64,000 nucleotides of DNA from Paramoeba atlantica. Lineage: Eukaryota; Protista; Discosea. A program made the position numbers and the translations under genes. The stretch covers positions 434,001 to 498,000 of the forward strand of contig CDRNVI010000040.1 in the NCBI GenBank assembly GCA_977017575.1, given 5' to 3'. Below the pieces are notes generated by a model that was not told where the DNA came from, made no database searches, and saw only the letters and a program-made list of their open reading frames with translations. Position 1 is the first letter of the stretch. Every line of letters begins with the position of its first letter. Positions 1-64,000 of the stretch are shown here, piece by piece.

Positions 1-656
1 GTACGCTGTACGTTCCCGCTAAAATGACGCACGTCTTTCAACCTTGCGACCATTACATAATAGCGAATATGAAGAAAAATTTTGACCGCACATGGAGAAA
101 ATGGGTACAGGGTGTGTACGCTGATGCCACGACATCTATTGAAGAATGCACGGCACGCATATTAACTACATCAATCCCAGTTCTAAGAACCTTGAAATAT
201 CATCAGCTTTCTGTCGCTCTTTCCTCATTAACTCCTTCAACTATACTAAAATCGTTTGGCGTAACAGGTATTTTACGCGCGGTTTATGGCAATACGAATT
301 ATGAGGTTATTTACGACTCTTTGATTCAGACGCTGTCTGCAGAAGAACTCTCGGAAGCTCAAAAAGTCTCAACTGTTATCGTCGGTGACTCAGAAAATGG
401 TGATATGAACGAACCCATTAACACATTGGCCACACCGACTGATACAATACATGAAAATGTGGATACAGATCATCGCGGTGAAGCCCTGGATTATGTTCTT
501 GTAACAAAAATGGGTCGTCCTCCAAAGGAGACGCGAGTTTCTTATCACTCAGCGGAAGAAAGAAAACGTATGCATCGAAGACGACTTCATAAAAAAAGAG
601 TTGCACATAACAATTATCAGTGGTTCTCACGGCGCCGCATAGATTCGGTAGATTAG
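1..656 (+). mobile_element. pogo-like (DDE_1) transposase, C-terminal part, cut by the window start
   Basis: The frame is open from the window start and reads TLYVPAKMTHVFQPCDHYIIANMK, matching the pogo motif hP..+T..hQPhD...h..hK that holds the third catalytic Asp. Confidence 0.7.
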
Positions 657-1105
657 CCAATTAGATTATTAGTGCGTGTAGGAGTAAGTGAAGGAAGAAA
701 GAAGGACGGAAGAAAGAAAGAAGGAAGAAGTAAATCAACATTCAAAAATATCAATGAAACAAACATTCTTAATATTTTAAAGTACCAAATGACTACCATT
801 GTGCGTGTATTAATATGATAAAGTATGAAAATAGCGTCAAGTAATTTTAATAGGAAAATATATTTTCTAGTTTCATTGCACGAAAAAATTGGCCCCAATA
901 AAGTTGGTCCACATAAATATTGGTCCGACTTTTTTTTCGAGCTCGAAGGACCAAATTAAAAAAATATCAAATTTTTTACTCGGCCGGTAGGGCGCTCTAC
1001 GAAGATATTTTTGGGCGGAAACTGATTTCTAAAAAAAATGATTTTTGATATAACCCAAAATGACTAATTAGCTTTAATCATCATTAATTGGTACAGTATT
1101 TTTTA

Positions 1106-2614
1106 ATGACTCACTCAAAACGAAAAAGAGTTCCTCGAATCCGTGTATCCGAGCTTATCTCGGGCACCTCCTCAATAGAGGAAATAGCAACGAGTGAAAT
1201 CCCTCAGAGGGAAGATATGAACGAAGAGGATTCTACTGATTCTGCGTCCGAAGAATGTGAAACATTTGAACATAAGGCTCAACGCGTACATGACATGCTA
1301 CAGAAACAACAGAGGGATGACTTTTCTAGCAACATAGATGAGGACATCATGCGGGATGAAAAGGTGGATATTTTTAGCGTGGTTAATGAAAAAAGTGAAG
1401 CAAAGCCCCTTTCTACTTTGCCGACTCACGTTTTAAGCGCTGACAAAAAAGCTGATACCACAGGAACTATTGAAAATACTAAAAGGCGTATATCTGCTGT
1501 GCTACATGTACTGGCAAACTTCAAGAGCGAAAGATCATTAGAACATCAGCGAAAAGAATACATTGATGTGCTAGTAAAAGATGTTTGTCGACTGTACGAT
1601 TACAACGAGTTTTTGACACGTAAGCTGCTGGAAATTTTGCCACCATCAGAAGTCGTTGAGTTCATCGAGGCCAATGAAAAGGAGAGGCCAGTCACACTAC
1701 GAGTCAATACTTTAAAGTCGCGACGTCGAGAAGTGTCACACGCCCTCGCTCAACGGGGTGTGCACCTTCAAGCCCTGGAAAAATGGACTAATGTGGGGCT
1801 ACAAGTATTCGAGAGCAAAGTTGCAGTCGGGGCAACAGCGGAGTATCTTGCTGGTCATTACATGTTGCAGAGTGCAGTTTCTTTCCTTCCAGTTATCACA
1901 CTGGATCCTCAGCCGAACGAGAAGGTTCTTGACCTTGCAGCAGCTCCCGGTGGAAAGTCGTCCTTTATTGTACAATTAATGGGTGATAGTGGAATGCTGT
2001 TTGCAAATGATGCATCCCGGGCTCGATGTAAATCTCTACAAGCTAATCTGCACCGCATGGGATGCTCTAGAGTTGCAATCACTTCCATGGATGGAAGAAA
2101 ATACCCGAAAATGTATCTAAATTTTTTCGACAAGGTATTACTTGATGCGCCATGTACAGGAACAGGTGTAATATCGCGAGATCGGTCTATAAGAGCTTCT
2201 AAAACGCAAGAAGACTTAGATTATGCAACTGTAATACAAAAAGAATTGCTACTTGCTGCAATCGATTGCTGCAAGGTTGGTGGTACGATCGTTTATTCGA
2301 CGTGCAGTGTTCTGTTTGAAGAAAATGAACAAGTTGCGAATTACGCGCTGAAAAAAAGGAACGTTCAAATTATGGAATCCGAGTTGAAATTTGGGCGTCC
2401 GGGGTTTGACAAAATGCGACAATATCGCTTACATTCCTCTGTCACTAAATGTCGAAGATATTTTCCTCATTTACATAACATGGACGGTTTTTTTGTTTGT
2501 AAATTGCTGAAACTCGAACATACATCAAATGATTCAAATGGTTTACAGAAGACCAATGACAACAATGAACATCGAAAAAGACCTTCTATTAAGGGGGAAA
2601 AGGTTCTAAAATAG
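1106..2614 (+). CDS. NOP2: 25S/28S rRNA m5C methyltransferase NOP2 (NOL1/NOP2/Sun family)
   Basis: Motifs RPVTLRVNTLK, DLAAAPGGKS, LLDAPCTGTG, VYSTCS and HNMDGFFVCKL. First ATG is at 1106; the ORF-track start at 1088 is TTG. Confidence 0.95.
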   Translation: MTHSKRKRVPRIRVSELISGTSSIEEIATSEIPQREDMNEEDSTDSASEECETFEHKAQRVHDMLQKQQRDDFSSNIDEDIMRDEKVDIFSVVNEKSEAKPLSTLPTHVLSADKKADTTGTIENTKRRISAVLHVLANFKSERSLEHQRKEYIDVLVKDVCRLYDYNEFLTRKLLEILPPSEVVEFIEANEKERPVTLRVNTLKSRRREVSHALAQRGVHLQALEKWTNVGLQVFESKVAVGATAEYLAGHYMLQSAVSFLPVITLDPQPNEKVLDLAAAPGGKSSFIVQLMGDSGMLFANDASRARCKSLQANLHRMGCSRVAITSMDGRKYPKMYLNFFDKVLLDAPCTGTGVISRDRSIRASKTQEDLDYATVIQKELLLAAIDCCKVGGTIVYSTCSVLFEENEQVANYALKKRNVQIMESELKFGRPGFDKMRQYRLHSSVTKCRRYFPHLHNMDGFFVCKLLKLEHTSNDSNGLQKTNDNNEHRKRPSIKGEKVLK

Positions 2615-2935
2615 TGAAGGTGAATAAACTCTCAAGTATATCGGTTAATAAAGATATTAAGTGCGTGTTCAAAGCACAGTACAAATTGACATACTATCGC
2701 ATAATAATTAACATTCATGCTTTTGTCACATTTTTTGTTACAAGGTTCTTACTTTTTTTGAGATTTCTTGACTTAGTTATTGATTTAATACCGAGAAAAA
2801 TCACCTTTCGAGTGAAAGCCTGAGATCTGTTGCATTTCTTCTCCCAAATAATGCTTCTTTATTTGAAAAGATTTGCAGTATACAAAAACATAATTGGTCA
2901 AGCCTTTCCCACAAGTTCATATAATTTTTGGTCCC

Positions 2936-4717
2936 ATGTCCCTTTCCCAAAAACTTCTTCGTCGCAAACCTTTGGGTCACGAACACTCTCTCGGGACGGA
3001 ACTTAAACGAGTTCTCACGTTAGTCGACCTTATCTTTGTTGGTATTGGCGCGACTCTGGGTACAGGCGTGTACACGCTCTTAGGAGTTATTGCACACGAG
3101 TCGACGGGACCCTCCATTGTCATTTCTTTTTTTCTTGCGGGACTGGCGAGCATTTTAAGTGCACTATGCTACTCTGAATTTGCCGCGCGCGTGCCACGGG
3201 CCGGGTCTGTGTACGAGTACAGCTTCGTGACCATGGGAGAAGGAATGGCGTGGTTTGCGGGATGGCAGCTCCTTCTGGAATACATCATTGGCACCTCTGC
3301 CGTGGCGAAAGGTCTTGTGAACTACTTGAATGCTCTGGCAAACAATCGGATTCACGAAGCAATGTTAAACAACCTCGGCTGGAATCTCTCCTCCGAACTT
3401 TCACCCTACCCCGACTTTGTCTCCGCCGGTTTTATCTTGCTGTTGACACTGGTTGTGATGTGCGGAGTCAAGGAATCTGCCACGATGAATAACACCTTGA
3501 CGGGGTTAAATTGTTGTGTGATTCTGTTCACCGTCATCTTGGGTTCCTTCTACGCCGACACGACGAACTTCACGGCCAACTTCAGCCCGTACGGAGTACG
3601 AGGCGTTTTTGAAGGTGCGGCCATCTCCTTCTTCTGTTACGTAGGATTCGACGCCATTGCCACCACCGCGGAAGAGGCAAAGAATCCCAAACGAGATCTC
3701 CCCCTCGCCATTGTCAGCTCACTCTGCATCTGCTGCGTAGGCTACATGGCCTCCGGTCTCATTATCTCCATGCTCCAGCCCTACAACCAGATTGACGTCA
3801 ACGCTCCCCTTGCCACCGCCTTCTCCGCCCACAACGTCCACTGGGCGAAGAACGTCATCGCGGTGGGGGCCGTTTGTGGGTGTTTCAGCAGTCTCCTCAT
3901 GGGCGTAGTCCCGATGCCGCGCATCGCGTACGCCATTGCCAGTGACGGGCTCCTCCCCAAGATGTTCAGCAAGGTCCACCCCCGGTTCCGTACCCCCCAC
4001 GTCTCCGCCTGGGCCACCGGCCTCCTCGCCGCCCTACTCGCCATGATCTTCCCCTACGTCTCCCTGGCCAATCTCATGTCGCTCGGCACACTCATGTGCT
4101 ACGCCGCGGTGTGTGCCTCCGTCCTCGTCCTGCGCTACCGAGAGTACGATGAGGAGTGTGCCGCGGGACCGGCGAAGCCCTCGGACCCCTCCAAGGCCCG
4201 CAGCGCGGTCGACCCCCACACCCGCGCCCAGCTCTCGCGGATCGAGGACCCGAACGCGTGGGTGCCGTTCGCGGGGAGCGTGCTGCCCGCGGTGGACCGG
4301 GCCCGTGGGGGGGTCCGGCTCTGGGGCTGGTCCACCTCCTCCTACGCCGCCTCGTGTGTGCTGATTACGCTCTACACGGGGGCCGCGGTGGTGGTGTGTG
4401 TGGTGTATGTGTGCTACGGGGATAGCGCCGGGCGGGCGTTCTACAGTGTCCTCGGGGTGGGACTGGCGGTGATGGTGTACTGTACGGCCCTGTTGGCGCT
4501 GTTGCCGCAGCGGGTTTCGGAGAAAATGAGTTTCTGCGTGCCGTGGTCGCCGTATATTCCGCTGTTGGCCATGTTGTTCAATGTTTTTCTGCTCATCAAT
4601 CTTCCGTGGTCAACATGGGTGCGGTTCTCTGTGTGGTGTGTGATTGGGTTCGTATTATACGTTTTCTATGGAATCAAAAACAGTGTCATTGCGCATCCCG
4701 AGGATTTGACTCCATAG
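2936..4717 (+). CDS. Cationic amino acid transporter (APC/SLC7 CAT family)
   Basis: Motifs LTLVDLIFVGIGATLGTGVY, CYSEFAARVPRAGSVYEY and FCYVGFDAIATTAEEAKNPKR, plus the C-terminal F.VPWSPYIP...TWVRF..W..IG...Y..YG domain. ATG at 2936. Confidence 0.93.
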   Translation: MSLSQKLLRRKPLGHEHSLGTELKRVLTLVDLIFVGIGATLGTGVYTLLGVIAHESTGPSIVISFFLAGLASILSALCYSEFAARVPRAGSVYEYSFVTMGEGMAWFAGWQLLLEYIIGTSAVAKGLVNYLNALANNRIHEAMLNNLGWNLSSELSPYPDFVSAGFILLLTLVVMCGVKESATMNNTLTGLNCCVILFTVILGSFYADTTNFTANFSPYGVRGVFEGAAISFFCYVGFDAIATTAEEAKNPKRDLPLAIVSSLCICCVGYMASGLIISMLQPYNQIDVNAPLATAFSAHNVHWAKNVIAVGAVCGCFSSLLMGVVPMPRIAYAIASDGLLPKMFSKVHPRFRTPHVSAWATGLLAALLAMIFPYVSLANLMSLGTLMCYAAVCASVLVLRYREYDEECAAGPAKPSDPSKARSAVDPHTRAQLSRIEDPNAWVPFAGSVLPAVDRARGGVRLWGWSTSSYAASCVLITLYTGAAVVVCVVYVCYGDSAGRAFYSVLGVGLAVMVYCTALLALLPQRVSEKMSFCVPWSPYIPLLAMLFNVFLLINLPWSTWVRFSVWCVIGFVLYVFYGIKNSVIAHPEDLTP

Positions 4718-5363
4718 TTGCGTCCTTTGGATTTTGTTTCTTCATGTATGCGTGTCATAAATATAGTGTTGGGCTATTTACTGATTGATCCTTTAATAAT
4801 GATGTTAGTATGATAGATGACTATGGCTATAATATGATAAAATATCTGAAAATAAGTTTCATTCTTAGTATTTCTCAAAATAAGTGTTCTAATATTCTCG
4901 GTTTCTTTCATAGCTTTAGTATTTTCTATGCATTTATTTTTTTTACTTAGTTTTTTATGCCGTGGAAGGGTTCTTAATATAAGGAGAGAGGTAAGAATTA
5001 AATGAACGACTCTGACTGATTCACCTTCTAATAAATTGTTCGCTTTTAGACTTATAATATCAATCTCTAGTTTTGAATTCTCTCGTCCTTTCCATTTACA
5101 CTTTTGCGTACAACCATAAGCAGTGTATCAAATGGTACGATTGTGCCATTAGATACAAGTTAAATATATTCGACTGCAGTGTCCGAAATGAAAAAGATTT
5201 AATTTCTCCCTGACGAATTTACATAGGCACGTTTAGACATTGATGTCGCAATGATTTTATGTCATCGTAAACCGCACTCAGAGGAGCTCTGATTTTGCCG
5301 TTGCTTACGGTTGACGATGTCGATACTATGTTGTCCTAAAAAAAAGTAAGATAGCAAAAACAA

Positions 5364-6164
5364 ATGGGATGCGGGTGTCTAGCCCAAATATGTGATTCAT
5401 GTCTTCCGATATTTGCGGGACTGCTAGATAGTCGTGTACGTCGCTCGCTTACTGGCGCAGTTGTTGACACAAATATTTCAACCGAGATTCAACCGTTTAA
5501 CGTATGTAACTCGTGCAAAGTTAACACCATGAATTTCTTTGAAGACGTTAGGAGAATAACGATCGGCGTAAGCGCTTGTCTTGTGGGTCATCGCGTGGCA
5601 TACGATGGTCGACTACGGCCGCCGAGACTAAAATTCTTATCTCGAGTTTTACCAGCTTTGCCTATTTGTCCAGAATCATTTGGGCTCAAACTAGGTTCAC
5701 CACGTCGTCCTCTTCATCTGGAAATGGGTCACTTACCATCAGGGACGGAGAAGTCAGAAACGTATTCGTCTATGAATCGCGCGCCACAATTGGTGTTTTA
5801 TAGAAATGGGTACCGTGTTACTGTGGATCATGAAATGAAGCAATACGTGTATGAGCGTTTTACATCTGTTTCATCCACAAATCAGCGCATTGATGGGTAT
5901 ATTGGTAAGAGGGGTTCTCCGTCATGCGGTTCACTAGGAAGTGTTGTTTCCGTATCACGACACACAGGCGGAAAGTTACCACGTGATCCATCCATCGGTG
6001 GCAGCTTTGTGGCTGAAATTACAGCCCAACTCGAAATACCTACTTGTGACGCCGAAGATATTGATTCAGGAACGAACAAAGACAAGAGTCTTGCCTTTTG
6101 GGTTGCCGTACTGCGTCTCAAACGGAAACAAACGCTTTTCTCGTCAAGAGATATTATACAGTAA
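5364..6164 (+). CDS. DUF523/TudS-family Fe-S protein (thiouracil desulfidase-like)
   Basis: Three Cys motifs in the family order: IGVSACLVG..V.YDG, PICPE...L..PR.PL.L and IDGYIGKRGSPSCG, followed by GG.FV. An alternative start is the ATG at 5529. Confidence 0.8.
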   Translation: MGCGCLAQICDSCLPIFAGLLDSRVRRSLTGAVVDTNISTEIQPFNVCNSCKVNTMNFFEDVRRITIGVSACLVGHRVAYDGRLRPPRLKFLSRVLPALPICPESFGLKLGSPRRPLHLEMGHLPSGTEKSETYSSMNRAPQLVFYRNGYRVTVDHEMKQYVYERFTSVSSTNQRIDGYIGKRGSPSCGSLGSVVSVSRHTGGKLPRDPSIGGSFVAEITAQLEIPTCDAEDIDSGTNKDKSLAFWVAVLRLKRKQTLFSSRDIIQ

Positions 6165-6588
6165 AACGTGTATGATGCACGATTTCAATAGCATTTACAG
6201 ACTGTAACTTACTGTGCTTAGCTTTGACTAAATGCAGTCGTCTACAAATCACCATGAAAAATCTAGGAGAAATAGAGTGTCTACGAAAAAAGGAGACCTT
6301 GCCCCCCAACAGTATTTCATCCCGTGTGAGGCAAGGCAGAGGGAGGCCTTAACCTCCCTGAAAAGTTATAAAGTTAGGTAAGGGGTATAAAGTGAGGTAA
6401 CGTTGGGCAAGGTTCATGCTCATACTGGGTAAACATACAGTAGAGGCACATAAAGATAGAATACAGTGTATAGAGGCAATACCGCGTCTGTAGACCTCCC
6501 CGGGGTCGCGATATTATTCGCAAAAACAAATGCAATTTATATCTTAAGTTTTCAGTATGCTAAAATCCGCATTTTTCTTACATATAAA

Positions 6589-7320
6589 ATGTTTATGGCT
6601 TCAATTTGGTTACTTCTTCCACTGCTGGGGGCTGAATCACAGGTCCCTCGTAGGCCGGGGAAAGTGCGTGGGTCTCATATGCCCGCCGAGTTTGTTCTTC
6701 CCATAATTATTTCTAACATTGAAAATCCCCCTTCGTCATGGTCGGACCCACACCACGCGTGCACGTGGCCGGGCGTGTTATGTGATGATTTAGCACAGTT
6801 GATTGCGATTAACTGGAGTGGTCGGCAACTTCGCGGGAATATTCGATGGGATGGCCTCCCCTTCTCTTTGTTGCGTCTTGATCTTGGAAAAGATAAATAT
6901 CACTCAAATTTTTTAAAAGGTGATTTTCAACTTTGCACTGTTCCATCTCTGGTTACCAATTTAGATGTCAATGAAAATTTGTATCGTCACACACTGGACA
7001 TGACGTCTCTTCCGGGTGCCGCACAGTCATTTTCATTTCAAAAAAATCGATTCCGGGGCCACGTAGACCTAACAAGCCTTCCAACCGGCCTTCTTGAGCT
7101 CAATCTTTCTCAGAATATGTTTAGTGGAAATTTAAATTTTGAGCATATCCCTTGTGGAATGCGAACGCTACGCCTTGGTCGCAATCGGTTTGAAGGCATT
7201 GTCGATTTTAGCCAACTTCCAAAGGGCATGGTTTTGCTTGACCTGGACGAAAACTACTGTGTGCTCCTCAGTGATAAAGTGCCGAACTTTGTGCATGTTG
7301 GCCTGCAAGTTGAGCTGTAG
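6589..7320 (+). CDS. Short leucine-rich repeat protein with a signal-peptide-like N-terminus
   Basis: C.W.GV.C cap followed by LP..L..L.L..N.F.G.+DL repeats; hydrophobic N-terminus MFMASIWLLLPLLGA. ATG at 6589. Confidence 0.85.
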   Translation: MFMASIWLLLPLLGAESQVPRRPGKVRGSHMPAEFVLPIIISNIENPPSSWSDPHHACTWPGVLCDDLAQLIAINWSGRQLRGNIRWDGLPFSLLRLDLGKDKYHSNFLKGDFQLCTVPSLVTNLDVNENLYRHTLDMTSLPGAAQSFSFQKNRFRGHVDLTSLPTGLLELNLSQNMFSGNLNFEHIPCGMRTLRLGRNRFEGIVDFSQLPKGMVLLDLDENYCVLLSDKVPNFVHVGLQVEL

Positions 7321-7626
7321 TAGTTGTAGTATCTGTAACTGTTTGGTACAGGGGTCCGCATATTCCTGATGAAAGCCTAATTGCACAATGTACGTTGCGC
7401 AAGATGCAACGTGTTATACTATTAAAAAAATGTTATAAAATTTTACAGGTTATAATAACCTGTAGTAAAATACTTGTACACGCATCCTACAAATGTAATT
7501 GGACATCGTTATTGGGGAATAATTTTTCTAATTCCTTTTAATTGATATTGATTTTTTCGGCTATTTTTCTCTACAGCAAGTGCGAAAGAAGTAAACGAGT
7601 ACATAGATTTAGAAACTGACGTATAC

Positions 7627-8385
7627 ATGTCCTGGCAGGGCGGTAGTAGTATTTTTCATAGTAGAACAAAAGGTCGACTGCATACAGGCGCACATCGCCG
7701 TCGAATGCCTTGGTCGTATGTAAAAGAAAAGTTTCCGCGGATTGTATTAAACCAACGTGACCGGACCCTTCTGGACGGATCCGAACTTCCCATAGGCATT
7801 GAACGTGCTGTACAAAAGGACCCCATGGATATCTTAAAATACATTGTTGCTCGCCACGAGTACGACCGAAGTACCGGGGAAACACTTCTACAGATTGCCT
7901 GCAGAATGCCCTGCATGGGCAGGGGGCAAAAATTCTATCGCAAAGAATGGATGGAGGGCACATACGAAAAGTTTGTTACTTTATGTCATGTCTCACCGGA
8001 GCCCAAGAATTGTAAATTAGGCACTGCATTCGGGTATTTAACCTTTCACGGGGAGAGCTCTCTTCGGCCTATCGAAATTGATGCAGCTGATGTTCCGGGT
8101 TGGTATTCTGACTTTGACGCATCGAGGGCCATTCCACATACTGCCGCAGTTCCCGCCCCTGAGAGCATAGGGACCGAAATTCCTATCGACACATCATTGT
8201 ACCGAGTGCGATCCTATCCTTGCTATGAACCACCTCCTCCACCTCAGTACGTCGAACAGCTGCTGAAGGACCGCGGAGTTCTCCCTAGTGTTTTTCCAAG
8301 CAACTCTGATAACAAAGCTGCACAGTCAGATACTGAATCGGCGGATTCTTCAGTGGAATACACACCAAATTACCCACCTTCGTGA
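7627..8385 (+). CDS. MRPS34: Probable mitochondrial ribosomal protein mS34
   Basis: GETLLQIACRMPCMGRGQKFYRKEW...GTAFGYLTFHG resembles the mS34 core (G..L..h...hP..G.G..h.R..W ... G.a.G.LTF.G) as I recall it. Confidence 0.6.
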   Translation: MSWQGGSSIFHSRTKGRLHTGAHRRRMPWSYVKEKFPRIVLNQRDRTLLDGSELPIGIERAVQKDPMDILKYIVARHEYDRSTGETLLQIACRMPCMGRGQKFYRKEWMEGTYEKFVTLCHVSPEPKNCKLGTAFGYLTFHGESSLRPIEIDAADVPGWYSDFDASRAIPHTAAVPAPESIGTEIPIDTSLYRVRSYPCYEPPPPPQYVEQLLKDRGVLPSVFPSNSDNKAAQSDTESADSSVEYTPNYPPS

Positions 8386-8588
8386 GTCCTACGTTTTCTT
8401 TTGAAGAGACACGTCCGTAAGAAGAAATTTATTGTGTACTGATAATCTACAACCTAAATAAACAACACTCCAAAGAAAGTATTTAATCGCGTGTATTCCA
8501 CTACATTTTTCATGCTGTTGAGTTCATCTTCAGAAGCGAGTCGTTATACATAACTTTCTTTGCATACAATAAGATTGTCAGAACTTAA

Positions 8589-10505
8589 ATGACTCGCACT
8601 GAAGTTTACAGCCGGCACTCGCAAAAAGAAAGTGAGGAAGATCTCACACGAATTGCAATTGTGAATCCCGATCGATGCAAACCGAAAAAATGTAAACTGG
8701 AGTGTAAAAAATCGTGTCCTGTCGTCCGCGGTGGTCAGTTATGTATAGAAGTCACGGCATTGGATAAAGTTGCAAAAATTTCAGAAGAGCTTTGCATTGG
8801 GTGCGGCATCTGTCCAAAGAAATGTCCTTTCCAAGCGATTAGTATTATTAATCTTCCTAAAAACGTTTCACGATTTACTACACACCGGTACGGACCTAAT
8901 ACTTTTAAGCTGCATCGTCTGCCCTTGCCTCGGCGAGGCCAAGTGCTAGGCCTTGTTGGTGCCAATGGTACAGGGAAATCAACAGCTCTTAAAATTTTAC
9001 AAGGAAAAATTAAGCCCAATCTTGGAAAATTCGATTCTCCACCCACGTGGGTTGACATTTTAAAATATTTTCGTGGTTCCGAGCATCAAGCCTACTTTCA
9101 AAGTCTTGTAGAAGAGAGGTGTATTTCATCCTCAAAAATACAGTACGTAGATGAGCTACCGCGTCTTATCAACGGTACAGTGCGAGATGTGCTCACATCT
9201 CAAGATGAACGAGGTGAAATGGAAAAATACGTAAAAGAGCTTCATCTTGAGTCTGTTCTTGACCGGAATATTTCAGTCCTTTCAGGTGGGGAGCTCCAGC
9301 GGTTCGCCATAGCACTGACATGTTTGGCAAAGGCCGATGTCTATATGTTCGACGAACCCTCCTCGTACCTTGACATCAAACAGCGTCTTTTCGTTGCCCG
9401 CATCATTCGAGACATGGCGACTGAGGACTCGTATGCCATAGTTGTGGAACATGATCTTGCTGTTCTAGACTATATGTCGGACTTTATTTGCGTTCTTTAT
9501 GGCACACCGGGTGCATATGGTGTAGTGACTATGCCTTTTGGCGTGAAGGACGGCATCAATGTCTTCTTGGACGGTTTTGTACCAACCGAGAACCTTCGGT
9601 TTCGGGAGGAAGGACTGACCTTTCGAATGCTAGAGAGCAATAGTGAGGAGATATACAGCAAACGACATGCACGTTACAAATATCCTGGCATGGAAAAGAC
9701 TATGGGTAAAGATGGATTTAAGCTTTCCGTTTCTTCAGGCACGTTTACTGATTCAGAATGCATCGTTTTGCTGGGGGAAAATGGAACTGGAAAAACTACT
9801 TTTATTCGTCTGCTAGCAGGGATTGAAAAGGCTGACGATGCAGATGTTGAACTTCCTCGCATGGTTGTGTCCTACAAGCCCCAGAAAATTGCACCTAAGT
9901 TTCAAGGAACTGTTCGAGAGCTCCTCGAAAAAAAGATATATGCGGCTCTTAATCACGCACAGTTTCAAACGGATGTAACTCGACCATTGCGTATTGATGA
10001 ACTTATGGATCTCGCGGTATTAAATCTCTCAGGGGGTGAACTACAGCGCGTAGCCATTGTTCTTGCCCTCGGAACACCTGCTGACGTATATTTACTCGAC
10101 GAGCCTTCGGCGTACCTCGACAGTGAACAACGGTTAAATGCGTCAAAAGTTATAAAGCGCTTTATACTGCATTCAAAAAAGAGCGCTTTTGTCGTAGAAC
10201 ATGATTTTATTATGGCTTCATATCTTGCTGACAAAGTCATTGTGTACACAGGGGAACCAGGTCGTAAGTGCCATGCCGGCTCTCCAATGTCTATGATGGA
10301 AGGAATGAATACGTTTCTTCGGCAACTAGGTGTCACAATCCGAAGTGATCCTATGAATTTTAGGCCTCGAGTAAATAAAAACGGATCGGTCAAGGATCGT
10401 GAACAAAAAGAAAGTGGCAATTATTTTTTTTCTGAAGCGAATATGGGCGGAAATACGAAAACAAATAAAAACGAAAAACCGATGCACAAATCTGGAGAGG
10501 ATTAA
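8589..10505 (+). CDS. ABCE1: ABC ATPase ABCE1/RLI1 (ribosome recycling)
   Basis: [20 protein letters not shown] and [16 protein letters not shown] Fe-S motifs; two NBDs with GANGTGKST and GENGTGKTT, and LSGGELQR twice. Confidence 0.98.
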
Positions 10506-11078
10506 CGAATGCCTATTGAAATACAATCAGTTTATATCACATGTAGTCGGAGTATGAATGTGCTACCCTTTAACAATCAAACGACATCCACATGTGACAG
10601 AGAGTGTAACATGTAACATGTATGTACATGTTCTATGTACGTCTTGAACTAGTACTGATTTAAAGGTCAGTTACCACATCAAGATATTTTTCGCTTCGTG
10701 TGTGTTAAAAAAATGTTTTTATTCATATTTTTAATATTTATCGTTGAATTTAGTATCATGTGAATTAAACTGATTCGATGGTAGAACCATTTCCAAAAAA
10801 AGAATAGAAGACACGCATGTTGATTTCATAGTTGTTTTTTTGTTAAATAGCTTATCTAAAGCAAACGAAAAGGGACATTTCTCGTTTTTGAAGAATTGAA
10901 ATATTCATTTAGGGGACTTTTTGGTGAGAACCTGCAGTGTAGTGGCTAACGAGACAATGTTTACAGAACAATATGTAGAACGCAATTTGTTTTAAAAATC
11001 GCATACGTTTCCTCTTTTATCCATATTGCTACCTATTTTATAAGCTTCTGCGTGATCTACTAGGCTGAGCGAACAATA

Positions 11079-12446
11079 ATGAATGGTGTCACAGGTTTTC
11101 TTCGGAAACAAAGAACTGGTCGATCTGCGTTTCACTTTACAGAGCATCGTCTGATCGAGAGGTCTTCAATGTTCAAATCTATGCCGTCAGAAAGTGTGAA
11201 GTCCTTTGCAGATCATGAGCTGGTTGGACTTCATAAATCGTATCGCTCTCTTTCTTTCTCTGGGCAGCTGGAGCTCATGCAAGTTACAAGGCAACGGATC
11301 TGCAAGTCGCAGGATGAAGCATCCCAGTGCCTTAGCAAAAATATGGATCTTCTCTTGGAATTGTTAGAGTACATGGGTCGAAATCATAATTATGACGCTG
11401 CACTGTCATTTTATGTTGTGGAAAGTTTGAAATCGTTCCAAAGTGGAGAGTGGAATGCTGAGAGGGCGGTTCAGTATTTGCAAGCGCTCTCAATTTATCG
11501 TTATCTATATGATTACAGCCTCCAAAAGAAATGTCTTGAATGCTTAAGCGCCGAAGTAAATATCCGTTCTCTGACGTCAAACACTCAACTGAGACTTTTA
11601 GAAATTGCACAGAATGTAGGTTTGTCTTCAGAATTTCTTGAACTATTGTGCGATATATTTAGAGATCGAATTTCACAACGATTAGACTTCTTGTCACAAG
11701 GTGGCGACGGGGGAGTGATCAATGGATCCAAAAAAGCAATGGAAAAACAACCCGATTCCGAGGACTTATCCGCCAATCTTGGTCGACTTTGCTTACGAGT
11801 TGCGCAAACTCTGCAACTGGCTAATCTGGATCACGAAGGGCTTTGTTCCATACTGCAAAAGTGGTATGTTCTGAAGTACGAGGTTACTTGCGTTCGGAAG
11901 CAATCAAGTGAAGAGAAAAGTCCATCACAAGTAACAGAAATAAATCCGTTAGACGTGGCTTCCGAATTGGATTTCAGTGAACACATTGTTATTGCACAAG
12001 CGGTTCTCTCTGCCCGTATAATGCATACTTTTGCCGTAGCATTTTCTAGGAATATTAGTCACCACTTAAGAAACATTGGGGGACATGCTCTATCCAGTGC
12101 GGTCGTTTGTCTCGAGGGCTGTGGGGCCCTTGATGAGCAGTACATGCGAAAATATATTCTTCCTGCGCTCAACGACTGCTTGTCGAAGTTTACCTGTGTA
12201 GACTGCATTCGTATGATTGGGGCTCTAGGGAGATCCGCGTGTCTTCAGTCGTGCATTGCATCAGCAGTTCTTCCGTTGTCGCGAAAGATACGATCAGAAG
12301 TTTATGATCTTAAATTCTGTCCACAACAAGCTGCATTGGAAGCTATCCCTGGTATTCGACGTTTGATAGGGATGGGAATTCTTGATCGCGGAGTGGAACA
12401 CAGGATACGCCAAGCCACACCGGCTCTAAGCGATAAGCGAATGTAG
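11079..12446 (+). CDS. Hypothetical helical protein, possibly mitochondrial
   Basis: 455-aa ATG-started ORF co-oriented with its neighbours; Arg/Ser-rich N-terminus; no family recognised. Confidence 0.7.
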   Translation: MNGVTGFLRKQRTGRSAFHFTEHRLIERSSMFKSMPSESVKSFADHELVGLHKSYRSLSFSGQLELMQVTRQRICKSQDEASQCLSKNMDLLLELLEYMGRNHNYDAALSFYVVESLKSFQSGEWNAERAVQYLQALSIYRYLYDYSLQKKCLECLSAEVNIRSLTSNTQLRLLEIAQNVGLSSEFLELLCDIFRDRISQRLDFLSQGGDGGVINGSKKAMEKQPDSEDLSANLGRLCLRVAQTLQLANLDHEGLCSILQKWYVLKYEVTCVRKQSSEEKSPSQVTEINPLDVASELDFSEHIVIAQAVLSARIMHTFAVAFSRNISHHLRNIGGHALSSAVVCLEGCGALDEQYMRKYILPALNDCLSKFTCVDCIRMIGALGRSACLQSCIASAVLPLSRKIRSEVYDLKFCPQQAALEAIPGIRRLIGMGILDRGVEHRIRQATPALSDKRM

Positions 12447-12664
12447 CCTAGCCAAGTCCTGAATCGTCAGTAGTAGTACTTTCATTTCCATTCTGAAATG
12501 CATCATAGTGGTTCTAAATCAGAGTCCACATCAGAAAACGTCTGAAAACTAACGAATCAGATTGCTAATAGTAATATGGCGTAGCTTTCCGCGAACTAAA
12601 GGACTTCCCTACAAGGCATTAAAATCGAGCAACACTGTTATTCGAATGTTTCAATAAAATTGCT

Positions 12665-13254
12665 GGTGAAAGTGAAGCATTATTGCGCCAAAAGAACACT
12701 TTTTTACGTTTTTCAAATATTGGTTTGAACCAAGTATGTTTTCTTTTAGAGCGTGTCAGATTATTAAAAATACAAACTTTTTTCACGGTTTATCACTATG
12801 AACTCCGCACAAAAACACAATTAATTAAGTTGTCTGCTGGAAGCCGAACCGTAACGCGCACTGATTGCTGGCGATCGAGTCGCTCGCTGGGAAACGACTT
12901 GCGGCATGAGACAGTTAATCATCGGCGATCTTTGGTGCACACCAACATTGTTGAACGCATGAATGAGATGCTCAAGAAGGCAGTACGATCCCGTGGGAAT
13001 GGGACCCTTGGGTGCTTTGATGAAGAATGAAAAGATCGACCAAAGTTTAGCGAAGAAGTCGTCAATGATCTGAAGATCGGAAATAGCGGGGGAAATCCTT
13101 TATAAAGCGCTTTTTAAAATCCTTTTAAACGCTTTTTTTAAATCCTTTAAAAAGGCGAAATTAAAAGAAATAAGTACTAGCGGCCCATAAACCTAAAAAA
13201 ATATCTTCATTTATTTTTTTTTCAAAAAAGGCTCAATAATGCTTCACTTTGACC
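12665..13254 (+). mobile_element. Internally deleted Merlin (IS1595-like) DNA transposon
   Basis: 25-bp TIRs GGT(G/C)AAAGTGAAGCATTATTG(C/A)GCC match at 23/25. There is a perfect 8-bp TSD, AAATTGCT, at 12657-12664 and 13255-13262. The interior encodes the Merlin catalytic motifs RTDCW and HETVNH...VHTNIVE...LKK. Confidence 0.92.
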
Positions 13255-14772
13255 AAATTGCTCTCCAACAATTGTGGAAGTATACATGGCATAAAGATGA
13301 CCAGGAGAGACATTTCCAATACCTCGTGATCGTCACTGGACACTATGCAGTTATCCTGTTCTATCCTGTGCCATTTCGTGCCTTCCACACCGATTTTTTT
13401 TGCCACAATGGCCACCTTTGGCGCTCACCTACATGTGAGCCTTTGCACCCACTTACAACAAAAAAGGGGTGGGAGGTAAACTCAGAGAAGGGGTATGAAG
13501 GGTAGCCTAATATAATAATTCATGATCGAGTATCAAATATTAGTACAAGTTCTTACTTAGGTAAACACAGAGATTAACTGCTTTTTATCTTACATTACCT
13601 ACTTAGCTTAAAATTGCGCTTTATGCTCTATAGAAGCTTTGTGCTCTTTTATTAAGAAGCTTTATGTCATAAAGAGCATAATATGATCTTTAAATATTCC
13701 GTAATCCTAACTCGTTCTGGTGTAAAAGGAGACTCCCCACCTTCACCTTCTGTAAATGCACTTCAAGATTATGAATTATCAAAGAATGTGCTAGCCACTG
13801 GCCTATACAACAGTGGTTGAAAATGTGTTCAACACGGTCGTGAAAATGAGATAATCAGAAAAAAGTTTCGTAAAATCCACCATCTTACAAAGCCCTAACT
13901 CCGTGAGAAGAAAGAAAACCGAGTACACCAGTCCTGAATCACAGAATCAGATAAAGCACTGCAATCTAGTCACCCCAAAAAAAACGAACCCTGTCAAGGT
14001 GCACCCTATCATATCTTTGTGCACGTGTTCCCCATACTTTGGTTAATTCAGATGCTTGCACGTGGGTTGGCACGACGAACCTCTTTAGTCAAGACTTTAG
14101 AAAGTTTGTCACGCTCGTCCTTACGTTGATCAATACATCTCATCAATCTAACCCGCAGTATTAGAACGTGTGTAGGAGGAGCCCACATGCTCAGCAGAAG
14201 TATGCCAGTGGAGGGTACGTCTTTGGGATATGATGACATCTTGAAGTACTGAGTCGAAAGAAGACGTACGGAGTGCAAAAACTTTACATACTCGTCGCTT
14301 CGAGAACACGCATTTATTTTGTACAAGTATTTCAATTACTTCTGCAAAACGGCGGATGTATCGTATATCTGCATTTTGCACTGTAGTGCGACCTCTCTAC
14401 ATTATTCTCCGTCTTGCTCTCCATTCTTGCTTACAAAATATTGTGTGAGTTTCACTTAAAATCTTAGTTACTTATTTTTGCCGTTTCGAGTATGGCTTGC
14501 ATTTTACGCGAGCTGCTTGACCGATTTCTTATTATAGTGCTTTACATAATAAGCATGATTACTACTTCTTGTAAAGATTGATGTGATATCTCTGCTAGTA
14601 TAGTAGCGACTACGTAGTAGTACACTACGTACGTAGTGTAAGTGATTATAGTAGACAATCGTAAAGTATTTCCTTCAAGCTTTGCATTATACAAAGCTGT
14701 TTAGCTTACAAAGCTTTACAATCATCCTGTACATGTAGGATAATGAGCTCCTGAGCTCTTTTTATACGTAAA

Positions 14773-16761
14773 TTGTTCGAATTGTCGGCAGGGCAAGCTG
14801 AGAGTTCTCACTCGCGTTTCCTAACAAGATATCTTGAAACGAGATGTTCCGCACAGCTGCTTTATCGATTTTCTTCTACTGCAAAGCCTCCGTGGAGTTT
14901 CTATGTTGACTTTGTTGATCTCTGTGACTACGATCCCGAACTGGCTTCCTGGGTCCTCAGGTCCCCGTCTGTGGCCTTATCTGAAATATCGCATGTTACA
15001 TGTCTTATTCTGAATAAGCTTCTTGGGGTAAGAGCTCCAAGTCCTCTTCTAGGTTCTATTGTGCAGTCCTTTCCGGGCTCCATGCAAGCTGGGATTCTAC
15101 CACATGACATATTACCTCGTCTCATTCACTTTATATCCCCGGTACGGACCGTCAAATCTCTACGCAGCGCTGATATTGGCCGAGTACTTAAAATACACGG
15201 GATTGTGTTGCGCACATCAGATAAAAAAGTTATCGAATCTAGGAAACGCTACATCTGTCGTCGCTGTGCAAGTGAATGTACTGTTCACGCAGAACTTGCG
15301 CTACACTATCGTATTCGGTCTCCGGCAAAGTGCAGTTCGAAGAAGTGCATTTCTACTTTGTTTCAAGAATTAGTGACAGATAATTTAAGAGACGTGCAGT
15401 ATGCTCGCCTTCGAGACACATCTGAGTGTGATAGAACTGTTCCCTTGTCTGTCAATATTGCCATGGAGGACGATTACGTTGGAATGTTACAGCCAGGTGA
15501 CAAAGTTTCACTTGTGTGTATTCCAACAATCGTCTGGAGTGCAGTTTATCCAGACTGTTCCGGGACGCAAGACATAGTATTGAAGGTAATTGGCATGGAT
15601 TTCCTTAGAGAAAACTTGGCTGAGGCATCAGGAAATCCCTCAAATAAGAATCTATATGATTTCAGAGAAGCCTCGAGCAGCGAAGAAGCCATGAATGCAT
15701 CATTTGAACATTTACCGTCACGGATTTCTTCCCATACCTTTTCTTGTCTTGTACAAAGAGATGAATTTGTTGCAAAGGCGTTTCCAGGCCTTGCTGGTCT
15801 ACACATCGCCAAGCTTGCTATCATAGTCTCACTTTCTGGAAATTGTCCTATGCGAGAAAAAGTGACTCAAAGAACGGAAAGTCATTTACTATTTGTTGGG
15901 GAATCAAGTACAGGCAAGACTGAGCTATTGTCGCACTCCAAAGAACTTTGTACTCGTGGTGTTCTTACTACTGGAATTGGCTCCTCTATGGCAGGTCTTA
16001 CAGCCGCAGCTGTGCGTGTGGGTGGGGAGTGGCATCTTGAGGCAGGAGCTCTTGTTCTGAGCGATGGAGGGCTATGTTGTATTGATGATTTTCATGCTCT
16101 TTCAGAAGCAGACCGAATGTCCTTGTTAGAAGCTATGGAACAGCAGCGCGTTAGCATCGCCAAGGCAGGCATTGTGACACAGCTCTCCACACGGTGCAAC
16201 GTATTCGCTGCGAGCACGGTCAATAACGTAGCCAACGTAACATGGAGAAGCTTCTCCTTGCCACTACTTAGTCGATTTGATCTTGTTTTTACCCTACGCG
16301 ATTTGCAACATCGGAGTTGGGATGAGTATATAGCAGCGACTACTCTTCAGGATCTACAGCGTCAAGAGAATTCGAATGTCGCATTCCCTTTATTACAAAT
16401 TCAAAACACGATACAATCGGCACGATGCCGCGCGCTACCGAGCCATATGCCCGAGGATATTCAGGAATTCCTGCTACGCTACTATACCCGCCTGAAAGAA
16501 TATCACGAAGGGGCGACTTCCAATCCAATTACTTTGCGCTGTTTTACGTCGCTTGTGCGACTCACACAAGGTCACGCTAGATTAATGCATCACAGTATTC
16601 GATGGGTAGATGCCTTCACTGCAGTGTATCTGATGGAGCATACGCTATATGAAACTTGTCTTTTTGATTCGCACAATGTTTTTCATAGCGTTTCGAGAAC
16701 TAGTCTGGATTATGAAGAAATATTTTCTATGATGCATAAGAAATTGTTTAACAAAGAATAG
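14773..16761 (+). CDS. MCM9: MCM9-like helicase (start codon unresolved)
   Basis: GVLTTGIGSS.AGLT.AAVR..GEWHLEAGALVLSDGG.CCID...EAMEQQ.VSIAKAG and SRFD; CxxC...C...C zinc finger; N-terminal MCM motif YVDFVDL.DYDPELA. Confidence 0.85.
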   Translation: MFELSAGQAESSHSRFLTRYLETRCSAQLLYRFSSTAKPPWSFYVDFVDLCDYDPELASWVLRSPSVALSEISHVTCLILNKLLGVRAPSPLLGSIVQSFPGSMQAGILPHDILPRLIHFISPVRTVKSLRSADIGRVLKIHGIVLRTSDKKVIESRKRYICRRCASECTVHAELALHYRIRSPAKCSSKKCISTLFQELVTDNLRDVQYARLRDTSECDRTVPLSVNIAMEDDYVGMLQPGDKVSLVCIPTIVWSAVYPDCSGTQDIVLKVIGMDFLRENLAEASGNPSNKNLYDFREASSSEEAMNASFEHLPSRISSHTFSCLVQRDEFVAKAFPGLAGLHIAKLAIIVSLSGNCPMREKVTQRTESHLLFVGESSTGKTELLSHSKELCTRGVLTTGIGSSMAGLTAAAVRVGGEWHLEAGALVLSDGGLCCIDDFHALSEADRMSLLEAMEQQRVSIAKAGIVTQLSTRCNVFAASTVNNVANVTWRSFSLPLLSRFDLVFTLRDLQHRSWDEYIAATTLQDLQRQENSNVAFPLLQIQNTIQSARCRALPSHMPEDIQEFLLRYYTRLKEYHEGATSNPITLRCFTSLVRLTQGHARLMHHSIRWVDAFTAVYLMEHTLYETCLFDSHNVFHSVSRTSLDYEEIFSMMHKKLFNKE

Positions 16762-16986
16762 TGGATCGTTATTCTAAAGTTCCAACACCTACCCCCTAGT
16801 TATTTGTCACCCACGCAACGCCCTCCCCCTATTTATTTGCCACTTTTCTCCAACAGAGGGGTGAAAATCAAGTAGGGGGGTATAGTACATACCCCCCACA
16901 GGAACCACATGGTTCGTGTACTGAGTAAATATACATGTAGAGGCAATGCCGCGTCTGTTGAGATCCTCTCCCCGATCGCGATATTA

Positions 16987-17307
16987 CCGTATACCCCCCC
17001 CCCAATAAGGTGCCCCCCCCAGTAAGAGAGATTTGGCCCTTTTTGGGCTGACCCCCAGTAAGAGAGATCTGGCTTGGGAGCCCAACAGGAGGCGTATATG
17101 GGGTAGGGGGTTGGTGTCTGCATGTTGGGGGCCTCGGGGCTAACCCAGAGAAGCGTTTTAACACGTTTTCAGAAGCAAAAAATAGAAAAAATAGTCAAAA
17201 AAGTTGGGAGAAAAGAGGAAACTGGCCAAAAAAGCATACCCCCCCCAATAGGAGAGATTTGGCCATTTCGACCCAAAACCCATTCTCTTACTGGGGAGGG
17301 TATACGG
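16987..17307. mobile_element. MITE of Tc1/mariner-pogo type, 321 bp
   Basis: Both ends begin CCGTATACCC and continue ...CCCA(A/G)TAAG. Flanked by TA at 16985-86 and 17308-09. Internal repeats of CCCCAGTAAGAGAGAT; a related internal fragment lies at about 53985-54060. Confidence 0.75.
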
Positions 17308-18337
17308 TAATTGATAAAAAATAGTCTACGTACATCTATCTAAATTTTTTGTTCTCGTTAACCCCTTGATATGTCTTTCGTTGTTTCCAAAAGAGAATCC
17401 ATCGCAGCTTTTTGGAAAGTAGGTATTTTCGGCTCAAGGATGAAGGAACAAAACAACTGCAATGTATCATATTGTCTCCGCAAAGGTTTGTCCCATAAAC
17501 AAATCGCACTGCAAAGAATTTTTTCTTTCCCACAGCAGATATTCAGCGTTCCAATTAATAATACTGGAATTCGATCCGGAACTGTTTCTGCTGTGAATAT
17601 TTTTGCTGCTCAAAAGAGGCACTTATGGAAAGGAGGCTTCGAAGTTGGATTTTTCCAGCATAGTCCTCGCAAGCGCAGACCAAAGCACAGAATTCGCACG
17701 GCGCGTAGGCGCAGAAAGCGGGTTCAAAAGAGAAATCGAAGCAAGCGACCGACTTCACGTTGTTTAATGAAAGCAGGTTAGCTGTCTTCCCTCTATATTG
17801 TCCTCCCTTCTGTGTACTATGCTATATTAAATTCTGTGCTGGAAATATACTGTGCCCCCCCCCACTTATTTGTCGTAGTCCCACCCTCCCACTTAATTGT
17901 CCTTTATATTTATGAGACTGGGCAGGAGGCGCCGCTTTTTTTGGGGGGGCTCAACTTTTTCCCTACGAACCTCATACATACAGTAGCTACAAGTAACAAA
18001 AGTGTTCAAATGTTTTCACAAATTTTAATGTTTTTATATTTTACAAAAGAGATGCAGAGGATAATGCAGTAATATACTCCCCCTCTCATTAATAATTATA
18101 AACCTCCAAAAATCATTAAAGGGATCGTTTATAGAAATGAGGGGCTGCGGGTGGGTGTGTACCGAAACCGCACCGAAACCGCGGTTTGCAAATCAAGAAG
18201 AGGCCCCATTTAGGACTAGAAGTACAAGGGAATTTTTGATTTATAGGGATGAAAGTTTGGCGATGGGCATTGTACGTTCATATTTATTAACTAGTTTCTA
18301 TATTGGCGCAGAAAATCATAGACTTAACTACTTTATA

Positions 18338-19256
18338 TTTTCTTTTTTAGGCTCTTCGTTAAACGCGGTGGTTGCTTTCAACTTAGAAGTCACTCATGCT
18401 GCGCGCTTCGCGTTGAAAACTACCGCCGCGTTTAGCGAAGAGCCTAAAAAAGAAAATTTAGCCGGGAAAACGGAAAGATTATAGCCAAAAATAGCCGAAT
18501 TTCGGGTAAAAATGGGGTCATTTTCGCATATTTTTGCTCTCAGAGCACTAAATCCGACATTTGCGCGTGGGAAATCACTCGTAGGTATGAATGGAAGCCT
18601 ACCGAACGTATTGGGTGGAGAATGCGACTCCAACCATACCATTCTTTCGACACAAAAATGCCCCTTTAGGTCCGAAAAATACTTTTTCACCTTTTTTAGT
18701 CAAAAATGGGTCATTTTGGGGGGCGCACCACGGTTAGAAGAAGGGATACCTTGCGAAAGCAACTGCGTAGAAAGCTAGTGTAGGTCCCAAACTATCAAAA
18801 TACAATAGGGGAAACCATTTTGGAAAAATATTTTTTTTGTCATTTTTTTCGCCAAGTTGAATTTTTTTTCAAAAAATTTTTTCCGAAAAAATCCGAACTT
18901 GGCGGACCCGTCCTGCGGATACGCGGGGGGGTCACCCCCGGGTAGGGGGGTGGAAAATGCGCGCCAAGACCCCGGCTACCCTTTCTGCAGTTTTTTTTTC
19001 GAAAACTAATTTTTTCGAAAAAATTTGCTCGACCATGCCCCCCCCCCTGGACCCCCCCCCTGGACCCCCCCCCTGGACCCCCCCCATGGACCCCCCATTT
19101 TTTTCAAATTTTTTTTTCAGTTTTGGACCACCGGAGCCCCCTTTTATATTTTTTTCTTCTATTATATTACTGTGTTCCTCTTTATATTTTCACTGTTTTT
19201 GTTCACTTTTTTTTCAATAATCGAGTGTAGAGCGGTAGTTTTACAACCACCGCAAT
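18338..19256 (+). mobile_element. Family A copy 1: non-coding repeat with hairpins at both ends and no TSD
   Basis: 5-prime hairpin at 18338-18456 (45-nt arms, 29-nt loop). 3-prime hairpin GCGGTAGTT-TTAC-AACCACCGC followed by AAT. The body is homologous to copies at 20127-24111, 27030-27177 and 37926-40118. Confidence 0.8.
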
Positions 19257-19390
19257 TAAGTACCTATATAATAGAGTGAACTGTGGGGTTGTTGATCCAA
19301 TGTATTCTCGTCGGGAATGGCTTACAGAGCACATAGATCAGGATATACTCCAAAACCGCCACTCAAAAATGCAAAGTAGATTATCTCGTT

Positions 19391-19495
19391 ATTCTTTGTA
19401 ACAGTATTCTTTGCAACAGTATTCTTTGCAACAGTATTCTTTGTAACAGTATTCTTTGTAACAGTATTCTTTGTAACAGTATTCTTTGTAACAGT
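19391..19495. repeat. Minisatellite, 7 x 15 bp ATTCTTTG(T/C)AACAGT
   Basis: Tandem units read directly. Confidence 0.95.
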
Positions 19496-20602
19496 ATCAT
19501 CTTTTGTGCTCAGTAGAAACATTTTTGCAGAAAAAAACAGTCTAAATATGCATGAAACTTTGGATCCATGTTCTACATCCGCTGTTGTCCTCCCCACCAC
19601 TTCTACGCTTCTCATCCTTCACCCCTTGAATCTTCACCTTGTCAGGTACTCTTAACCGCACCGAAACCGCACCGAAACCGTACCGAAACCGCAACGAAAC
19701 ACTACCCGCAGCCCCTCAAATTTAATGAGATTATAATTCTGAGTCTCACTTTTATAATTATAAACCATTTTTTATCTAGAAAGACACCTGTACCACATAC
19801 TTTGCACTAAAAATTGCTTCCAAGTTGAACGAAGTGTTTCGAAAATCAAGAATTTGAAGTCCATAATAAGAAAAAATCACTTATCGAATCTCATTAATAC
19901 TGTACCCCCCTGTTTATAATAGCCTCCGCCCCTCCCCCCTTTATAGGTTCTTTTTTTGGCAAACTGGAGAAGATTTTTTTTAATTTTCTTGCACTGTCTT
20001 AAATATTTTAATATTTTCATATGTTTCTTCGAGGTATGGCGCGTGTTCGTGCTGGACATTTTATTTTGGAAGAGCGCCGGGGCCCACTTGGCGATTGAAT
20101 AGTTCCTGGTTCCTCGTTCCCAAATGAAAAAGAAAACGGAATCATTATAGCCAAAAATAGCCGATTTTCCGGTAAAAATGGGGTGATTTTTGGGTATTTT
20201 TGTTCTCAGAGCACTAAATCCGATATTTGTGTGCGGGAAATCACCTGTAGGCAGGAATGAAAGCCTACCAAACGTATTGGGTAGTGGATACGACTCTAAT
20301 CACACCATTCTTTCGACCAAAAAAGGCCCCTTGGGGTCCGAAAAATACTTTTTCACCTTTTTTAGTCAAAAATGGGCCATTTTCGCGGGCATACCACGGC
20401 TCGAAGAAGAGATAGCTTGCGAAAACAACTGCGGAGAAAGCTAATAAACCCCTCGACACAATAAAGCACCCCCCTCTAAAATTTGTATGGTAAGTCCGTT
20501 TGAACTAATTCTTGTGGCATTTTGCAGATCTCAGTAAATAGACTTTGCGCACCTTGTAAAATTGTCCTGGGGTGAATAAGGTAAAATATAAGTAGACGAT
20601 TA

Positions 20603-20926
20603 CAGTGAAGTATTCAAATACGAGTGCATTGTATTACGGTTATTTTTAATTACGGTTATTTTTAATTAAGATTATTTTTAGCCCCGAAAAAAAATACTTT
20701 TTTTTGATGTCTATCACCATCGACCTCACTTTCATACGAAACACAAACCTTTATAAAATGATCACAGACGAATCCAATGGCTTGGGTGCTTAAAAGTTAC
20801 TCAAAAAGTGTGTTCAAAAATTATTAATTTACGAGTGGATTACATTACGGTTTAATTAAGATTAATTTTAGCCAAAAATAACCTTAAAAGCGTAATTAAA
20901 TAATACCGCAATTAAATATAACACTG
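20603..20926. mobile_element. Possible Tc1-type MITE inside the DD35E element
   Basis: TA|CAGTG ... CACTG|TA ends and repeated subterminal ATTACGG/TTTAATTA motifs. TIR similarity beyond 5 bp is weak. Confidence 0.4.
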
Positions 20927-21703
20927 TACCACTTTTTCTCCCCTGCACTTTACGCAGGCTTCTAGTCGACGATCGAAGCTTAAAACAGTTTTATTTATTT
21001 GCCTTCGGGGGATTTCTTTAAATGCTTTTTTACGCACCTAATAAGCGAAGTAGTACTGGAGGGGTTCATTCCACATACTCGTTGCTGTATCATTTCCCAT
21101 ACATTTTCTATAGGATTGAGGTCAGGTGAGTTGGCAGGCCAATTTTTGATATACTGAATTTCTGATTCAAAAAGATAAGACTTTGTCATTTTTGCAGTGT
21201 GTGCGCCTGCTCCATCTTGTTGAAAAATAAAATAACGGGGGAAAGGAGTCTTACGCAGGGTTTAAATATACGTTTCGCTCGTAATTGAGCTGTCATTGGG
21301 AAGAATAGCTAGATAACGCCACCCAACTCCAATGGCACCCCACACATGGCATTTTGGGGCCCAACGCATTTTCTGCCTTGGAGCAGCCTTTTCGCCCGGG
21401 GCAACCCACATTTTTTTACGCATATCATTAGTATCAAAGATTTTTTCATCAGAAAATACAATTATGCGTGAATCCCCATTCCATGCTAAGGCAAACTCAA
21501 CCCTTTTAGCCTTCTGATGTTCGGTCAACGCCATAGTAACCGGGCGTGGGGAATAAGTATATTTCATTGCTTTTAAGTCACGTTGAACAGTGCGTTTTGT
21601 GATATGTACCCCCTTTTTACTCAATCTCCCCGCAATGCATCTAGCGCTGCTGTGTTTCGGCACTCCAGCAAGGTCTTTTGGTGAAATAATGGTTACTATT
21701 TTT

Positions 21704-23284
21704 GGGTACGAGGACACTTCCGTGAGTACTCATCGAAACGCCCACGTGTCAAAACGAAAATCATCGAAACGAAAGAAACTCATCGAAGGTGATTTTAATT
21801 ACTTTTGAGGTGGTAGCTGCATTTTCGACTCGGGAGCAAACGCTGGTGCAGTCATGAAAGTTAAAGAAAACGTTGCGAAAATAAATTGTAGAAACGTGAA
21901 AGCAAAATAATGCCCGTGACTCTTCTTAGAAATACGATTTTCCATTGATTTAAAGAGCTTGATACCATATGAAACAATGGAAGCGCGCGTGAGTTAATTA
22001 AGAAATTACCTGGACAAAGAAATCCTAGGATTCGCACGGCACCAAGAAAACCACAGAAAACTCAGATACGAGACAAAAAAATATGTACAAAAAACCGTTG
22101 CTGTGGACGGAAAAGCTCGGAAGGCGGGGGTCGCTAGGCCCCTGCATTGTATACAATGCCCCTGACCTATGGCCACTTTACAGTGGCCATGAAAAGAAGT
22201 ATGTACAGAAAATAGAATTATAGATTTAGATTTATAATACCGCATTTTCTTCTTGGTGTAGTGCTGCATTGCCTAAGTCGTGTAGAATTTTCGTCACCAC
22301 CTTGTGCCTAATGGAACGGTTTCTCGCAATTTGGCCCGCTGTCAAATTATCGGCAATATCTGCTCAAATTCGAAGCAACTTTCCCGCGTCAATGTCCATT
22401 CGACCAGACGCATAAGGTTCAAGTTTTCCTCGCTTCATCCGACACGGATTGCGCTGGAATTCATGAAAACAGCACATTTGGATGTTAGGCCTTCCGGGTA
22501 TATCCCGCATCATACTTGGACCATGCACAGTACAAGAAGGTGCTTTCAACAGACCGTGATTTTTCATCCAGGATTCTGCACGCTTGCCTTGAGGGATCAT
22601 ATTAAAATTTCGCCACGCGCGCACACAAGAAAACTCAGCACAACCTGGACATACACGAACTGACGGAAGCAAAGTACGTGCAGCAGCTTCGGCCCCAACC
22701 AAGGGGCTAAAAATAAGTCTGTCAGCCCAGACACCAGGAGTTCGTAATTCCTCTGGAGTGCGAGGTAACTCTTCTTCTTCCTCTTGTTCTTGAGTGCGAC
22801 GCATTTCGCTGTCTACGAAACGCACAAAACTATTCAAAAGAGGTTCACGTGCACTCCCCGCTTGACTGTTATTCATTAAAAAGAAGGGACGAAACCAAAG
22901 TAAAATAGAACAGCCTAGTAATTTTTATCACGAGAGCTACAACGTGTAGAACTCCGTTCGAAGGGAAAAACGTGGGCTACGCTCACAGTTGGGCCTTGCT
23001 CGCAAACTACAGATACAGATAAACCCACGCTCACAGTTGGGCCTTGCTCGCAAACTAGGTCTCGCAGTATAGGAATAATACACAATCCTGCGGAAGTGGC
23101 AGACATAGGTTCTCAGTGTCGCCGCTTTCTTATTTTCATGTTCTCGATTTTTTTCTTTCCAAAGCAATTAAAATCACCTTCGATGAGAAGATTGACGTTT
23201 CGATGAGTCACCCTGTGACACGTAGGCACTTCGATGAGAAATCATCGAAGTGTCTCAAAAACTCACGGAAGTGCCCGTGGAGCG
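21704..23284 (-). mobile_element. Merlin-like defective element inserted in the DD35E transposase
   Basis: 8-bp direct repeat CTATTTTT at 21696-21703 and 23285-23292. Imperfect 23-bp TIRs share GG(A/G)CACTTCCGTGAG, with multiple subterminal TCATCGAA repeats. ORF 22876-22364 has WMKNHGLL..P.C..HG..M...C...C, resembling the Merlin/IS1595 N-terminal zinc ribbon. Confidence 0.65.
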
Positions 23285-24687
23285 CTATTTTTTTCTGCGA
23301 CGTAAGATATTTTTTTTCGGTGTAAATATTTTGGTTTTATTGGTTTCTTTTACTTTCAGATATTGCCTCACATATTTTACAGAAATATTAAATTCTCGTG
23401 CAAGTTGCTTCTTTGGGACACCGTGCTCGAACCTCAGGCGCAATAATGTCTTACCTATAGAGGTCATCCCCCCTTTTGGGGGACGGTACTTGGATTTTAC
23501 CATGAAATTTTAGAAAAAGAATATTTCTGAAACTGATTTTTTTAAAAGTTTTAAATGAAGCTAAAAACCCCGGGAACGTGCAGATCTCAAAATTCTAGAC
23601 GATAAAGTGGTGCTGCAACCCCCATGGGTCCCCGCACGCAAAAAATAAAGGGGGGTGCTTTATTCGTGTCGAGGTGTTTATAGGTCCCATACTTTAAAAA
23701 TACAATAGGGGAAACGATTTTGGAAAAATATTTTTTTTGCCATTTTTTTCGCCAAGTTGAAATTTTTTTCAAAAAAAAAATCCGAAAAAATCCGAACTTG
23801 CCGGACCCGTCCTGCGCATACGAGCGGGGGTCACCCCCGGGTAGGGGGGTGGAAAATACGCGCCAAGACCCCGGCTACACCTTCTGCGTTTTTTTTTCGA
23901 AAAAAAATTTTTTCAAAAAAATTTGCTCGACCATGACCCCCGCCATGGACCCCCCCCCTAGACTCTTTCTTTTCAGTTTTGGACCACCGGAGCCCCCTTT
24001 TATATTTTTTTCTTCTATTATATTACTGTGTTCCTCTTTATATTTTCACTGTTTTTGTTCACTTTTTTTCAATAATCGAGGGTAGAGCGGTAATTATACA
24101 ACCACCGCAATTGAGGGAGATACTACTCCCTCGCTACCGTAGGTTAATTCGTCGTGCCCGATTTCATGCCCGATCCTGGTCCGATTTCGTGCCCGATTTG
24201 TGGCCCGATTTCGTTTCAGATGAGTTTTCGAAAAAACTGTTTACAAAGACGTATGAATCGAATTCAGTGACAAGATCACTAGTTTTTCAACAATTCCGAT
24301 GGGTACCCCCTGCCCCCCCCCCCTCCCCACCAGGGTGATGATAGCAATTTTTGAAATTTAAAAAAAAAACAGCAAATTTATGGGTGAAAGTGAAAAAATA
24401 TATTTCTCCCAAATCAACTCCTAGACAATTTTTTGATAGTTTGGGACCTGATATGCCCGTGTACTCTTTGGTTTCATTCGATGCTCCTCCACCCTGTGCC
24501 GGTAATACACCTACAAAGGCCAAAATGTACCTGGAAGCGTGTGACACACAAGACCTTAGAGGAAGGAGGAGGCGCAAGGCAAAAAGGCAGAAGGCGGAGC
24601 CTTCTGTTTTTTTGTCGCGGCGACGACGACTTCCTCGCGTGGGAAGCTGTAAGGGGGTCCTAGGGAGCATATTTCGATGGCTATGTA

Positions 24688-24878
24688 ACTCAGGCTAAAG
24701 TGGACGAGGGAGATACTAAAAGTACTTTGGAAAAGCACCACAAAACTGGAACGGTATCTCCCGGTAAAGATCCTTTCGTCACATCAGAATGCTTTACAAA
24801 CCGGGAGATACCGTTCCAGTTTTGTGGTGCTTTTCCAAAGGTACTTTTAGTATCTCCCTCGTCCACTTTAGCCTGGGT
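24688..24878. mobile_element. Foldback MITE, 191 bp, with TIRs of about 78 bp
   Basis: 24688-24765 and 24800-24878 are near-perfect inverted repeats (AC(T/C)CAGGCTAAAGTGGACGAGGGAGATAC...) flanked by TA. Confidence 0.85.
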
Positions 24879-24945
24879 TATAATTATAAACTAAAAAGGT
24901 TTATTGATTATAATTATAGCTATTAATGAGAGGGGGAGTATTATA

Positions 24946-26209
24946 GTAGTGTAGGCTGGAGTAGTGCTTACATTCCCACGTACTTAGACTTCATCTACAA
25001 TTAAGCGTAGGACTTTCACTACAATTAAGCGTAGGAAATGTAAGCAGCATTAAAAAAAAGTACCTTCCCAACTTACTTAGCAAACAAAAAACAGGTCGCC
25101 CTCGCAAGCTTACCGAGACATCCTCCAATCGCGTCCGCCGCCTTATCACCAGCGGTACAACTAAGGATGCAGTCGCTACTAGTAAACGGTTAAGAGATGA
25201 GGGGATTGCAGATGTTTCACCTCAAACCATTCGGGTTTCCCTTCGGAAGCGTGGTTTGAAGGGGAAGAAGAAATTTGCAGATGTTTCACCTCAAACCATT
25301 CGGGTTTCCCTTCGGAAGCGTGGTTTGAAGGGGAAGAAGAAATTACGGAAGCCCCATCTCACGAAGCGTCACAAAGCTCTACATCTTGCTTTTGCAAAGA
25401 AGTACGAGCATTGGACGCACGCCGACTGGAGCCGTGTGCTCTTTACCGATGAAAGTAAGATCTGCCGTTTTGAGTCGAACGGCAGCCGGTGGGCGTGGGT
25501 GAGCTTTGGGGAAGCACTTTCAGAGCGAAATACTCACAGCACCGTGAAGTACTGTGGAGGATCCATCATGGTATGGGGGTGTATGATGGCTCACGGTGTG
25601 GGCTCCATTGCTCTGGTTCATGGCAACATGAATGCTGAACAGTATGTTCAAATACTTCAACAGTATTTGCCTCCTTCCCTCTACGAGGTGGATGTCATGA
25701 AGAGCCGTATCATCTTCCAACAAGATAATGATCCAAAGCACACGAGTAAGAAGGCTCGGGAATTCCTTCGTTTGGAAGAATTGTGTGTCCTAGATGGCCC
25801 CCGCAGTCTCCCGATTTAAATCCCATAGAGCACCTATGGGGCGAGCTCAAAAAGTCAACTGCGGATCACCCAGATCCTCCCGTAGGAATGTTGGAACTTT
25901 GGGAACGCGCCCAAAAAGCGTGGGCAGACCTTCCTCCGAGTGCATGTCTTCCTCTTGTCCGCAGCATGCCCCGTCGTTTAAGGGCAGTAATTAGGGCGAA
26001 GGGGGGACTTACGAAGTATTAAGTTTTGGTCATTTTGGTTTGGTAAGGGTGAAGTAAGACAAAGTTTTGGTCAAAAAAAATATTCTCAAAAAAGTGAAAA
26101 AAGTGTTCGAGTGTTGGGCTCGGATTATATCTTTCATAGTTTTTTATAGTAAGATCGTTGATGCAGTCTAAGTATGTGGGAATGTAAGCACTACTCCAGC
26201 CTACACTGC
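24946..26209 (+). mobile_element. Tc1 DD34E transposon, defective
   Basis: 50-bp TIRs match at 47/50 and are flanked by TA. Motifs GRPRK, LFTDESK, VWGCM, QQDNDPKH and (frameshift) PQSPDLNPIE. Contains a 69-bp internal tandem duplication at 25206-25343. Confidence 0.92.
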
Positions 26210-27029
26210 TATAATATACTACTGCATTATCCTCTGCATCTCTTTTATAAAATATAAAAACATTAAAATTTGTGAAAACATTTGAACACTTTTGTTAGTT
26301 ACTGTACAGTACATGTATATCAGGACCCGACGTCAGTTTGTATTTATATACTGTCTACTTCAAGTTTTTCATATCACAATACGCTATACCTTTCTCCCTG
26401 CGAACCGTCATTGTCCTCCAACATCACTCCCTTCTTCTCCCCTCTCTGCGAACAACCATTCCCCACCACCGCCACTCCCTTCTTCCCTCACTGCGAAAAG
26501 TCATTCCCCACCACCATCCCAGTCGTCTCGCCCACGTCGCCTTGATGCTTGGGTTACAATACGCCCTCCTGCCCCACGAGTCGGTGCTCTATCAAACCCC
26601 ATACCTTATAGCGGTTTGACAAAAGAAACTACTACTATACTAGTACGGGAAAGGTAGAAAACCTACTCATACGATAAAGATACCGTTTCGGTAAAGCCAA
26701 CTTTATCCGAACGCTTTGGAGATTCCTAAGATAATGAAAAAAGTTTGGGACTTTTGTTTTATCTAACCAAATACATTGACCCCCCCACTTAGAGGGGTGA
26801 CTCTGGGTGGGAGCGCCTGGGAGCGCCAAGGATATCTTTCGTCAAAATTTTCTTCCTTAGCTTCTTAATATTTTTTGCTTCAATCGGAAGATACAGAAAT
26901 CATGTTACTGGAATTGTTATTCTGCAGGACTTAAACGCGGGTTTCGGCATGTAATACACGTTAATAATACATTGTGCTTAGAGGGGTGACTCTGGGTGGG
27001 AGCGCCTAGGATCCCGCCTAGAATTTTTT

Positions 27030-27177
27030 CCAACTTTTTTTTCGTGAAAAATCCGAACTTGGCGGACCCATCTTGCGGATACCAGGGGGGGGGGGGTCAC
27101 CCCCACGTGGGGGTGGAAAATTTGTTCACTTTTTTTAATAATCGAGGGTACAGCGGTAGTTAAACAACCACCGCAAT
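27030..27177 (+). mobile_element. Family A copy 3, internally deleted 3-prime fragment
   Basis: AAAATCCGAACTTGGCGGACCC...GGTCACCCCC is joined directly to the family A 3-prime end ...CAACCACCGCAAT. Confidence 0.75.
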
Positions 27178-27185
27178 ACACCTAA

Positions 27186-27700
27186 CGTTAGCACCGTCCA
27201 AACGGTGGGCTTTTCTTGGTCGAATGAGCAGAGCGTTGTAGTATCGGACTGCGTCAGGGACTCTGCTAGCTCACCCGCTAAAACTCCACTATCCCAGATG
27301 GTTGGTCCGGGACGGTCCTGGCTGGAGAAACGAAGTTTTTTACGCCTCCACTCCTCCGGAGATGGGGTGGGATTCGACCACAGCTTGCACGAGTGCAGTC
27401 CCACCTCCACCGAGGTTACAAGGTTGGCACGCGAGAAAAGGTGGTGCTAACAACGTATTCCCGGAGATGGACATGCCACGCCGTCTTACAACCCCGGAAC
27501 GCGGTTAACGACTCCGCGAATAGGGGTTAAACAGGAATAGGAATGGACGAATCCCTGCAGCTAGCTGGAAGTCCTTACTTCGGAAGGCTAGGGTCGCCAC
27601 GCCCCATCACCGACGACAGCCCAACGCCAGTCTCCCTTTCTAACTCTTTGTCGTGTTAGCCCAGCATGTTCCATCCAAGGGACATTGAGGATTCCGGACC
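27186..27700. other. GC-rich, hairpin-dense non-coding segment of unknown nature
   Basis: Several stems are visible by eye (see findings); no recognisable ORF. Confidence 0.35.
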
Positions 27701-27909
27701 TCTTTGAGAAAAAATCATTTTACCAAGTCGGATCTCCGTAGAAGTTTACTGGGAGCGCCCGGGCAGGAGTCACTCCTCTTAATTGTACTTTTTTCGAAAA
27801 AGTGGTGACAAATAAGTAATTTAATATTACATAATCGTTATTAGGCCTATAGAAATTTATGTGTTTCGATGAGCATAAGGTTATGATGGTCGTGTTACCA
27901 TCATAAGGT

Positions 27910-29127
27910 ATGAAGGTCGTGATTAATGCATGTCAGGTGTCTGGAGAATCCGAACCACGGTACTGCGTGCGAGATATCGAAAATGGGGACCCGGCAATGG
28001 ACGAATGGATGACGTGCCAAAAAGCACATTCGGATAAATTTCCTGTAGCGTGGGAATGGGTCGACATAAAGGACGGGGATACGTATTTAGAAGAGCGCTT
28101 TCAACATGATCGAAGAAGGCCACGCAATGTTCTGAACATACACTATAGCAATCGTACCATGCACCCGTGGTATTATTCCCCCATTCATGTGACAGGACTG
28201 ATCCCACCTTCTGAATGCAATCCACTATGGAGAGACATCTGGATTTGCTGTCTTTGTTTGCGTCCTTTTGCGTCACATTTTGAGCACACAAGGCACAGCT
28301 CCCGTTGCGTTTTAGAGATAGGAGAGGTGATTTATCATGACCCTATTAAGAAACTAAAGGTGTACTTCGTTTCAGGGGAGAAGCAACGCCGATTCTGCCG
28401 ATACTTGTGTCTACTAGCAAAATTTTTTCTTGAAGATAAATGGCTACGCTACGATGTCGATCGATATGAGTTTCATTGCCTAGTGGCTTATTCAGAGACC
28501 AGTTGTGTGTACAACGACTCCATTGAATGCGAAAAGGGTGTGATAACCTCTTTTTTTAGTCGAGACAAATACAGTTTGGTAAATAACCTGGCATGTATTG
28601 TAACTTTCCCGCCTTATCAAAGGCTCGGTCATGCAAGCTTTCTGGTTGACCTAAGCTACGAGCCGTGTCGACGGCTATGTCTTTCAGGGACAAACGTATT
28701 TGCAGGTCCCGAAGGGCCGCTAAGTCCATACGGGAAGGCTCTTTTTTTCAAGTACTGGGATTTAGTAGTTTTGCGCGAAATTGAAAAACAGAGAAACAAA
28801 ATGACCGTTAGCTTGAGCTTGATTTGTAATCTCACAGGTTTCTCCCCGGACACAGTCACGGATACTATTACCCGTCTTGGCATTTTCCACAGGCGTAGTT
28901 TTACGGAGTCAGCTGGTAGAGAGTTGACTTCGGAATCTAGTTCTTGCGATCGCGCATTCCCTACAACTGAAACACTTGTTGCACTTCTTCTTCCGAAGCA
29001 GCTTGTCACTTGGTTGAGGAAGCAATTGGGTCATGTTTTCTTTGTTGATCCTAAATATATTGCTAATAAAGATCATTCTTTTTATCACGTTGAGAACTTA
29101 AAAAATGTGGTCAAACAAAAAACATAG
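27910..29127 (+). CDS. MYST-family histone acetyltransferase
   Basis: PWYYSP, a C2HC finger C.LCL.......RH...C, NNLACIVTFPPYQRLG...LVDLSYE and G.PE.PLS.YG; chromo/Tudor-knot-like N-terminus. Confidence 0.92.
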   Translation: MKVVINACQVSGESEPRYCVRDIENGDPAMDEWMTCQKAHSDKFPVAWEWVDIKDGDTYLEERFQHDRRRPRNVLNIHYSNRTMHPWYYSPIHVTGLIPPSECNPLWRDIWICCLCLRPFASHFEHTRHSSRCVLEIGEVIYHDPIKKLKVYFVSGEKQRRFCRYLCLLAKFFLEDKWLRYDVDRYEFHCLVAYSETSCVYNDSIECEKGVITSFFSRDKYSLVNNLACIVTFPPYQRLGHASFLVDLSYEPCRRLCLSGTNVFAGPEGPLSPYGKALFFKYWDLVVLREIEKQRNKMTVSLSLICNLTGFSPDTVTDTITRLGIFHRRSFTESAGRELTSESSSCDRAFPTTETLVALLLPKQLVTWLRKQLGHVFFVDPKYIANKDHSFYHVENLKNVVKQKT

Positions 29128-29540
29128 ATATTTCGCGTTGTACATGTACAACATGTATGATATCCTAATTTGTCAAACATAAGACTTATTAATAGGATTA
29201 AAAAAGTTAATAATATTAATTTTTTTATAATAGAATATTAATCAGGCGGCGGTACAAGATTGGTACCGTCTCGGCGTTAGGGAGTAGGCTTCCGGTGGGA
29301 CTAGGGGGTTTCATATCCTTTTAATATATTTTGTTAAAGTTTTGTTCTTTTTATATTAATCCCCTTGTAATAATACAAGCGTACATAAAAATAATACAAG
29401 CTGACATCAAACTCCTAATGTGTCTGCTGTGGTTTTTCTACTTTTTTTCTATGTCAAATTTATGTATATTTTAAATTTATTCATCTATGCATACATGTAC
29501 GTGCTAAAGGCGATACTTTTTCACTTTTTCTATATACTAG

Positions 29541-32500
29541 ATGATTCATCACCCCCCTGAGATAAAAACGTCTGAAGATGGAGTTGGTTCTGAATTTTTT
29601 ATTCCTCGGCGGCTAGAAGACTTGGAAGTAGAAGATCCGGACCGAAGGCTACCCAACGTGTATTACGTTGACGGTATTATGGAAGTCGACACCATGAGCG
29701 CATCTGAACAAATAAGTACTTTGCAGGCAATATTGCACGAATTAAATCGCCGAGACGGTGGAGGTGTTCTGTCCGTGGTACAGAGCGGAAAATTTGATAC
29801 CCTATACAGTTTTCTTCGCCACAAAAAGTGCTTATCTAGAGAGTGTAAAGTGACTCTGTCACATGAATTACCGCAACTCCTCACCAGATTGTGTAAGCAA
29901 GTGGCCCAGGTGATTAGTCGGGCCAGAGCCTCAAGCGGTGGGCTTAGAGGCTTAAACAGTCGATTTTACATTTTGGCTCGTAGCGCACTGAAAATGTATT
30001 GCTTTTTACTGTCACAAGTTTTACTTCTGGTAGAAGATACTACAGTGCCTGCAGATGGAACAGGCGATGATGCTCTTGCTTCGCAAGTGTCTTCACAACG
30101 TTCTTTTGCGTCGTCTCGCAAGCGTGGAAGAGCGGCCCATCAACGAGCAGCCCAAGAAGTCAGTGCCGTTATTGATCTCAGTACTAAGGAAATGGCTCTC
30201 ACAGCGCTGCAAGAATTGCTTTCATCAGATCTCACCGCTGTGTGGTCTGGAGGTTCCATATCAGAGCAAGAAACACCTATTCAAGCGTCTTCATCCACTG
30301 AAGGGTCCGGTCACATTGAAGAATCTATGCTCAATTGCCTACTTACTGTGTGTATTGCAGTTTTGCTTCGAAAGGGAAATTTATTTGATTTTAGCGGGGC
30401 AGGTGGGGCCGGCGAATTGACAGCCGTTGGTCAAGTCTTGCATCTGTTGCTTGCTGCACTTGCTTATCATTACACTAAACTCAAGGACAGAGAGTGGCCG
30501 AAATTAATAGACCAGGATGTTGATGTTCCTCTTCAGGAATGTGGTAGCCAAAATTCCAGCGTTTCCGAATTAAAAGGTAATGATCCAAAATGGGATGAAG
30601 AATGTTCTAAAACGAGCGAAGACTCTTTTACAGAAAAGAATACTCTATTCCGGTATTTGAGAATGTGCAGCGTCCATCGAGATGTACGAGACATCGTGAT
30701 AACTCCATTGTGTGAACTCATATTGAAATATGACTTCGTTGCACAATACATGGCAACTTTTTTGCATGTCATGGACCGTGATTTTGTGTCAAGCGACGAT
30801 GAGATCATAAAACTGGAGGTACTCCTAAGTGAATGTACCAATCCCGAAAAGACGTACATGAGACCATGGGCGAAACGCATTGTGTATGCCTTCATCGAGC
30901 AGCTCACAGGATATTGTGGAGTTGAAAGTGGTGTCAATTTGCAGAAGCCTCCTGCTACCAATGTGTGCGATTCTGTTTCTTCCTCTGCCCCTGATCTAAA
31001 TTCTTGTGAAAATATACACATGAATTCGAATGCAACCCCTGAAGACATGTCGACCAAAATACCCATGAACAAAGAACCTACAATTATACATTATGTCAGC
31101 AATTCTGTCCTGAATATGGATTCAGCCACGGCGAAAAACATTGTTCTTTTTTTTGACTACTTAAGCGAGAACCACATCACGACGGTAACAGAACATATTT
31201 CATTGATTCATCCCCTGCTTAATGCATGCGAGAATTACGATATTCGAAAAACTGTGATGACTGCTATTACCGAACTTGTGGCACAAAAACATGGAACTGA
31301 AGGACCTTCACTCTTGTTACGTAGCTCTAGCGTGTCCACTTATAATCGAAGTGCGAGTGTTGCTTTTGGTGGTAGTATTTTGCTTCAAGATGGAACAGAG
31401 AGTGATACATGCTCTCTTAATGTGATCATGAAGTCGTTTTTAGCGGATTTGTTAGCCCGATTTATGGATATCAATCCAGTAGTCCGGACGCACTGCCTTA
31501 AAGTATGGTCGTATTTATGGGAAAGGCGTTCAGTGCCACTCACCTATCAGCTTCAAGTGGTAGAATGTGCAGTTCAACGCCTGGCAGATAGAAATAATCA
31601 TGTGCGAAAGGCGGCTTTTTCACTCTTGCATATCGCTGTTCGTCGAAACAGTGTTGGTGGACGTTGCTTAAGTCTCGGAAAGTTTGAGGAAAAGCTTCGG
31701 ATAATTGAGGAAGAAATACAGAGAATTCAGGCTAACATCTACGAGCTCGTTGGAACTGAGTCTAATACAAAGCCATCTGAAAATATTTGCAGTCCTGAAG
31801 TGTTCACAGGTCAGCCAAATGAATTATCAGATAGTCTCGACATAGTTGCCTCTTCAACACAAAATATGGAGATTCGAAAACTTGAGCAATTGAAGTCTGA
31901 TAGTACAAATAAGATCGAGCACTATAAGCGAGGAATACTTTTTATCGGCAGTCTCCATCGAGCGGTGGACACTGCATTCTCACTCTTAAATAGCAAAGTT
32001 GTACTTGATGTGCTAGAAAGTATCGATTTCATTTCCTTAGCAAACGAGTATCGCATTGATTACGCAGTAGAGCACGCCCATCACGTCTTTCCGCTGGTGT
32101 ATTCCAACGAACCCCAGATTCAAGAAGCGGTTAGAATTTCTTTTGCCAACACAATGTTTTTAAATTATCGCAAGCAAACAAATATCCCGTTATTAAAGAG
32201 GAATCTTGCGTGTGTACGAAAACTCATGAGTGTGGTTTCTCGCGCAGGTGAGGGTTTTCTTGCAGCAATGGAAACTATATGTCAGCAGCTACCCGAGCAA
32301 TCCACCACGCAGAACGTTATCACAGATGACTTACTAGGTACTTTGTGGAGCCTTGCACTAAGCAAACGCTTTGATAATATCGGTGAGGCAACTTCCAACA
32401 ACCAAGTATCTGAAATAATAGAGAATCAAAAATCAATGCGTTTATTCGCCATGATAAGTTACGCCTATCCGAAAGGTGTTCGCGAGCGTATTCCCGACAT

Positions 32501-34835
32501 GCTACAGGATTTGTTTCCAAACTTTTTTCACGATCATTTGCTGTGTGCTTATGCTTGTCAAGCACTTGAAAGGCTGCGACTACTTTCATCTTTTAGTTTG
32601 CTCTCAGCAGAAGATCCATTAATAGTACAGCTCCGCGGATTGCTCTGTCATCGAACGAGCAAGATTCACAATTGGCTTATGATGGCTGATTGTGTAATGA
32701 GTGCCATCGGCACGCTGTGTAATTCTCCCAGGGAAGCCTTCTCTTATGCTGTGATGGTCCTGCGTAATCGTGCACAATCTGATTTAAAACAGTGGCAGGA
32801 TCAAATTAAAAATGATCCAAAGGCACATATACCTGGTCGAGCAATTAATTCCTTAACTCAGTTCTGTTTTGCTCTTGGTCACGCCGCACTAAAGGAATTT
32901 GTATATGTAGACAACTGGGAGCGTACGGCGATGCACAAATTAGAGAAGTCGCAGAACGACAGCAAACACCGCAATGCTAACGAAGGTTCTGATGCAATGC
33001 AAAAAGAATTGGGCTTTGATAGCAAGGAGTACAAACGCGAAGAAATACGGGAACAGGCAGATGCGGCACGCACGAGTCTTATGGATGCAACAGGGTTATA
33101 TGCACCTTACCTTGCAGTAGTTTTGCATTGGGTAGGAGATTCGACGTCTTTTACCAAGTTGTTACCTGAAAATACTCTCGATCCAGGAGATTCTGTATCC
33201 GGATTTTTGGATACAGAAATCATTGAAAATTCTACACTACGGGCGACTGCAATGTTGACTTTATCAAAACTAATGATTATTGATGAGAAAACGTGTCGAA
33301 AATATATTGACGTACTGTTTACTGTTTTGAAGGGCTCATCTGAATGGTGGATTCGGACGAACTGTCTTATTAGTTTAGGGGATCTGCTGTGTTGTCATCC
33401 GAACCTTGTCCAACCGTATCTGCATCCTTCGAAAGGCCACCTTACGTCTTTGTTTCGAGAAGGGACGAACCGTCGGGTGCGGTCAACCACTGTCATGGTT
33501 TGTACTCACCTTGCTTTAAACGATATGCTTCGCGTTCCTGAAATGACACCTCATCTTCTTGTCCTGATTGCTGATGACGATATCGAGATTAGGAAAATGG
33601 GCGAAGTGTTCTTACGCGAGCTGCATAATAAAAACAAGCGTCTTATTTATAATCTTCTTCCCAGCATTTGTATGCATCTCTGCACAAAGTTTCGTACTGC
33701 GGAGCATAAGTTTCAGGTTGTGATGCGTTGTGTCATTGAAAAAATTGAAAAAGACAGACAAACTGAAAGTTCTATAGAGAAACTGTGTCAAAGATTTCCT
33801 ACCATAGGATCTAATGGCATAGCCCAATCGGCCCGTATAAATGCAAAATATCTGAGCTTTTGCTTAACAGAGTTCAATTATCAAAGTGACAAAGCAATAC
33901 AGAAGATTGTAAGTGATGCGTGCTTTACTTGTTATAAAAAGTGGCTTTTCGACGAACAGGTGCGCCAGCACTTCTTTTCTATATTAGCCAAGTCTCGGAA
34001 AGGATTTGCAGCGTCTACGAGTAGCGGCCAGGCGGCGGAAGAGAGCACTGATGCAGCGAAATCTAATACGTGGGAGAAAAGAGGACGTACCGCTATGTTG
34101 GAAGAATGGGAAACCAAATTGTCAGCATCCGTTGCATCTTATTCTGAAGTACCTAATGCGGAAGTGGATGTCTCCTCTAGTATAGAGTTGGGAACTGCAT
34201 CGGAAGCTGCTGATGATAACGAACAAGAGCCAAAAAACAAAGAATTCTCTAGGACAGCACAATTAAAGGAAGCAGAATGCAGCGTTATGCTTGGAGGACG
34301 CAGCGAAATATGGCGCGAACACGATACCCACAGCGCAAGTAGTGAAATAGATACTTCGCAAGAATCTTTACCAAAGCGAAGGTTGACCCGTCGCCCAACT
34401 CAGCATCGCGCAGCCACCATTAAGCCTAGAAGTATTTCCGTTGATCCTAGCTTGGCGCTCCCCTTTCCGAGGAGGGAAACCAACTTTCGAAGTGCAGAGA
34501 AAAATGTAAAAAAAAGTATAAAGTCTCGTAAAGGGCGAAGAAGCTATTTTTCGTCATCTAGTGATCATGAAACTGAGTCCTCTCATGCGCACGAGTCGAA
34601 TCCTGCATTGCCTAACGTTTCATCTCCTAAATCGTCACCAAATCCTATGCGGCGTAGTGCACGGATTGCCGCTCGTAGTGCGAAGACAACTGGACATTTG
34701 TCTTCAACATCTGATGAGTCCGAATCACTAACATCAGAATGTCAGTCTGAAAGCAGTTGTACAACTCGTATGACTCCTAGAAGAGTGAACAAAAAGCGCA
34801 CCAGTTGGTCCAGCAAGAAACGCCGCAAGCGGTAA
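29541..34835 (+). CDS. NCAPD2: Condensin I HEAT subunit CAP-D2/Cnd1
   Basis: C-terminal Cnd1 motifs LSKLMIIDE..C, IRTNCLISLGDL...HPNL, THLALNDML.V and IYNLLP; also RFMDINP.VR..CL.VW and VQRLADR...VRKAA. Confidence 0.88.
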   Translation: MIHHPPEIKTSEDGVGSEFFIPRRLEDLEVEDPDRRLPNVYYVDGIMEVDTMSASEQISTLQAILHELNRRDGGGVLSVVQSGKFDTLYSFLRHKKCLSRECKVTLSHELPQLLTRLCKQVAQVISRARASSGGLRGLNSRFYILARSALKMYCFLLSQVLLLVEDTTVPADGTGDDALASQVSSQRSFASSRKRGRAAHQRAAQEVSAVIDLSTKEMALTALQELLSSDLTAVWSGGSISEQETPIQASSSTEGSGHIEESMLNCLLTVCIAVLLRKGNLFDFSGAGGAGELTAVGQVLHLLLAALAYHYTKLKDREWPKLIDQDVDVPLQECGSQNSSVSELKGNDPKWDEECSKTSEDSFTEKNTLFRYLRMCSVHRDVRDIVITPLCELILKYDFVAQYMATFLHVMDRDFVSSDDEIIKLEVLLSECTNPEKTYMRPWAKRIVYAFIEQLTGYCGVESGVNLQKPPATNVCDSVSSSAPDLNSCENIHMNSNATPEDMSTKIPMNKEPTIIHYVSNSVLNMDSATAKNIVLFFDYLSENHITTVTEHISLIHPLLNACENYDIRKTVMTAITELVAQKHGTEGPSLLLRSSSVSTYNRSASVAFGGSILLQDGTESDTCSLNVIMKSFLADLLARFMDINPVVRTHCLKVWSYLWERRSVPLTYQLQVVECAVQRLADRNNHVRKAAFSLLHIAVRRNSVGGRCLSLGKFEEKLRIIEEEIQRIQANIYELVGTESNTKPSENICSPEVFTGQPNELSDSLDIVASSTQNMEIRKLEQLKSDSTNKIEHYKRGILFIGSLHRAVDTAFSLLNSKVVLDVLESIDFISLANEYRIDYAVEHAHHVFPLVYSNEPQIQEAVRISFANTMFLNYRKQTNIPLLKRNLACVRKLMSVVSRAGEGFLAAMETICQQLPEQSTTQNVITDDLLGTLWSLALSKRFDNIGEATSNNQVSEIIENQKSMRLFAMISYAYPKGVRERIPDMLQDLFPNFFHDHLLCAYACQALERLRLLSSFSLLSAEDPLIVQLRGLLCHRTSKIHNWLMMADCVMSAIGTLCNSPREAFSYAVMVLRNRAQSDLKQWQDQIKNDPKAHIPGRAINSLTQFCFALGHAALKEFVYVDNWERTAMHKLEKSQNDSKHRNANEGSDAMQKELGFDSKEYKREEIREQADAARTSLMDATGLYAPYLAVVLHWVGDSTSFTKLLPENTLDPGDSVSGFLDTEIIENSTLRATAMLTLSKLMIIDEKTCRKYIDVLFTVLKGSSEWWIRTNCLISLGDLLCCHPNLVQPYLHPSKGHLTSLFREGTNRRVRSTTVMVCTHLALNDMLRVPEMTPHLLVLIADDDIEIRKMGEVFLRELHNKNKRLIYNLLPSICMHLCTKFRTAEHKFQVVMRCVIEKIEKDRQTESSIEKLCQRFPTIGSNGIAQSARINAKYLSFCLTEFNYQSDKAIQKIVSDACFTCYKKWLFDEQVRQHFFSILAKSRKGFAASTSSGQAAEESTDAAKSNTWEKRGRTAMLEEWETKLSASVASYSEVPNAEVDVSSSIELGTASEAADDNEQEPKNKEFSRTAQLKEAECSVMLGGRSEIWREHDTHSASSEIDTSQESLPKRRLTRRPTQHRAATIKPRSISVDPSLALPFPRRETNFRSAEKNVKKSIKSRKGRRSYFSSSSDHETESSHAHESNPALPNVSSPKSSPNPMRRSARIAARSAKTTGHLSSTSDESESLTSECQSESSCTTRMTPRRVNKKRTSWSSKKRRKR

Positions 34836-35222
34836 GGCACTTCCCAAAATGTGCTGGACAATAGAAAATAATGATTTTTAGTAGCTTGTAAACTTTTAGT
34901 TTTGTGCATATTTTATTGAAAATGTCACCATCACATAACATAGATTTCTAAATTAGTTGACCTCAAAATTAAGTGCATTTCATTTTGTTACACTTACACC
35001 AAGTTTCTTTCTGAATGTGTGCGTCTGCGAATGAACAAGATCTATTCATCCGCAAATTAATTCATTCACCCGCGAATTAGCAAACATATTTAGTCTATCT
35101 GGATCTTACAAGCATTTATCTAGGTTTGTCTAAGATGGATTTTTATCTATTGGTATTTATTTAGAAGCGGATACTCAATAAATATATCCTCTATAGAGTT
35201 AGTAAATTATTTATATCATCGA

Positions 35223-36032
35223 ATGAACACGATTGTAGTTTTAGTGACAACTTTTTTTGCTGTCAAAGATTGCAGTTGTAGCGACGAACCACTGGAAGTT
35301 CGTCGAGGAAAGGTAAACCGGGAGTGCCTTTCTCAAGATACACTGATGTGGCAACTTACGGAGCAACTGGTTGTTCGTCATGCTTCTTGGATTTTATTTA
35401 AAAACAGTTTTATTGGTGGTCTGTTGAAAACTCCAAGAAAACCAGTTTCAGTGTGCACTTGGCAGGGTGTATTCTGCGACAAAGAGATGAATGTAGTTAG
35501 CATTGATTGGAGAGCTGAGTTACTGCGGTTTTCTCTGAAAGGGAACATTAGTTTTCCAGACCTTCCTAGGCATCTAGATAAGCTTGTTGTCACTGATCAC
35601 GTTGCTCTTACGGGTGAAATTCCTACGCGTTCGCTACCATCTTCTCTTCGACACATAAACACATACCATAATATATTTTTTGGTTCTTTGCAGCTTTCCA
35701 CACTTCCCGAAGGCCTGGAAATTCTTAACGGAAATCACAATCGCTTTTCCGGCCATCTTGATCTTTGTCATTTACCTCATACAATTCGTCGCATTTTGCT
35801 TAATCATAACCGATTTTCAGGTACCATTACTGTTGATGCACTGCCTCCCCGGATTGAGCTATTGTGGCTTCATGCGAACTTGATTGCGGGAACAGTGGAC
35901 CTATCTCCTCTACAGAGCGATCAGCTAAAGGACATAAATCTCCGCTTGGGACAAAATCCCTTAAAAATTCTTGAAGGATCCATTAGCAGTGATGCACTGG
36001 AAAAAATACTACGAGGGAGCCAAGTTTTTTAA
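35223..36032 (+). CDS. Short LRR protein with a signal-peptide-like N-terminus
   Basis: CTWQGVFC cap and LP..L..L....N.F.G.LDL repeats. Confidence 0.85.
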   Translation: MNTIVVLVTTFFAVKDCSCSDEPLEVRRGKVNRECLSQDTLMWQLTEQLVVRHASWILFKNSFIGGLLKTPRKPVSVCTWQGVFCDKEMNVVSIDWRAELLRFSLKGNISFPDLPRHLDKLVVTDHVALTGEIPTRSLPSSLRHINTYHNIFFGSLQLSTLPEGLEILNGNHNRFSGHLDLCHLPHTIRRILLNHNRFSGTITVDALPPRIELLWLHANLIAGTVDLSPLQSDQLKDINLRLGQNPLKILEGSISSDALEKILRGSQVF

Positions 36033-36433
36033 TCTTTTGGTTTTTTAAATGTGCGCATCATTTCAATATACTGGGCGTTTTTTCGGGCAGCGCGAATACG
36101 TGAGACGATCGAAAAGATTATAAAAACCGCACAGTCATAAAGGCAGACATCGTCAAGTTATTGCAGATCTGAAATGAAAATCATATTAGTACATGTAGGA
36201 GTACATGTAAAAGAAACATGTAAAAAAGAAGTCATGGTAGGCCGAGAAAACATACTAAAAAAATAAAGAAGAACGAAAATGACATGCAAAACTTTTTGCA
36301 TAGGTATCCATAGGCCCCAGTTAAGGGCTCATTTTATACAGTCAGCAAAAAAACCGTTCGAATGTTTCGATTTCTTTTTCTTTTGTATGGAGCCATTGAT
36401 TAAATATCACCGTTGCGCTGGTAATGTGTGCTA

Positions 36434-37330
36434 GTAGTGTAGGCATGAGTGTCACCTAATAGTACCCGTAGATAGTTCACCTCAGTTCGCTCTACCAAAG
36501 AAATAAGAATGAATATAAAAAAGTTTAGCATTCGAAAGGTTTTTTTGCTACCTATTATAGAGAAAATCTTGTCCCAAAAAATAGATGAAACGTAATGGCC
36601 CAAGAGAGATTATGCCCGTAAAATTAGTATTTAGTATTCCCCCCACGAGCCTTCAGCACTGCCATCATACGGCAGGCATACTGTCCACCTGGGCACGACA
36701 TACGGAGGGTGGTATGTTCGCCCATTCCATTTTTACCCTCTCCCACAACTCTCGGACCCCGCTTGGTGGATCATCGTGCGCTACAAGGCACCGCTTGAGT
36801 TCCCCCCAAACGTTTTCGATTGGATTTAAGTCAGGGGACTGCGGGGGCCACCGCAGGACTTCAATCCAGGTGCCCCGAAGGTGCCGTTGCGCACAATGGC
36901 CTGTGTGCTTGGGGTCATTATCTTGTTGGAAGATGACCTTTGGGGGGTCTAGACCCATAGTTTCGATGGAGGGGGGAAAGATTCTCTTCAAGAATCTCGA
37001 CGTACTGCGTGGCATTCAGGTTCCCTTGAACTAGACGCACATGCCCCACACCGCTTCGAGACATGCACGCCCAAATCATGATGTGCCCCCCTCCGTACTT
37101 CACCGTGGGAATTACTCCTTTTTCACCCAGTTCCTCCCCCGGGGTCCCCCATGTCCAAAGACTTCCCCCCGTTTCAAAGCGCGAGATCTTCGTCTCGTCC
37201 GACCACACAACTGGAGCCCAGTCGTGCACTGTCCAGTGCTCATGGGCCGTGGCTTGCGGACACGCTTTCTACCTTTGTGTCCGAAGCGGTGCATCGAAAC
37301 TAGATGGATAGACTGGTGTGGGCCTCATAT
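36434..37330 (-). mobile_element. Tc1 DD34E transposon, frameshifted and 5-prime truncated
   Basis: Motifs VVWSDETK, IWACMS, QQDNDPKH and WPPQSPDLNPIE (D-34-E). One end, TA|GTAGTGTAGGC, is the same as that of the 24946 element. The other end was not found, so that coordinate is approximate. Confidence 0.85.
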
Positions 37331-37925
37331 AAAAGCTCAAAGTGCTTTTACAGCTCAAAATGCTTTTATAGCTTGAAAAATGAATACGTCTGCATATAGT
37401 GCACTTTTTTCTTTCAGTTTTCGAAGCTACCTTCGCACTTAATGAAGAGAACTGAAGAAATGAGATGAAAAGAACTGAAGAAGCCCCCTAAATGTGGGGC
37501 TGCGCGTCGAGGTTTCTGTGAGGTTTCGGTACATTTTCGCCTATGGAAGGGTAACTTCCTCTAAAGTTTACAGTAACTTTTGTATACACGCTGTGTATTG
37601 TGTAGTGTATACACGCTTTCAATGATGATACGCAATCCGACGATGACCTTTCTACCTCGACCATGATTACATTTTTCATGTCTGATATATCTGTTTTTGT
37701 TGAAGTAATTATAGCATAATAGAATTATGTCTTTGAGCAGGATTTATCTGGAAACGGGAAAATGGACGATGTTCATCACCTCCAGGAGAAAATAAATACA
37801 ATAACGTAGAAAAGGGAAATAGAAACAGTCCCTTCGGATGCTCCTTTGTTTATTGAATGTAGTATATTCAATGCACTACTGTTCTACGGCACTGTACTAT
37901 ATCATCAACTATACTCATAGTAGTC

Positions 37926-40118
37926 ATTGCGGTGGTTGTATAACTACCGCTCTACCCTCGATTATTGAAAAAAAAGTGAACAAAAACAGTGAAAATATAA
38001 AGAGGAACACAGTAATAAACCCCGCGTCATGAAAAGTGACCCCCCACTTTTTTTTCGTACAAGTGTCCGTTTGAGCTGATTTTTGTTGCATTTTGCAGAT
38101 CTCAACACAAAGACTTTGCGCGAGAAGGAATGAAACTAAAAGAAGCGAATACGTATATTTAATTGAGGAATTACCATTTTTTCACTTTTTCGCCTTTCAA
38201 TCTTATACACTCCTTAAGGCGTGAGTCAAAGCTTCAGACCGTTTTGTCGATCACATTTTGAGACAAGCGAGACCACGCTTTGCGTACACATCGGATGAGT
38301 GAAGGCTTATCCGATGGGGTCTGTTCGTCCACCGCCCCTTGGACCATAGACCAGACGTTTTCTATTGGGGAAAGATCTGGTGAGTTGGGGGGCCAATTTT
38401 TCAGAAGTTCACTCATTGCGCTTTCAACGTACTCCTTTGAGGCACGAGCAGTGTGTGCCGTTGCCCCATCTTGCTGAAAAATACGATTAGGGGGGAAATC
38501 TACCTCTTTTAATGTTTCTATGTACGTCTCACTTGTAATAGATGTGTCATTTTGTAGAATTACCAAGTACCTCCACCCCACCCCTACAGCACCCCAAACT
38601 TGGCATCTTGGTGCCCAACGTACTTTTTGACGCGGGGCTGCTTTTTGACCGCGCCTTACCCACATTTTTCTTCTGCCATCATTCGTATCAAATATTTTTT
38701 CGTCTGTAATGATGACACGGGAAGTATCCATATTGTAATTCAACGCAAATTGAACTCTTTTTACTTTTTGTCGTTCGGTAAGCCCTTGGCATAGAGGTCG
38801 AGCGGCTTCAATTGGGCTGCTATGCGCCTTGATGAATTGAGTCTCGGTACTCCAGCGGGGTCAAGAGGGGTTATTATCTTCTCAATTTTCGTTTTACGAG
38901 TTTTCATTATTTTTTTTCGCTCAGGACTCAAAGTGTATACTGGGGTAGTTTTTCTTTCGTTCAAATATTTTTTAACTATCCTTCTAGAAACGTTGAAATC
39001 ACGGGCTAGCTCTTTTATTGGTACTCCTTGTCCGTGCCTCATCTTTAAAAGAACCTTTCCACTAGAAGTCAGCCCCCCTCTTGGGAGTCGATATGGTGAT
39101 TTTGGCATTTTTGAAAAAAAAGTTGAAAAAATTAATTTTTTTTTTTACTGAATTTTAAAGTTTTAAAATGAGCTAAAAACAGCGGGAACGTACAGATCTC
39201 AAAATTTTGAACGACAACGTGGTATGATAACCCCCCCACGACCACCTGTGCTAAAAATAAGGGTGGTCACTTATTGGTGACGCGGGGTTTATAATAGAAG
39301 AAAAATTTATAAAAGGGGGCTCCGGTGGTCCAAAATTGAAAAAAAAATTGAAAAAAATGGGGGGTCCAGGGGGGTGTCATGGTCAAGCAAATTTTTTTGA
39401 AAAAATTATTTTTCGAAAAAAAAACCGCAGAAGGGGTAGTCAAAAAATTAGTTTTCGAAAAGAAACCGCAGAAGGGGTAGCCGGGGTCTTGGCGCGCATT
39501 TTCCACCCCCCTACCCGGGGGTGACCCCCCCGCGTATCCGCAGGACGGGTCCGCCAAGTTCGGATTTTTTCGGAATTTTTTTTTAAAAAAGAAGTTCAAC
39601 TTGGCGAAAAGAATTGCAAAAAAAACAATCCAAAATCGTTTCCCCTATTGTATTTTGAGAGTTTGAGACCTGTACTAGCTTTCTCTGCAGTTGTTTTCGC
39701 AAGATATCCCTTCTTCGAGCCGTGGTACGCCCCTCAAAATGACCCATTTTTGACTAAAAAAGGCGAAAAAGTATTTTTCGGACCCCAAGGGGCCTTTTTG
39801 TGTCGAAAGAATGGTGTGGTTGGAGTCGTATTCTCTACCCAATACGTTCGGTAGGCTTTTATTCATGCCTACGAGTAATTTCCCACGCGCAAATGTCGGA
39901 TTTAGTGTTCTGAGAGCAGAAATACCTAAAATTAGCCCCACTTTTGCCTGAAAATGGGCTATTTTTGGCTATGATCTTTCCGTTTTGTCGAGCTTTCCAG
40001 GTCAATTTTCTTTTTTAGGCTCTTCGTTAAACGCGGTGGTAGTTTTCAACGCGAAGCGCGCAGCATGAGTGACTGCTAAGTTGAAAACAACCACCGCGTT
40101 TAACGAAGAGTCTAAAAA
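37926..40118 (-). mobile_element. Family A copy 4, complete with both hairpins, interrupted by a DD35E transposon
   Basis: Large hairpin at 40012-40118; body inverted relative to copy 1; 3-prime end ATTGCGGTGGTTG on + at 37926. Confidence 0.82.
38018..39289 (-). mobile_element. IS630/Tc1-like DD35E transposon, 1272 bp, defective
   Basis: TIRs AACCCCGCGTCA...AAGTGACC.CCC. The TA duplication is confirmed by the empty site CTTCTATTA-TA-TTACTGTG in family A copies 1 and 2. Motifs ITDEK, QQDGATAH and WPPNSPDLSPIE (D-35-E). An internal deletion causes a frameshift near 38790, and there is a premature TGA at 38234. Confidence 0.93.
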
Positions 40119-40320
40119 GTTCTGGCGTACCATAGTGGTCCTTCTTTAACAGTAATTTTTATCAGTAACTCTTTATTACTAGTTGTATAAATAACTAGAA
40201 GAATTGCGAATCACTGTATTTTTCTTCGCGAACGTAGTTTCTCTATCGCAACAACTATGAGCTGCTATAATAGAGAAACTGGGTTACGCAATGCGTGTAA
40301 TTTCTTAGAGGAACTTTAAA

Positions 40321-40551
40321 TTTCTTACCTATATCTCACTCGGTCTATAATCAACTAATTTACTACTAAACCTTTGATACAGCTTTTGTTGCTTGTAATC
40401 TATTAGGTCAGCTTCTAATGATGAGAAACCTTGAATCTCTTTTGATAGTTTACATGACACTCATAACAGGTAACCCCGTGACTGATACCTCAATTTTTCA
40501 GTGTAAATAGGGATTGGTGCTTCGTATCAGGAATTGTTTCTTTGCAACTAA
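40321..40551. repeat. Dispersed repeat of about 230 bp, copy 1
   Basis: Direct homology to 54439-54667, for example CTCACTCGGTCTATA and ACAGGTAACCCCGTGACTGA. Confidence 0.9.
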
Positions 40552-40829
40552 CGCATCTCATGAACATACATATTCATTGGACTTCAAAATACCGGGTAAT
40601 CACTAAGCATCTACATGATTTTATAACATTCGTTAATAGTTTACTTTTTTAAGCTTGTTTTTAAGCATATTGTTAGCAGGAAGCTTGTTTATTTATGAAT
40701 AGAACTCGACATGCATAACTTAGAATTGTTAATAATAATTTAACTAGAATTTAATAAATAGTTTGTTTCGTAAATCCTTCACCTTTACGGACTCTATACA
40801 ATAATTTCTTTCCTTTTTTATAGAATAGC

Positions 40830-42494
40830 ATGGTCAAGCACAGTAAACTTGCAGTTTTTGCCGGTGTTATTGCAGGAAGCGGATTGGCGTACTGGGTCTG
40901 GAGAAGAATTCGTCGAACTCGGAACGCGGACGTTGACGTGATACATTTTCAAAAAGTTTCTACTTTGGACATTCCAAAAAAAACAAATAATGAAAATGTG
41001 GGAAAGAAAGCTGAAAAATCTGAATTCAAAGTTTCACCAGTGTCCGGGAGCGATCGAATAGAAAGCACACTTGCTCATCAAAGTCGTGAAGGCGTGTTTG
41101 TGTATGATCATTTGGGAGCTGTTTTGCGGCTGCCTCCGTCATGGAAAGTAGCTGAGGATGTTTCCCCTGTCCCTAATGTGGCAATGATTACATTGAAACA
41201 CACAGATCATATTTCAAACGACACCCCAGGAGCAGCGCCAATAGTTGTTTTGAGCGTGGAAGACACGAGTCTTGTAGGTCAAGACTTACATGAATTTAAA
41301 GAAACGAGTAAGGCAAACGCAATGCAACAAATGTATGCAATGACACAAGGAATGGTCCCACCTCAAGTCGTGTTTGATGGGCCAGAAAACAACGGGCCAT
41401 TTAAAATGACTCTTCAGTACAATATGATGGCACCTTTTATGCAAATGAAAGTTGTAAATTTTTTGACATTGGAGAATGACTTGGCGTACGTGCTTCAGTT
41501 CATGGGAAGTCCTGATGTGTACGAAAAGTATGAGAAGGACGTACGTGACATTGCTCGACAATTTCAAATAAATAAACTACCGTATACAGGGCCGTCGAGT
41601 TCTACTATTGTCTCAAGCTCAAGTGGGGCATTTACAATATCTCTCCCTGTATCATGGATACTATTGTCCATTGCAAAATCACCAACTGAGCTACTAGAGG
41701 CGGAAACACCGTCACCAAATAAGACTGAAAGAGTCGAGCTTCTAAAACCAGCGGACGGAGGCATGTGGTCACAGGAAAAGCTTCTTCACATTGCGAAAGA
41801 GAATCGTGGAACGTCCTTCTCAATGACTCAAAAAGATGATATACTAACTGCAACGTACAAAAATGTCGGAGGTCACCATGTGTGTCTCATTGCCACTGGT
41901 GCTTTTTGTTTAAGGGTTTCTCCGCTAAAATCTAAAAAGTCCATATTAAAGGAGTCAGAACTGGAGAAAATAGTACGAAGCATCACTTCCAGTGCTACAC
42001 ACGACGAGATCACTTATCACAATCGTCGAAACCGATACAGATTTTCTGTGAAACTTAAGAGCCGTCTTGTTGAGTCTCGAATTGGGGACAATGCGATCAC
42101 AATGGCGCCGGAGGGAATGGAACCCGGAAGCGCTGCAACCGAGGCTACTCCTATTTTTACCGTACGGTGTGGTGATCCTTCTAGCGACAAAGATTGTGAG
42201 CCTACATTAGAGCAGTGGCTGGATCGACTCCAGCAAGAAGCAGCTCGATCAGAGGTTAGAATTTCAGATCTAAAAATGGATAAGCTCTGTGGACATGACT
42301 GTGTAACGTTCTCACAGCAAGAGGCGCAGGAGATAGGAAGCGGTTCCAAGGAGGAGCATCAAGCACGGATAGTTGTCTTTGTGGAGGACGGAAAAACTTA
42401 CATGCTCCGGTGGGAAACTCCTTCATTAGTATGGAGCAAGTTTGAGGGCAAATTCCAAGATCTCTTAAGCACGTTTCACATAGTCAGCGCTTAG
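40830..42494 (+). CDS. Hypothetical signal-anchored protein, possibly with PsbP/Mog1/DcrB-like domains
   Basis: N-terminal TM segment LAVFAGVIAGSGLAYWVWRR. Segments G.....P..W.V and Y.h.h......+.K+...F..h...F.I recur. The fold call is tentative. Confidence 0.7.
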   Translation: MVKHSKLAVFAGVIAGSGLAYWVWRRIRRTRNADVDVIHFQKVSTLDIPKKTNNENVGKKAEKSEFKVSPVSGSDRIESTLAHQSREGVFVYDHLGAVLRLPPSWKVAEDVSPVPNVAMITLKHTDHISNDTPGAAPIVVLSVEDTSLVGQDLHEFKETSKANAMQQMYAMTQGMVPPQVVFDGPENNGPFKMTLQYNMMAPFMQMKVVNFLTLENDLAYVLQFMGSPDVYEKYEKDVRDIARQFQINKLPYTGPSSSTIVSSSSGAFTISLPVSWILLSIAKSPTELLEAETPSPNKTERVELLKPADGGMWSQEKLLHIAKENRGTSFSMTQKDDILTATYKNVGGHHVCLIATGAFCLRVSPLKSKKSILKESELEKIVRSITSSATHDEITYHNRRNRYRFSVKLKSRLVESRIGDNAITMAPEGMEPGSAATEATPIFTVRCGDPSSDKDCEPTLEQWLDRLQQEAARSEVRISDLKMDKLCGHDCVTFSQQEAQEIGSGSKEEHQARIVVFVEDGKTYMLRWETPSLVWSKFEGKFQDLLSTFHIVSA

Positions 42495-43068
42495 CTTTGT
42501 AACTGATATAAATTTCAAGGTAGGTAAAGATTTTACTGTGTTTAACTAGTTAAACGAAGTGCATCTTTTCCGTTGCTTTGGGCGAGTCCTGTTTTAGTAA
42601 ATGATCACGTTTCTAAGTGCTTGTCAAGTTTTTTAGTTCTTACGTACACACTAGATATGTAAACTTACTATGAGAACTACTAGTAAAAAAAACTAGTATC
42701 TGTTTCATTATTTTTTAATGGTACGTTTGACTCCAATTTGGTCAGGATATTTTACGTTTTTTGCACATCAAAGCATGTTCCAGCCTACAAAGGTTTCTGA
42801 ATGTAGAAAACGCATAAAAACTAGTGTAAAACTATAAATAGAGAATATGGGAATTCTGTATGCTAGTATTGCACAATGCTATTATTGTATTTACTTACGG
42901 TACGCGGTACATTACTGTATGTAGTACTGTATGTGATGTATTTAAACTAAATTTCTAAATCATGATGCAACTTTTCTTTATTCTGTGCACTGTTAGCTAC
43001 AAAATTCTCCGTAAGTTTCCAGTGAAAGTTTATTTCAAAAAAAAGAAATTTTGAGAAGGCTTGAGTTT

Positions 43069-43782
43069 ATGTCTGAAATAGTCTTGCGAAAGAAGCTGTT
43101 TCGTCGTCAGGTGAATTATCTGCTGGCACAAGCGTCGATCAAAGATTTGAATACTCAAAGTGAACACATTGCCACGCAACTTTTATCCTCTCTTTGGTGG
43201 AAAAAGTGTAGTACACTGGGGACGTATCTGAGCGTTCCATCACAATTTTCAACTCGGGAAGTTGATACCAGACATATCATACGAGAAGCACTCAAAGACG
43301 AATGTTGCAAAAAGGTGTATATAATTACCGAACCCCGTACCCAACAGGTGAACGTGGAAGGAGGTCCGTCTCACTGTGAACAAAAAAGGACAGATCTTAT
43401 GGTTTTTACCCGTGTGTCCTCCATGGAAGATTTAGATGCTCTGTTTGAAGTTGGCAGAATGGGGTTCCCACAGTTGCGGTATCCGACAGAAAGTGGCGAT
43501 TCACCAAGGGAGCTTGACTTGTTACTTGTTCCTGGCGTTGCGTTTACGAAGCAATGTGCCCGGTTGGGGAGAGGAAAAGGATGGTTTGATCGATTGCTTC
43601 GCACCCCAGGTACCACTTCCATCGAAGTTGCGATGGGTCTTGCGTTTACTTGTCAATTAGTAGCAGAAGATGATTTTCCCATGGAATCTCACGACGCCTT
43701 TCTTGATGCTGTAGTCACACCTTCAGGTAACTATGAAAGAGACCGCAGAACACAGTTTATACCCGAAAGCACTAGGGAATAG
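43069..43782 (+). CDS. MTHFS: 5-formyltetrahydrofolate cyclo-ligase
   Basis: DLLLVPGVAF...ARLGRGKG.FDR, GLAF..QL and HD..LDAVVTP. ATG at 43069. Confidence 0.9.
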   Translation: MSEIVLRKKLFRRQVNYLLAQASIKDLNTQSEHIATQLLSSLWWKKCSTLGTYLSVPSQFSTREVDTRHIIREALKDECCKKVYIITEPRTQQVNVEGGPSHCEQKRTDLMVFTRVSSMEDLDALFEVGRMGFPQLRYPTESGDSPRELDLLLVPGVAFTKQCARLGRGKGWFDRLLRTPGTTSIEVAMGLAFTCQLVAEDDFPMESHDAFLDAVVTPSGNYERDRRTQFIPESTRE

Positions 43783-43935
43783 AAAATAAGAAAATATTTT
43801 GTTAGGAAAAATGAATGATGCTGTCCTTTCTTTCTATTAAACACACCCTGGAAATTTTATTTACATGTACACACACAAGACAGGTATAGCCTTCTTACAC
43901 GTTTTAATTATTTAGACCTCAACATTGTCCTCGCA

Positions 43936-45120
43936 ATGGGTATTGATGGACTCAGCAAAGTAATCGCGGAGAAGGCCATTCACGGGTTGAAAAAGCAGGA
44001 CATCAAAAGTTACTTTGGTCGTCGCATTGCTCTGGATGCCTCCTGCGCGATCTACCAGTTCCTTATCGCACTAAAAGGCTTCTCCGAGGGTCAGGGTACG
44101 GAACTCACCAATGAGGCCGGGGAGGTGACCTCCCACCTTGTGGGGCTCTGGAGCCGCACACTTCGAATGGTCAGCGAGGGGATTAAACCGATTTACGTGT
44201 TTGATGGCAAGCCTCCCGACATGAAGTCGCATGAGATCTCCCGGAGGAACAAACTCGCGGCGGATGCGGCCACCGGGTTGCAAGTCGCGACTGAGTTAAA
44301 AGATGACGCCATGATGGAGCGCATGAGCAAACGCATGGTGCGCGTCACCCGGGAGCAGAACGAGGAGTGTAAGAAACTGCTACGGCTGATGGGGATGCCT
44401 GTGGTGGAGGCGCCGGAGGAGGCGGAGGCCCAGTGCGTAGAGCTTGTCCGCGGGGGCAAGGCGTGGGCCGTGGGGACGGAGGACATGGATGCCCTGACGT
44501 TTGGCGCCACGGTTATGCTGCGTCACCTGAACTATTCCCAGTCCGGTGGGATTATGGAGTACCATCTGGAGGAGGTGCTGCGTGATCTGAAGTTGACCCG
44601 GGAGCAGTTTATTGACTTTTGTGTGCTGCTTGGGTGTGATTACACTGGGAAGGTTGCGGGGATAGGTCCCGTGCGAGCGCTGGAGGGAATACTTCAATAT
44701 GGGAGTATGGAAAAGCTATTGGAGAACTTAGATCCGGAGAAACATCCATGGACGCCGGAAAACTTTAATTATGTCGCCGCTCGAAGGCTTTTTCAAAACC
44801 CAGTTGTGAATAAGGCAGAGGATTTGCTCATAGATTTTACTGAGCCCGACGTCGAAGGACTAAAAGAATTCCTTGTCAAGGAAAAATTATTTTCTGAAGA
44901 ACGCGTATCGCGCGGTATCCAAAAATTAATGGATGCGCGGAAGACGAAGACTCAAGGTCGGTTGGATACTTTTTTTAAGACTGCCCACAAGATTTCATCA
45001 ACCCCCTTCGGAGGGGAGGATGAGAAAAAAAACAAGCGAACTACGAAGGCGTCACTTCCCTCAGGAAAGCTTGTTAAGAAAGGACATGCGGGAGGAAAGA
45101 AAGGAGTTGCAAAAAACTAA
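43936..45120 (+). CDS. FEN1: Flap endonuclease 1
   Basis: MGI.GLSK.I, FGR.IALDAS..IYQFLIA, EAEAQC, TEDMDALTFG, GCDY and the PIP box TQGRLDTFF. Confidence 0.98.
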   Translation: MGIDGLSKVIAEKAIHGLKKQDIKSYFGRRIALDASCAIYQFLIALKGFSEGQGTELTNEAGEVTSHLVGLWSRTLRMVSEGIKPIYVFDGKPPDMKSHEISRRNKLAADAATGLQVATELKDDAMMERMSKRMVRVTREQNEECKKLLRLMGMPVVEAPEEAEAQCVELVRGGKAWAVGTEDMDALTFGATVMLRHLNYSQSGGIMEYHLEEVLRDLKLTREQFIDFCVLLGCDYTGKVAGIGPVRALEGILQYGSMEKLLENLDPEKHPWTPENFNYVAARRLFQNPVVNKAEDLLIDFTEPDVEGLKEFLVKEKLFSEERVSRGIQKLMDARKTKTQGRLDTFFKTAHKISSTPFGGEDEKKNKRTTKASLPSGKLVKKGHAGGKKGVAKN

Positions 45121-45462
45121 GGAGCGAGGTTTTAATGGTTTCCCTTGATCAGAACTCTTTTAGGGTATCGTGCAGTTTCAATAGCTATTATACCAAGTTG
45201 TAGCACTGAACATTCGCACGTTTTTTCTACAGTGTAGTAGAGTGTCGTGAAAGGACGGTGTCAGGCTCGTGGATTCTAAGTGTAGTATAGTAGAGTTTAG
45301 TTCTCAAAGGTGGCTTTGAAAAGGGAATTCATGATTCTGTCTTTGGAATAGGTTTTTTTCACATCATAGCAAAAGTCCCCTTTCACGTCATACAAGTATG
45401 TCGCAAATACGCATAAGAAAAAATTTTAGTAATACGGTCAAAACTAAGAATGTTTATTTAGT

Positions 45463-45960
45463 ATGCAGTCGCCAGAGTTAGTAAAGGAAGCTTCATTTTC
45501 GAAGAAAGTAGGAACCTTAAAAGAACTACCAAGCACTCCTCATAGTACGAACCGTCCGTTAATGCGGCAAGGTCTTGCGGATATTACGAATCTGTCTCCA
45601 CACATTTCCGGAGTGCACTCGATCAAAGACCCAATGCTGCTCAAAGGCTGTAGCCCACAAGAAAGTCAGTATCAGACTTCAGCTTCGGTTCCTAGTCGCA
45701 CTAAGAATAATATTTCACTATTCCCTGATCCCTCTGCCCTTGCCAATAGTACAGAAATACTAAATACCGGTAAGGAATTTCCGCCCGTTGAAACACAGGA
45801 TACTTCAAGGCCCGCACAATGGGACGTAGCTGATCTTAGAATCTTGATAGATGAGAGGGCTCTCAAAAGGTCAACCGGAATGGAACTCGAAGAAAACTAC
45901 GATTGTGTTCCTGATTTACCTGACCCACTTGAATACATTTCTGCTTATCCAGTTCTATAG
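45463..45960 (+). CDS. Hypothetical disordered protein with a destruction box
   Basis: 165-aa Ser/Pro/Thr-rich ORF containing RQGLADITN (RxxLxDIxN) and an acidic C-terminus. Confidence 0.7.
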   Translation: MQSPELVKEASFSKKVGTLKELPSTPHSTNRPLMRQGLADITNLSPHISGVHSIKDPMLLKGCSPQESQYQTSASVPSRTKNNISLFPDPSALANSTEILNTGKEFPPVETQDTSRPAQWDVADLRILIDERALKRSTGMELEENYDCVPDLPDPLEYISAYPVL

Positions 45961-46337
45961 AGTTCAAGCATGTAGTCCTGTAGATAGGTCCTGTTCTTGC
46001 CCTTAGGAAAATAGCACAATTATCTAGTTTTCTGGATAATGAACTTCGAGGAAAACAAATCTTTCATTCGCTCTAACTCCGATGAATGGCGCAGAACTTT
46101 AGCTAGTGCTTAAAATTCGGATATTTTTTCCTTTTCACAAAGTTTGACACCAAATTTGTAGATAACTTCTAAAGGGAACACACTTGACAACAGTTGTTCT
46201 GTCATACATGCCGTATACTTTTATGCTTTTATTACTCAAAACTTGTAACCCGCATCCCGAATTATACTTCGAAAGTCATTTTCACTACTAGTAAACCCTT
46301 TTTATCTTTCCCGGGTATCCATTTTTCTTTTTGTTTC

Positions 46338-47738
46338 ATGAGCAGCCGTACCTTGTACATTCTTTACGAGAGTGCTACCGGGTACGCGGTGTTTCAGCAA
46401 TTGCGCGCTGAGGAAATTGGCATCACGGATATCGCTCTTCAGCAATCCTATCAGGACCTCTCCACCTTTCGTACTGTTGTAAAACTCGTGAGCTTTGCAC
46501 CGTTCCGTACCGCCGAGGAGGCTCTGGAGAATTGCAACTGTGTCGCGGAGGGGCTGATGACGGATTACCTGCAGCAATTTCTCTCCCAGCTTTTCGCACG
46601 GAAGTTAAAGAAAGGGTCGGCGTTTGAACTCGGGGTAAGCGCCACCACCCTGGGGGCTGTGATCCATGATACACTTCAAATTCCGGTGGTTTCTACAGAG
46701 CACGTGCTGGAGCTCTCACGTTGTATTCGCCTACACGCGGGTAAATTGCTACCTTCTCATCAGCCGGGGGATATTGAGCGCGCACAGTGTGGTCTTACCC
46801 ACGCGTACAGCCGCAACAAAGTGAAGTTCAACGTTCATCGGGTGGACAACATGGTGATTCAGGCTATTGCGCTGATTGATCACATGGATAAGGGAATTAA
46901 CCAGCTTGCGATGCGCGTCAAGGAGTGGTACGGGTGGCATTTCCCAGAGCTCGCACGTGCTCTTCCGGATATTCTTCCTTACGCTAAAGTTGCTCTTACC
47001 CTTGGTGATCTTGATCAAATCCCCGATGTGGGGAAGGATCAGGAACTGGATGAAAAGCTGCGTGAAATTTTGCAGTTCTACGGTTTGGATGAAGGACTTG
47101 CGCAGACGATTTTGGAGCGCGCCCGGACCTCCATGGGAACACAAGTGTCGGAGTTGGACATGTTGAATATTATGGCCTATGCACGTAAGGTTGCGGATCT
47201 AGCTGAGTACCGCACTCGACTGACTGGGTACCTCACGCAAAAGCTAAAAGTAATTGCGCCGAACTTGACGACTCTGCTGGATGAACGTATTGCAGCGCGG
47301 CTGATTAGTCGCACTGGGTCACTTACGAGCCTTGCCAAAGCTCCAGCATCGACGATTCAAATTCTTGGGGCCGAAAAGGCACTGTTCCGGGCGCTCAAAA
47401 AGAAGGGCAAAACACCGAAGTATGGATTGATTTTCAACTCGAGCTTTATTTCGCGCGCGTCGAAACCGAACAAGGGGCGCATCTCTCGGTTTCTTGCAAA
47501 TAAGTGTGCAATCGCGGCCCGCTTAGATTGCTTCATGGAAAAACCTACCTCTATCTTTGGAGGCGTCTTACGGAATCAATTGGAGGGTCGCTTGGGATTC
47601 CTTGAAGACAAAAGTACGAGTCCGATATCAAACCGTGAGGCAATGAAGGAAGCTATCGAACGATATAAAAAATTGGTGGAAAAGCGGGTACGAAAGGCGA
47701 AAGAAAAAGCAGCTCTAAAAGAGCAAATGGCATCTTAA
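46338..47738 (+). CDS. NOP56: Box C/D snoRNP protein NOP56
   Basis: H.YSR.KVKFNV.RVDNM.IQ, EWYGWHFPEL, PAST.QILGAEKALFRALK and GRISRFLANKC. ATG at 46338. Confidence 0.95.
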   Translation: MSSRTLYILYESATGYAVFQQLRAEEIGITDIALQQSYQDLSTFRTVVKLVSFAPFRTAEEALENCNCVAEGLMTDYLQQFLSQLFARKLKKGSAFELGVSATTLGAVIHDTLQIPVVSTEHVLELSRCIRLHAGKLLPSHQPGDIERAQCGLTHAYSRNKVKFNVHRVDNMVIQAIALIDHMDKGINQLAMRVKEWYGWHFPELARALPDILPYAKVALTLGDLDQIPDVGKDQELDEKLREILQFYGLDEGLAQTILERARTSMGTQVSELDMLNIMAYARKVADLAEYRTRLTGYLTQKLKVIAPNLTTLLDERIAARLISRTGSLTSLAKAPASTIQILGAEKALFRALKKKGKTPKYGLIFNSSFISRASKPNKGRISRFLANKCAIAARLDCFMEKPTSIFGGVLRNQLEGRLGFLEDKSTSPISNREAMKEAIERYKKLVEKRVRKAKEKAALKEQMAS

Positions 47739-48150
47739 TATCTGAACGTTTTTAGAAATATACCTTAATTCAATGACAAACATGGCATTTCGCTCTTTAA
47801 TTTTATTTCTTAAAAGCTAAGCTTGAAAACAGGAATCTGTAACATGAAAAATGCATTCCAATATGAACTTAAAATTGTCGCACTGGACTCTATGGTTAAA
47901 CCTGCAGTTGTGCATAGTGGACATTCAGTAAGCTCTATCTGTTTTCTCTTTTCTTATGATTATTGATGTATCAAAAAAGAGTTGTACTCAACACACAGCA
48001 CCAATAACAAGCCTCCTACATTGTAACAGTTTACCATCCCCCACTAACCACGCTAACTTCCACAGAAAACTTTCTTTTTTTCTTTTTTGTCTCAGCCTTT
48101 TTACTTTCTAACTTCCCCACCACCCCCTTCACCTCCATGAACCCTCCTAC

Positions 48151-49332
48151 ATGAACCCACCTCACCTCTCTACTCTCCTCTTCGCACTCACTCTCCTCCT
48201 CCCGGTGGCACAACCTTACCACCCTCTTTACCCTCTAGAGGGCTACTCCTCCCCCGCGGATCCCTCCGAGACCCATCCCCCTTCTCATCCTGAGGAAGAC
48301 CAGCCGCCCCCCTCCCTCCCTCCCCCCACAGGCATCCACGAGGAGGACTACTTCGGTTCCGACGGGTACAAGTACGTCACCCCGAGCCCACGCGCCCAGG
48401 AAACCCGGAAAGCGCGAAAAGCAGCAGCTGCTGCTGCGCAAAAAGAAAAACAAAAAGATAAGGAAGAAGCCAACAAAGATAAGAAAGAATCCAACAAAGA
48501 TAAGAAAGAAGCCAACCAAGATAAGAAAGAAGCCAACAAAGATAAGAAAGAAGCCAACCAAGATAAGAAAGAAGCCAACCAAGATAAGAAAGAAGCCAAC
48601 CAAGATAAGAAAGAAGCCAACCAAGATAAGAAAGAAGCCAACCAAGATAAGGAGGCAGAAGAAAACCATAAAACAACAACAACAACAGCAACAACAACCC
48701 CATTTTCGAACCCAAAAGAAAGCCACTACGCGGTCGACACCAACGTGTTGCATTACCCGTTCCCCGATGGGGCGGCTCTCCCGGTGGTGGCGCCCGGGGC
48801 CGCGGGGGATGAGGACATGGAGGAGATGGATCTGTTCTCGGATCTCACCCTGGAGAGCGCGGCGCCGTACTTCCCCCCACTCCCGCGGGCGAGAGGGGGG
48901 AGGAACCGGGAGGCGGGGAGGGTGCGGGCGAAGACGATTTATGAGTACCTGGAGGATATTATCCACGAGCGGCTGCGGAGGTGTAGTCGACGGTGTAAGT
49001 GCTGGGGGTATGACATATGGCTCGGGTCGCTTCCGGGGGAGGCCAGGGGGTGGGTGACGGGGAAGAGCTACCGACGGATTCTGCAGGAGACGCATCTGCA
49101 GATGAGGGACCGACTGGATATGTGTGGGTGTTCCATGTATGTGGTGTGTCGTCACCTGCCGGAGAGTGTGCTCGCCAGGCATGTGAAGGATGAGGAGTAT
49201 ATTGTGTATGAGGATGTGTACCGTGAGCTGCAGTGGGTGGATCGTATGATACGCAAGAGCGTGGGCCTGTGCTGTTATGCGAAACAGGGTAACGTGAACG
49301 GGTATGAGAAGAAAATATACGCGGTATTGTAG
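48151..49332 (+). CDS. Hypothetical secreted or surface protein with DKKEAN(Q/K) repeats and a Cys-containing C-terminal domain
   Basis: Signal-peptide-like LSTLLFALTLLLPVAQP, then a Pro-rich linker, 9 heptad repeats and a Thr run. Confidence 0.7.
   Translation: MNPPHLSTLLFALTLLLPVAQPYHPLYPLEGYSSPADPSETHPPSHPEEDQPPPSLPPPTGIHEEDYFGSDGYKYVTPSPRAQETRKARKAAAAAAQKEKQKDKEEANKDKKESNKDKKEANQDKKEANKDKKEANQDKKEANQDKKEANQDKKEANQDKKEANQDKEAEENHKTTTTTATTTPFSNPKESHYAVDTNVLHYPFPDGAALPVVAPGAAGDEDMEEMDLFSDLTLESAAPYFPPLPRARGGRNREAGRVRAKTIYEYLEDIIHERLRRCSRRCKCWGYDIWLGSLPGEARGWVTGKSYRRILQETHLQMRDRLDMCGCSMYVVCRHLPESVLARHVKDEEYIVYEDVYRELQWVDRMIRKSVGLCCYAKQGNVNGYEKKIYAVL
48457..48651 (+). repeat. Coding tandem repeat, 9 x 21 bp GATAAGAAAGAAGCCAAC(C/A)AA
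   Basis: Read directly. Confidence 0.95.
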
Positions 49333-49531
49333 ACAGGTTACATTGGTTATGTTCCATTGTAGGAAACTGTTGTGGTTTTCGCGTATTTCGGGTTCTTTTT
49401 AACCCAAGCGAACCACTTTTTTGTGAAATTGTTTTATCATGCACTTATAGTGCAGAGATTTACTCACCATGTCCTTATCCCGCATACGACGGGTGGATCA
49501 TTTGAGGTTTCGTCCTCGCCGGAGGTGTGCG

Positions 49532-49693
49532 GGTGCGGAGAGCTGGCGTCCCAGGTGCAGAGAGCTCGGTTGTCATGTGCAGGTGCAGAGAGTCGGATGC
49601 GTAATCCCCAAAATTTCGGGGGCAATCCGGGTGCAGAGAGCTGCGACAGAGCCGAGGTGCGGAGAGCTGGGCGACCGCCAGGTGCAGAGAACC
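49532..49693. repeat. Six spaced copies of GGTGC(A/G)GAGA(GCT)
   Basis: Copies start at 49532, 49554, 49582, 49630, 49656 and 49681, with unique spacers of 9-36 nt. Confidence 0.9.
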
Positions 49694-49884
49694 GAGTCTC
49701 GTCGGCGGAGGACACGTCTAGTGGTCCTCAAGGGAGGCCACCGTGACGCATGGCCCTCTCGGAGAGGAAAAAGACAAGTCGAAAAAAGCCGAGAGGGGGG
49801 AGCACACTCACTCCAGGGGAGTGAGTCGGGGAGGGGTGAAGGGGTGAAAGCGCGTCCCCTGCTTCAGCGACAAGAGGGACAGTT

Positions 49885-50015
49885 CCGACCTTAGTGCCGG
49901 CCGGCAACGGGCATAAAAATACAGTAACAGTATGCCCGTTGCCGGGGAAAGAAAGGATTAACTAAGGAAAAAGTACCAACAAGGTACAGAAACTGTATCT
50001 TTAAATATGTATTGT
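49885..50015 (-). ncRNA. Spliced leader (mini-exon) RNA gene or SL-derived copy
   Basis: The - strand reads ACAATACATATTTAAAGATACAGTTTCTGTACCTTGTTG|GTAC. This has the kinetoplastid core CAGTTTCTGTAC, a 19-nt core-to-splice-site block ending TTG as in trypanosome SLs, and a GT donor. The exon is about 49977-50015; the 3-prime end of the RNA is uncertain. Confidence 0.8.
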
Positions 50016-50134
50016 ACTTTAAATATAAAAAACATGCATAGTAATTTGACACGTATTTTTTCACACAGCTACTCTTTTGTATTTGTTTCATATGCTATAA
50101 AACAATAGACACAGAACCTCACGACCACCAAACA

Positions 50135-52863
<2,729 letters not shown>

Positions 52864-53065
52864 TCAGATTAGTTGTTCTATCTTTTGTAATTTATCGTCA
52901 AGAATATCATTCTGAATCTCTAAGAATATCATTCCGTTCTTTGCTTGGTTTCTTCTGCCCGAAGTTTTTTTGTTGTATAAGTACTGTATATTCGTCCGTA
53001 TTTACTACTACTCTCCAGGGGACTCAATTTTTTCTCAATACCTAACAAATATTTCCTCTAGAAAA

Positions 53066-53311
53066 ATGGATTCAAACAAGACAGAAGAAGTGGAGAACTC
53101 TTCTAGACATAGAGTGCAAGATGAGGTCGATTGCGATCTCTCCCAATTTGATGAAGGGTATCTTTACAAACGTGCCCTAGTTCGGACAGGATCTGATCCT
53201 AAGAAAAAATTTACCATCGATGAAAGACAGATTATTGAAGCTCTTCGCGATCCTTGGGAAGAACTTGAGAGGTTACAAATCGTTCAAGTAAATGCCAGTA
53301 ATCATTCATGA
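53066..53311 (+). CDS. Small hypothetical acidic protein, 81 aa
   Basis: ATG ORF co-oriented with the cluster; no family recognised. Confidence 0.45.
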   Translation: MDSNKTEEVENSSRHRVQDEVDCDLSQFDEGYLYKRALVRTGSDPKKKFTIDERQIIEALRDPWEELERLQIVQVNASNHS

Positions 53312-53659
53312 AGTACAATTGTTCAATCGTGAGGTATTTGCTTTCAGATGCTCGTATTAGGAATGCTAAAAACGATATTCGCAAATGTTTTTCGGCATAT
53401 AAACTTAAGGTGGGCACTTCTTTCATCAAAATTCAAGTAATTTTTCCCTCAGAAATTCAACATTTTTTATCTTTGCTTTGCCTCTTTGCTTGAGATCCAC
53501 CCAAATCATCCTTCAGTATTCCCCTTTTTGGATGATTTTTTCATCAAAATAGCAAGCCTAACGCGCACACAGTCCCTAAAGAGCCAAAAACGAGCACAAG
53601 AGCAAAGACCGCGCCGCGAAGCGGCGCGAAAACATTTTTGGTCCTTTTCTGCTAATTTT

Positions 53660-53727
53660 TTAATATTCCTATACCTCTTAATATTCCTATACCTCTTAAT
53701 ATTCCTATACCCTCCTAATATTCCTAC
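53660..53727. repeat. Tandem repeat, about 3.7 x 18 bp TTAATATTCCTATACCTC
   Basis: Read directly. Confidence 0.9.
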
Positions 53728-54438
53728 CAGGAATATTAACCCGGACAGTGGTTTACTTTAAAGTAGTACTTTTCTTCACGGCCCGCGGAAACTTTTTAAA
53801 AGCTGAAAAACTTTTTTCAGGTCATTGAAAAGGTCGGAGTCCAACGGAGTTTGAATGCTGTAATAACTTTCGGGCCACTCAATGAGCGTGTGCATGCTCT
53901 GACGCGAACTCCTCGACTACACGGCGGATGTTTCCCAAAAATTCATCACTACCGTCGACTCCCCACCAGTAATAAACCCCCGGGTACAAGGATTGAGCCC
54001 TTTTTGGGCTGACCCCCATTAAGGAGGATTTGAACCCAAGTAACAGAGGTTTGGCTCGGAAGGCTATCTGGCTGGGGAGGCAGGCGTCGGGGGTGTCTGA
54101 GTGAGGAGATAATGGATGGGCGAGGCGGGGGTGTCTTGGTGAGCGGAGAATGGATGGACCAAAAGACACTAAAATATAGTATGATACAGTATAATATCGA
54201 CTTGATAATGATGATATCCTCCACGTTCGTAACGTTCTCCATGAAGAATTGGGGTGAATGAACAAACCACACGGTGTACCCAATTTCGTTTTCGTCAACA
54301 ATCATCAACCCCTTTCTTTCCTGATCCCGCATCCGACACCATGTGAGCATCAAAGACGCGCTCAGAGTGCAGTTCACCCAATGTTTCTTCAAGCAGAAAT
54401 TTGAATGCGGTGGCATCAGTAGGTACACTCCCTTTTTA

Positions 54439-54667
54439 TTTCTTTCCTACACCTCACTCGGTCTATAGTCAACTAATCGACTACTAAACCTTGATACAGC
54501 TTTTTTTGCTTGTAATCTATTAGATCAGCTTCTAATGATGAGAAACCATGAATCTTTTTTGATAGTTTACATGACAATCAGAACAGGTAACCCCGTGACT
54601 GAAACTTCAATTTTTGAGTGTAAAAAATATTTGTGCTTCGTATCAGGAACTGTTTCTTTACAACTAA
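54439..54667. repeat. Dispersed repeat of about 230 bp, copy 2
   Basis: Homologous to 40321-40551. Confidence 0.9.
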
Positions 54668-54810
54668 TACCTTGGAAAAACCAAAAATTGCACCTGTCTT
54701 GATTTTTTGTTAACCTGGTTCCTTTTTTTGATTAGGCTTTGTTAGGCTTTTTTGCCGAATTATTTATACTAATTTTTTAAACAAATTATATACAAGGAGT
54801 TTCTGGAGAC

Positions 54811-56577
54811 ATGCAAGAAGTACGTGAAACATCCTTGTGGCATGAGAAGTCTTTTCGCATTACGTCTTTGACGCTAGTTATCACAGGTTTGCCGACGGAA
54901 TACCTCCGAAGTGTTCATTGTTTGCGACAGGCCTTTGAAGTGTTTGGTGGAGTAGAGTCCGCTAAAGTTCTTTCGCACGGCGAGGGTCGCTTTCCGAAGC
55001 CTGTTGCATACTTAACGATGAGAGATCAAAAAGAATTTAATGCAGTGCTGGCCATGGGTGTGGTTCCTTTATTTGGTCAGCTATGTCGCGTGACTGAATT
55101 TTCTAGTTCACTCTATGCCACTAGTCAGGGGAGTAGCTACGGAGAGTATACCGCAGAAAAGCATTACGCTTTAACCGCTAAGCAGTACTCCGTCGATGGC
55201 GAAAACATTGTAAAAGAGGCTGTGGAAAGCGCTGAACTACGTGATTCAATGAAAAATGAAACGCAAACTCGAGAGAGTGAGAGAGAACACATACATGACC
55301 CCTCCTTGGCGAAAACGCATCATTCGAAGCAAGTTGAGCATCCGTCCGACACGCCTCAATTTCCCCGATGGGAAGACGACAAATTATCCCCCCTAGTACA
55401 TCGTAAAGTCGTTGTGCTACGCAATTCATCGTCCTCTAAGCAACCTGCACATAAGGTACTGTCACGAACCCCACTAGCTGCGATAAGCCGTATTTTTCGA
55501 AACCTCTGGAACACCAGTGCTTCGGTCCCGGGTCCCGTCTCCAAGAGCCCTCCCTCGGGGAAGCGATTTACGGTGGCTACATGGAACACATTGTACCCTA
55601 AATTTACCTCCGCGTGTCGTCAATATTGCCCGGATCAGTACCTGCGCTGGCGAGAGCACCGTGCCCCTCGCGTGCTCGCTGCCATACGCGAACTCCGGCC
55701 CGCGATCCTGGCGCTCCAGGAGGTGGGCGAACGCAAATCTTCGGACTACCGCTCCTTTTACGCCCAGCTCGAACGCGAGGGCTACGCCCTGTGTGTCGTC
55801 CCTAAAGTCATCTCCGAATCCACCGCCTCTGTCGGAGGCCGTGACAGCATCTGTCTCGCCTACCTTGTTGACCAATTCCTCCCCGTCGAGGCCTTCGGCA
55901 CCAAGGGATTCCAAATCATCATGCTCCCCCCCACCAACTCCCACGTCGGGTGTATTGCCGCCCTCCAACACCGTACCACCCAACGTTACGTCATCGCCGC
56001 CACCTCCCACCTTAAAGCGGACAAACTCGAAGAAGACACCCGCAAAGTCCAACTCCAAGCCTTACTCCATAAAGTCGCGGAGGCCAACCGCAAGGTCCTC
56101 TCCCTTCACCAAGACGACTTTGGCGGTCGCTTGTCTTCCCGCTCCACCCCCCGGGCCCCCCCACCCCCCTCCCCCCTCCCCCCGTGCGACGCGGTCATCC
56201 TCGGGGACTTTAACTCCGAGCCGCGCTGGGGTCTGCTGCGGGCCGCGACCTCCGCCGCGCTGTGCGCGCCGCTCGGGGGGCTACGGGAGGTCTACAGCGA
56301 CCACGCCCCCGTGGCGTTCTTCGACAAGCAGTACACCTGCCTGATGCCCCACACCCAGGACCAGGTGGACTACGTGTTCCACACGACGGGGCTGGAGGCG
56401 ACCCGGCTGCTGCGGGTCCCGAGTAACCGCGACGTGGTGGCGGTGTCCCGGCGTGACTTTATGGGCCACGCCCGGGCGGGGGAGGAGAGGACGGAGCACC
56501 TCCCGACCCCGTCCTACCCCTCGGACCATATTCTGCTGTGGGCGGAGTTTGGGTTCGGGGGGGAGGGGGGGAGGTGA
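54811..56577 (+). CDS. RRM plus EEP-family phosphoesterase (CCR4/nocturnin/Angel group)
   Basis: N-terminal RRM-like LVITGLP...LRQAFEVFGGV. EEP motifs TVATWNTL, LALQEV, SHLKA, ILGDFNS, VDYVF and YPSDH. Confidence 0.88.
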   Translation: MQEVRETSLWHEKSFRITSLTLVITGLPTEYLRSVHCLRQAFEVFGGVESAKVLSHGEGRFPKPVAYLTMRDQKEFNAVLAMGVVPLFGQLCRVTEFSSSLYATSQGSSYGEYTAEKHYALTAKQYSVDGENIVKEAVESAELRDSMKNETQTRESEREHIHDPSLAKTHHSKQVEHPSDTPQFPRWEDDKLSPLVHRKVVVLRNSSSSKQPAHKVLSRTPLAAISRIFRNLWNTSASVPGPVSKSPPSGKRFTVATWNTLYPKFTSACRQYCPDQYLRWREHRAPRVLAAIRELRPAILALQEVGERKSSDYRSFYAQLEREGYALCVVPKVISESTASVGGRDSICLAYLVDQFLPVEAFGTKGFQIIMLPPTNSHVGCIAALQHRTTQRYVIAATSHLKADKLEEDTRKVQLQALLHKVAEANRKVLSLHQDDFGGRLSSRSTPRAPPPPSPLPPCDAVILGDFNSEPRWGLLRAATSAALCAPLGGLREVYSDHAPVAFFDKQYTCLMPHTQDQVDYVFHTTGLEATRLLRVPSNRDVVAVSRRDFMGHARAGEERTEHLPTPSYPSDHILLWAEFGFGGEGGR

Positions 56578-56857
56578 GAGAAGGGGGGAAGGGGTGAAAA
56601 AAGGGGATAAAAAGAGAACACAGAGGTGGAGAAGAAGAGATGGAGATGTTTTCAATGTCTTGAAGGCATGAGCAAGAGCACACGTTCTTGATAGCATGAG
56701 CGAAAGAAGGTTGGATGAGTGCATTCGTTTTCAAAGAAATATTACGTGCCTTTCTAGTTTAGTTCATTTTTAGCATTAAAAGCTGCTTTTATAGCGAAGT
56801 GAACAGCACACTACTTAATTTTTACCATGTTTCGAATGATGAGTTGTTGAACAGGAA

Positions 56858-57712
56858 ATGTGCAATAAACTCAGTATTTCTTTTTTAGATACTTTTTTCT
56901 ACAATATTTCAGCACGACGCATGTTTTACTGCGCCCCCATATGGTGTGCGGATCCTAGGATCTCGAAGTCAAAATCTGCCCGTGCGGGAAAAGTACGTGG
57001 AGCTCAACTTCCCCCCGAGTACGATCTGGCTCGGTTTGTGCGCCACATGGAATTTACTATTGACTCTTGGCGGGAGACTAACCCAGCCTGTCTATGGTCA
57101 GGGGTCGGTTGTGACGAAAAAGGCACAGTGCGTAGTCTCAACTGGAACGCACTTCCGGTGCCTGGCCCCGTGGAGTGGAAAGCCGCTCCTCGCACTCTAC
57201 AGTCCATGCAACTACGAGGCACGCAACTCAAAGGCACGCTTATAACCCAAGACCTACCTCCTGCTCTCCTTCACTTCGATGTCGCTTTTAACAATCTAGA
57301 AGGGGAAGTCGCGATGTCGAGTTTTCCGCCCGGGTTAACCTGGTGTAATCTAACTGAAAATCGTTTCGAAGGTCCACTGGATCTGTGTCACCTTCCCGCA
57401 TATTTGCAGACACTTCTTGTGCCACAGAACAAGTTTAGCGGTCGGCTTCTCTTGCACAGTCTTCCCTCTTCTTTGGAAATGCTGGACGTAAGTTTCAACG
57501 TATTGGATGGAACTCCCAGTTTTGATACACTTCCAGGTTCTCTCAACCAGTTGTACTTGAATCACAATAAATTTTTGGGAACAGCGAATCTGTCAAAATT
57601 GCCCGATGGACTGCGAGAGGTTAGTATCGCAAAAAATCAATTCGAAACAGTTCTTCCCCCAGACGGGTTTGTTGAGGTGTTTGGCACGTACTGTAGAACT
57701 TCGAATGTGTGA
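56858..57712 (+). CDS. Short LRR protein
   Basis: CLWSGVGC cap and LP..L..L....N.F.G repeats. The start could be the ATG at 56921. Confidence 0.85.
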   Translation: MCNKLSISFLDTFFYNISARRMFYCAPIWCADPRISKSKSARAGKVRGAQLPPEYDLARFVRHMEFTIDSWRETNPACLWSGVGCDEKGTVRSLNWNALPVPGPVEWKAAPRTLQSMQLRGTQLKGTLITQDLPPALLHFDVAFNNLEGEVAMSSFPPGLTWCNLTENRFEGPLDLCHLPAYLQTLLVPQNKFSGRLLLHSLPSSLEMLDVSFNVLDGTPSFDTLPGSLNQLYLNHNKFLGTANLSKLPDGLREVSIAKNQFETVLPPDGFVEVFGTYCRTSNV

Positions 57713-57955
57713 ACTCCCAATGTCCTCGTCATGCAAGTCTTTGGAATACGGCAAAGAATAGTAGTATCGTTTTGAAAAGTAAATCTACTCTTTCAGTTTT
57801 GAAAAGGGGAAAACCCAAATTTCTAAAATAATGGTAGGCAGTGGTTGTAATAATAGTGCGATATTCAAAAATTGGTAGAGAAATTTTCTTCGTTGCATCG
57901 TTACCATAGTCGTAGTTTCCTTATTGTCTTATTTTTTTGTTGACATGACACGTAG

Positions 57956-58762
57956 ATGAGGGCACATTACAACCTTTCTCTTATAATTCTGACGATGATG
58001 TGTTGCCAAAGTCACGACTCATCGGTAGGCAAACGGAAATTGGGTGAAATGCCGTTTTTTACTTCAAATTCTACAAGCAGAAAAAGGGGTAAAATACGTG
58101 GCACCATTCTTCCCCAAACGTATAGTCTTCTTCATGCAGTGCGGCACATTACGAATCCGGACGAGTCGTGGACAACGCAAAAGTCCGCTTGCGAGTGGTT
58201 TGGTGTCATTTGCAACTTATCGGAAGAGGTAACCATTGTCGTTTGGTCCTCCATGGGACTTAAAGGGAATTTGACTTACACACATTTGCCTCCAACCGTG
58301 GGGGAAGTAAATCTTTTTGAAAATAATCTATGTGGACCCCTACCACTTGAAGATTTATACCTTCCTCTACAAGAGTTAGCGCTCCCTCAAAACATGCATA
58401 GTGGGTCACTAGTACTCAACGGTATCTCTTTGCCGCTGCGTAAACTGAGCCTGCAAGAGAATAATTTCTCTGGAACACTGGACCTTACCTCACTCCCCAG
58501 TTCACTTAAAGAGCTGCGTCTGCAATGCAATCATTTTGAGGGTGGAATTTCATTAGAAAAACTGCCAGCTTCTCTTGTTTTGCTTTCACTTTCACAAAAT
58601 TTATTAGTTGGGCAAATATCACTTTCTTCTCTTCCAAGTTCTTTAAAGTTTCTCTATTTACAGTGTAATCGTTTCAGTAAATGTGTGGGTTTTTCGCATA
58701 TACCACACTCACTACGTGTACTCAACATAACTGAAAATCTATTTGACCATGAAATATGCTAA
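57956..58762 (+). CDS. Short LRR protein with a signal-peptide-like N-terminus
   Basis: CEWFGVIC cap and LP.SL..L.L..N.F.G repeats. Confidence 0.85.
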   Translation: MRAHYNLSLIILTMMCCQSHDSSVGKRKLGEMPFFTSNSTSRKRGKIRGTILPQTYSLLHAVRHITNPDESWTTQKSACEWFGVICNLSEEVTIVVWSSMGLKGNLTYTHLPPTVGEVNLFENNLCGPLPLEDLYLPLQELALPQNMHSGSLVLNGISLPLRKLSLQENNFSGTLDLTSLPSSLKELRLQCNHFEGGISLEKLPASLVLLSLSQNLLVGQISLSSLPSSLKFLYLQCNRFSKCVGFSHIPHSLRVLNITENLFDHEIC

Positions 58763-58953
58763 AGCTTGCAGTATTCACTAGTTCTTGTAAACAAAAAGTG
58801 TTGTGTAAATAAAAAAGTCGGAACTTTGCTATAGAACATTTATTTTGGTCATAATGAGTCATTACTAATGACAATAATCAAGACGGGAGCTTGTAATTTT
58901 ATGCATTTTAAATTGTTTTATATTTTTTCTTTCATCTTGTCTGAACGCACATC

Positions 58954-59451
58954 ATGCCGCCAAAATTTGATCCCAATCAGGAACACCTTCTCGTCGTGCG
59001 ATGTGTCGGAGGGGAACCCGTGAGCACGGGAACGCTTGGTCCTAAACTCGGACCTTTCGGGCTCCCTGCTAAGAAAGTTGGTGAAGACATTCAAAAGGCA
59101 ACGAAGGACTGGAAAGGTCTTAAAATAACGTGCCACCTAGTTGTAAAAAATCGGCAAGCGGAGATTAAGATTGTACCCAGCGCAGCATCTTTGATCATTC
59201 GGGCCTTGAAAGAACCTCTTCGTGACCGCAAGAAGGTGAAGAATATTAAGCACAGCGGCAACATTTCTTACCAGGATGCTCTCTCCATTGCGAAACAGCT
59301 CCGTCCACGCTCACTGTCGCGGAATATGGCTGGCACGGTGCGCGAAGTTCTCGGGACCTGCCAATCTGTGGGATGCACGGTTCAAAATTTGCCTCCGCAC
59401 GACCTCATAGAGCAGATCAAATTAGGGGCTCTCGAAGTACCAGAAGAATAG
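58954..59451 (+). CDS. RPL12: 60S ribosomal protein L12 (uL11)
   Basis: MPPKFDP, GGE....[27 protein letters not shown] and [19 protein letters not shown]. Confidence 0.98.
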
Positions 59452-59797
59452 AGCAAAAGGGTAAGATTTTATGTGTGCAGAAAAGAAAGGTTAAGTGCAG
59501 CGTCTCTGAAAGTGCATATTCAAACATTGTCTTCATGGAGATACTTTATCATTGGTTGTAATTAGCAATCAAACCTAAAAATCATTTTTAATTAAAGTTG
59601 AACGAGTGGAAACTCATTTTTTGGACAGAAAGCTACTCAAAAATCATAGCCTGACACTGGGAATTAATTGATTGCGTCCACTTTTAGTACCCTTTAGGCA
59701 ATTTTACTAATCAGTTCTTATGTTTTCGAACAGTCGTACTCTGGCAAATTGATTTTATTCTGCTCTCTCCTTCGTACTGTGACCTTTTTTCTTACCC

Positions 59798-62700
59798 ATG
59801 CGAGTCTCATGGGTCTACCTGTTACGCCTAAGAAGGTTGGAGCGCACCACATGTCGTGTAGTGAATCGAATGTGGCATCAAATGGTTCATGGTTTGACTT
59901 CGGTTACGCAAACTCAGCGCAGATACAATTCTGACGAGTCCAAAAAAAATATCGGTCAATCTCATACAATAGAACGTACAGAACATACGAAAGTACATTT
60001 TAAAGAATCCTCTGACAAGCTCTATTTTGAAGCTCGATCTCAAATGTGTGGTGCGCGGGATCGAGCTCGTAAAGCATCAACTTCGGCCCAAGTGAGACGA
60101 TTTAGAGTCGCTGCCAATTTAATTCGAATTCCTTCGAATGGTGATGTATATATTCTTGAAGAAATTTTAGAATTTTATTGGCAACACAGAGGCATATGGA
60201 CTCCGACTGAAGAGCAAATTGGCCGATTGATTTCCTTATGCCACACTCATCTTGAGGATATCACACCCATGATTTTTGTGTGCATAACGCGACTACATGG
60301 ACGCACTCATAGGAATCCTAAAACTTTTATCCAACGATGTTTGTCCTCTGCAATAATTGGAAAGACTAACATGGATCAGTTGATGTCAATCTTATCTTTA
60401 CTTAAAGGACAGCATCTCATAGATCTTCCGATTGAACTTCGAAGCTGTCTTGAAAAACGTTTCTTATTGCTTGAAACCCATGAAAACATTGGTGCTTTGC
60501 ACAGAGTTGCTTTGCGCTTCTTCCTGTCTTTGAACATTGATGTTCGTATACTTTTTCAGCGTCATTCTGTGTTCTATACCAGACTGTTATTACATTCTTG
60601 CCAGTATCATAATCAAAAGAAAAATACCCTGCAATCAACTAAGTCCCTAGATCGTGATGCAACTGCACTTGATGGCAATGTTTTATCTGAAACAAATTTG
60701 TCAAAACAAGATTCTGCAGGAAGTACCTCTGACTACCACGATGTGCTTCATGTAGGCTATCTCAAGAAAGTGGTTCAATATTTGCCTTATTTAGAATCTA
60801 AGGAAAAAATTAAACTTTTGCGCTATGAGTTAGCGTTGGCTATCAGCCGGTTGCCTTCTCAAGATCAGTATTCCAAGAGGTCCAGCGCGTTCGAAGAATA
60901 CTTTAGCTACCTGCAAAATGAACTGCCATTGAGCGGTTTGCTGCAAGTTTTTCTTAACTTTTTCCGGGAAGATAAAGCTCAGAATACTTATGGATTCGAA
61001 ATATGGTCAGGTATTTTTTATCGTCTCCAATGCTTGGTTTTTGCTTATGCTGCCTGGCGATTCATACACGCCGCCATAAGTAGATGTATGCTTCCGAATT
61101 TATCAGAAGAACATATCTTTTCTTTGGCAACATCTGCCTGGTGTAAAATAAGTGAGCAGCGGTACACGTTGTGCGAAGGATTTCTCGGAAAATATGGCAG
61201 TTATATCCAACCGGAATATTTTCTTGCCCATCCCTGTTTTCATGAATTCATGGACGTCATTGTAATAGAGTTTTATTGTCTCAAAGATGGTACACATAGT
61301 GACTTTAAGGCTCGCGATCTGACGCAATTAGCATTTATTCCATGCGAAAGCTTTGATACATCGTCCTACGTGGAAGGGGCCACCTTTGATCATAGCTACC
61401 ATGCTCTGAATCAAGAAATTGAATCTTCATTGTACAGCATTATCAGGGCAATGAATACACAAATAGTTCAAGAAAATTCTAATATCAATGCTTTCGCTCT
61501 GGCATTTCTTGGAAACTGTGAATTTAACGGGGAAGCAACCAAAATCCTTAAACATACATTGTGGGAGCATTGGATTGAACAGAATTGGTATAATGTTGTT
61601 CCACAACGCGCTATCCTGCTCCTTCAATGTGCAGTTGCTACCAATGAATGGGAGCAGCTCGCAGTGCGACAGCTTATCGGATTTCTAAATGAAGCCGGGG
61701 TGAAAATGCTTGCGGACTCCGATCTTGCCTTCATGTGTAGCATTCTGACTCTTGTACCAATAAAAGATAGAAATCTTCTTCGGTTTATCTTTGCCGTAGT
61801 GCGTCGTTGGCATAGTGCAGTACAAACGAGAGAGGGTGCTCAACTGGTATCTCAATACCTCCCTTCTATCCTTTTTCTGGTTTGTCGAACTATCAATACG
61901 GACCAACACGAAGCACTTAAAGAGCTAGCGAACGTTGCACTTGGCTACAACGGTGGAAACCCGGAATGTACCGCTCGGTCAATAGTTGCGATGCATTATC
62001 ACATTTTTTTAGGCAAGGAATCTTGGCTTGATAATAACTTGGTTGCCTCTTTCTTGAGGAAAGCTCTCGCAAGAAATTTATATTTGCCGAACGCGGTTCA
62101 GCATAGAACCTTTTTTCACGCCGTTTTAGTAAGTAGTCCGTTTTCTCGAAAAACAAATTTATTATATCATTTGCTTCAGCTGTGTAGCATAACGAAATTA
62201 AAAACCCGGACTGTAGATACACTGCTTTGTCACTCTGAATCGCGAAACCCAACACATACTAAAATTGTGGCCCTTTGTGTGCTCCTTTCGCGAGGAATAT
62301 GGAACGAATCTTCTAACAGTTTATTGTCTGATATACATCAGCGCTTTGCTTCAAGCTACGATCTATTGTTTCTTGCATCCGCGCTTTCTCGAGTACCGCT
62401 CCAAGGAGAAAATCGAGAGAAATGTATTAGTTGGGTGGAAAGTCGCATACCAAGATGTCATGCGTCGGAATTACGCTTGCTTGTGTCCCGCTTCTTGACG
62501 AAATATCCAAGAATTACTCGCATGTTAATCAGAGAAATTTCTAAACGTCTCAAAATTCGGTCCATTCAAAGATGCGACGTGCTATCGATGCTTCAGGCAT
62601 GTGTTACAATGGTAGAGGAAAATTTTGATAAAGAGTTTTTGATATGCATTGATTATCTTCTGAAAAGTTCATCTTGCGATACAGAGAGTGCTTTTATGGA

Positions 62701-63400
62701 TCTTGTTTCGATATTACAGATGATGGGCCACGGCGGTTGGAAGCATGACGGACTACTGCGTAAATCGGTTTCGCGCTTCTTAGCTATAGATCATGGAAAG
62801 ATGGTGCCTTACCACATAAGCTCTCTTCTGGCTACTTTGCGTCGAATAGAAGTCGCTGACGTCTACACCCCACGCGAATTTCAGCGCATATTGTTTCACC
62901 TTTGTGGAAAAATAAATTGCATCCACCAATGCACTCCTATTTCTGGTCGTTTGGCTGTGTCCATAATGACCTCGTTAAGTACACTAAATTATCGTGACAG
63001 TTCTCTTTTGGCCTCTTTTGAAAAGTCGTTCCTTCGAGATCTCCCCACAATGGACTGCATTACAGTTTCAGCGTTGCTTTTGACGAGCTCACGCTTAGGG
63101 TATCACAAACATGAATTTCTGAAGTCATGTTTCGGTCGATGTGAAGAGTTAAACTGGACTAGGTTTCCTACGCAAGCCATACACGTGGTTTACGCCGCGT
63201 TTGATATGGGATACTTTTGCGATGTGCTCGTATTTATTATGAATAGCATTGAGATTTCTAGGGCTATGCGCTCCGTACTGGAACAGCATTCAATTTATCG
63301 TCTATTATCGGACGCAGTGTCAATAGCGCAGAAACGGGGTATGGAACATCTGTTGGATACTCCAGTAGCACAGTTGGTCACATGGGAAGGGTTCAAATAG
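59798..63400 (+). CDS. Large hypothetical alpha-helical protein
   Basis: 1200-aa ATG ORF with an Arg-rich N-terminus. C-terminal segments such as IMTSLSTLNYRD.SLL look like helical repeats; family not identified. Confidence 0.75.
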   Translation: MRVSWVYLLRLRRLERTTCRVVNRMWHQMVHGLTSVTQTQRRYNSDESKKNIGQSHTIERTEHTKVHFKESSDKLYFEARSQMCGARDRARKASTSAQVRRFRVAANLIRIPSNGDVYILEEILEFYWQHRGIWTPTEEQIGRLISLCHTHLEDITPMIFVCITRLHGRTHRNPKTFIQRCLSSAIIGKTNMDQLMSILSLLKGQHLIDLPIELRSCLEKRFLLLETHENIGALHRVALRFFLSLNIDVRILFQRHSVFYTRLLLHSCQYHNQKKNTLQSTKSLDRDATALDGNVLSETNLSKQDSAGSTSDYHDVLHVGYLKKVVQYLPYLESKEKIKLLRYELALAISRLPSQDQYSKRSSAFEEYFSYLQNELPLSGLLQVFLNFFREDKAQNTYGFEIWSGIFYRLQCLVFAYAAWRFIHAAISRCMLPNLSEEHIFSLATSAWCKISEQRYTLCEGFLGKYGSYIQPEYFLAHPCFHEFMDVIVIEFYCLKDGTHSDFKARDLTQLAFIPCESFDTSSYVEGATFDHSYHALNQEIESSLYSIIRAMNTQIVQENSNINAFALAFLGNCEFNGEATKILKHTLWEHWIEQNWYNVVPQRAILLLQCAVATNEWEQLAVRQLIGFLNEAGVKMLADSDLAFMCSILTLVPIKDRNLLRFIFAVVRRWHSAVQTREGAQLVSQYLPSILFLVCRTINTDQHEALKELANVALGYNGGNPECTARSIVAMHYHIFLGKESWLDNNLVASFLRKALARNLYLPNAVQHRTFFHAVLVSSPFSRKTNLLYHLLQLCSITKLKTRTVDTLLCHSESRNPTHTKIVALCVLLSRGIWNESSNSLLSDIHQRFASSYDLLFLASALSRVPLQGENREKCISWVESRIPRCHASELRLLVSRFLTKYPRITRMLIREISKRLKIRSIQRCDVLSMLQACVTMVEENFDKEFLICIDYLLKSSSCDTESAFMDLVSILQMMGHGGWKHDGLLRKSVSRFLAIDHGKMVPYHISSLLATLRRIEVADVYTPREFQRILFHLCGKINCIHQCTPISGRLAVSIMTSLSTLNYRDSSLLASFEKSFLRDLPTMDCITVSALLLTSSRLGYHKHEFLKSCFGRCEELNWTRFPTQAIHVVYAAFDMGYFCDVLVFIMNSIEISRAMRSVLEQHSIYRLLSDAVSIAQKRGMEHLLDTPVAQLVTWEGFK

Positions 63401-63657
63401 GTGTACACAGTCATTCATTTTATATTATAAAATTTATAACCGATTTTTTGGCTCGCACAATTAGCATGGATTATTTTTCTCCTACGACGTGCACCTTTAA
63501 AAAAAATTAAAATACATCCTGTGCAGTGTACATACAGTATAGTGTATGTACAGCGTTTGCACTACACGTTGTATGCAAAACTACACATTTTGCTCTACTT
63601 TAATATCAAAAATATATTTTACCTTTCTTTTTATATTTCTCCTGGTAGTTCTCTACG

Positions 63658-64000
63658 ATGAGCTACTCGTCTACCGAGTTACCTCCTTCGCAGACGTCTT
63701 GCACGGAATCCTACAATTGTTCTCCACCAAGTCTTGAACTGGATCATCAAAATATATCCCGCTCCAGACCTCGAAGGCAGCGTCGGTCGCGTTATTCTCG
63801 AATTCCTCTAACGGGGCAAGGAAAAGATACTCGTGAAGCCGCTCCCGCCAATGCGGAATCTTATCCACCAACACCTTATCTTACATCTTACGGCGAGCCT
63901 TTCGAAGATTTAATTTTTCAGCTGCAGCAGGCACAAGATCATGTCGCTCACTTGCAGCAATGCTGCATGGCCTACGAAGCCAAAATTCAGGACCTCGAAT
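63658..64000 (+). CDS. Hypothetical protein, runs off the window end
   Basis: ATG at 63658 (MSYSSTELPP...) is open to position 64000 and ends in coiled-coil-like QLQQAQDHVAHLQQ. Confidence 0.6.
   Translation, partial: MSYSSTELPPSQTSCTESYNCSPPSLELDHQNISRSRPRRQRRSRYSRIPLTGQGKDTREAAPANAESYPPTPYLTSYGEPFEDLIFQLQQAQDHVAHLQQCCMAYEAKIQDLE

Follow-up and report, generated by a model that had tools for sequence, protein, structure and literature searches.

The window analysed here, a stretch of 64,000 nucleotides of a kinetoplastid genome (contig CDRNVI010000040.1 of the Paramoeba atlantica assembly GCA_977017575.1), carries four strong compositional islands, with centres at ~4231, 48771, 51625 and 56220, and a marginal fifth in FEN1 (~44300), which are the footprints of a point-centred, two-directional process acting on DNA and not of protein composition. 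Each strand is C-rich running 5'→3' into the centre of an island and G-rich running out of it, and the order was the same in every island of the window, in agreement with the polarity proposed in an earlier note on this DNA. The reading preferred here, to which a probability of roughly 40% was assigned, is that the islands represent footprints of long-lived, point-centred sites of breakage and homologous repair (candidate recombination hotspots) that are blind to gene borders.

The patches of about 1 kb that the earlier note had described, with switch points near 48780, 51620 and 56230, were recovered in the GC and skew profiles and in the fourfold counts, and the C-rich and G-rich strings that it quoted were found at their positions. 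The patches present GC contents of 0.60–0.70 against a background of ~0.42, and the GC skew passes from values of −0.2 to −0.56 to values of +0.2 to +0.4 at ~48.6–48.8, 51.6 and 56.2 kb. Step fits on third positions gave centres at 4231, 44352, 48771, 51720 and 56220, the fit for island 3 (51720) differing from that obtained with all-site skew (51625). Silent-site GC reached 0.9–1.0 in the strong islands, compared with 0.39 in the background, and when the five islands were pooled, central GC3 was 0.89 (background 0.39), with a C3 of 0.52 on the left and a G3 of 0.61 on the right. At fourfold-degenerate sites, the frequency of C was 0.50–0.61 left of the centre and that of G was 0.51–0.66 right of it, and the outward strand held purines and pyrimidines at 0.72 and 0.28, respectively. 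On the sense strand, the right arms are rich in G (and T); the left arms mirror them and are equally strong. The S-bias at fourfold sites rose from −0.48 in the background to +2.6 at the island centre, where GC3 also peaks exactly, and S-bias and G/C skew share the same spatial extent, both being gone by ±600–800 bp; the islands are ~1.3 kb wide and the force acts within ~±0.6–0.75 kb of a fixed point. The CpG-dense core claimed for the switch was confirmed (20–26 CpG per 200 bp, the maximum density, against a median of 9), and the CpG observed/expected ratio was ~1 across the entire window, islands and background alike. All the islands lie within one plus-strand gene array, several of them mid-gene, and they cluster at 44–56 kb, the adjoining 31-kb stretch having none. 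The same islands were present in other, independently assembled strains. No published description of this pattern was found.

The first strong island (3350–4650), outside the range covered by the earlier note, lies in an amino-acid permease gene, with a C arm at ~3350–4230 and a G arm at ~4230–4650 around the centre at ~4231 (fourfold C 19/22 at 3974 and G 13/15 at 4469). The weak island in FEN1 (44000–44750), placed near 44330 by the earlier note and centred here at ~44300–44350, has a faint C arm and a clear G arm (44340–44700), with GC3 up to 0.90 and G3 of 21/30. The C arm of island 2 (47990–48420; GC skew −0.47 to −0.56) runs from the intergenic polypyrimidine DNA 5' of gene 48151 through the first 90 codons of this gene and holds three minus-strand G4 motifs (48251–48406), while its G arm (48720–49330, centre ~48771) holds plus-strand G4 motifs at 48887–48928 and 49035–49062. 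Between the two arms, a 21-bp tandem repeat of 9.4 copies (48454–48651, plus strand) encodes a Lys/Glu/Asn-rich repeat. The G-rich stretch at 49.4–50.0 kb was considered as part of island 2 and rejected, being a 581-bp insertion of a high-copy element (49426–50008; word depth 1000–14800× against ~50× in the flanks) that inflates the right flank; in another strain (run X1), one contig passes directly from 49426 to 50008 without it. The C arm of island 3 (51290–51625) comprises the intergenic C/T tract 5' of RUVBL2 and codons 1–48 of this gene, with C at 24 of the first 30 third positions and a minus-strand G4 motif at 51477–51508, and the G arm (51625–52250) lies in the conserved RUVBL2 ATPase domain (G3 up to 22/30). 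Island 4 has its C arm (55480–56220; fourfold C up to 17/24) in a gene of the endonuclease/exonuclease/phosphatase (EEP) family, where a proline-rich C-run (56138–56183) doubles as a minus-strand G4 motif; its G arm (56220–56640) carries a plus-strand G4 motif at 56551–56571 and continues past the stop codon (56577) into 3' flanking DNA, the EEP protein having a Gly-rich C-terminal tail.

The C-to-G step was evaluated by shuffling synonymous codons within each protein (500 shuffles per gene) and was never reached in the genes of islands 1, 2, 3 and 4 (0/500 each; z = 6.9, 5.1, 5.9 and 7.1, respectively). The FEN1 island was marginal (z 1.9, 20/500), NOP56 and the open reading frame at 36.8 kb were non-significant, and eight control genes were flat. 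Skew was far weaker at codon positions 1 and 2 than at position 3 and was greatest at fourfold sites, the opposite of the disappearance at such sites that the earlier note had named as evidence against its own proposal. The skew also continues beyond genes, as had been claimed, with values of −0.87 in the 156 nt 5' of RUVBL2 and +0.40 in the 242 nt 3' of the EEP stop. Being greatest at fourfold sites and present in intergenic DNA, the bias is not an effect of protein or codon adaptation.

The kilobase-scale rise of GC at neutral sites, fourfold and intergenic, is the profile expected from GC-biased gene conversion (gBGC). Classical gBGC is strand-symmetric, whereas here fourfold sites have a G:C ratio of ~3:1 in right arms and of 1:3 in left arms, and an extra strand-specific component is required. 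The islands resemble the gBGC peaks at hotspots of dogs and birds, the 'runaway GC' of the gerbil and the 5' GC3 gradients of grasses in their kilobase GC3 peaks at neutral sites, in the GC-codon amino-acid shifts in conserved genes, in lineage specificity and in clustering, but differ from them in the mirror C-to-G skew of ~3:1 G:C per arm; to our knowledge, the described peaks are strand-symmetric, and they are likewise so in the gerbil literature examined. The additional component may, as a tentative proposal, be an unequal repair of complementary mismatches, with G/G and G/T being repaired but C/C left unrepaired, in a heteroduplex of fixed polarity, by which the strand geometry of break repair would have been written into the genome, although this inferred mechanism is not known to have shaped any genome. 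After a break, the 5' ends would be resected and, on each side, the 3'-ended (inward) strand of the broken chromatid would pair with the complementary (outward) strand of the donor. The well-recognised mismatches, G/T best and also G/G, would be corrected to the donor and C/C would largely escape repair, so that alleles having C on the inward strand would resist conversion and those having G there would be converted. Over time, C would accumulate on the inward strand and G on the outward strand (where T would also prevail over A and C), while ordinary GC-biased conversion would strip A/T from both strands and island width would correspond to the length of the resection or conversion tract. The shared extent of S-bias and skew is expected if a single heteroduplex-repair process makes both. 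In fungi, animals and prokaryotes alike, C/C is repaired 3–5 times less efficiently and G/T is repaired best (PMC3218862), and gBGC at stable hotspots, with the gerbil as an example, is comparable in size and amplitude to the GC3 of 0.9–1.0 over ~1.3 kb found here (PMC7403616).

Third-position differences from strain X1 numbered 2–3 of 617 inside the islands and 13 of 643 outside (Fisher p = 0.007–0.02), a silent divergence 4–6 times lower in the islands, in one strain pair with 15–16 differences in assembler contigs. According to our own calculations, a pure mutation-bias model giving the observed GC3 would lead to ~2.4 times more diversity, and a fixation bias of 4Nb ~3.4 to 0.3–0.7 times the diversity. 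Since silent divergence is lower and not higher in the islands, the data lean to fixation bias over hypermutation, and thus to recombination with biased gene conversion as the force on the islands. Counting against recombination, GC3 is highest at the very centre, where gap repair should be unbiased, and the mutational asymmetry of human meiotic hotspots predicts the opposite polarity (PMC7615360). Those human double-strand-break hotspots share with the islands a mirror strand asymmetry within 1–2 kb and prominent C>G and A>G changes, but C and A are depleted there on the 3' single-stranded (inward) strand, and they present a mutation excess in contrast with the reduced silent divergence of the islands (PMC7615360).

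Sites of bidirectional Pol II initiation or of R-loop formation within the polycistron, a kinetoplastid analogue of GC-skewed bidirectional CpG-island promoters, would explain the outward G-richness somewhat less convincingly and are the strongest rival, though less likely than recombination. The displaced, single-stranded outward non-template strand would gain G (and T), or G/T would be selected for directing initiation, and the open chromatin may also draw recombination, adding GC enrichment. Where PRDM9 is lacking, hotspots are located in the nucleosome gaps of promoters, and hotspot and start site may therefore coincide. The islands share with the R-loop class of vertebrate CpG-island promoters a size of ~1 kb, a GC of 0.6–0.7, the CpG-dense core with observed/expected near 1, the central negative-to-positive skew switch, the G-rich outward strands and the G4 potential. 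Of the 11 G4 motifs of the window, 8 fall in three islands, invariably on the outward strand. The islands differ from the vertebrate promoters in that the background is not CpG-depleted (observed/expected ~1), as the methylated vertebrate background is, so that they are not escaped-methylation islands, and in that they lie in the coding sequence of a polycistronic array with GC3 of 0.9–1.0. The polarity is also that of the dispersed Pol II promoters of Trypanosoma brucei, a member of the same phylum, which are direction-dependent and have a coding strand rich in G/T when read along transcription (PMC5579346). In divergent start regions of T. brucei, mirrored promoters give C/A-rich and then G/T-rich DNA, as in the islands; the background coding strand of the window has a weak keto skew of the same sign (+0.16), and a trans-splicing genome tolerates a start inside upstream coding sequence. 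Nevertheless, the T. brucei promoters lie at polycistron boundaries in H2A.Z regions of ~10 kb, are no GC islands and do not overwrite codons, whereas here no island sits at a polycistron boundary or strand switch, and 4–5 sites would fall within 12 kb of one co-directional array, several of them mid-gene. The equal strength of left and right arms would need equally strong antisense transcription, a purely mutational origin predicts raised silent diversity where it is lowered, and selection on ~400 silent sites per island would be a heavy load. A shallow, unstranded RNA run (X5) gave four contigs, none covering an island core.

Another strand-asymmetric process of lesion bypass, acting where non-B DNA or a fragile site recurs, is improbable; an example would be abasic-site bypass in which C is inserted opposite lesions of a strand that is repeatedly exposed. 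This process would be self-reinforcing through the G-rich structure and tied to no start site, origin or meiosis. For the outward strand to have its purine excess at fourfold sites, pyrimidines must have changed to G, as in C>G transversions, which are known to mark bypass on single-stranded DNA (PMC7615360), and in RUVBL2 the right arm carries Q>E (C>G) and the left arm A>P (G>C). However, hypermutation predicts a silent diversity higher than that observed, no common motif or structure was found to define the island centres, and bypass alone does not remove T from the exposed strand.

Fixed bidirectional replication origins, one of the options raised by the earlier note, are improbable as well. 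The outward strand would serve as template for the lagging strand, having the same sequence as the leading strand, and would be exposed single-stranded and turn G(+T)-rich, by analogy with the skew jumps at bacterial origins and human N-domains. The minus-to-plus jump has the sign of known origins, replication is inherently bidirectional and gene-blind, and the islands cluster like initiation zones, but replication skew should span the replicon and here decays within 0.7 kb, with the background regained by ±600–800 bp, while GC3 near 1.0 and lowered diversity are left unexplained. The islands are intragenic and GC-rich, with minus-strand G4 motifs upstream and plus-strand motifs downstream, an arrangement opposite to that of T. 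brucei origins mapped by SNS-seq (PMC13179062). The proposal of point-centred landmarks, independent of gene borders and written in coding sequence, stands, with its origin option weakened by the short skew and the G4 polarity. Ordinary causes (chance, a Pro-rich and then Gly-rich protein, expression-linked codon usage, polypyrimidine splice tracts or assembly artefact) are highly improbable and were rejected on the position-specific skew, the strain assemblies and the shuffle tests, with the flip falling within single genes, even though the left arms of islands 2 and 3 are partly polypyrimidine, as expected before kinetoplastid splice sites, and the EEP gene has its Pro-run and Gly tail.

The points at which transcription, replication and recombination start on kinetoplastid chromosomes have long been debated, since neither promoters nor origin motifs can be recognised in these genomes, and the islands are a strong composition signal that marks discrete points readable from sequence alone, at whose coordinates each of the readings makes a definite prediction. 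Should the mismatch-repair proposal be true, they would map, at base-pair resolution and from sequence alone, the stable sites at which recombination initiates in a kinetoplastid and the polarity of the heteroduplex, and biased gene conversion of a strand-specific kind would for the first time be seen to shape both the composition of a genome and its proteins. Recombination at these sites would mean that conversion bias can saturate silent sites and prevail over purifying selection in core proteins, RUVBL2 among them, and would be indirect evidence, for this lineage, of sex, which is not known to be documented in this organism. Start sites would instead imply initiation at single-gene scale inside polycistrons. 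Under either reading, the islands need masking in codon-usage, dN/dS and phylogenetic analyses of this genome.

The comparison with orthologues suggested by the earlier note was made for RUVBL2, and the C-to-G flip was absent from the orthologues of four other kinetoplastids; judged from this comparison, the islands are lineage-specific. At sites conserved in at least 90% of 38 orthologues, RUVBL2 presents W→S and arm-specific changes (I>V, K>R, T>A, M>V and Q>E on the right arm, and A>P and D>P on the left), a pattern that is typical of non-adaptive drive; the force is thus strong enough to displace conserved residues. Codons 201–240 hold 17 GARP residues, where the consensus has 10, and 2 FYMINK residues, where it has 11.

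The GC islands changing from C-rich to G-rich that the earlier note had described were confirmed by sliding profiles, fourfold-site profiles and synonymous shuffles, and every sequence string cited for them was present at its given position. In the sliding profiles, the patches displayed a GC content of 0.60–0.70, and the GC skew passed from about −0.2 to −0.56 on the left to +0.2 to +0.4 on the right. The strongest C-to-G flips in a step scan were at 51625, 56350, 48500 and 4250, and third-position fits placed the centres at 4231 (amino-acid permease gene), 44352 (the weak island in FEN1), 48771 (the gene at 48151), 51720 (RUVBL2) and 56220 (a gene of the endonuclease/exonuclease/phosphatase family, EEP). 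The island near 4.2 kb lies beyond the range of the earlier note; it spans 3350–4650, with its centre at ~4231 within the permease gene, and its strength equals that of the other islands (z 6.9). Negative (G-to-C) steps in the scan were merely entries into C arms and exits from G arms, and no GC-rich patch of reverse polarity was found in the window.

Third positions in 30-codon windows reached GC3 values of 0.9–1.0, with maxima of 25/30 for C on the left and 22/30 for G on the right, and the skew at positions 1 and 2 was far weaker. When the five islands were pooled, third positions were C 0.52 and G 0.15 on the left and G 0.61 and C 0.24 on the right, with a GC3 of 0.89 at the centre vs 0.39 in the remaining genes of the window. 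The bias persisted at fourfold-degenerate sites alone (C 0.50–0.61 left, G 0.51–0.66 right), where both the preference for G/C over A/T and the skew were gone by ±600–800 bp. Synonymous codons were permuted within each protein and the resulting steps compared with the observed one; 0/500 shuffles reached it in each of the four strong islands (z 5.1–7.1). FEN1 was marginal (z 1.9), no significant step was found in NOP56 or the 36.8 kb ORF, and 8/8 control genes were flat by the same shuffle. The claimed spill of the skew beyond genes was also observed (non-coding skew −0.87 before RUVBL2 and +0.40 past the EEP stop codon), as was the CpG-dense core, with CpG density highest there (20–26 per 200 bp vs a median of 9). 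The CpG observed/expected ratio was ~1 throughout the window, so that the islands are not of the escaped-methylation kind.

Read 5' to 3', each strand was C-rich toward the centre (inward strand) and G-rich away from it (outward strand), and a pattern that is its own reverse complement indicates a two-directional process. At fourfold sites the outward strand followed the order G >> C ~ T > A, with purines at 0.72 vs pyrimidines at 0.28, so that transitions alone are insufficient and a direct preference for G over C is required. The flip was chiefly of G vs C, with a weak A/T component, which excluded a pure keto-skew (transition-only) model and requires either transversions or a repair bias between G/G and C/C. 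Eight of the 11 G4 motifs in the window fell within three islands, all on the outward strand (minus strand on the left, plus strand on the right). Counting both strands, the 8-mer CCGGGCCC occurred only three times in the 64 kb, at 4298, 51625 and 56150, each copy at most ~70 bp from a strong-island centre; it is not claimed as a common centre motif, since by our estimate chance yields 1–10 GC-only 8-mers common to three of the five islands and the cores are GC-rich. No significant sequence motif common to the centres was found.

The window has a GC content of 44% and carries plus-strand ORFs in a dense array, in which the permease gene (2894–4717), FEN1 (43936–45120), NOP56/58 (46194–47738), RUVBL2 (51481–52863) and the EEP gene (54811–56577) were assigned with Pfam. 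In the databases, RUVBL2 matched kinetoplastid proteins best, from Prokinetoplastina transcriptomes, Trypanosoma and a JGI metagenome, none of them above 73% identity, so that the organism is a kinetoplastid whose close relatives are absent from the sequence collections. Genes for ncRNA or tRNA were ruled out as island landmarks, with no Rfam family at gathering thresholds and no tRNA by ARAGORN across the window. Fourfold sites of all the window's genes outside the islands were T 0.34, A 0.28, G 0.20 and C 0.18; the coding-strand G+T excess there was weak and of the sign expected for transcription-associated asymmetry. The prospect that orthologues carry the island at the same codons did not hold, as C3 and G3 were flat in the RUVBL2 genes of four further kinetoplastids (L001, L003, L004 and L006). 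No comparable island was found over ~29 kb of flanks from two of these four, and conservation of the island was thus ruled out among these genes and flanks. Full-text search returned no published account of such islands in kinetoplastids, and none of the papers searched connects bodonid or prokinetoplastid genomes with GC skew. The nearest known systems are GC-skewed CpG-island promoters and hotspots of GC-biased gene conversion (gBGC), and the islands unite traits of both within the coding sequence of a polycistronic genome, with silent sites saturated.

The window's RUVBL2 was set against 38 orthologues at the positions where at least 90% of them agree. At such positions the right arm carried I>V, K>R, T>A, M>V/A, F>W and Q>E, and the left arm A>P and D>P. 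At codons 201–240, consensus identity was only 0.47, with 17 GARP residues vs 10 in the consensus and 2 FYMINK residues vs 11. Judged from this alignment, the island-forming force overrides protein conservation. The EEP protein has a proline-rich run immediately to the left of the centre (56138–56183), and its C-terminal tail, encoded on the right arm (56551–56577), is glycine-rich; these low-complexity segments appear to be made by compositional drive.

The region was present in four public sequencing runs of the same organism, and contigs of the other strains carried the same islands, with ~1% difference from the window in the flanks; exact-protein look-up yielded no further other-strain DNA. 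The only RNA-like run (X5) gave shallow, unstranded contigs. For the run X1, the list of differences was complete for 4/5 contigs, with one of the two differences of contig 3 unlisted. Third-position differences numbered 2 (at most 3)/617 in islands vs 13/643 outside them (Fisher p = 0.007–0.02; one strain pair), and all-site differences 6/2176 vs 26/2724 (binomial p = 0.002; one strain pair). By our calculation, a mutation bias giving a GC3 of 0.95 would produce ~2.4 times the background flux, and a fixation bias of 4Nb ~3.4 would produce 0.3–0.7 times background; the observed island/background ratio was ~0.16–0.3. This lowered divergence, from few differences in assembler contigs of one strain pair, is the sole evidence that separates fixation-bias from hypermutation models.

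Break or recombination hotspots were ranked first among the readings of the islands, tentatively and with a probability of about 0.4. gBGC accounts for the GC3 saturation, width, amino-acid drive, clustering and lowered divergence. The mutation asymmetry of human meiotic hotspots has a polarity opposite to that of the islands (PMC7615360), so that damage to single-stranded DNA at resected breaks was rejected as their cause; an asymmetry based on conversion would, unlike the human one, yield the observed polarity. On either side of a break, the outward strand of the donor would be paired with the 3'-ended inward strand of the broken chromatid. At a G:C/C:G heterozygous site, a broken chromatid with inward G would give G/G, to be repaired to the donor, and one with inward C would give C/C, to be left mostly unrepaired. 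In fungi, animals and prokaryotes, C/C mismatches are repaired 3–5 times less efficiently, and repair is best for G/T (PMC3218862). With G/G repaired to the donor and C/C escaping, we infer, as an unpublished proposal of our own, that mismatch repair would favour the inward-C/outward-G allele; the difference of G/T over A/C would likewise favour G over A, and T over C, on the outward strand.

Divergent transcription or R-loops at the centres would give the same polarity as the direction-dependent promoters of T. brucei, G/T-rich on the coding strand (PMC5579346), and as vertebrate bidirectional CpG islands. Nevertheless, the sites are dense and in mid-gene, strong antisense transcription would be needed, and a mutational origin is at odds with the lowered diversity, so that this reading is considered possible but rather unlikely; it may coincide with recombination hotspots if one open-chromatin site serves both. 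Generic lesion-bypass sites at the centres were judged improbable. Replication origins were considered more doubtful still; the sign of the skew jump is right, but replicon-long skew would be expected and that of the islands is gone within 0.7 kb. Of the earlier note's interpretation, a two-directional, point-centred process is supported, and among the landmarks it listed (origins, divergent or R-loop starts, hotspots) the origin reading is weakened. Ordinary explanations are very improbable, with protein composition, codon adaptation and chance ruled out by the fourfold-site profiles and synonymous shuffles.

Long C-runs, G-runs and sharp skew steps were also observed at 18900–19100, 24300–24330 and 26200–26830 at an ordinary GC content (0.40–0.44); these are structurally unlike the GC islands and are not to be counted among them. 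The G-rich stretch at 49.4–50.0 kb was excluded from the island in the gene at 48151, as it is a mobile insertion: 49426–50008 is a 581-bp insertion of an element with a very high copy number (assembler depth 1000–14800x vs ~50x in the flanks), and it holds a perfect hairpin at ~49892–49945 as well as 26-bp repeats of the GGTGCAGAGAGCT type. One X1 contig joins 49426 to 50008 without the 581 bp, which indicates that the insertion is polymorphic. In the island of the gene at 48151, a 21-bp tandem repeat at 48454–48651 (9.4 copies, 96% matches), encoding a Lys/Glu/Ala/Asn-rich repeat, is where the contigs of other strains break; it sits exactly where the C arm gives way to the G arm, and the repeat may therefore have expanded at the island centre.
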